In this document: piece by piece, positions 1 through 32,000 of the stretch
Position numbering within the stretch: the stretch's first letter is position 1
Layout: each line of letters starts with the position of its first letter
NCBI GenBank assembly: GCA_046536775.1
Contig: JAWDMD010000001.1
Location: 1 to 32,000, forward strand
Reading direction: 5' to 3'
Source: Candidatus Nanopusillus sp.
GTDB lineage: Archaea > Nanobdellota > Nanobdellia > Nanobdellales > Nanobdellaceae
Length of the DNA: 32,000 bases
The notes under the pieces: model-generated
Database searches by the model: none
Told to the model about the DNA's origin: nothing
Seen by the model: the letters and a program-made list of their open reading frames with translations, nothing else
Translations under genes and position numbers: made by a program

Positions 1-1603
1 ATGGTTTTCCAACAATTACAATTACCTTTAATAATGATTGATTATCCTTTACCAATTGAATTCCTTCTATAAATCTTGATCTTGCATATGTAAATATTAT
101 ATCTTTATTTGTTTTTAATATCCTATTCAATGGTTTTTCACCATCATCTAAAAATATTCTATCCTTTATATCTAATTTTTCATATATATTTATCATAAAA
201 GAATATGAAGGAAACATATATAACTGATATTTTTCTAAATTATTTGCAATAAATTTTATATCACCTATTAAATTTTCTATATTATTTTTATCATTTCTTT
301 TTGAATATCTTGAAGAAAAATTATATAATACCTCATAATCCTTTTTCCCATATTTTACATCAACTTTAATATATTCTACATCCTTTATTTTATATAATTT
401 TTGAAAACTTTCTTTTGTAAAATTACTTCCAGACATCAATATTACTGATTTATAATTATCAAATAAACTAATTATTTTTTCAAATTTTGTTATATATCCT
501 TCCAATTTAAATAAATTTAATATCCAAAAAATATCCTCAGAACTTATATAATAATATAACTTTAATATTCTATTTATATTCCATCTTTTCTTTGGTAATT
601 TAATATTATTCTTTGAAATATATCTTTTATATGTTTCCCAATAAAATGACAGATTATCGAATAATTTTTCATTAGAATCAAATATTTCCTTTAATTTTTC
701 TCTATCTATATATATTTCTTTTGAAGATCTTTCCATCCTTTCTTTTATTAAATATATATCTTTTGTATTAAATTTCTTTGCAACTACATTTTCTATAAAT
801 GATAATAATTCATCTGAAAAATTCATTAAATTATATCTTATTAATTCAAAATCTTGTTCAGGTATATTTAATGCATTTTTTATAATTTCTAATTCTTTTA
901 TTAAATCTTGAAATAATAGATTTTCCTCATTTCTTTTTCCAATACCTCTTTCTATATATTTTCTAAATGATATTGACATAGGATTTATTATTGATGTTAA
1001 TAAATTATGGGATTCATCCATTATTAAAAAATCAGGTTCTCCCTCTAAAGATAATACTTCATTTAAATATTGATTAAAAACATATGGATATGCTGAAATA
1101 TAAATATTTGAATCAATTTTCTTAAAAGAATGATATATGCATTTTGTATCCATATTCTTTGAATATTTTTTATATTCTATTTTTGTCAATTTAATAAAAT
1201 TATAATTATATTTCTTTAATCTTTTATATAATTCTTCTGGACTATATAAAGATTTTTTATATATACAATCTGCACATATTATTTCTTCTCCAGAAAAATC
1301 TGATTTAAAAAATATTGGACATGTTTTCTTTTTATTTGGATATACCCTTAATATTGTATTTATTTTAAATGAATCTTCTAAATACCTCTTTATTTCTTCA
1401 GTTGTTCTTACAGCAATATGAGTTATAAAATCTTCTTTTGCCAAATAATCAGAGGTTACTAATGCAATAATTGTTTTACCTGAACCTGTAGGAGAATCTA
1501 ATAAAATAAATTTTCTATTTTCATTAATGTAATTTAATATTTTTTCTATAATATCAATTTGAAATGATCTATTGTTTAATATTGGATAATATTTTTCTAT
1601 CAT
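1..1603 (-). CDS. xpd: XPD/Rad3-family 4Fe-4S DNA helicase, partial (C-terminus lies beyond the window start)
   Basis: The minus-strand frame is open from the ATG (revcomp of 1601-1603) to the window edge. It is absent from the ORF track because it has no stop inside the window. My translation begins MIEKYYPILNNRSFQIDIIEKILNYINENRKFILLDSPTGSGKTIIALV (Walker A). It has the Cys cluster KKKTCPIFF..EEIICADCIYKK..TKCIYH expected for the XPD Fe-S domain and IMDESHNL (a DEAH-box variant). It ends at the edge with ..FIEGIQLVKDNQSLLKVIVIVGKP. Confidence 0.85.
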   Translation of the reverse strand, partial: MIEKYYPILNNRSFQIDIIEKILNYINENRKFILLDSPTGSGKTIIALVTSDYLAKEDFITHIAVRTTEEIKRYLEDSFKINTILRVYPNKKKTCPIFFKSDFSGEEIICADCIYKKSLYSPEELYKRLKKYNYNFIKLTKIEYKKYSKNMDTKCIYHSFKKIDSNIYISAYPYVFNQYLNEVLSLEGEPDFLIMDESHNLLTSIINPMSISFRKYIERGIGKRNEENLLFQDLIKELEIIKNALNIPEQDFELIRYNLMNFSDELLSFIENVVAKKFNTKDIYLIKERMERSSKEIYIDREKLKEIFDSNEKLFDNLSFYWETYKRYISKNNIKLPKKRWNINRILKLYYYISSEDIFWILNLFKLEGYITKFEKIISLFDNYKSVILMSGSNFTKESFQKLYKIKDVEYIKVDVKYGKKDYEVLYNFSSRYSKRNDKNNIENLIGDIKFIANNLEKYQLYMFPSYSFMINIYEKLDIKDRIFLDDGEKPLNRILKTNKDIIFTYARSRFIEGIQLVKDNQSLLKVIVIVGKP

Positions 1604-1636
1604 TATAAATTAAAGAATATTTTATAATTTGAAAAA

Positions 1637-1650
1637 TTTAAAAAATAAAT
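1637..1650 (+). promoter_or_regulatory. Putative TATA box for tRNA-Phe
   Basis: tttaaaaaataaat is centred about 30 nt upstream of the tRNA 5' end at 1673. The spacing is typical of archaeal BRE/TATA promoters. The background is AT-rich, so specificity is weak. Confidence 0.3.
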
Positions 1651-1672
1651 AATGAAAATATTGATAATCGAA

Positions 1673-1746
1673 GGGGCGGTAGCTCAGACCGGGAGAGCGT
1701 CCGGCTGAAGACCGGAAGGTCGTGGGTTCAAATCCCACCCGCCCCA
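1673..1746 (+). tRNA. tRNA-Phe (anticodon GAA)
   Basis: Hand-folded cloverleaf: acceptor GGGGCGG/CCGCCCC, D arm GCTC..GAGC, anticodon arm TCCGG-CTGAAGA-CCGGA, T arm GTGGG-TTCAAAT-CCCAC, discriminator A. CCA is not encoded. Confidence 0.95.
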
Positions 1747-1795
1747 GGTTTTGATATTATGCACCAATAACCTAAAAATGTTGTAAGAAAAATGT

Positions 1796-3148
1796 TTAAC
1801 CTATTGGGGGATTAGGTTCATAGACAAACTGACTGCCTGGTATTGGACTTATATTTCCACTTGGAGTTATTGATGTTGCATTATAATTATTAATACCCAT
1901 TTGGTTCATTAATTGAGTATTAACATAATATGGTATAAAATAATAACTATTATTATTGTAATATGTAGGATCTGGTATATATGAAATAACTAAATTATTA
2001 CTAAATAATGTATTTGGAAAACCTGATTGATATAATTGTTGAACTTGGCTTTGAGATAGTATAGTATTATAAAGAGCAGTATATGCAATAGTGCCATTGA
2101 AGAAGAACCAGCCACCAGGGGTAGCAGGCCAGTACGTCGTATAGCCAGTGCCGATGTCGCCATATTGGTAATTACCGCTTTTACCGAACAAGTCGGGTAA
2201 GAATGATGTTGTGGTTTGGCCAATGTAGTTCCCGTCTAGGTATAAGGCTATGTAGTACGGTCCTGATGTTGATGATGCCCACTCCTCAATTACTGCAATA
2301 TGCCAGCCAGGGTTTATTGGGGTTGAAACATGCTGAGGACCATCATCAGCCCAGTCGCCTGCATAGAGGTAACCATTTGTCCCCGCGTAAAGCCAAGGAG
2401 TCCAAACTCCTGCACCGCTGGGATACTGAAAACCAGTGAAGCCAAGTATTACTCCTTGTCCACCTGGTGGCTCATAAAACCAAACCACTGCACTGATTGC
2501 ACCGTTTTGAATAGCTATGCAGCTGAATAGCCCGTAAGTGCCCGTGTATCCTGTGTACCCGCCGCCGCTGTATGGGTTACTACTTATTGTACACTGAGGT
2601 AGTTGTGCTAAATAGCCCTGAGAGTTATTATTAGATATTGTTGGATTTGTTGGTTGAAAGAAATAAGGATAAAAAGGAACTAAATTAAATTTATTATTAT
2701 TTAATATCCCATAATTATAATTTATTCCATTATATACAAAATTAGTACTTTTTATATAATCTATATAACTATAATAACAGAAATAATTATTTATTATATA
2801 GCATAAACTATTACTTCCAATATTAATTATATTTCCATTATTACATATAATATTACTTCCATTTATAGATATAGTATTTCCATAATTATCAGTAAATATA
2901 ATTTGAGAATTATTTATATTTATAGGTATATTTCCTTTATTATAAATATCAAAATATAATATATTATTTGAACAATATACATTATTTATTACAAAAGATA
3001 CAGATTAAGATTGTTGTTGAATTTGTTGAGATGAAGTTTGTGTTAAAGAACCAAATAAACCCGAGGTAAATGCATAAAATATTCCAGCAATTGCAACTGT
3101 AATAACAATAATTAATATAGTTGCTATTATTGGAGATATAGATTTCAT
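1796..3148 (-). pseudogene. Pilin-like (class III signal peptide) secreted LamG/ConA-like lectin-domain protein, interrupted by one in-frame TAA (3005-3007)
   Basis: The ATG at 3146-3148 (minus) opens MKSISPIIATILIIVITVAIAGIFYAFTSGLFGSLTQTSSQQIQQQS, then TAA. This matches the archaeal type IV pilin-like N-terminus pattern K-[GS]-x-SP-[VI]-IAT plus a hydrophobic helix. The same frame continues without further stops (SVSFVINNVYCSNNILYFDIYNKGNIPININNSQIIF...QGYLAQLPQCTISSNPYSGGGYTGYTGTYGLFSCIAIQNGAISA) into the track ORF 1796-2488. 3148-2488 = 660 nt, so the two parts are in frame. The C-terminal part contains ..YYIALYLDGNYIGQ..GWFFFNGTIAYTALYNTILSQSQVQQLYQSGFP, a typical LamG/ConA-like signature. 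Confidence 0.65.
2085..2625 (-). other. Compositional island: high-GC segment encoding the LamG core
   Basis: G+C counted by hand is 36/60 for 2101-2160, 28/60 for 2281-2340 and 35/60 for 2521-2580. The flanking coding DNA of the same gene gives 10/60 (2761-2820). Codons switch to TAC/GAC/AAC/TTC/GGC, whereas the rest of the window uses TAT/GAT/AAT/TTT/GGA. Confidence 0.85.
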
Positions 3149-3209
3149 ATAAATATTATTTATATCTTAGGTAATAAATATTTTATGATAAGTATATAGA
3201 TAGTTAAAG

Positions 3210-3310
3210 TGCGGCGGAGGGGATTTGAACCCCTGGCGGGACTAACCCATCGGGTTTCTTACCAATTTGGGTCTTAAGCCCGACCCCTTTGACCGCTCGG
3301 GCACCGCCGC
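3210..3310 (-). tRNA. tRNA-Leu (anticodon UAA) with a putative 17-nt intron at the canonical 37/38 position
   Basis: The revcomp reads GCGGCGG-TG-CCC-GAGCGGTCAAA-GGG-G-TCGGG-CTTAAG[ACCCAAATTGGTAAGAA]A-CCCGA-TGGGTTAGTCCCGCC-AGGGG-TTCAAAT-CCCCT-CCGCCGC-A. It is 101 nt in total. Removing 17 nt restores a 5-bp anticodon stem TCGGG/CCCGA and a 7-nt loop CTTAAGA. The long variable arm is typical of tRNA-Leu. Confidence 0.85.
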
Positions 3311-3330
3311 GTATTTTATTTTTTATTACA

Positions 3331-3345
3331 CTTTATTTTTTAAAT
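3331..3345. promoter_or_regulatory. Putative shared (bidirectional) TATA element between tRNA-Leu and rps8e
   Basis: ctttattttttaaat is centred near 3338, about 28 nt from the tRNA-Leu 5' end (3310, minus) and about 29 nt from the S8e ATG (3367, plus). Confidence 0.3.
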
Positions 3346-3366
3346 CTTTTTTATCATAAAAATAAA

Positions 3367-3786
3367 ATGGTAAATATATACAAAAAAGGAGGATTATCTG
3401 TTTACCAAGGTAGAGACTTAAGAAAAGAAAATGGTAAAATAAAATCTCCTAATAGTAAAAAAAGAAAAGCAAATTATGGAAGATATCCAATTCTAACAAA
3501 AATATCAAAAGGTAATGAAGAAATAAGATATATATTTAGAACAAAGGGTGGAAATTATAAAGTAAAATTAAAAGGTGCTTTATATGTAAATGTACTTAAT
3601 CCAGAAACAAAGGAAATTAAAAGAGTAAAAATATTAAATGTTATTAAAAATCCAAATGATAAAAATTTAGATAGAGAAAAAATAATAACTAAAAATGCTA
3701 CATTAAATACTGAAATAGGAAAAGTTTTAGTAACATCAAGACCAGGTCAAGATGGAATTATAAATGGAATATTAATAAAAGAATAA
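3367..3786 (+). CDS. rps8e: 30S ribosomal protein S8e
   Basis: MVNIYKKGGLSVYQGRDLRKENGKIKSPNSKKRKANYGRYP..IRTKGGNYKVKLKGALYVNV..ITKNATLNTEIGKVLVTSRPGQDGIINGILI matches the S8e pattern (..GR..RK.sG..KKRK.. / ..vTSRPGQdG..). I moved the start to the ATG at 3367, because the track start at 3289 overlaps the tRNA-Leu gene. Confidence 0.9.
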   Translation: MVNIYKKGGLSVYQGRDLRKENGKIKSPNSKKRKANYGRYPILTKISKGNEEIRYIFRTKGGNYKVKLKGALYVNVLNPETKEIKRVKILNVIKNPNDKNLDREKIITKNATLNTEIGKVLVTSRPGQDGIINGILIKE

Positions 3787-3841
3787 TTTTTAAATCGATT
3801 TATAAAATAAACTTATAAAATCTTTCTTGTATATTTTGTTT

Positions 3842-4060
3842 ATGGACATCGTAAGACCTTTAGATATAATAACACAGTCAAAAGGAAAAGAAATAATAGT
3901 AGAAATGAAAAATGGTAAACAATACAGGGGTAAATTAGTAGCTTCTGATGTTCACCCAAACATGGTATTAGAAGATGCAATAGAATTAGATACTAATAAA
4001 AAATTACCTTGGATATTCTTAAGAGGTGACAACATATCTGTCATAAAACCTGCTGATTAA
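3842..4060 (+). CDS. Sm-like (LSm) archaeal protein
   Basis: RPLDIITQSKGKEIIVEMKNGKQYRGKLVASDVHPNMVLEDAIEL..IFLRGDNISVIKP contains the Sm1 and Sm2 motifs. I chose the ATG at 3842 (MDIVRPLD). The box cttataaaa lies about 27 nt upstream. Confidence 0.85.
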   Translation: MDIVRPLDIITQSKGKEIIVEMKNGKQYRGKLVASDVHPNMVLEDAIELDTNKKLPWIFLRGDNISVIKPAD

Positions 4061-4177
4061 TCAGAATAAGCTAAACTATTTAAGTTTTATTTTTTGTTGA
4101 ATTATAAAAATAAAAATTTAATTGCAAGAACTTTGTTTTTAATTTATATTTATAAATATAATAAATTAAAATAAAAG

Positions 4178-4429
4178 CTATACCAAATCGTCTTCAGAAA
4201 CAACTACATAATCTCCGATAGCTTTTACTGCCATAAATGGCACTAAAAATCCATCTTTCATTTTTTCTAATCCTAATCTTTCAGCATTTTCTGTAGGATT
4301 CTTTAATATGATATTTAATACTTCACCTGTTTTCTCTTCAAATTGTAGATCTGCAATTTCTCCTAACTTTCTACCTTTGTCTGTAACAACTGGTTTGTTT
4401 AATAAGGATGATGCTTCATATCTTTCCAT
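4178..4429 (-). CDS. PRC-barrel domain protein
   Basis: 83 aa. ASSLLNKPVVTDKGRKLGEIADLQFEEKTGEVLNIIL..LVPFMAVKAIGDYVVV resembles small archaeal PRC-barrel proteins. Confidence 0.65.
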   Translation of the reverse strand: MERYEASSLLNKPVVTDKGRKLGEIADLQFEEKTGEVLNIILKNPTENAERLGLEKMKDGFLVPFMAVKAIGDYVVVSEDDLV

Positions 4430-4462
4430 ATATATAAAATAGAAAATATCTAAATATAAAGT

Positions 4463-5440
4463 TTATACATCCCTGACGCCTTCCTCACTTATTCTAAATA
4501 CTGCCTCCCTTTCAGGTAAGTGGGGTGCATCGATTAACCTAGCAATCCTTGTCCTTTCTTTACCCTTTCTTAAGAATATTCTATATGTAATTGCGTGAGC
4601 TAGAACATGTCCTCCAACTGCCTGTTGATCTAAAGCAAAATATCCTTCTGGTTTTGCCATAACTTGGTTTGTTACATATACTGCTAAATTATAAACTGTA
4701 GCTAATTTCAATAAATCCCTTAAGTGCTGATTTAATTTTTGCTGTCTTTCGGCTAAGCTACTTCTCCCAACATATTCTGCTCTAAAATGTGCAGTAATTG
4801 AATCTATAATTACTAACCTTATATTTCTTCCTTCATGAATTAAACTTGGTATTTTCTTTACAATACTTATCTGATGATCTGAATTATATGCTCTTATAAA
4901 TATTATATTCTTTAATACATTATCTGGATCTAGTTCTACACCCTTTGTCATTTGTACAATTCTCTCTGGTCTAAATGTTCCTTCAGTATCGATATAAACT
5001 GCCTGAGCTGGTTTATCAGGTTCACTCAACCCACCTTTTTCCTTTGGTAATTGGATATTAACCGATAATTGATGACCCAGTTGTGTTTTTCCAGAACCAA
5101 ATTCACCAAAAGCTTCTATTAATGCTTGTGTTTCAACACCGCCACCAAGTAAATCATCCAGTGCCTTTGAACCTGTGGTTATCCTTTCAACAGCCTTTCT
5201 TGAGCTATAAAAATCATATGCAGATACAAATCCTTGTCCGATAATATTTTGAGCTATTTCTAATAATTTTTTAGCAGTTTCTTCTCCAAGTCCAGCTTTT
5301 TCTACTAATTCGTGAACAGAAGATACAGTAAGATCTTCTAATGAAAATATACCAGCTTCTCTTAATTTCTGTGCAGTTTTTGGACCTACACCAGGTAAAT
5401 CTTCCAAATCTCTAATTTGTTTCTTTTCTTCCTCTTCCAT
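4463..5440 (-). CDS. radA: DNA repair and recombination protein RadA
   Basis: 325 aa. The N-terminal HhH region reads [20 protein letters not shown]. Walker A is GEFGSGKTQ and Walker B is LVIIDS. The overall architecture is the RadA/Rad51 type. Confidence 0.95.
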
Positions 5441-5470
5441 TAAAAGAATATATAATTAAAGTTTATAATT

Positions 5471-6079
5471 TTATATAAAGTTAAATTCCTTCATTAAAAT
5501 GTTTTTTATTTCTTCTTTATTTAGTGATAAATATCTTAAATAGTTTTCCTCTTTTTCAGTTAATTTTAATATTTTAGATCCATGAAATCCTTTTGATTTA
5601 TTATTCTCTATATCTAATATTGGTAATAGAGTTGATATACCATTTTCTTCTAATAGATATTGAGATAATTTTCCTTCAGAGTTTTCAGAATTTCTATCAA
5701 TAAATATCCTAGATATTAAAACAACATTATTTTTATTATATATCTTTTCTATTGAATCCGAAGAGGAATTACTATTTATTTTATATAAGTTATATATTCT
5801 TAAATTTCCAGAATTATTAATTAAAATATTTACCTTTACTTTTCCGATTATATTAAATTCATTATATATAATTGAAATATCATTATTATTAATTCTTATT
5901 TTTATTTCGGAATTATTTATATTAAAAACATTATAATAAATATTTTTATCTAAATTGATTTCAATATATTGATCCTTATTTATATTAAATTCTTTTTTAA
6001 TTATTTTATAATTGTCAAAGATTTTATCATAATACCTTTTAAATAAATTTTTAAAAAATGTTGAATCCATTTTCTTCAA
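5471..6079 (-). CDS. Miniature SufB/SufD-family (UPF0051-like) protein
   Basis: It lies immediately downstream of sufC and overlaps it. The C-terminus LPILDIENNKSKGFHGSKILKLTEKEENYLRYLSLNKEEIKNILMKEF follows the SufB/D C-terminal pattern P.L.I....v.a.HGa..g.l.e..lfYL.sRGl....a..ll..gF. At 202 aa it is far shorter than the usual length of more than 400 aa. An alternative start is the ATG at 6070. Confidence 0.6.
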   Translation of the reverse strand: MKKMDSTFFKNLFKRYYDKIFDNYKIIKKEFNINKDQYIEINLDKNIYYNVFNINNSEIKIRINNNDISIIYNEFNIIGKVKVNILINNSGNLRIYNLYKINSNSSSDSIEKIYNKNNVVLISRIFIDRNSENSEGKLSQYLLEENGISTLLPILDIENNKSKGFHGSKILKLTEKEENYLRYLSLNKEEIKNILMKEFNFI

Positions 6080-6740
6080 TCTTATTTAATATATTCTTAT
6101 CTCCAACATATTTTATCTTTCCATCGATTAATATTATTACTTTATCGATATCCAATTCTTTTACAAATTTAAAATTGTGGGAAATTAATATTACTATTTT
6201 ATTTTCTTTTTTAAGTTGATCTAAATAATATTTTAATTTATTTAAGAATTCTATATCTACTCCAGAATCTATTTCATCTAATATAATAATCTTTCTATTC
6301 AATAATATTGATAATAATAATGAAAACCTCTTCTTTTCTCCTCCAGATAAATTGTAATTAACTCCCCTATCTAAAAAATCTTCCGGTAATCCCAAATCTT
6401 TTCCCAAATTTAATACCTTTTTTTCATCAAAATTATCCAAAATATAATTTAATAATACCTTTGTTCTAATATTTTCTATTTCAACAGGATCTTGAAAAGA
6501 ATAAAATATATGTTTTGCTATATTTTCAGTTTTTTCATTTGTTATATCTATATTATCTAAAATTATTTTCCCCTCTTTTTTTAAACTTTCATCATTTAAT
6601 ATTGCTTTTGCCAATGTTGTTTTTCCAGATCCATTTGGACCAAATATTAAATATAATTTTCCATATTCAAATTCCAAATTTATATTTTCTAATATTTTTT
6701 TATTATCAGAATAAGTATTTAATCCTTCTATTTTTAGCAT
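6051..6740 (-). CDS. sufC: Fe-S cluster assembly ATPase SufC (ABC ATPase)
   Basis: Walker A is GPNGSGKTTLAKAI, the ABC signature is LSGGEKKRFSLL, and Walker B is IIILDEIDSGVD. The H-loop reads ILISH. Its size and its pairing with a SufB/D-like gene fit SufC. Confidence 0.85.
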   Translation of the reverse strand: MLKIEGLNTYSDNKKILENINLEFEYGKLYLIFGPNGSGKTTLAKAILNDESLKKEGKIILDNIDITNEKTENIAKHIFYSFQDPVEIENIRTKVLLNYILDNFDEKKVLNLGKDLGLPEDFLDRGVNYNLSGGEKKRFSLLLSILLNRKIIILDEIDSGVDIEFLNKLKYYLDQLKKENKIVILISHNFKFVKELDIDKVIILIDGKIKYVGDKNILNKIEENGFNIF

Positions 6741-6779
6741 TTAAAAAATATATTATAAACTCTTATAAATATAACTTTG

Positions 6780-7301
6780 TTATACTTTTCTAAAAGATTT
6801 AAATCCTGGAGTCAAACCTCTTAAAGCCCTCTTTCTATTCTTACTATTAAGCAACCAAGAATATTCTTCTCTATTATATATATTTAGATTATTTGGATCT
6901 GCTAATATAACTTCATACCATTTATATTTACCATCTTCTCCAACATAATATGAATTTATTACTTCTAAATTTGGATATTTCCTTTGTACTCTTTGTTCAG
7001 CAATGGCTCTTAGACTCATATTTAATGATCTATAAAAATAGTATTTTACTGTCTTAACATGTCTTGGCATGTCTTTTCTTTTTCTCCATCCTTTCTTCAC
7101 CCTTATTCTAACTAATAAAAGTCCATTTATTGGTTTCCATCCCATTTTTCTAGCCTTATCTAATCTTGTTGGTCTTTCTATCCTAACAATTTCTGGTTCT
7201 TTTCTCCATTTAGTTAATCTTTCTTTAATTAATTTCTTTAAATTCTCATCTTTAGATCTTTTTTTCCATGTTTCAAAAATATAATTATATGCAGATTTCA
7301 T
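6780..7301 (-). CDS. rpl15e: 50S ribosomal protein L15e
   Basis: The sequence KSAYNYIFETWKKR..LTKWRKEPEIVRIERPTRLDKARKMGWKP..GLLLVRIRVKKGWRKR is characteristic of L15e. Confidence 0.9.
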   Translation of the reverse strand: MKSAYNYIFETWKKRSKDENLKKLIKERLTKWRKEPEIVRIERPTRLDKARKMGWKPINGLLLVRIRVKKGWRKRKDMPRHVKTVKYYFYRSLNMSLRAIAEQRVQRKYPNLEVINSYYVGEDGKYKWYEVILADPNNLNIYNREEYSWLLNSKNRKRALRGLTPGFKSFRKV

Positions 7302-7555
7302 TGTTTGTTTTGGTTATCTTGACTTTGTTCCTGCTTATTTTCCTCGCTAAATTCTTTTTGTACTTCTTTTAATTCTTTATTTAATTTTATATCTTCATAT
7401 CCAATCCATAATATTAATACACCTAATATTAATATTACTAGTCCTAATAATCCTTTTATTACCAATATAGTTTCTCCTAACCAATAATATACTAAAAATC
7501 CACCTATTATTAACAATATTAATCCTAACAAACTTTCTTTCATCCAATCTTCCAT
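7298..7555 (-). CDS. Small membrane protein (2 predicted TM helices, charged C-terminal tail), hypothetical
   Basis: 85 aa. It has hydrophobic stretches LLGLILLIIGGFLVYYWL and GLLGLVILILGVLILWIGY. Its stop overlaps the L15e start (ATGA), which suggests co-translation. I recognise no family. Confidence 0.45.
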   Translation of the reverse strand: MEDWMKESLLGLILLIIGGFLVYYWLGETILVIKGLLGLVILILGVLILWIGYEDIKLNKELKEVQKEFSEENKQEQSQDNQNKQ

Positions 7556-7595
7556 TTTTTATATTAGTTATAAATAATTTTTTAAATTATATATT

Positions 7596-8489
7596 ATGCA
7601 TGAAATTATAGAAGAATTGAGTAAATTAATTAATAGTATTCCATATGGTAAAGTAACAACATTTAAGATATTATCAGAATGCTTGGGGGATAAATATTCA
7701 ATAAAATTTATTATAAATTATTATAAAAAATTAAATGGGCCTTGGTGGAGGGTTGTAAATTCTGATGGAATAATAAATAATAAAATACAGGAAGAATTAT
7801 TAAAAAAAGAAGGGATAGAAATTGTAAATAATAAAATAGTAAATTTAGAAAAATATTTATTTGATAATTTTAATGTAAAAGAAAAGATATTAAAAAAATA
7901 TAGAAAAATTCAGGAAGAATTAGCTAATAAGATTATTTTAGAAGACAATATAAATGATATAAACTTAGTTGGGGGTGTTGATTTAAGTTATAAAGATGAT
8001 ATTGGTTATATAGTATATGTAACATTAGATAAAAATTTAGAATTAATAAATAAGTATATATTTAAAGAAAAAATTGAATTTCCATATATACCGTCCTTTT
8101 TAGCTTTTAGAGAGGGAGAACCAATTATTAAAACATTTAATAAAATAAAGGAAAAAATAGATATATTATTCGTAAATGGACATGGAATTGCTCATCCATT
8201 TAAATTGGGTTTGGCATCATATGTTGGAATAAAATTAAACATACCTACAATTGGAATAACTAAAAAATTATTATCTGGAAATGTTATTGATAATAAGATT
8301 ATAATAAATAATGAAGTAAGAGGATATAAGATAGAAAAATTTGGAGAAATAATATATGCTTCACCAGGAAATTTAATATCATTAGAAAAAACAAAAGAAT
8401 TATCTGAAAAATATTGGATAAATGGAAAATATCCAGAACCAATAAGATTGGCAGATATGATTAGTAAAAAAATCAAATATATGGAATGA
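7596..8489 (+). CDS. nfi: Fusion protein: N-terminal alkyltransferase-like (MGMT DNA-binding fold, Cys replaced) domain plus C-terminal endonuclease V domain
   Basis: The N-terminus IPYGKVTTFKILSECLGD...GPWWRVVNSDG...ELLKKEGIEI matches the AGT/ATL C-domain pattern IP.G.v.tY..iA..lG...PCHRVv...G...LL..EG, with W in place of the acceptor Cys. The C-terminus VGGVDLSY, FLAFREGEP, FVNGHGIAHPFKLGLASYVG..IPTIGITKKLLSG and YPEPIRLAD aligns to E. coli Nfi [45 protein letters not shown] and LPEPTRWAD. Confidence 0.85.
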   Translation: MHEIIEELSKLINSIPYGKVTTFKILSECLGDKYSIKFIINYYKKLNGPWWRVVNSDGIINNKIQEELLKKEGIEIVNNKIVNLEKYLFDNFNVKEKILKKYRKIQEELANKIILEDNINDINLVGGVDLSYKDDIGYIVYVTLDKNLELINKYIFKEKIEFPYIPSFLAFREGEPIIKTFNKIKEKIDILFVNGHGIAHPFKLGLASYVGIKLNIPTIGITKKLLSGNVIDNKIIINNEVRGYKIEKFGEIIYASPGNLISLEKTKELSEKYWINGKYPEPIRLADMISKKIKYME

Positions 8490-8877
8490 CTTTTTTAATT
8501 ACTTCTCTAAATTTATCTACCTTATAATAAAGTGTAGGGATAATTATCGAATAGGAATATCCCGAAACTCCATATAATAAATGATCTACTATATAATTAT
8601 TATTTAATAATCCATATAATCCCAGTAAATATAAAAATATCCCTGTATTTATCAAATATGATCTATAAAGTTCTTCACCTGTTTCTGGAAATGAATATCT
8701 CAAAGATGATTTTATATATTTTCTCAAACTTTCTGGAGTATTTTTTTCAATAAACTTTGATAACTTTAATTTTTCACTTTCATCATCAAAAAATATATCT
8801 ATACCTTTCTCTCTTATTTTTTCTCTCTTTTCTGTTATTTTATATTTAAATTTATCTATAAGATTCAATAAGGTCAT
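8473..8877 (-). CDS. Hypothetical protein (charged N-terminal half, hydrophobic C-terminal half)
   Basis: 134 aa ORF. Its start overlaps the aIF5A stop (TAATG on the minus strand), which implies the same operon. I recognise no family. Confidence 0.45.
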   Translation of the reverse strand: MTLLNLIDKFKYKITEKREKIREKGIDIFFDDESEKLKLSKFIEKNTPESLRKYIKSSLRYSFPETGEELYRSYLINTGIFLYLLGLYGLLNNNYIVDHLLYGVSGYSYSIIIPTLYYKVDKFREVIKKVIPYI

Positions 8878-9278
8878 TATTCTCTAAACGCCTGTACAAT
8901 TATTCTCTCTCCAACATCCCAAACTAAGACTTTTTGTCCTTCCTGTACTTTACCTTTTAAATTTTCATCTAATACTTTTGCATCAAATGTCTCATATGTA
9001 TCTAAATCCATTATTGTATATTTATCATCTGATATTTTTGCAATAACCTGTCCCTTTATTTTATTTATAAGTGGAACTTCTATCGGATCCTGTGTTGGCT
9101 TTACTAATTCAGTAGTCTTTCCAGATACTATAGATCTTATTGAGATTCTAGCCTTTGCAGAACCATGCTTTCCTGTCTTTGCAGTTTCCATTTCTAATAC
9201 TTCCCATACTTCATTATTATACCATATATATGATCCTTTCTTTAAATCGATAACCTTCTTAACTTGTATCTCTGGCAT
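8877..9278 (-). CDS. eif5a: Translation initiation factor 5A (aIF5A)
   Basis: The hypusination loop is TAKTGKHGSAKARI. The 133-aa length and the N-terminal SH3-like plus C-terminal OB layout are typical of aIF5A. Confidence 0.9.
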   Translation of the reverse strand: MPEIQVKKVIDLKKGSYIWYNNEVWEVLEMETAKTGKHGSAKARISIRSIVSGKTTELVKPTQDPIEVPLINKIKGQVIAKISDDKYTIMDLDTYETFDAKVLDENLKGKVQEGQKVLVWDVGERIIVQAFRE

Positions 9279-9369
9279 AAAATTATTATTAATTTGAATT
9301 ACTTATATATATTACTATTGAATTTTTTATTTAAAAAGGCATAAATATAATACTAAATAAATTATAGTA

Positions 9370-10605
9370 ATGGTGGATTATGAAATCTTGGATAATGGAA
9401 TAAAATTATATAAAGTACCATTTAGAAATGAGAATATTGCAATAGGAATATTGGTAAATATTGGATCAATATTTGAAGATAAAGAATTTAGAGGAATTTC
9501 TCATTTACTGGAACATATGATGTTTCAATCTAATAAAAAATATAATAAAAATCAGATAAATCTGTTATTTGAAGAAAATGGATCAATCCATAATGCAATG
9601 ACTTATTATAATTATACTTTGTATTTTGCTGCAGTAATGAAGGAAGGATTTGAAAATATTGTAGATTTATTTTATTGGATGTTTGAGAATGATAAATATG
9701 ATAATAATGAATTTGAAAATGAGAAAAATGTTGTAAAAACAGAAATAATGATGAGGGAAGACGATCCAACAGTAAGTTTGGATGATAATTTATCAAAATC
9801 TGTTTATGGAGATTCTGATTATGGAGATCCTATTGGAGGTTATATTGAAACAATTAATAATATAACAAAAGATACATTAGAAGAATTTAAATACAAATAT
9901 TATTCTCCAAAGAATATTTCAATATTTTTAGGAGGAAATATAAATGATAAAGATGTTGAAATTGTTAGGAAATATTTTTCTAGGTTGGAAGGAAATAATA
10001 TAAAATTGAAAAACCCAAGCAAAGGAGAAGGAAAAGATATAATAATAAAAATGAAAAATATACAACAAATATATTATAGTATTAATATGAATAATGATAT
10101 TAAAAATATAATCTTAATTGATTCATTAACACAATTTTATAATTTAGGAACATCTTCAAAAATATTTGAGATATTTAGAAATAAATATGGTATAGGTTAC
10201 TCTCCTTCACTTCATTTATCAAATTTCTATGATGATGAGATTATATATTCATTAATAATACCAGGATTCCAAATTGATAAAGAAAAAATAATGGATGGAG
10301 CGATTGAAGAATTTTTAGATAATTTAAAAAATATAGACGATAAATATAGAAAAGCAAGATCAAATATATATAAATTTAATTATAATCTTAGAAAAGAAAA
10401 TATATTAAAAAGGATAGAAACAGATCCATATTTGATAAAAATATTAAATATGGATTACGATCAATATTCCAATAAGGTATACAATTTATTATCAACTATG
10501 GATACAGATTTTATTGAAGAAAATGAGAGATACATATATGATTTATTTGAAAAGGGTAAAAAGGTTATAATTTATCCTGAAGACTATGATAAAAGAAATA
10601 CTTAA
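9370..10605 (+). CDS. M16-family (pitrilysin/insulinase-like) zinc peptidase
   Basis: The inverted zinc motif HxxEH appears in GISHLLEHMMFQSNKKY, with the downstream Glu region NVVKTEIMMRED. The 411-aa size fits single-chain M16B-type proteins. Confidence 0.8.
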   Translation: MVDYEILDNGIKLYKVPFRNENIAIGILVNIGSIFEDKEFRGISHLLEHMMFQSNKKYNKNQINLLFEENGSIHNAMTYYNYTLYFAAVMKEGFENIVDLFYWMFENDKYDNNEFENEKNVVKTEIMMREDDPTVSLDDNLSKSVYGDSDYGDPIGGYIETINNITKDTLEEFKYKYYSPKNISIFLGGNINDKDVEIVRKYFSRLEGNNIKLKNPSKGEGKDIIIKMKNIQQIYYSINMNNDIKNIILIDSLTQFYNLGTSSKIFEIFRNKYGIGYSPSLHLSNFYDDEIIYSLIIPGFQIDKEKIMDGAIEEFLDNLKNIDDKYRKARSNIYKFNYNLRKENILKRIETDPYLIKILNMDYDQYSNKVYNLLSTMDTDFIEENERYIYDLFEKGKKVIIYPEDYDKRNT

Positions 10606-11230
10606 GGGAATTGAAGAGACATTAAGAGAAAATAATATAAATGAAAAACTTGCATCCCCGCATATTTGGGAAAAGTATAAAGATCCATTTAAAGTATTAA
10701 TAACAATATTATTATCTATAAGAGTAAGAGAAGAAAAAACATTGGAGGTTTCTGAAAGATTATTTAATAAATATAATAAACTTGAAGATATTAGAAACTC
10801 ATCTTTAGAAGAGATAAAGGATACAATAAAAGATATTGGATTATATAATAATAAAGCAAAATGGATTAAAGAAATTGCTGAAAAATGGGATTATAATAAA
10901 TATTGTGATGAAGAATATATCAGATCTTTACCTGGAATTGGAAGAAAAATTGCAAATGTATATTTAATAATTGTATGTAATAAAAATTATATTGCAGTAG
11001 ATACTCATGTTCATAGAATATCAAATAGAATTGGGATTGTAAAAACAAAAAATCCTGAAGAAACTGAAATGGAATTATATAAAATTATACCTGAAGAATA
11101 TTATAATAGGATTAATTTTTTATTTGTTTTATTTGGAAGAAATATATGCAAACCAATTAATCCAAAATGTAATATATGTAAAATAAATAAATATTGTAAA
11201 TATTATAAATCTTTATTTAAATCTAGATAA
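10586..11230 (+). CDS. nth: Endonuclease III (HhH-GPD DNA glycosylase/AP lyase with a 4Fe-4S cluster)
   Basis: LPGIGRKIANVYL..AVDTHVHRISNRIG contains the catalytic Lys and Asp positions. The C-terminal cluster CKPINPKCNICKINKYC has the form C-x6-C-x2-C-x5-C. Confidence 0.9.
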   Translation: MIKEILKGIEETLRENNINEKLASPHIWEKYKDPFKVLITILLSIRVREEKTLEVSERLFNKYNKLEDIRNSSLEEIKDTIKDIGLYNNKAKWIKEIAEKWDYNKYCDEEYIRSLPGIGRKIANVYLIIVCNKNYIAVDTHVHRISNRIGIVKTKNPEETEMELYKIIPEEYYNRINFLFVLFGRNICKPINPKCNICKINKYCKYYKSLFKSR

Positions 11231-11877
11231 TTCAAGCATTAATCCTTCTATTAATTGTAATCTACTCAAAGTTCTAATCCATACAGCACCAGGTCCTTCT
11301 AAATGCGCAAAGAATAATCCTTCACCACCTAGAAACATTGATTTAATCCCTCCTACTCTTTTAAACGATATATTAGTACCAGCAGTATAAGCTAAAACAT
11401 GACCTGCTTCTACATCTATAGATTGTCCTGCATTTAAATTTAATTGTAAAATATCTCCAGGAGCATGTAAAAATAATTTACCAATTTCTGAAAATTTTGC
11501 CATTAATAGTCCCTCTCCTGCAAGTATTCCAAATCCCAATCTTGTTAGAGTTGCATTATATTTTACACTAGATTCTGCAGCTAAAAATCCTCTATATTCA
11601 ACAAATATTTCAAAATTATTTAAATTTATTTCAACAACCTTGCCAGGTACATATCCAGTTAAATCTATCATTCCAGGGCCTGTTAATTTCAAAACAAAGA
11701 AAGAAGAACAGTAAGCATTCTACCAATACCAGAAAATATTCCTCCTTGAACAACTGCATTTACATTTACTGTAGAAGATTTCCATATTAAATGTCCTGGA
11801 TTAACATATACAGATTCTCCTGGATTTAGATTAATTATAATATGTTGTATACTATTGCCTTCAATTCTATATTCCAT
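11213..11877 (-). pseudogene. AIM24/DUF124 (TIGR00266-like) family protein, split by a 1-nt frame change into 62-aa and 159-aa ORFs
   Basis: Track ORFs 11689-11877 (MEYRIEGNSIQHIIINLNPGESVYVNPGHLIW...GIGRMLTVLLSLF*) and 11213-11692 (..KLTGPGMIDLTGYVPGKVVEINL...GEGLFFAHLEGPGAVWI) together total 221 aa, a normal family length. The second frame is open back to 11719 and reads NAYCSSFFVLKLTGPG, so the family-like continuation ..GRML..SSFFVLKLTGPG.. needs a frame change somewhere in 11691-11719. Confidence 0.6.
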
Positions 11878-11916
11878 TAATTTAAAAAACGCATTATAAT
11901 TTATAAATATTAAAAA

Positions 11917-12528
11917 CTATTTTGGAGGGACAGATTTTCTTAATAATTCTACATGTTCATCTGTAAGTTTTTCTTCTGCATATTTTTCTAATTTTATTCC
12001 ATTATCTATCTTTACTTTATGAAATAAGAATAATTTGTTTTGTAAATCTACTGTAAATGTTCTTATTTCCTTTAAAGATTTTAGATATTCTCTTATTTCA
12101 TCATTCAATATTTCTGATAATTGTTTTGTTGCAATCCAGATTCTTACATGAATTAGCAATGAATTTTTATATCCAGCATTTTTTAGTGCTAATATTGTTT
12201 TCTTTGTTATTTCAGATACATAAGATATTTTTTGTTCACCACCATATGCAATAAATAAAGCATCAAAATTATTTTTTACAATATCATTTGCAATATCATT
12301 CAACTTATTTTCATCATATGAATATATTTTTGCTATTTTATCTCTATATCCTTGTTTTAATATTAGGGAAGATACCAAAGAAGATGATAAAGAAGAACAT
12401 ATTCTATCTGGATATGTTATTATTCCTATATTTTTATATCCATCAAATATCCTCTTTGCTACAATATATCCTGTTAACCCTCTTAGGTATATTTCTTCTT
12501 CTAGAGAAGCTAAACTCATTGACTCCAT
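11917..12528 (-). CDS. Hypothetical protein
   Basis: 203-aa ORF with ordinary composition for this genome. I recognise no family or motif. Confidence 0.45.
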   Translation of the reverse strand: MESMSLASLEEEIYLRGLTGYIVAKRIFDGYKNIGIITYPDRICSSLSSSLVSSLILKQGYRDKIAKIYSYDENKLNDIANDIVKNNFDALFIAYGGEQKISYVSEITKKTILALKNAGYKNSLLIHVRIWIATKQLSEILNDEIREYLKSLKEIRTFTVDLQNKLFLFHKVKIDNGIKLEKYAEEKLTDEHVELLRKSVPPK

Positions 12529-12594
12529 AAAATATTATAACAAATTTATATTTAAAAATATAGAATAAAGAAAAATAAAACTATTACAAAGCCT

Positions 12595-12837
12595 TTACAT
12601 CTTCTTGAATATTTGTTTTGTTGCTAATTGTATATCTTCTCTCTTTACAGTTGTTCTCTTTCCGTGATTTGCCAATGAAACTGCTTCTTTTGCAACTTCT
12701 AATGCTATATCTTCTAATTCTTGTTTTAGGTATCTAATTGCTTTATCTGATACTCTTGTTACTCCTGCCTGTTCACCCTTTTGCTTTAAGATCCTTTCAA
12801 CTACAGCCATTGGAACTCCTCTCTCTCCTCTTGCCAT
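12595..12837 (-). CDS. Archaeal histone (histone-fold protein)
   Basis: MARGERGVPMAVVERILKQKGEQAGVTRVSDKAIRYLKQELEDIALEVAKEAVSLANHGKRTTVKREDIQLATKQ fits the archaeal histone fold (..P.a.V.Ri.k..ga.RvS..A...l...le.....ia..A...A.HagRKTvk.eDi.lA). I chose the ATG at 12835-12837. The box aaatttataa (revcomp of 12861-12870) lies about 28 nt upstream. Confidence 0.85.
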   Translation of the reverse strand: MARGERGVPMAVVERILKQKGEQAGVTRVSDKAIRYLKQELEDIALEVAKEAVSLANHGKRTTVKREDIQLATKQIFKKM

Positions 12838-13033
12838 AAAATATATATTATCGAATTTCCTTATAAATTTTTCATATTTTGACTGATAAAAACGAGATCT
12901 TATCATAAAAATACTTTGAGATTTTAATCACACACATTTTTATTTTACAATATTACGTATCCCATAGGTATATATCAAAAAGATGCCTTTTACCCAACAA
13001 ATTTAAAATTGGGGCAAATATTTAAAAAATAGA

Positions 13034-13789
13034 TTATTCTCTTGGAGCTAATACAAATCCGAATTTAAATTTATCAGTTGACTTATAATCAATCCATATT
13101 GGTTTTCCAGAATCTAATTTTAATGTTAATGTATCAGATATCGTCGCTACTTTAGATAATTTATATAAATAATCTATGGAGTATCTTGACATTGCTTTTG
13201 ATGGAACTTCCATAGATAATACACTTTCATCTTGTGGAGTTAGATCAATTCTCATATCTTTTAATTCACCTTCAGCAATAAATGATACCTTTGGACCTTC
13301 TGGATCTGCAACAATTTTTATTTCATCTGCAATTACTTTTGCAGATTCTATTATATCATAGAATGCTTTCGAATCCATCTCAACTTTTACAGATAATTCT
13401 GGTAATTCTGATTTTGATAAATCCATAAATGATCCTTCAGATTCTATTAATGGTAATGTAAATACTTTTTTAGCTTTTCCATATACAGTTAATACAAATT
13501 TATTTTTTTCTCTATCTATTTCCCATGACATTTGATTTTTTAAGGCTACTCTTGTCATTATTTTCTTTAAATCTTCTAAATTTATTGTAAATTTTTCTTC
13601 ATTCTGTACATCATATTCTGTGAACATGTTTGGATATATATCTAATAATATTACTGCAACATTTGCTGGATCTAATGATGATAAAAATATGCCATCTTTG
13701 TTTGCTTTAAATGTTCCTTCCGATAAAAAACTTACTATTGTAGGTAATATATTTTTAATCTCTTTAGCTTGTGGAAAGGTTACCTTCAT
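13034..13789 (-). CDS. pcn: DNA polymerase sliding clamp (PCNA)
   Basis: 251 aa. The length and two-domain pattern fit PCNA (..FKANKDGIFLSSLDPANVAVILLDI.. / ..KVEMDSKAFYDIIESAKVIADEIKIVADPEG.. / ..SRYSIDYLYKLSKV..LKLDSGKPIWIDY). Confidence 0.88.
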   Translation of the reverse strand: MKVTFPQAKEIKNILPTIVSFLSEGTFKANKDGIFLSSLDPANVAVILLDIYPNMFTEYDVQNEEKFTINLEDLKKIMTRVALKNQMSWEIDREKNKFVLTVYGKAKKVFTLPLIESEGSFMDLSKSELPELSVKVEMDSKAFYDIIESAKVIADEIKIVADPEGPKVSFIAEGELKDMRIDLTPQDESVLSMEVPSKAMSRYSIDYLYKLSKVATISDTLTLKLDSGKPIWIDYKSTDKFKFGFVLAPRE

Positions 13790-13837
13790 TCATTATAATT
13801 TCAAAAAAATTTTAAATATATATATATAGAGTATATC

Positions 13838-14050
13838 CTAATAAGCCTTACCTTGAGTATATCCAAATATAAATCCTATAAGAAAAATTATGCCCACCTG
13901 AATATAGTAATGTTGGAATAGAGTTATAAAATCGCTAAAACCTCCAGTAAAATTATGATACTCAAAATATGAATATCCAACCAATAATATTACTCCAACT
14001 ATCAATGCAATCATAAATGCTGAACCATGTGTCATATTTTGACCTTTCAT
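13838..14050 (-). CDS. Small membrane protein, hypothetical
   Basis: 70 aa with two hydrophobic helices (AFMIALIVGVILLVGY and VGIIFLIGFIFGY). I recognise no family. Confidence 0.4.
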   Translation of the reverse strand: MKGQNMTHGSAFMIALIVGVILLVGYSYFEYHNFTGGFSDFITLFQHYYIQVGIIFLIGFIFGYTQGKAY

Positions 14051-14054
14051 AAAA

Positions 14055-16655
14055 TCAATTAGATTTTTTAGTATTTAAAAATATTCTATATATAAATCTT
14101 CCAGAATATTTATCTAAATATTCGTTATAATTACCGCATTTGGGAGAATATACACATCTAGGGCATCCATCGAGACATTTACATTTATTTAAAGATATTA
14201 TAGATTTTTTAATTAATTTTTCTATATTACTATACAATATTTCTGCCAAACCAACACCAGATTCATATCCTTCATATATAAATATTGTTGGTTTATTTGT
14301 TTGTGGATGAATTGGATAAGAATACCCACCAAGTTCTTGTGAATCTACAAATGTTACAACTGGAGATATTTTTATTATATTATGTTCTATTGCATGTAAT
14401 CCCGATCTAAACGAAGCTTCATAATCAACAATTTTCTTAACTAAAAACATTAATATATTATCTTTTATTCCATAATTTCTTTCTAAAAATTCCCCAATTA
14501 TTTCTTTTATTTTTTTACTTGCCAATCCTCTATATTTTTCATAAAAGAAATCTTTACTTATAGTAGAAGAAAAGTTCAATATTTCATCAACATTTATATT
14601 ATATTTTTTCTTTTCAATATATTTTTTTAGCTTATCTAAAAAGAAATTATAATAAATACTTTCCAATTCTCTTTGGTATCTTTCAGGTATTATGATCCAT
14701 ATTGCCTTTGTATTAAATTCATAATTTATACTTTTTTCATAATAATTTATATTTTGCGTATAATTTTCTCCCATTTTATATTTTTCAATATACCCTATAA
14801 ACTCCTTTTTTACTTTTATTTCTCCCAAATATATTTCCCAATCCTTTATTACTCTTTTATCTATTATATTAATTATTTTTACATCTTCATAATATATTGG
14901 ACTTGTCTCTATATTTGAAAATTCTGGCCTGAAGAATACAAATGTAACATTATCTATGTTATAATAATTTGTTATTCTAATTGATTTTCCTGAAGAATAG
15001 TATACCATTCCAGGTAATAAATAATCATAAAATGCATGTTCATCCATTTCTTCTAGAATTTTTCCTTTACCCTTTAGCATATTTATTATCCTTATTAGTC
15101 CTTCCCTTTTCTTTATTCTTTTTACTATTTCTTCTTCTTCCTTTGTTAGATCTACAATATAATATACTTTATCTGAAATATTCCTTAATCCAGAATATAT
15201 TACTTGTGTATTTAATTTATAATATTCTTTTCCAAATAACGGATCCTTTATTTTTAATATAATATTTTCTTTTTCCAATTCTTCCAAATATCTTTTCTCT
15301 AAATCATTTAACATACTTTTATCGATTCTTCCAAATTCATTTATTAAATATTTTAAATGCCTTTTAACAACTCTTTCATTATCCAAATTTAAAGGAATAT
15401 TATCTAGCTTATTCTTTTCAATCCTATCTAAAAATTCATTTATATTTGTTGAATAATAAAAATCTAGTGCATCTTTTTTAAATATCATTAAATCTATTGA
15501 ATCAGAAATTCTTCCAGATCTTCCAAATCTTTGGATTATTGAAGAAATTCCATCTCTAGGTACTCCATAATTTACCACAGATCTTATTTCACCAATATCT
15601 ATTCCAAGCTCCAATGCAGATGTAGTTAATAATATCAAATATTCTCCTGATTTAAATTTTTGCTCAATTTCTTTTCTTTTTTCTCTTAAATAACTTGCCT
15701 TATATGTATAAATCTTATTATATTTATCTAAGTCTTGAGATTCTAACTTTAATAATTCAACACCTTTCTTTGATTCAATAAATATTAAAGACTTTATATT
15801 ATTTTCCAATAAAATTCTTATTGACCTTTTTAATAATAATCTTGAACTTGAATTTTTTGGGTCCAAACAAATTATATATTTTTTATATTTATTACTATAA
15901 TCTTTATCTATTAATTCAAAATCCTGATCAAACATGTTTTTTGCAAACTCTATAGGATTTCTTAATGTTGCAGATAATGTTAGTATTTTGAAATTATTAT
16001 TTTTATAGAAATATTTTAATAATCTGATTAACCTTCTAAATGTATATGCAGCATTTGTTCCAAATACCCCTCTATATGAATGTAATTCATCTACAACAAT
16101 TAAATCTAAATTCCTAAAGAAATAAAACAATTTATCTTGATTTTTTAATATATATAAATGTAAATTATCAATTGTAGTTAATATTAGGTTTGGTCTTTCT
16201 CTTATTATTTTTTCCTTTTCATTATATGTTAGATCTCCTAAAATAAATTTCATCTTAATATTTAATTTTTTATTTGTATAATTTTCAAAATCTTTCATTA
16301 ATTCTTCAAATTTTTCATATTGATCATACAATAATGCTCTTAATGGATAAATTAATAAAAATGTTTTATTCGGATATTTTAATATATTATCAATAATATA
16401 TAATCTAAATATATGAGATTTTCCTGAAGCTGTTGGTGTTGTTACAATTAGGTTTTTATTTTTATATAATAAATTTAATGCTTCAACCTGATGTTTATAT
16501 AATCTAAAGTTTCTAGAATTTAAATATTCATTTAATTCTTTATTATGAAATTCAAAATTATCAAATTCAGCATTTTTATTATTAATTAATTTAATTCCAA
16601 CTACAGAATCTTTAAACTCTTTTTCAAAAACATTTTTTAGATCGTCAATATTCAT
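14055..16655 (-). CDS. DEAD/DEAH-box superfamily 2 helicase with C-terminal DUF1998 (MrfA/YprA-like Zn-binding) domain
   Basis: Motif I is TTPTASGKSHIF and motif II is VVDELHSY. Motif VI reads RFGRSGR. The C-terminal cluster CKCLDGCPRCVYSPKCGNYNEYLDK matches the DUF1998 pattern C..GC..C...p.C...N..LdK. Confidence 0.85.
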   Translation of the reverse strand: MNIDDLKNVFEKEFKDSVVGIKLINNKNAEFDNFEFHNKELNEYLNSRNFRLYKHQVEALNLLYKNKNLIVTTPTASGKSHIFRLYIIDNILKYPNKTFLLIYPLRALLYDQYEKFEELMKDFENYTNKKLNIKMKFILGDLTYNEKEKIIRERPNLILTTIDNLHLYILKNQDKLFYFFRNLDLIVVDELHSYRGVFGTNAAYTFRRLIRLLKYFYKNNNFKILTLSATLRNPIEFAKNMFDQDFELIDKDYSNKYKKYIICLDPKNSSSRLLLKRSIRILLENNIKSLIFIESKKGVELLKLESQDLDKYNKIYTYKASYLREKRKEIEQKFKSGEYLILLTTSALELGIDIGEIRSVVNYGVPRDGISSIIQRFGRSGRISDSIDLMIFKKDALDFYYSTNINEFLDRIEKNKLDNIPLNLDNERVVKRHLKYLINEFGRIDKSMLNDLEKRYLEELEKENIILKIKDPLFGKEYYKLNTQVIYSGLRNISDKVYYIVDLTKEEEEIVKRIKKREGLIRIINMLKGKGKILEEMDEHAFYDYLLPGMVYYSSGKSIRITNYYNIDNVTFVFFRPEFSNIETSPIYYEDVKIINIIDKRVIKDWEIYLGEIKVKKEFIGYIEKYKMGENYTQNINYYEKSINYEFNTKAIWIIIPERYQRELESIYYNFFLDKLKKYIEKKKYNINVDEILNFSSTISKDFFYEKYRGLASKKIKEIIGEFLERNYGIKDNILMFLVKKIVDYEASFRSGLHAIEHNIIKISPVVTFVDSQELGGYSYPIHPQTNKPTIFIYEGYESGVGLAEILYSNIEKLIKKSIISLNKCKCLDGCPRCVYSPKCGNYNEYLDKYSGRFIYRIFLNTKKSN

Positions 16656-16694
16656 ATTTGATATATAAGATTAAATATTTTTATATTAGATATA
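16656..16694. promoter_or_regulatory. 39-nt divergent intergenic region that must hold both core promoters (helicase and ligase)
   Basis: atttgatatataagattaaatatttttatattagatata. The box atatataag (16661-16669) lies about 26-30 nt from the ligase ATG (16695). The box tttttatatt (16677-16686) lies about 25-30 nt from the helicase ATG (16655, minus). The two TATA candidates are therefore interleaved. Confidence 0.3.
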
Positions 16695-18362
16695 ATGAAA
16701 TATTTCTTAGAATTAGCAGAAATATTGGAAAAAGTTGAAAAAATTAATGAAAAATCTTTGAAAATTGATGTTTTATCTAGATTTATAAAGTCTTTAGATA
16801 AAAATGAATTAAAAATAACTATTTGGTTAATTTTAGGAAACACTGAAGAAGAATGGGTTGAAAGAAAATTAAATATATCTATAAGTACAATTGTAAAGGT
16901 ATTAAAAAATTTAGGAGTAAATATTAAAGAACTGAGTTTATTATATAAAAAATCTGGAGATTTGGGAGAGGCTGTTAAGATTATTTATGAAAAAGGAAAT
17001 ATAAAATTAAATAAACTGTTTGCTAAAAAGTATACAATAATCGATATATATAATGAATTAAAGAAAATTGAAAATTTGGAAGGAGAAGGATCTAGAGAAA
17101 AAAGAATATTGTATTTAGAAGGAATATACAAAAATTTATCACCTTTAGAGGCAAAATTATTAACAAGAATTTTACAAGGAGATATGAGATATGGCGTACT
17201 AGAAGGGACTATTGAAGATTGTTTATCTTATATATATAGTATTGATGATGAAAGAATTAAAATCGCACATGCAATAATCGGGGATATTGGGGCTTTATCA
17301 GAATATTTATTCGATAATCCAAAAAATATTGAAAATGTTAATATTAGATTATTTCATCCATTTAAACCAATGCTTGCAGAAAAGGCAAATAATTTTCAAG
17401 ATGTATTTAATAATTTTTCTCCTGCAGCATTTGAATTTAAGTTTGACGGAATAAGAGCACAAATACATAAAAAAGGAAATGAAGTAAAGATATTTACTAG
17501 AAGATTAAAAGATGTAACAAAACCCTTTCCAGATATAGTAGAATTAATATTAAATAATATAAAAAGTAATGAATTAGTTGTTGAAGGAGAAATTGTTGCA
17601 TGGGATTATAATAAAAACTTACCATTACCTTTTCAAGAAATTTCAAAAAGAATAAAGAGAGAATATGAAATTTCAAAATATATAAAGGAAATACCTGTTA
17701 GATTATTTTTGTTTGATATAATTTATCTAGATGGAAAATTACTAATAAATGAAGAATATATAAATAGAAGAAAAATATTGGAGGAAATTAGAGGAAATAT
17801 TGATTTAACTCCTATGATAATTACAAATAAAGAAAATGAGGCAAAGAAATTCTTCCAAGAATCTATTAATATGAAAAATGAAGGTCTTGTTGCAAAGAAA
17901 TTGGATTCAAAATATATTCCTGGAAAAAGAGATAAATCGTGGTTAAAAGTAAAGGGACATTTAGAACCGCTAGATTTAGCAATAATTGGGGGAGAATGGG
18001 GGCATGGAAGAAGAAAAAACTTTATTTCAGATTTATATTTAGCTGCATTAGATAAAGAAACTGGAGAATACTTAATGGTAACAAAAACATTCAAGGGATT
18101 ATCTGACAACGAATATATTCAGTTAACAAAAGAATTATTAAAATATAAAATAAGGGAAGAAGGGAGAATTGTATGGTTTAAACCAAAGATTGTTGTAGAA
18201 GTTATATATGATGAAATACAAAAAAGTCCAAAATATAAATCTGGTTTTGCATTAAGATTCGCGAGGGTTAATAGAGTAAGGTGGGATAAAAGTGAAAAGG
18301 ATATAAATACAATACAAGAAATTAAGGAATTATATGAAAAACAAAGAAAAGAAGAAATCTAA
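16695..18362 (+). CDS. lig: ATP-dependent DNA ligase
   Basis: 555 aa. The adenylation motif I is EFKFDGIRAQIH (KxDG). Further motifs are EGEIVAW, EGLVAKK, and WLKVK. The architecture is the N-terminal DNA-binding domain, adenylation domain and OB fold typical of archaeal Lig1-type ligases. Confidence 0.95.
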   Translation: MKYFLELAEILEKVEKINEKSLKIDVLSRFIKSLDKNELKITIWLILGNTEEEWVERKLNISISTIVKVLKNLGVNIKELSLLYKKSGDLGEAVKIIYEKGNIKLNKLFAKKYTIIDIYNELKKIENLEGEGSREKRILYLEGIYKNLSPLEAKLLTRILQGDMRYGVLEGTIEDCLSYIYSIDDERIKIAHAIIGDIGALSEYLFDNPKNIENVNIRLFHPFKPMLAEKANNFQDVFNNFSPAAFEFKFDGIRAQIHKKGNEVKIFTRRLKDVTKPFPDIVELILNNIKSNELVVEGEIVAWDYNKNLPLPFQEISKRIKREYEISKYIKEIPVRLFLFDIIYLDGKLLINEEYINRRKILEEIRGNIDLTPMIITNKENEAKKFFQESINMKNEGLVAKKLDSKYIPGKRDKSWLKVKGHLEPLDLAIIGGEWGHGRRKNFISDLYLAALDKETGEYLMVTKTFKGLSDNEYIQLTKELLKYKIREEGRIVWFKPKIVVEVIYDEIQKSPKYKSGFALRFARVNRVRWDKSEKDINTIQEIKELYEKQRKEEI

Positions 18363-18441
18363 AATAAATATCTATATTATATTTACAAAAGATTATTGAC
18401 TATATAAATTGGAAACAAAAATAAAAACATTGAATTTAATA

Positions 18442-18514
18442 TGGGCCCGGGGGGATTCGAACCCCCGACCTCCCGGTTATCAGCCGGACGCTCTAGCCTC
18501 TGAGCCACGGGCCC
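18442..18514 (-). tRNA. tRNA-Ile (anticodon GAU)
   Basis: The revcomp reads GGGCCCG-TG-GCTC-AGAGGCTAG-AGCG-TCCGG-CTGATAA-CCGGG-AGGTC-GGGGG-TTCGAAT-CCCCC-CGGGCCC-A. It forms a complete cloverleaf. CCA is not encoded. Confidence 0.93.
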
Positions 18515-18534
18515 TAAAATTTATGATTATTTAT

Positions 18535-18546
18535 CTTTTATAAAAG
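18535..18546. promoter_or_regulatory. Palindromic TATA-like element cttttataaaag, equidistant from tRNA-Ile and the divergent protein gene
   Basis: It is a perfect 12-nt palindrome centred at 18540/18541. That is 26.5 nt from the tRNA-Ile 5' end (18514, minus) and 25.5 nt from the ATG at 18566 (plus). Confidence 0.35.
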
Positions 18547-18565
18547 TTTTTTTAAATTAAATTTA

Positions 18566-19189
18566 ATGGATTTCATAAGTCAACTATTATTAAAGATTTA
18601 CCAGTTAATAGGGGACCCTGTTTTAAGATATATATCAAATATCCAAAATTATACAACATACTTTATAATTTTTATAATATTTGTTACAATTGGGTATATA
18701 ATAGCAAAAGTTATTATATTTATATTAAAAATTATATTTAATTATATAAAATTAAACGAAATTCAAAAGAGAAATCCAGAATTACTTTATGGAATAAATA
18801 TATCGAATTTAATTTTAGGTTTAATAAAATATTATATATTATTATATTTCCTAATACTTGGAATTGTTGTAGATCTTCCTTATTATTCCTATTTATTCTA
18901 TATCCTAAATCTAGTCTATACTGCAATAATAATAATATTTACTGGTATTATTATTGGGGATATTATCGCATATCTATTTAATATAAAGAATAATGTTGCA
19001 AAAATTGTAAAAGGAACTATACTATATTTATTCTTAATTATTGCATTATCATATTTAGGATTAAATTCAACAGTATTAGTTCAAGCCTTATATTATTTAT
19101 TATTATCTGCAGCAATATCTTTTGGAATAATGATTGGTATTATAATAGCATTAGAATATAAAAATGAAATAATAAAAATAATAAAATGA
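18566..19189 (+). CDS. Integral membrane protein, hypothetical (about 5-6 TM helices)
   Basis: 207 aa and strongly hydrophobic. Its stop overlaps the mbf1 start (ATGA). I recognise no family. Confidence 0.5.
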   Translation: MDFISQLLLKIYQLIGDPVLRYISNIQNYTTYFIIFIIFVTIGYIIAKVIIFILKIIFNYIKLNEIQKRNPELLYGINISNLILGLIKYYILLYFLILGIVVDLPYYSYLFYILNLVYTAIIIIFTGIIIGDIIAYLFNIKNNVAKIVKGTILYLFLIIALSYLGLNSTVLVQALYYLLLSAAISFGIMIGIIIALEYKNEIIKIIK

Positions 19190-19629
19190 AAACATGTGAA
19201 CTATGTGGAAAAAGTACGGACAAATTATATAAGGTATATATAGAAGGTACAATATTAAATGTATGTGTTGATTGTTCAAAATATGGAAAACCTGTTGATG
19301 AAAATGGAAATATAATAAAAGAAAATAAAGCGGAGATAAAAGAACTTGTTGGAGAAGCTATAGATGAAAATTATAACAAAATATTAATAAAATATAGAGA
19401 AGAACATAAATTAAAACAAGACGATATGGCAAAATTGTTAGGAATAAAAGAAAGTTTATATAAATCAATAGAAAATAAAAAAATTATACCTGATATAAAT
19501 TTGGCTAAGAAAATTGAAAAAGTATTAGGAATAAAAATAACTAAAAAAGAAGTATTAACTGAAAAAATAAATAATAATGATAATAAAAATTATATAACTG
19601 TTGGAGATATATTAGAATTTGAAGAATGA
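19186..19629 (+). CDS. mbf1: Multiprotein-bridging factor 1 (aMBF1): Zn-ribbon plus HTH (XRE-type) protein
   Basis: The N-terminal zinc ribbon is CELCG...CVDC. The C-terminal HTH is REEHKLKQDDMAKLLGIKESLYKSIENKKIIPDINLAKKIEKVLGIKI. This is the archaeal MBF1 architecture. Confidence 0.85.
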   Translation: MKTCELCGKSTDKLYKVYIEGTILNVCVDCSKYGKPVDENGNIIKENKAEIKELVGEAIDENYNKILIKYREEHKLKQDDMAKLLGIKESLYKSIENKKIIPDINLAKKIEKVLGIKITKKEVLTEKINNNDNKNYITVGDILEFEE

Positions 19630-20207
19630 ATATATATTATATATTATATATATTTTCTGAATCATTTTTATTAAACTCTTTTCCTTTCTTTGGCGCTCCT
19701 TTTGTTTTATTATCAATACCAGTATTATCAATTATTGGGATAAATATCTATAATATAATTTTAGTATCCATTATTTTAGGTATAGGAGCATCCAGTGGAA
19801 GATTTGTAATGTATATTATTGGTATTTTCTTATCAAAACCTTTAAAGAACAATAAAAATTTACTATTCATAAAAAGAATATCAAATAGTAAAAACTTTTA
19901 CATAACTTTTTTCTTTTTAACTATATTACCATTTCTTCCATTAGATGATCTATTATTTTTATCTTTTGGAATTGAAAAAATGGGTATATTAAAATATTAT
20001 CTAATAGAAATCCTAGGAAAAACATTAAAATCTTTTTTAGAATTATATGCCGAAATATTTGTTTTAAACAAGGTAAGTTATCTATTAAAAATACCTCTAC
20101 TAGAATTATCTATAATCTCTTCAATAGCATTTATTTTATTGGGTATAATATTTTTTAAATTAGATTGGGAAAAATATTTTAATAAATGTATATCAAAAGA
20201 GAAATAA
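19626..20207 (+). CDS. Integral membrane protein, hypothetical
   Basis: 193 aa with multiple TM helices. It has an ATGA overlap with mbf1 and a 22-nt overlap with the next gene. I cannot assign a family with confidence. Confidence 0.5.
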   Translation: MNIYYILYIFSESFLLNSFPFFGAPFVLLSIPVLSIIGINIYNIILVSIILGIGASSGRFVMYIIGIFLSKPLKNNKNLLFIKRISNSKNFYITFFFLTILPFLPLDDLLFLSFGIEKMGILKYYLIEILGKTLKSFLELYAEIFVLNKVSYLLKIPLLELSIISSIAFILLGIIFFKLDWEKYFNKCISKEK

Positions 20208-20767
20208 GAATATTAGGAATTGATGATGGATATTTTGATAGAAATAAGGATAAATATACAATAATTGTTGGAGTTATAATGAGAGGATCATTACAAATAG
20301 ATGGGATATTATCAAATAAAATTGAAATAGATGGATTTGATATAAATGATAAAATAATTGAAATGATAAAAAGAACAAAACATTATGATGAATTGAGAAT
20401 AATAGCAACAAATGGAATATCTTTTGGTGGATTTAATTTAATGGATTTTGAATATTTATATAATGAATTAAACATGCCGATAATATCTTTTGTAAGGAAA
20501 AAACCAAATATAAATAAATTTATAGAAGCAGTTAAACATACAAAAGATTATGAAAAGAGATTAGAAATATTAAAAAAATATCCAGAACCAAAAAGTTATA
20601 AAACTGAATATGGAACATTATATTTTCAATATTATGGTTTAGAATATGATGATGTAATAAATATAATTAAATTAACATCAGTACATTCTAGAATTCCTGA
20701 ACCAATTAGAGTTGCACACCTAATTGCAATGGGAATAACAAAAGGATATTCAAGAGGAAAACCATAA
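20186..20767 (+). CDS. UPF0215/DUF99 family protein
   Basis: The N-terminus IRILGIDDGYF...IIVGVIMRG..IDG and the 193-aa size match the archaeal DUF99 (UPF0215) family as I remember it. Confidence 0.75.
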   Translation: MYIKREIRILGIDDGYFDRNKDKYTIIVGVIMRGSLQIDGILSNKIEIDGFDINDKIIEMIKRTKHYDELRIIATNGISFGGFNLMDFEYLYNELNMPIISFVRKKPNINKFIEAVKHTKDYEKRLEILKKYPEPKSYKTEYGTLYFQYYGLEYDDVINIIKLTSVHSRIPEPIRVAHLIAMGITKGYSRGKP

Positions 20768-20791
20768 AAATATTTTACATAAAACATCAAT

Positions 20792-22288
20792 ATGGGCATT
20801 AAATCATTAATAAAAAATTGGAGAGTTCTAATATTTATTATAATTTTTATTGTATCTTTGATGTTTGATGCTTATGCATTAACTAATAATAAGGTAGAGA
20901 TTACTTCTAGTGCTATTTTACCAAATGGTACATATATATACTCAATAAATGGTTGTCAAGTAAATTCAATGAATTCATATTATACCTGTATATATAATAA
21001 TATTAATTCCTCATTTTTACAAATAGGTACAAATAATGGAAATATTGTTTTAGAGCCATACCAATATCAATTATTAATAAATGAAACAAATATAACACAA
21101 ACTTCTTTAATATCTTATGGAATAGATATTGCTGGAGGTTATTTATTGATATTAAATTCTTCAAAACCACTAACTCCCCAAGAATTATCGGTTGCAGCAC
21201 AAGTAATTGAAAATAGATTAAACTCTTTTGGTGTTAAATCAATAAATATATATCCAACATCTGAAGGATATATAATTGTAGAACTACCATATTCTGAAGG
21301 AAATTTAATTCCGTATATAATTAGCCAAGGAGAATTTTATGCAAAAATTGGTAATACAACAGTATTTACTGGTTCAGATATAAAACCATTGTTCGGAGGG
21401 CAATATTCTGGCTTATTGGGATGTTCTCCAACAGGTAATCAATATGTATGTACATATTATTTCACCTTATTATTATCACAAGAAGCTGCTAATAATTTTG
21501 CACAAGCTACACAAAACCTATCTGTAGTATTACAAAGCGGAGGTGCATATTTAAATGAACCTATAGTATTCTATCTAGATAATCAAAATGTATCAACATT
21601 ATTAATTGCTGCAAATCTAAAAGGTTCAAACACACAACAAGTAAGTATTCAAGTATCTGGAACTGGAAATTCTATGACACAAGCACAATATAATGCATAT
21701 CAACAAGCTTATAATTTATATATAATATTGGAGAATGGACAATTACCTTCGAAATTTAATATTGTCCAGGAATCTATAATTCCACCAATATTTGGATATT
21801 ATATATTAAAATCTTTTGAATTAGTACTATTATTAATATTGATTGGCATATTTGCAATACTTTATGCAGTATATAGGAATATAAAAGTACCTGCATTGGT
21901 TACATTAACATTAGCATCTGAATTCTTAATTGCATTTGCAATAGGTATTGCAATACATCAAACATATGATATTCCAGCATTTATTGGTATAATATTTGGA
22001 ACTGCTACAGGTATAGATGATCAATTAGTTGCTGCTGAAGAAATATTAAGAGCAAAGAAAGGAGAAAATGTTGAGGTGAAAGAAACAGAAAGATTGGATA
22101 AAGCAATCAAAAAAGCTATGTTTATTATATTATTAGCAATTATATTAGAGAGTTTATCTGTATTCCCAGCATTTGTAGCGGGTTTATCATTATATAGAGG
22201 ATTTGCAATTATGGTAATAATTACAGTTTGGATAGGATATTTAATAACAAGGCCAGCATTTATTAATTTAGCAAAAAATTTACTTTAA
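20792..22288 (+). CDS. secD: Protein-export membrane protein SecD
   Basis: It has an N-terminal TM helix and a large extracytoplasmic domain with GIDIAGGYLLIL and AAQVIENRLNSFGVKSINIYPTSEGYIIVELP (SecD pattern lGlDL.GG / ...i..Rvn.lGv.e..v...g...i.v.lP). Five C-terminal TM helices follow, with GTATGIDDQLV. No secF is adjacent. Confidence 0.72.
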   Translation: MGIKSLIKNWRVLIFIIIFIVSLMFDAYALTNNKVEITSSAILPNGTYIYSINGCQVNSMNSYYTCIYNNINSSFLQIGTNNGNIVLEPYQYQLLINETNITQTSLISYGIDIAGGYLLILNSSKPLTPQELSVAAQVIENRLNSFGVKSINIYPTSEGYIIVELPYSEGNLIPYIISQGEFYAKIGNTTVFTGSDIKPLFGGQYSGLLGCSPTGNQYVCTYYFTLLLSQEAANNFAQATQNLSVVLQSGGAYLNEPIVFYLDNQNVSTLLIAANLKGSNTQQVSIQVSGTGNSMTQAQYNAYQQAYNLYIILENGQLPSKFNIVQESIIPPIFGYYILKSFELVLLLILIGIFAILYAVYRNIKVPALVTLTLASEFLIAFAIGIAIHQTYDIPAFIGIIFGTATGIDDQLVAAEEILRAKKGENVEVKETERLDKAIKKAMFIILLAIILESLSVFPAFVAGLSLYRGFAIMVIITVWIGYLITRPAFINLAKNLL

Positions 22289-23116
22289 TTTTTTATAATA
22301 ATCCCTCATTCTAATTGCATCTTGCTCAATATTTGGAGATTCTGAAATTACAACACCTTTAACATTATATTCTTTTAATAATCTTAATATATCTTTCCAA
22401 GGCATATCGGATTCTTCTAAATTTAAATGTGTACCTTTTTTATCTAAAGTTATTCCGGACATATGAATGTGCATATTATCTAAAGCTTCTCTTCCAAGTT
22501 CATTTTCTATTTTATCTAATATTTCCCTAAAATAATCTACATCATTTCTATTACTTCTATATCTTAAATGAGCAAAATCTACCGCAGGTAAAACATTTTC
22601 TATATCTTGTGATAATCTTATTATTTCATCTATATCACCAAATTTTTTTGGTAATTCCATTGTTTCCGGTCTTACATAAATATCGATACTTTCATCCCTT
22701 AGTTTATCTATTACTTTCTTCAGGTTTTCCCTTACTATATTATATGTATCTTCCTTTGAATTATTTAAGTACCAACCTGGATGAAAAACAACAGAATATC
22801 CTCCAGATAAATATAATAATCTTGCAGCATTATATAACATATCTATTGATTTATTTATTTTTGATTCTTCTGTAGAATTTAAATTAATATAGTATGGAGC
22901 ATGACATGTTAATATAAATTCTTTATCCTTTATATATTCGTTTATATTATTTGCAACATCCTCTTTTAATTTTACTCCATAAGTAAATTCTATTTCAGAT
23001 CCGTCTAAATTTAATTCTTCATATGTATATATAATTCCACTCAATGTATCTCTCTTTTTAGAAGATAAAGGAACTCCTGCAGGACCAAAGTGTAATTTTT
23101 TTGGATGCTTAACCAT
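22280..23116 (-). CDS. nfo: Endonuclease IV-type AP endonuclease (AP endonuclease family 2, TIM barrel)
   Basis: CHAPYYINLNS, VVFHPGWY, VRPETM, AVDFAHL and MHIHMSG parallel the Nfo motifs HApYliNla, vv.HpG, lEn, cfDtcH and iHlnD. Confidence 0.78.
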   Translation of the reverse strand: MVKHPKKLHFGPAGVPLSSKKRDTLSGIIYTYEELNLDGSEIEFTYGVKLKEDVANNINEYIKDKEFILTCHAPYYINLNSTEESKINKSIDMLYNAARLLYLSGGYSVVFHPGWYLNNSKEDTYNIVRENLKKVIDKLRDESIDIYVRPETMELPKKFGDIDEIIRLSQDIENVLPAVDFAHLRYRSNRNDVDYFREILDKIENELGREALDNMHIHMSGITLDKKGTHLNLEESDMPWKDILRLLKEYNVKGVVISESPNIEQDAIRMRDYYKKLK

Positions 23117-23307
23117 ACTATTATTATAATGTTCTGAAAGTTAAATTTTTTGGTTAAAATATTTTTTACTTCTTCATCTAAATTATTATATTTTACAAAT
23201 TTATCAAGAGTAATAGTAGATATATATTACATTTAGTAATGAGAAGATTATTTTTAACTAGTTTTAATATATTATATCTTATTAAAATAAATTAAAAATT
23301 TAATTAT

Positions 23308-24048
23308 TTATACTTTTCTAAACAATACTAGAAATTCTGTATGGACCAATTCTAAATTTCTTGGTCTAAAAACCTTTTCTTTTTCATACATCCATTTTCT
23401 ATAAAAATTCTCATATACTCCAATAAATAAGAATTTATCATTTGAATCTAATAATTTTAATATAGATGTTATATTTGGCAAAAAAGATACAAAATATCCA
23501 CCAAATTTTAACGAATTATATATATGATCTAAAGTATTCCAAGGATCTGGTATATCCAATATTATTAAATCTATATCTTTTTCATCAATTCCTTCATTAA
23601 TATTTTTTAATTTTAATTCTACATAATCTAATAATTTTAGTTTTTCCAAATTTTTCTTTGCAATATTATAAAAATCTTTTCTAATTTCATATGAATATAC
23701 TTTTCCATCTGGTCTTACAGAATTTGCTAAATATGATGTTAATATCCCAGAGCCAGTTCCTCCTTCTACAATTTTCATTCCTGGATAAATATTTACTAAT
23801 GAATATAACAACCCAATATCTTTTTCATGAATTGTTTGTGGTCCTCTTTTTAAATATCTAACTAAATCATTAAAATTATTTTCTAATATTAAAAATTCCT
23901 CATTCAAGTGCGATTTAACTATACTACCAGCTTCCCTATTCAAATCCTCTTTTTTTATTATCCCAAAATGTGTATTAAAATCTTTATCCTTATCTACTAT
24001 ATAAAATTTTTTACCAGTTTTTCTATGGATTATTATCATAAATTTCAT
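23308..24048 (-). CDS. trmI: tRNA (adenine-N1-)-methyltransferase TrmI (GCD14 family)
   Basis: The sequence is RGPQTIHEKDIGLLYSLVNIYPGMKIVEGGTGSGILTSYLANSVRPDGKVYSYEIRKDF...ILDIPDPWNTLDHIYNSLKFGGYFVSFLPN. The SAM-binding motif is GTGSG and the family motif is D.PdPW. Confidence 0.85.
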   Translation of the reverse strand: MKFMIIIHRKTGKKFYIVDKDKDFNTHFGIIKKEDLNREAGSIVKSHLNEEFLILENNFNDLVRYLKRGPQTIHEKDIGLLYSLVNIYPGMKIVEGGTGSGILTSYLANSVRPDGKVYSYEIRKDFYNIAKKNLEKLKLLDYVELKLKNINEGIDEKDIDLIILDIPDPWNTLDHIYNSLKFGGYFVSFLPNITSILKLLDSNDKFLFIGVYENFYRKWMYEKEKVFRPRNLELVHTEFLVLFRKV

Positions 24049-24113
24049 ATATAGAAAATATATATGAAAAATATGTTAGTAAACACTATAAAACTTTTTA
24101 TTATGAGTATTAT

Positions 24114-24653
24114 ATGATAGTAGCTACAAGTTATTTAGAAGAAATAATTAAAGAAACCTATAAAGAAATTAAAGAACATTTAAATGAAGAAGGAATAAAA
24201 GTTGATCCAAAAGCAAATTTAGAAATAATTAAAAAAGAAATAAATCCAACTAATTTAGATAACTTGATATCTTCATTTATAATAGAATTAGGAAAGTTCT
24301 TAACTTTACCTAAAGAATTAAAGGCTTATGCACACATAAAATCTAATATTTATTCTTCTCTAAAATCATATAATGTACCACCGTCTGCACTTTATGTTCC
24401 CTCTATTAATACAATATATGTATATTTACTGAGAGTCTTAAATAACTTACCATGTTTAATAGATGCTAAGAATAATCTTGAGAAAGAATCTCTAGATAAT
24501 GTAGTTAAAAAAATTTGTTTTCATAATAGAACGTCTAAGACATCAAAAACACTATCACCTTTTTACGATGTAAGTGCTGAAATTCTTATTACACCAACAA
24601 CAAAAAATTTGTCATCAGATGAAGAAATAATAAAAAATATTTTATACGAATAA
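24114..24653 (+). CDS. Gluzincin-like family, paralogue 1, N-terminal fragment (split gene)
   Basis: It is homologous by eye to the N-terminal two thirds of the 25247 and 26902 genes. The leader is LEEIIKETYKEIKEHL (compare LDSIIKKSFENITKHL and LDDIIKKEYKDINAYF). The motif YVPSINTIYVY compares with YNPITRTIYIA and YSPFLRSIYIK. SSDEEIIKNIL compares with NNIEEIISRPL. It ends at a TAA that overlaps the next ATG. Confidence 0.55.
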   Translation: MIVATSYLEEIIKETYKEIKEHLNEEGIKVDPKANLEIIKKEINPTNLDNLISSFIIELGKFLTLPKELKAYAHIKSNIYSSLKSYNVPPSALYVPSINTIYVYLLRVLNNLPCLIDAKNNLEKESLDNVVKKICFHNRTSKTSKTLSPFYDVSAEILITPTTKNLSSDEEIIKNILYE

Positions 24654-25060
24654 TGTCACATGAAATAATACATACTTTAAATAGAAGTTTAAATCTTCCC
24701 AAATATATAAATGAATATATAGCATCAGTATTAGAAACTTTATTGTATTTTAAATTAAATCTTAGAGATAATAATAAATTGGATAAAAAGATATATGAAA
24801 TTTTATATACATATAATCCACATTATAAAACCCTAAATTCTACCAAATTATCATATAAAAATACAGAAGATATAAAATCCCAAAAAGAGCTTATTGAAAT
24901 TTTAGAAGGTCTAATGAAAAAAGACCCATATTCCCTTGGAAGATATACTGGATATTATATTTTAGAAAAATATGGTCCTGAAAATATAAGAATAAAAGAT
25001 ATATATGAAAAACTTATAAGTGATCATTATTATTTTTTAAAAGAATACTTTAAACAGTAA
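24653..25060 (+). CDS. Gluzincin-like family, paralogue 1, C-terminal fragment carrying HExxH
   Basis: It starts MSHEIIHTLNRSLNLPKYINEYIASVLETLLY. This is HExxH followed by lP.yiNE.iA, which resembles the peptidase_MA_2-type pattern HE..H...lP.WlnEGlA.y. Confidence 0.6.
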   Translation: MSHEIIHTLNRSLNLPKYINEYIASVLETLLYFKLNLRDNNKLDKKIYEILYTYNPHYKTLNSTKLSYKNTEDIKSQKELIEILEGLMKKDPYSLGRYTGYYILEKYGPENIRIKDIYEKLISDHYYFLKEYFKQ

Positions 25061-25246
25061 AAATATTATTTTTTATGGTGTTTTTATCAATGACGATATT
25101 GTTAATAATATTAAACTTCTTATAATATAATCCTAAAGAATCAAAACTTCCCAGAATTCTAAAAATCATAAACATTATATCCAATTCTAGTATACTAATT
25201 TTTGGATAATAAAAAATATATATTTTACTGTTATTACCTAATAATT

Positions 25247-26056
25247 ATGAATACAATTGATAATTTAGATAGCATTATAAAAAAGAGTTTTGAAAATATT
25301 ACAAAACATCTTTATAAAAATGATATAAAATACAGAAGTCCCAAATTGCGAATAATGGAATCTACATGGTTATTTCGCAATATACCATCAATTATAGTAT
25401 TTTCTTCACCAATCGTTACTGGAGCCCTTTCTTATATAGATCCTTCCTTATTACCATTATATTTATCTACATTTCCTATGGTAGCATTATATCTATGGTC
25501 AATGGAAGATATTCGAATTCCAGAGGGTTATAATCCAATAACAAGAACAATTTATATTGCAAAAAAACCATTAGGAAGAGTTATAGATAGAATAATAGAT
25601 GATTTGAGTTCTAAAAAAATAAATGGATCTTCTGTTATTGGTTTAAATTCACCCATAAATAATAAAATAATATACCCATTATATATAGATAGTAATAATA
25701 TAGAAAAATCTGTAGCAAAAGCTGTCTCTGATATTATAATAGGTCATGGGATTTCACATTCTATAGTCGGAGAATACGAGCACACAGCTTCTGCTTTGGG
25801 AGATTTAATATATTTGAGTATGAATAAGTTAGATAGATATCCTGAAACGCATAAAATTATAGAAGAAAATGTAAGAAAATGTAAAAATGAAGAAGATTAT
25901 GTGCTAATGAAAGATCCCAACTATTCCGGATCATGTTATATAAATACTGTTTTACATAAAAATAACTTTTCAATAAATATAAGAAAGAAAATAGAAAAAA
26001 TTAAATATTTGTCTGAAGAAGATATTATAAATGAAATAAAAAGTTATAAAATCTAA
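25247..26056 (+). CDS. Gluzincin-like family, paralogue 2, membrane-anchored, degenerate metal motif (HGISH)
   Basis: Two TM helices are IPSIIVFSSPIVTGALSYI and LPLYLSTFPMVALYLWSM. Then come GYNPITRTIYIA and IIIGHGISHSIVGEYEHTASALGDLIY, where Gly replaces the catalytic Glu. I moved the start to the ATG at 25247, with a TATA-like aatatatatttt about 27 nt upstream. Confidence 0.6.
   Translation: MNTIDNLDSIIKKSFENITKHLYKNDIKYRSPKLRIMESTWLFRNIPSIIVFSSPIVTGALSYIDPSLLPLYLSTFPMVALYLWSMEDIRIPEGYNPITRTIYIAKKPLGRVIDRIIDDLSSKKINGSSVIGLNSPINNKIIYPLYIDSNNIEKSVAKAVSDIIIGHGISHSIVGEYEHTASALGDLIYLSMNKLDRYPETHKIIEENVRKCKNEEDYVLMKDPNYSGSCYINTVLHKNNFSINIRKKIEKIKYLSEEDIINEIKSYKI
25959..25982 (+). repeat. 24-nt exact DNA identity with 27539-27562 (paralogue patch encoding NNFSINI)
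   Basis: aaaataacttttcaataaatataa occurs at both positions. A second exact patch, agcttctgctttggga (16 nt), occurs at 25786-25801 and 27366-27381 and encodes ASALG. Confidence 0.9.
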
Positions 26057-26093
26057 TTGAAATAAAAAATTTAGATAATACAAATAATATTTT

Positions 26094-26693
26094 TTATAAC
26101 ATTTTTATTGCAGATATAATTATATCTATCGCTATTGCTAATAATATTAAACCCCCCAATTTATTTAGAATAATTAAATTCTTCTTTCCAGCTTTTTCCA
26201 ATATTAAAGTACTATTATAAATTATTATATAAGAAACTAAAAATGCTGAAGACATAGATAAAAATAGATATATTAAATTGAGATTTTCAGATGTATATAT
26301 TAATGTTGTTGTAATAACGCCGGGACCTGTAATTAATGGAATAGCTAATGGGGTTGCAATAATATCTTCTAAAGATTCATTATTATCTTTTATATTTACA
26401 TGAGATGGAATATCTTTTACTAATATTTCAAATGCAATATAAAATAAAAATATTCCTCCTGCGATCCTAAAATCTATTAAATCTATTCCTAAAACTACTA
26501 AAAACCAATTACCAAATAAAAATATTATTAACCATAATATATAGGCAATTAAAAAAGATCTGTTAATTGCATATCTTTTTTTATCTATATTTAATCCTAA
26601 AGAATCAAAGATTGATTCAAAAATAAATATATTGGGAATAGTTCCTAGTATAATAAACATAGTAATAAATACATTAATATAATTCTCTATCAT
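26094..26693 (-). CDS. MarC-family (UPF0056) integral membrane protein
   Basis: 199 aa with about 6 TM helices. The family signature region is IIATPLAIPLITGPGVITTTLIY. Confidence 0.78.
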   Translation of the reverse strand: MIENYINVFITMFIILGTIPNIFIFESIFDSLGLNIDKKRYAINRSFLIAYILWLIIFLFGNWFLVVLGIDLIDFRIAGGIFLFYIAFEILVKDIPSHVNIKDNNESLEDIIATPLAIPLITGPGVITTTLIYTSENLNLIYLFLSMSSAFLVSYIIIYNSTLILEKAGKKNLIILNKLGGLILLAIAIDIIISAIKML

Positions 26694-26901
26694 AAACTAA
26701 GTATACCTTCACGAATCTTTTAAAATAAATACCTTTGTATTTGTTTTTTAAATTTGAAAAAATTATCTCATAAATTTAGGATATAATATTTATAAGAATT
26801 ATTTTTATTACTATATAGTAATGATCTAATCTAATAAAAAATTAGATGATATAATAAAAAAGGAATATAAAGATATTAACGCTTATTTTAAAAACCTAAA
26901 T

Positions 26902-27675
26902 ATGAATAAAAAAGCAGGACTTATAATTAGAGGAGGAATTAAATTACCAGAACATATTATTTATTATTTATTTTTGGGAACTATAATAAGTTTATGGGCA
27001 ATTTACAATCCTACAATCTATGTACCAATAAATTATGCAATATATGCTACACTTTTTGGCTTTCAAATACGAAAATATGATAAGTCTATCGCATATTACT
27101 CACCATTTCTTAGATCTATTTACATTAAAAAGAACAATATAAAAGAAAAAACAAATTATATAATAAATAAGATTTATTCTAATAATATAGAAATAAAAGA
27201 AGATAGTATTATTGCAATTAATTTTTTCATAGATAATATAGTATATTATCCAGTATATATAGATAAAGATAAAAATAATATAGAAGAAATTATATCAAGA
27301 CCTCTTATAAAGAGTGCTTTAGCTCATGAAAAATCTCATCAAATTGTTGGTATAAGCGAGATAAAAGCTTCTGCTTTGGGATTTTTAGTATATTTTGATA
27401 TGTATAACTTATATAAATATGAAAAAGCTAAAGAAGTTGTAAGAAGAAATATAAAAAGATGTATGGAATATGTTGAAAGTAATAATAGGTATAATCCTTA
27501 CACTATTGGAGAATGTTATGGAAATATTGTCTTATATGAAAATAACTTTTCAATAAATATAATAGAAGAAATAAAGAAACTTAAACATATGAAAAATAAA
27601 AATATTATAGAGAAAGTAAAAAATTATACTCTTAATTACTCAAATGAAAATATTTTAAAATATTCTTTGAATTAA
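26902..27675 (+). CDS. Gluzincin-like family, paralogue 3, membrane-anchored, intact HExxH (HEKSH)
   Basis: The TM helices are IIYYLFLGTIISLWAIY and VPINYAIYATLFGF. Then come YYSPFLRSIYIK and SALAHEKSHQIVGISEIKASALGFLVY. The C-terminal region KRC...NPYTIGECYGNIVLYENNFSINI is shared with paralogue 2. The in-frame sequence upstream (26830-26901) still encodes the family N-terminus but lacks a usable ATG. Confidence 0.6.
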   Translation: MNKKAGLIIRGGIKLPEHIIYYLFLGTIISLWAIYNPTIYVPINYAIYATLFGFQIRKYDKSIAYYSPFLRSIYIKKNNIKEKTNYIINKIYSNNIEIKEDSIIAINFFIDNIVYYPVYIDKDKNNIEEIISRPLIKSALAHEKSHQIVGISEIKASALGFLVYFDMYNLYKYEKAKEVVRRNIKRCMEYVESNNRYNPYTIGECYGNIVLYENNFSINIIEEIKKLKHMKNKNIIEKVKNYTLNYSNENILKYSLN

Positions 27676-27764
27676 ATTATATATGGACTTGGATCGGAAG
27701 ATTTAATGATAAAGATGTTTTTATTAATAAATTCTATAAATTGAATTATATAATTAATTATGCT

Positions 27765-29315
27765 ATGGAGGATAAAGATTTATCTAAAAGTGGTTTAGAG
27801 ATAGATATTATAGCTAGATTAAAAGTATTGGAGAAAATGAAAGAAAAAGGATATAATCCATATCCATATGAATTTGATAAGACAAATGATGTAAAGGAAA
27901 TAGCAAATGATCCTAATAGATTTATGGATAAGTATGTTAAAATTGCTGGAAGAGTTTATTCAACCAGAAAACATGGTGGAATTGTATTCTACGATATAAA
28001 GGAGGAAGGTTACAGAATACAGGTTGTTATTAAAAAAGATATAACAAAGAATTTTGAAGATGCATATGAATTTATTCAGAGAGGAGATATAATTGGTGTA
28101 TATGGAAAGATAGGAAAAACAAAGGCTGGAGAGTTATCTTTATTTGCTGAGGATTGGATTATATTAACAAAATCATTAATTTCTTTACCAGATCAGTGGT
28201 ATGGATTTGATGATGTAGAAGAAAGATATAGAAAAAGGTATTTAGATCTATTAATGAATGACGAAGTAAGGAGATATTTTGAAATAAGATTTAAAACAAT
28301 AAGTTATGTTAGGAAATATTTTGAAAATTTAGAATATATAGAGGTTCAAACACCAGTATTACAACCAGTATACGGAGGAGCAAATGCAAAACCATTTATT
28401 ACATATGTAAATGATTTAAAGGAAAACTGGTATTTGAGAATTGCCACAGAACTATACTTAAAAAGATACATAGTTGGGGGATTTAATAAAGTATTTGAAA
28501 TTGGACCAGATTTTAGGAATGAATCAATAGATGTAACTCATAATCCAGAATTTACAATGTTAGAAGCCTATGAAGCTTATGCAAATAGAGATAAAATGAT
28601 GGAAATAGTAGAAAATTTAATATATGGAATTGCAAAGGACGTTATTGGAAAAGATTATATTGAATATGATAGTAAAAAAATATCATTAAAACCACCTTGG
28701 AAAAGGTTAACAATGTATGATGCATTAAAGGAATATGCAAACATAGATGTAACAAAATTATCTGATGATGAAATAATGGAAATAATGAAACAGAATAATA
28801 TTCAACTAGAATTAAAAGAATATAATAGGGGTTTGGCAATTACTGCATTATTTGAAGAATTGGTTGAAGACAAATTAATTGAGCCAACATATATTATAGA
28901 ACATCCAAAAGAAAGTACACCCTTATGTAAAATAAGCAGAAAAGATCCATCTTTAGTTGAAAGAGCAGAAGGATATATTTTAGGAGTAGAAGTTACAAAT
29001 ATATATTCTGAATTAAACGATTCAATATTACAAAATAAATTATTATTGGAACAGTCAAAAATGAGAGAATTAGGATTTGAAGAAGCACATCTATATGATC
29101 AAGACTTTGTAGAAGCATTAATGTATGGAATGCCACCAACAGGAGGAATTGGAATAGGTATAGATAGGGTAATAATGTTACTATTAGGAATAAAAAGTAT
29201 AAAGGAAATTATACCATTTCCAATGATCAAGAAAAAAACAGAAAGTGAAGCTGCAAAAATGTTGACAAAATATACAATAGAAAATCCAATTGTAAAAGGT
29301 TATGAAAAATATTAG
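27765..29315 (+). CDS. lysS: Lysyl-tRNA synthetase, class II
   Basis: It has an N-terminal OB anticodon-binding domain (VKIAGRVYSTRKHGGIVFYDIKEEGYRIQVV). Class II motif 2 is FRNESIDVTHNPEFTMLE and motif 3 is GIGIGIDRVIMLL. I chose the ATG at 27765 (MEDKDL), with tctataaatt about 28 nt upstream. Confidence 0.92.
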   Translation: MEDKDLSKSGLEIDIIARLKVLEKMKEKGYNPYPYEFDKTNDVKEIANDPNRFMDKYVKIAGRVYSTRKHGGIVFYDIKEEGYRIQVVIKKDITKNFEDAYEFIQRGDIIGVYGKIGKTKAGELSLFAEDWIILTKSLISLPDQWYGFDDVEERYRKRYLDLLMNDEVRRYFEIRFKTISYVRKYFENLEYIEVQTPVLQPVYGGANAKPFITYVNDLKENWYLRIATELYLKRYIVGGFNKVFEIGPDFRNESIDVTHNPEFTMLEAYEAYANRDKMMEIVENLIYGIAKDVIGKDYIEYDSKKISLKPPWKRLTMYDALKEYANIDVTKLSDDEIMEIMKQNNIQLELKEYNRGLAITALFEELVEDKLIEPTYIIEHPKESTPLCKISRKDPSLVERAEGYILGVEVTNIYSELNDSILQNKLLLEQSKMRELGFEEAHLYDQDFVEALMYGMPPTGGIGIGIDRVIMLLLGIKSIKEIIPFPMIKKKTESEAAKMLTKYTIENPIVKGYEKY

Positions 29316-31753
29316 GCTCTTCCAATTCCAAATCTTTTTAGTAATATTTTTATATTATCATTTACCAAAAATATAAAGAATGAACTATATAATACTACAA
29401 ATAAATAATAGTAAATATTTATTGGAGCCAATAGTCCAAATCCAAATAATGAAATTATAGTTGCAATTATTAATCCCGCAATTGTAGATATTAAGAATAT
29501 TTTACTTGGTTTTGATTTATAAAATCTATCTTTTTCCCTAAATATATATGGCATTAGTAGACCAAAATATGTTATTGATATAAAGAAAAAAGAATGCAAG
29601 AGATGAATATTATTTATTTTAAATATATTTAGTGCTATATATAATAATAAAGACATTTCAGAAAATGTAAATATACCCATTATACCAGCATATTTTACCA
29701 ATTTTAATATATCCCATTTTTCAGGATATTGCGATCCTCTTTCATCATCTACAGACAATGCTATTGTTTGAAAATCTATGATAAAGAAAAATAATAATAC
29801 CTCTGTAGATGATAAAATATATAATGGACTATGATAAAAAATTATAGTAAATAAAAATACAGACAAGACAAATACTGCAATTTCTATTGTCTTATTTATT
29901 TTTGTTAATATCCAAGTAACAACTCTTTGATATACAGATCTTCCAATCATAACTAAATCTACAATACCTTGTAAACCTTCTACTGTTAATACAACAGAAG
30001 CTGCAGATTTTGCAACATCTGTCGCATTATATACTGCTATACCAACCTCTGCTTGTTTTAATGATGGGGAATCATTTACACCATCTCCAGTCATTCCGAC
30101 AATTTCTTTTTTTTCTTGTAGGTTTTTTACAATATAATATTTGTCTTCAGGATATATTTCTGCAAATATTTCAGATTCATTTATTAATTTCCTTGCTCTA
30201 TCAGGATCACTTTTTAATAATTCTCTTAATTCATTTCCAGATACTATTTTATCATAATCTAATCCAATTTCTTTTCCAATTTCTTTTGCAATTGGTAATG
30301 AATCTCCGGTTAACATTTTTACTTTTACCCCAAGATCTTTTAATTTTTTAATTAATTCTAGGGTATCTTTCCTTGGAACATCATATAACGCAACAAGACC
30401 AATGGGTTCCCATCTATCATTATTATTTATTGCAACTGCCAAAGTTCTATAGCCTCTTGATGCAAAATCATCAACTATTTTTGATACTTCTTTAGGTATA
30501 TTTATTTTACATAAATCATTAAATATAATATTTACTGCACCCTTTGATACATAAAATATTTTATCTTTATATAATACTTTTGCTTCTGTTCTTCTAGTAG
30601 AAGGATCAAATGGTTTAAATTCTAATATTTTATAATCATTTTTATTTATATTAATTTCTTTTGCTTTATTAATAAATGCCATATCTATTGGATCATTATT
30701 TGATTCTTGAGATGCTAATGTTCCATACAATATCACATCCTCTTTTTTATAATTATCTAATTCTTTTATATCTGTTATAGATAACCTATTATATGTCAAA
30801 GTACCTGTTTTATCTGAACATAAGGTTGTCATTGTTGAAGCATCTTCTATTGCAGATAATCTTGTAATTAATGCTCCCTTTTTTGACAATTCCATAGAAC
30901 CAACTGCCATTGTAACTGTTATCATTACTGGTAATGCTACTGGAATCGCAAAAAGCAATAAAGATATAATTAAAGGTAATACAGTAGAAAGTATAAACTC
31001 CAAATTATGAATATATAAAAATGAGAGTAATAATGTTAATCCACCAAATATTAATACAATTATTAATAATGCAAATATAATTTTATTTGTTGTTTCTTCG
31101 ATATGTAATTTTGGTCTTGCAGTAGATACCAGTTCTACTGTTTTTCCAAAATATGTATTCTTTCCAGTTTTATATACAATACAATTTGCTTCACCTCTTC
31201 TTATAATTGATCCCGAATATATAATCTGTCCCTTTTTCTTTTCAACTGTTAAAGATTCTCCAGTTAATACAGATTGATCTATCTCTAATGTATCATCGCT
31301 AACAATTATACAATCCGCAGGGGATATATCTCCAGCCCTTAATCTTATTATATCCCCTGGAACTAAATATTTTGATTCAGTTAACTTCCATTGTCCTTCC
31401 CTTAATACTCTCGCCTGTATTTGTAATTTTTCTTTTAATAATTCTAATGCTTTGTTTGCTTTTTCTTCATGTATAAGAGATATTAATACATTAATAAATA
31501 ATAAGAATAAAACTAAAGATGCATCTATATATCTTCCAAATATAAAATATAGTATTATAATAATTTCCAGCATTATTGAGGACAATGAAACAAATTTTTT
31601 CAAAAATTTAATCAAATTACTTTCCTTTTTTTCTTCTATTAAATTATATCCATATTCTTTTAACCTTTTATCAACTTCTTCTTTTGTTAAACCATAATCT
31701 AAATCTGAACTTAGTTCTTGAAGAACCTTTGATAATTCTACATTATCATTCAT
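29312..31753 (-). CDS. P-type ATPase, P3A (plasma-membrane H+-ATPase-like) subfamily
   Basis: The phosphorylation site is CSDKTGTLT and the hinge is MTGDGVNDSPSLKQAEVGIAV. The N-terminal half YGLTKEEVDKRLKEYGYNLIEEKKESNLIKFL...VLREGQWKLTESKYLVPGDIIRLRAGDISPADCIIV..LEIDQSVLTGESLTVEKKKGQIIYSGS..TGKNTYFGKTVELV aligns closely with my recollection of plant and fungal H+-ATPases (GL..EE...RL..fG.N.LEEKKES.lLKFL...VLRDGkW.E.....LVPGDI...LGDIiPAD..l..gdpLkvDQSALTGESLPV.K.pG..vfSGS). Confidence 0.92.
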   Translation of the reverse strand: MNDNVELSKVLQELSSDLDYGLTKEEVDKRLKEYGYNLIEEKKESNLIKFLKKFVSLSSIMLEIIIILYFIFGRYIDASLVLFLLFINVLISLIHEEKANKALELLKEKLQIQARVLREGQWKLTESKYLVPGDIIRLRAGDISPADCIIVSDDTLEIDQSVLTGESLTVEKKKGQIIYSGSIIRRGEANCIVYKTGKNTYFGKTVELVSTARPKLHIEETTNKIIFALLIIVLIFGGLTLLLSFLYIHNLEFILSTVLPLIISLLLFAIPVALPVMITVTMAVGSMELSKKGALITRLSAIEDASTMTTLCSDKTGTLTYNRLSITDIKELDNYKKEDVILYGTLASQESNNDPIDMAFINKAKEININKNDYKILEFKPFDPSTRRTEAKVLYKDKIFYVSKGAVNIIFNDLCKINIPKEVSKIVDDFASRGYRTLAVAINNNDRWEPIGLVALYDVPRKDTLELIKKLKDLGVKVKMLTGDSLPIAKEIGKEIGLDYDKIVSGNELRELLKSDPDRARKLINESEIFAEIYPEDKYYIVKNLQEKKEIVGMTGDGVNDSPSLKQAEVGIAVYNATDVAKSAASVVLTVEGLQGIVDLVMIGRSVYQRVVTWILTKINKTIEIAVFVLSVFLFTIIFYHSPLYILSSTEVLLFFFIIDFQTIALSVDDERGSQYPEKWDILKLVKYAGIMGIFTFSEMSLLLYIALNIFKINNIHLLHSFFFISITYFGLLMPYIFREKDRFYKSKPSKIFLISTIAGLIIATIISLFGFGLLAPINIYYYLFVVLYSSFFIFLVNDNIKILLKRFGIGRA

Positions 31754-31809
31754 ACTATAAAAACTTCCTTATTATTTATAAAGAATGATAGCTAAAAAAT
31801 CCTTTATTT

Positions 31810-32000
31810 CTACCTATTATCTCCACTACCTTGTAGAGTTCCTCTTTCTTTTCTACCTCTAACTTTCTTCAAATTATATTCTGCAACTTCTTCTAGAGAA
31901 ATATTAAATCTTCTTGAAGTTTCTGAAAGATACCATAAAATATCTCCAAGTTCTGATATAATTTCTTCCCTTGGTATTTGAATATTATCCCTAGCAATTT
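31810..32000 (-). CDS. MazG-like nucleoside triphosphate pyrophosphohydrolase, partial (N-terminus beyond the window end)
   Basis: The minus-strand translation from the window edge is IARDNIQIPREEIISELGDILWYLSETSRRFNISLEEVAEYNLKKVRGRKERGTLQGSGDNR*. It matches the MazG-type pattern ElGDvLWyl..la...gi.leev...nl.Kl..R...g.l.G.G..R. The stop is the revcomp of 31810-31812. Confidence 0.72.
   Translation of the reverse strand, partial: IARDNIQIPREEIISELGDILWYLSETSRRFNISLEEVAEYNLKKVRGRKERGTLQGSGDNR

Follow-up and report, generated by a model that had tools for sequence, protein, structure and literature searches.

Three homologous genes, P1, P2 and P3, lie around a MarC-family gene at positions 24114–27675 of the window, the 32,000-nt stretch of Candidatus Nanopusillus DNA analysed here, which comes from a tiny symbiotic archaeon of hot springs. 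Each gene carries an HExxH-like motif, and an initial annotation of the locus proposed a set of membrane-anchored proteases and pseudoproteases, each in a different active-site state. What are these genes, and do they still form a working set? The best explanation overall, which we hold with moderate confidence, is that they belong to a lineage-specific, fast-evolving, zincin-derived family that is largely degraded in this genome. The features of the locus are as follows.

24114–24653, + strand: N-terminal ORF of P1 (179 aa; ORF list)
24632–24637, + strand: A6 run, the frameshift site of P1 (DNA comparison with L001)
24653–25060, + strand: C-terminal ORF of P1 (135 aa; N-terminus MSHEIIH)
25247–26056, + strand: P2 (269 aa, counted from the ATG of MNTIDNL)
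25786–25801, + strand: 16-nt patch identical to 27366–27381, encoding ASALG
25959–25982, + strand: 24-nt patch identical to 27539–27562, encoding (K/E)NNFSINI
26094–26693, − strand: MarC-family membrane protein (199 aa; Pfam PF01914)
26808–26821, unstranded: 14-bp perfect palindrome TTACTATATAGTAA, upstream of P3
26821–26901, + strand: ancestral 5' end of P3 (ATG 26821–26823, TAA 26827–26829, leader helix LDDIIKKEYKDINAYF)
26902–27675, + strand: remaining ORF of P3 (257 aa)

In the ORF list, the P2 ORF begins further upstream, at a TTG at 25202.

The presence of three paralogues around a MarC-family gene was borne out by BLASTP, hhalign and Pfam. P2 and P3 share 36% identity (BLASTP, E 1e-32). 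P1 showed no significant BLASTP similarity to P2 or P3; at the profile level, hhalign aligned the P1 family with the P2/P3 family at 97.3% probability (E 2e-11) over 241 collinear columns, with the HExxH motifs aligned. The shared modules that had been described (leader, Y.P....IY, ASxLx..Y and the C-terminal module) are present, as are the motifs ascribed to the three paralogues. These are HEIIH in P1 (24659–24673), followed by NEYIASVLE and then the DPYSLG module; HGISH in P2 (25745–25759), where Gly replaces the catalytic Glu; and HEKSH in P3 (27325–27339; H142, E143 and H146). P2 retains E178-HTAS and the Cys pair, and P3 carries E153-IKAS, C187 and C205. The two DNA patches identical between P2 and P3 proved exact and in-register, and the longest match across 100 shuffles was 15 nt. 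The MarC gene matched PF01914 at E 9.1e-36 (123.6 bits, cutoff 23.9) over residues 4–198 of 199, and is a conserved neighbour outside the paralogue family.

Among 1.84 billion protein representatives, the family forms 19 clusters at 50% identity, all from Nanoarchaeota with ∼22–26% GC. In the genome scan, its members were found only in Candidatus Nanopusillus MAGs. No match to the family reached significance in Pfam, NCBIfam, PHROGs or PDB sequences. P1–P3 are members of an unannotated family restricted to Nanoarchaeota of the Nanopusillus type, in agreement with the earlier view that they are lineage-specific and belong to no characterised family.

The initial annotation overlooked defects in P1 and P3, whereas P2 has an intact ORF. 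A 1-nt deletion (A6 here versus A7 in intact relatives) splits P1 in two; the N-terminal ORF comprises the leader helix, two paired amphipathic helices and the Y.P....IYV strand, and it ends at a stop that arose through the frameshift. The intact relatives are single proteins of 306–314 aa, among them P0021 with 93% identity. Judged from its sequence, P1 in the window is a frameshifted pseudogene. The A6 allele is also present in L017 (98.3% identical to the window), where the same allele bears a second 1-nt deletion and frameshift at an A4 run, and P1 of L007 has an independent frameshift in a different A-run. No frameshift was observed in the 77 A/T runs of at least 6 nt within 18 other long ORFs. 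Two independent frameshifts in different A-runs (one common to the window and L017, the other in L007) would suit a contingency locus, in which poly-A slippage switches P1 on and off in host interaction. We consider such phase variation very unlikely, as the tracts, at A6/A7, do not exceed in length the 145 comparable runs in the rest of the window, and the second frameshift of L017 on the same allele is a signature of irreversible decay.

P3 has an in-frame TAA at codon 3, a position occupied by TCA in L007 and L008. Its leader helix now lies upstream of the ORF, behind this stop, and 12 nt of the leader are missing from the window. No in-frame start exists between the TAA and 26902, and P3 could be produced only from the Met at 26902, with loss of the leader. 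P2, devoid of the catalytic Glu, would at best be a non-catalytic binder. The paralogue set of this genome appears to be largely degraded, and the proposal of a working set with three active-site states was overstated. As P1 is frameshifted and the start region of P3 is lost, the motif differences among P1–P3 partly reflect decay.

Comparison of related genomes showed a conserved order of TrmI, P1, P2, MarC, P3 and LysRS, with a variable copy number at the locus; in other lineages, the family genes form tandem arrays. P1 and/or P2 are missing in L005, L006 and the N. acidilobi type strain, and both are missing in the latter two. P3 of L006 is a pseudogene with multiple frameshifts. In the N. 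acidilobi type strain, P3 is the sole copy, and its product was not detected by proteomics. The HGISH motif of P2 is common to the close strains L001, L007 and L009, and the more distant L002 orthologue has HELSH. Copies would have been gained and lost across genomes, with repeated loss of catalytic residues. The family is accessory and strain-variable, as its appearance in the window had suggested. Of the functional link to MarC that had been raised as a speculation, only the conserved position stands; the MarC gene is under strong constraint (dN/dS 0.06–0.10) and is present whether or not P1 and P2 are. Strain-variable presence, fast evolution and the unassigned function could also point to genes carried by an integrated virus or a mobile element. 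This is extremely unlikely, since the genes lie without exception at one chromosomal site flanked by housekeeping genes, their GC content matches that of the surroundings, they have no PHROG or BFVD matches, and a search for an integrase, flanking repeats and an adjacent tRNA revealed none.

The genes indeed evolve fast. The dN/dS values of P1–P3 were about 0.3–1.4 with orthologue identities of 30–57%, whereas almost all pairs of MarC, TrmI, LysRS and AP endonuclease had values of 0.06–0.14 and these four flanking genes retained 89–96% identity at equal divergence; set against the flanking genes, the range of ∼0.4–1.3 corroborates the earlier description. The family proteins change ∼10-fold faster than their neighbours. 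Values are high in all three protein regions, and the putative catalytic core, with dN/dS near 1, is not under strong constraint.

The last base of the palindrome TTACTATATAGTAA is the A of the ancestral P3 ATG. Identical or near-identical copies are present upstream of family genes in L002, L005, L010 and L013, and are absent before the adjoining housekeeping genes. This distribution suggests a conserved, putative promoter element specific for the family. A more far-reaching reading, which we regard as improbable, sees the family as a gene array in an arms race within the nanoarchaeon–host symbiosis: zincin-like effectors or immunity proteins, encoded in tandem and subject to diversifying selection, would be co-regulated from leaderless promoters with the palindrome as a shared operator. 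If true, lineage-specific copy gain, loss and inactivation would track host switches or counter-defences.

Could the genes instead be eroding genomic debris, left from once useful genes that drift towards loss as nanoarchaeal genomes shrink, so that none of the copies in this genome functions any more? The frameshifted P1 with a second frameshift in a sister strain, the early stop of P3, the missing Glu of P2, the absence of P1 and P2 from L006 and N. acidilobi, the P3 pseudogene of L006, as well as the dN/dS of ∼1, all fit such erosion. However, 13–23 new stops would be expected from neutral drift over the observed divergence, and none of 5000 simulations was stop-free, whereas the real ORFs of 250–314 codons remain open across lineages. 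Despite the high dN/dS, there is long-term coding constraint on the family ORFs. Moreover, the motif residues are kept in more than 40 divergent members, P2 has a dN/dS of ∼0.4–0.6 inside the close clade with its ORF intact in four of four strains, and the palindrome is conserved. Because of these open ORFs, kept motifs, intact P2 and conserved palindrome, we concluded that the decay is recent and local and not family-wide; erosion without function is a possible but doubtful account of the locus.

A minimal zincin/gluzincin metallopeptidase (MEROPS clan MA; Pfam clan Peptidase_MA) of the M48, M56 or minigluzincin type is the most likely ancestor of the family, with moderate support. In a census of 60 members, 44 kept HExxH intact, 58 had the third-position E/D and 46 had A-S. 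The Glu of HExxH was retained in 45 although dN was 0.3–0.7; the complete motif was missing in 16, with HGxxH, PAIWS, YVLSR and QEIAY as variants at the site alongside motif-bearing paralogues. The losses are correlated: the nine P1 relatives without the His pair are also without A-S, and the two Cys of the family are lost jointly. Both HEIIH of P1 and HEKSH of P3 lie inside predicted helices (168–192 and 127–149), and E/D-x-x-A-S opens the next predicted helix (E200 in P1, E153 in P3). AlphaFold2 models were obtained for P3 (pLDDT 76.5, pTM 0.75) and for intact P1 (pLDDT 80, pTM 0.84). The order in the P3 model, strand-strand-helix-strand-strand-helix (HExxH, 142–146)-helix (E153), matches that of the minimal gluzincins. 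Foldseek searches of the PDB with both models gave best E values of 0.66 and 1.3 with no protease in the top 50, and against BFVD the best E was 0.4 with no protease among the top matches. The zincin fold was not detected by structure comparison, yet the order of the secondary-structure elements is compatible with it.

Profile searches of curated peptidase families gave no Pfam or NCBIfam match, with Peptidase_M48 reached only at E 0.1–0.11, and no match to Pfam M56. Closest to a known protease is the similarity to minigluzincins, which we take to comprise selecase (MJ1213; PDB 4QHF–4QHJ), projannalysin (4JIX) and proabylysin (4JIU) from hyperthermophilic archaea. Selecase was the top match for profile A5 (E 0.098; 0.025 with filters off) and the sole protease among the weak PDB sequence matches; E ranged over 0.025–0.22 for A1 and A5 and was 7.4 with A3. 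The alignment is collinear over 85–97 residues, covering the backing helix, the strands, the HExxH helix and the +7 ligand position. None of 2000 selecase shuffles reached the real score, and hhalign gave 76% probability. Selecase itself matches Pfam M56, M48, SprT-like, YgjP-like and M78. Projannalysin and proabylysin did not rise above their own shuffles with A1 or A5 and gave p ∼0.04 with A3; a three-sequence minigluzincin profile gave 42–44% in hhalign, and the P1 profile alone showed nothing. The resemblance to selecase is borderline, compositionally biased and fragile as sequence evidence.

These results bear on a different origin, namely a lineage-specific alpha/beta and helical fold not derived from a protease, in which HxxxH plus E/D forms a structural or non-proteolytic metal/ligand site and HExxH arose convergently in a K/I/N/E-rich proteome. 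Two confident models without a Foldseek match, no profile match at a curated threshold, repeatedly dispensable catalytic Glu and His residues, and a sole sequence link, to selecase at E 0.025–0.2, that the other two minigluzincins do not share are consistent with this. A purely structural His pair, on the other hand, would not need the Glu kept in 45 of 60 members; the strand order, helix order and third-ligand spacing fit minimal gluzincins, and the His pair and A-S motif are lost jointly. We therefore consider a non-protease origin unlikely. The gluzincin-like assignment of the initial annotation is partly borne out, by the motif co-loss, the P3 model order and the borderline selecase similarity, and it found no backing in the Foldseek and M48 searches.

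On the zincin-derived reading, the core of P3 is predicted to consist of a backing helix (77–93), strands (102–106 and 116–120) and the HExxH helix (127–149), which would supply two zinc ligands (H142 and H146) and the general base (E143). The third ligand in the model would be E153, seven residues past H146, on the next helix (153–167). The domain would be completed by the C-terminal helical module, which bears the conserved Cys pair. Some members may be tethered to the membrane by their amphipathic N-terminal leader together with a helix pair of low hydrophobicity. However, the two transmembrane helices previously assigned to P2 and P3 show only marginal hydrophobicity, with 19-residue Kyte-Doolittle maxima of 1.4–1.6 (1.09 in P0002, the closest of the intact P3 homologues) versus 2.0–2.5 for MarC. 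The P3 model has pLDDT 44–54 at these segments, and several family members are without them altogether. The case for membrane anchoring of the family is weak. Homology, distribution, synteny, evolutionary rates, gene disruptions and motif co-variation are direct results of the analysis; zinc binding, peptidase activity, membrane association and any cellular role are inferences. As to the role, we favour one that the cell can dispense with and that varies among strains, proteolytic or regulatory and perhaps exercised at the cell envelope or host interface. Overall, P1–P3 represent a new, decaying, lineage-specific zincin-like family, accessory rather than a new kind of system.

Elevated non-synonymous SNP density has been reported for hypothetical and hypothetical surface proteins of Yellowstone Nanoarchaeota (Jarett et al. 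2018, PMC6142677). Those hypervariable proteins are from the same organism group as the P1–P3 family. As the terms 'peptidase' and 'MarC' are both absent from the main text of that paper, the family was apparently not described there.

Compared with minigluzincins, the family shares the order of backing helix, strands, HExxH helix and ligand helix, as well as the strand motif '..IYI[ND]K..NI..' directly before the active-site helix. The putative third ligand is also spaced alike: it sits at +7 counted from the second His, and Gly occupies +4 (HELLH-LKYG-KY-H in selecase versus HEKSH-QIVG-IS-E in P3). In minigluzincins, the third zinc ligand is a His (PMC6925264) and the proteins are soluble single domains of ∼100 residues, whereas family members have 250–330 residues and carry Glu/Asp at that position, followed by A-S. 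Two additions of the family are absent from minigluzincins, namely the N-terminal leader with its helix pair and the ∼100-residue C-terminal helical module that holds the Cys pair. The similarity is borderline and not common to all three.

Like M56 (BlaR1/MecR1) and M48 (HtpX, Ste24, Oma1) proteins, the family has hydrophobic helices before a putative minimal gluzincin core, and the link to them runs through selecase as a bridge sequence by its Pfam M56 and M48 matches. In MecR1, a re-entrant helix lies between HELSH and ExxxD (PMC6925264); the linker from HExxH to the Glu helix varies in the family as well, and some members insert ∼40 residues at the same place. Unlike in M48 and M56, the hydrophobic segments are weak and optional, there is neither a sensor domain nor extra transmembrane helices after the core, and the motif is E-x-x-A-S instead of E-x-x-x-D. 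As with pseudoproteases of active protease families, paralogues that have lost the motif coexist with copies that keep it; the difference is that the site loss here accompanies outright gene decay and near-neutral evolution.

Candidatus Nanopusillus is an obligate hot-spring ectosymbiont belonging to the Nanoarchaeota, and the GC content of the window was ~24% throughout. The three paralogous genes P1, P2 and P3 were found in the local order SecD-like, endonuclease IV, tRNA m1A methyltransferase (GCD14/TrmI), P1, P2, MarC, P3, LysRS, P-type ATPase. The features referred to by position are as follows.

24114-27675: cluster of P1, P2 and P3 around the MarC gene
25247-26056: P2
26094-26693, minus strand: MarC
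26821-26823: ancestral ATG of P3
26902-27675: P3 ORF

We observed 36% identity between P2 and P3 over 179 residues (BLASTP, E 1e-32), and no significant similarity of P1 to either of them by BLASTP. The profile of the P1 orthologues aligned with that of the P2/P3 orthologues with a probability of 97.3% (hhalign; E 2e-11, 241 collinear columns), pairing HExxH with HExxH, EYIAS with EIKAS and DPYSLG with NPYTIG. No further paralogue was found elsewhere in the window. The coordinates and most details of the cluster in the initial annotation were correct. The identical DNA patches of 24 and 16 nt that it had pointed out between P2 and P3 exist; they are in register (offset 1580 nt) and code for NNFSINI and ASALG, and 100 shuffles gave matches of at most 15 nt. 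Its claim of three paralogues also stands as regards homology, but it had overlooked the disruptions of P1 and P3 described below. For P2 the listed ORF begins at a TTG, 15 codons ahead of the ATG at which its orthologue P0020 starts (MNTIDNL), and the resulting N-terminal extension (25202-25246; ...FYCYYLII) is a translated promoter-proximal AT-rich element that is seen upstream of other family genes.

P1 is present in the window as two ORFs of 179 and 135 aa that overlap in TAATG; its relatives are single proteins of 306–314 aa. Positions 24632-24637 are A6 in the window versus A7 in the 93%-identical contig L001. A homopolymer error in sequencing or assembly could produce such a split, but is very unlikely because in 18 other long ORFs of the window the reading frame is kept across all 77 A/T runs of at least 6, the same A6 allele is present in L017 (Ga0167616_1011828), a metagenome contig from another dataset (98.3% identical, aligned to 23723-25177 of the window), and P1 of L007 was hit independently. 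L017 has a second 1-nt deletion in P1 near codon 28 (GGAATAAAAGTT to GGAATAAAGTT), and L007 has a 1-nt insertion, A6-to-A7, at another A-run near codon 41. Together with the A6 allele, these changes bring the separate frameshift mutations of P1 in this clade to at least three. As judged from these alignments, the split reflects a genuine, recently inactivated P1 pseudogene in this sub-lineage.

The leader helix that had been assigned to P3 lies upstream of the P3 ORF. Codon 3 after the ancestral ATG is TAA in the window versus TCA in the homologous contigs L007 and L008, and there is no in-frame ATG, GTG or TTG between this TAA and 26902. The leader of the window (26840-26870, compared with 4470-4510 of L007) also lacks 12 nt (GAGGTAATAAAA) that sit between near-identical direct repeats in the relatives, which looks like an in-frame slipped-strand deletion. 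The homologous protein P0006 has the same short leader form. Any P3 product would lack the leader and begin at an internal Met, which has no obvious ribosome-binding sequence.

Evolutionary rates were calculated by the Nei-Gojobori procedure, identically for all the genes compared. MarC, TrmI, LysRS and endonuclease IV had dN/dS values of 0.06–0.14 with 89–96% amino-acid identity between clades (dS ~0.3–0.4), and P1, P2 and P3 had values of 0.3–1.4 with 30–57% identity. The dN/dS was high alike in the leader, core and C-terminal module, and a constrained catalytic core was not seen as a region-specific dN/dS signal. Random substitution at the observed divergence would add 13–23 stop codons, and in all 5000 simulations the ORF was interrupted. 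Therefore, the P1–P3 genes are not long-term pseudogenes; they combine fast protein evolution, with coding capacity kept, and recent local inactivation.

The position of the TrmI-LysRS interval is conserved, its content is not.

Content of the interval in homologous contigs or genomes
L009: intact P1, P2 and P3
L001: intact P1 and P2; the contig ends inside MarC, before P3
L002: P1, P2 and P3 all present; P1 without both His (PAIWS), P2 with HELSH
L005: P2 absent; P1 without HExxH
L006: P1 and P2 absent; P3 a pseudogene with multiple frameshifts in its N-terminal half

Among the more distant contigs, L011 retains the divergent MarC and family-gene pair, and in L012 a family gene adjoins LysRS, as in the window. 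The metagenome contigs L010, L013/L014 and L015 (~22% GC) carry two or three family genes in tandem; none has the hydrophobic helix pair, and HExxH and E..AS are present in each. In some of these tandem members, ~40 inserted residues separate the HExxH helix from the Glu helix. The N. acidilobi type genome has the same gene order minus P1 and P2, with the MarC-TrmI interval empty (Nps_01265 to Nps_01280) and one uncharacterised gene, Nps_01270, between LysRS and MarC, which has one predicted TM, no arCOG and no peptides detected by proteomics (Wurch et al. 2016, Supplementary Data 1). As the type strain has only one such gene, P1 and P2 are strain-variable. The interposed MarC gene is a full-length match to PF01914 (Pfam, E 9e-36), and its association with the family genes is positional. 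A mobile-element origin of P1–P3 was set aside, as evidence supporting it was not found. The LysRS ORF as listed begins at a TTG (27741); its orthologues begin at an ATG six codons downstream (MEDKDL...), and the true start is therefore probably 27759.

A perfect 14-bp palindrome, TTACTATATAGTAA, at 26808-26821 abuts the ancestral P3 start, its last base being the A of the ATG, and a TATA-like box is located ~30 nt upstream. The palindrome recurs, exact or near-exact, at the same place immediately before family genes in L002, L005, L010 and L013, is absent before the neighboring housekeeping genes, and is more conserved than the family coding sequences. It might act as an operator at leaderless promoters.

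The family comprised 19 clusters when 1.84 billion representative proteins were searched by profile, and word-indexed searches of 5.8 billion sequences yielded 20, 4 and 27 proteins. All the recovered contigs were 22–26% GC. A genome scan with the family profile A1, whose narrow peptide patterns reach close relatives only and give no census, identified two species genomes, both Nanopusillus MAGs; one homologue is named Candidatus Nanopusillus in NCBI. Scans of Pfam, NCBIfam and PHROGs with single members, all 26 alignment members and the profile consensus sequences gave no match, and PDB sequence searches under default filters with A1, A2 and the broad profile A3 gave no protease match. Taken with the dN/dS values and the variable locus content, these results uphold the description of the family as uncharacterised, lineage-specific, fast-evolving and accessory.

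Is this family of zincin origin? Chance occurrence of HExxH was rejected, as the motif occupies an aligned, conserved column across the family. It is intact in 44 of the 60 members, HGxxH is found in 4 (P2 of the close clade), and 12 have lost the His pair. The next helix starts with E or D in 58/60 members, and A-S follows three residues on in 46/60. The nine P1 relatives without the His pair have lost A-S too, and in the homologous protein P0026 (HEVTD) the second His and the acidic residue are both missing. Such joint loss of the His pair, acidic residue and A-S is the pattern expected if they belong to one site. A conserved Cys pair (C187 and C205 of P3, which lie on neighboring predicted helices) is lost together, and only in the P1-HExxH subtype. 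This suggests that the two act as a pair in a function of their own, for instance as a disulfide.

In minimal gluzincins, a backing helix, strands, active-site helix and ligand helix occur in that order. The AlphaFold2 model of P3 (pLDDT 76.5, pTM 0.75) has strands 64–67 and 72–76, helix 77–93, strands 102–106 and 116–120, helix 127–149 with HEKSH at 142–146, and helix 153–167 beginning at E153. The top PDB sequence match of family profile A5 was MJ1213 (selecase, a minigluzincin; E 0.098, 97 collinear residues), and the alignment spans exactly the backing helix, strands, active-site helix and ligand helix. With filters off, A1 scored 17.3 bits against selecase (E 0.025). None of 2000 shuffled selecase sequences reached the real score with A1 or A5, and hhalign gave a 76% probability. 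Selecase itself matches Pfam M56, M48, SprT-like, YgjP-like and M78. Foldseek gave nothing below E 0.4 for the P3 model against PDB and BFVD or the P1 model against PDB; the highest TM-score (0.30) was for 3cmn ('putative hydrolase with a novel fold'), an HExxH protein, and was treated as noise at this value. Pfam M48 reached only E 0.1, projannalysin and proabylysin were not clearly above their shuffles, a three-sequence minigluzincin profile gave 42–44% (hhalign), and the P1 profile alone yielded nothing. The proposed gluzincin-like nature is plausible, being backed by the residue census, the helix-strand order of P3 and the selecase match, but not by Foldseek or Pfam, and we lean modestly towards a zincin origin. 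The family is small, new and partly decaying, and probably represents a diverged form of the minimal gluzincin scaffold.

The best 19-residue Kyte-Doolittle means were 1.4–1.6 for P2 and P3, 1.09 for the closest intact P3 homologue and 2.0–2.5 for MarC. AlphaFold2 confidence over the hydrophobic helix pair was 44–54, the P1 equivalents are amphipathic, and the segments are absent from several members. The two TM helices suggested initially are marginal, and the case for membrane anchoring is weak.

In intact members, zinc would be held by H142, H146 and E/D153, with E143 activating water. S157 may stand in for the Asp of the gluzincin E-x-x-x-D motif, and the lower subdomain, or a cap, would be provided by the C-terminal helical module. 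With HGISH, P2 could still coordinate metal while being unable to catalyse. It may have a role other than catalysis, given that the P2 ORF is unbroken in each of the four close strains and that dN/dS is ~0.4–0.6. No partner, substrate or regulator of P1–P3 was evident. HEIIH (P1), HGISH and HEKSH (P3) do differ, but a functional set in three active-site states was an overstatement, as P1 is dead and P3 lacks its leader.

Nanoarchaeota genomes are ~0.6 Mb, and nearly all of their genes are housekeeping. A family that is duplicated, long open, ten times faster than its neighbors and independently broken or deleted in sister strains is therefore a candidate for strain differences, which could lie in host interaction, envelope turnover or defence, and would be of moderate interest to those studying DPANN symbiosis or minimal-metallopeptidase evolution. 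Whether or not the zincin assignment holds, there is an annotation lesson: two of the three 'genes' are disrupted in this genome. Should the assignment fail, the family would be an orphan fold. Minigluzincins have served as soluble models of the structure of the M48 and M56 membrane proteases. If the assignment is true, the family offers a natural series of active-site degenerations and an unannotated branch of the minimal gluzincin scaffold, with a Glu/Asp third ligand at minigluzincin spacing. This spacing is alike in selecase (HELLH-LKYG-KY-H) and P3 (HEKSH-QIVG-IS-E); the His so spaced in minigluzincins is the third zinc ligand (PMC6925264), whereas the P1–P3 family has Glu or Asp at this position.
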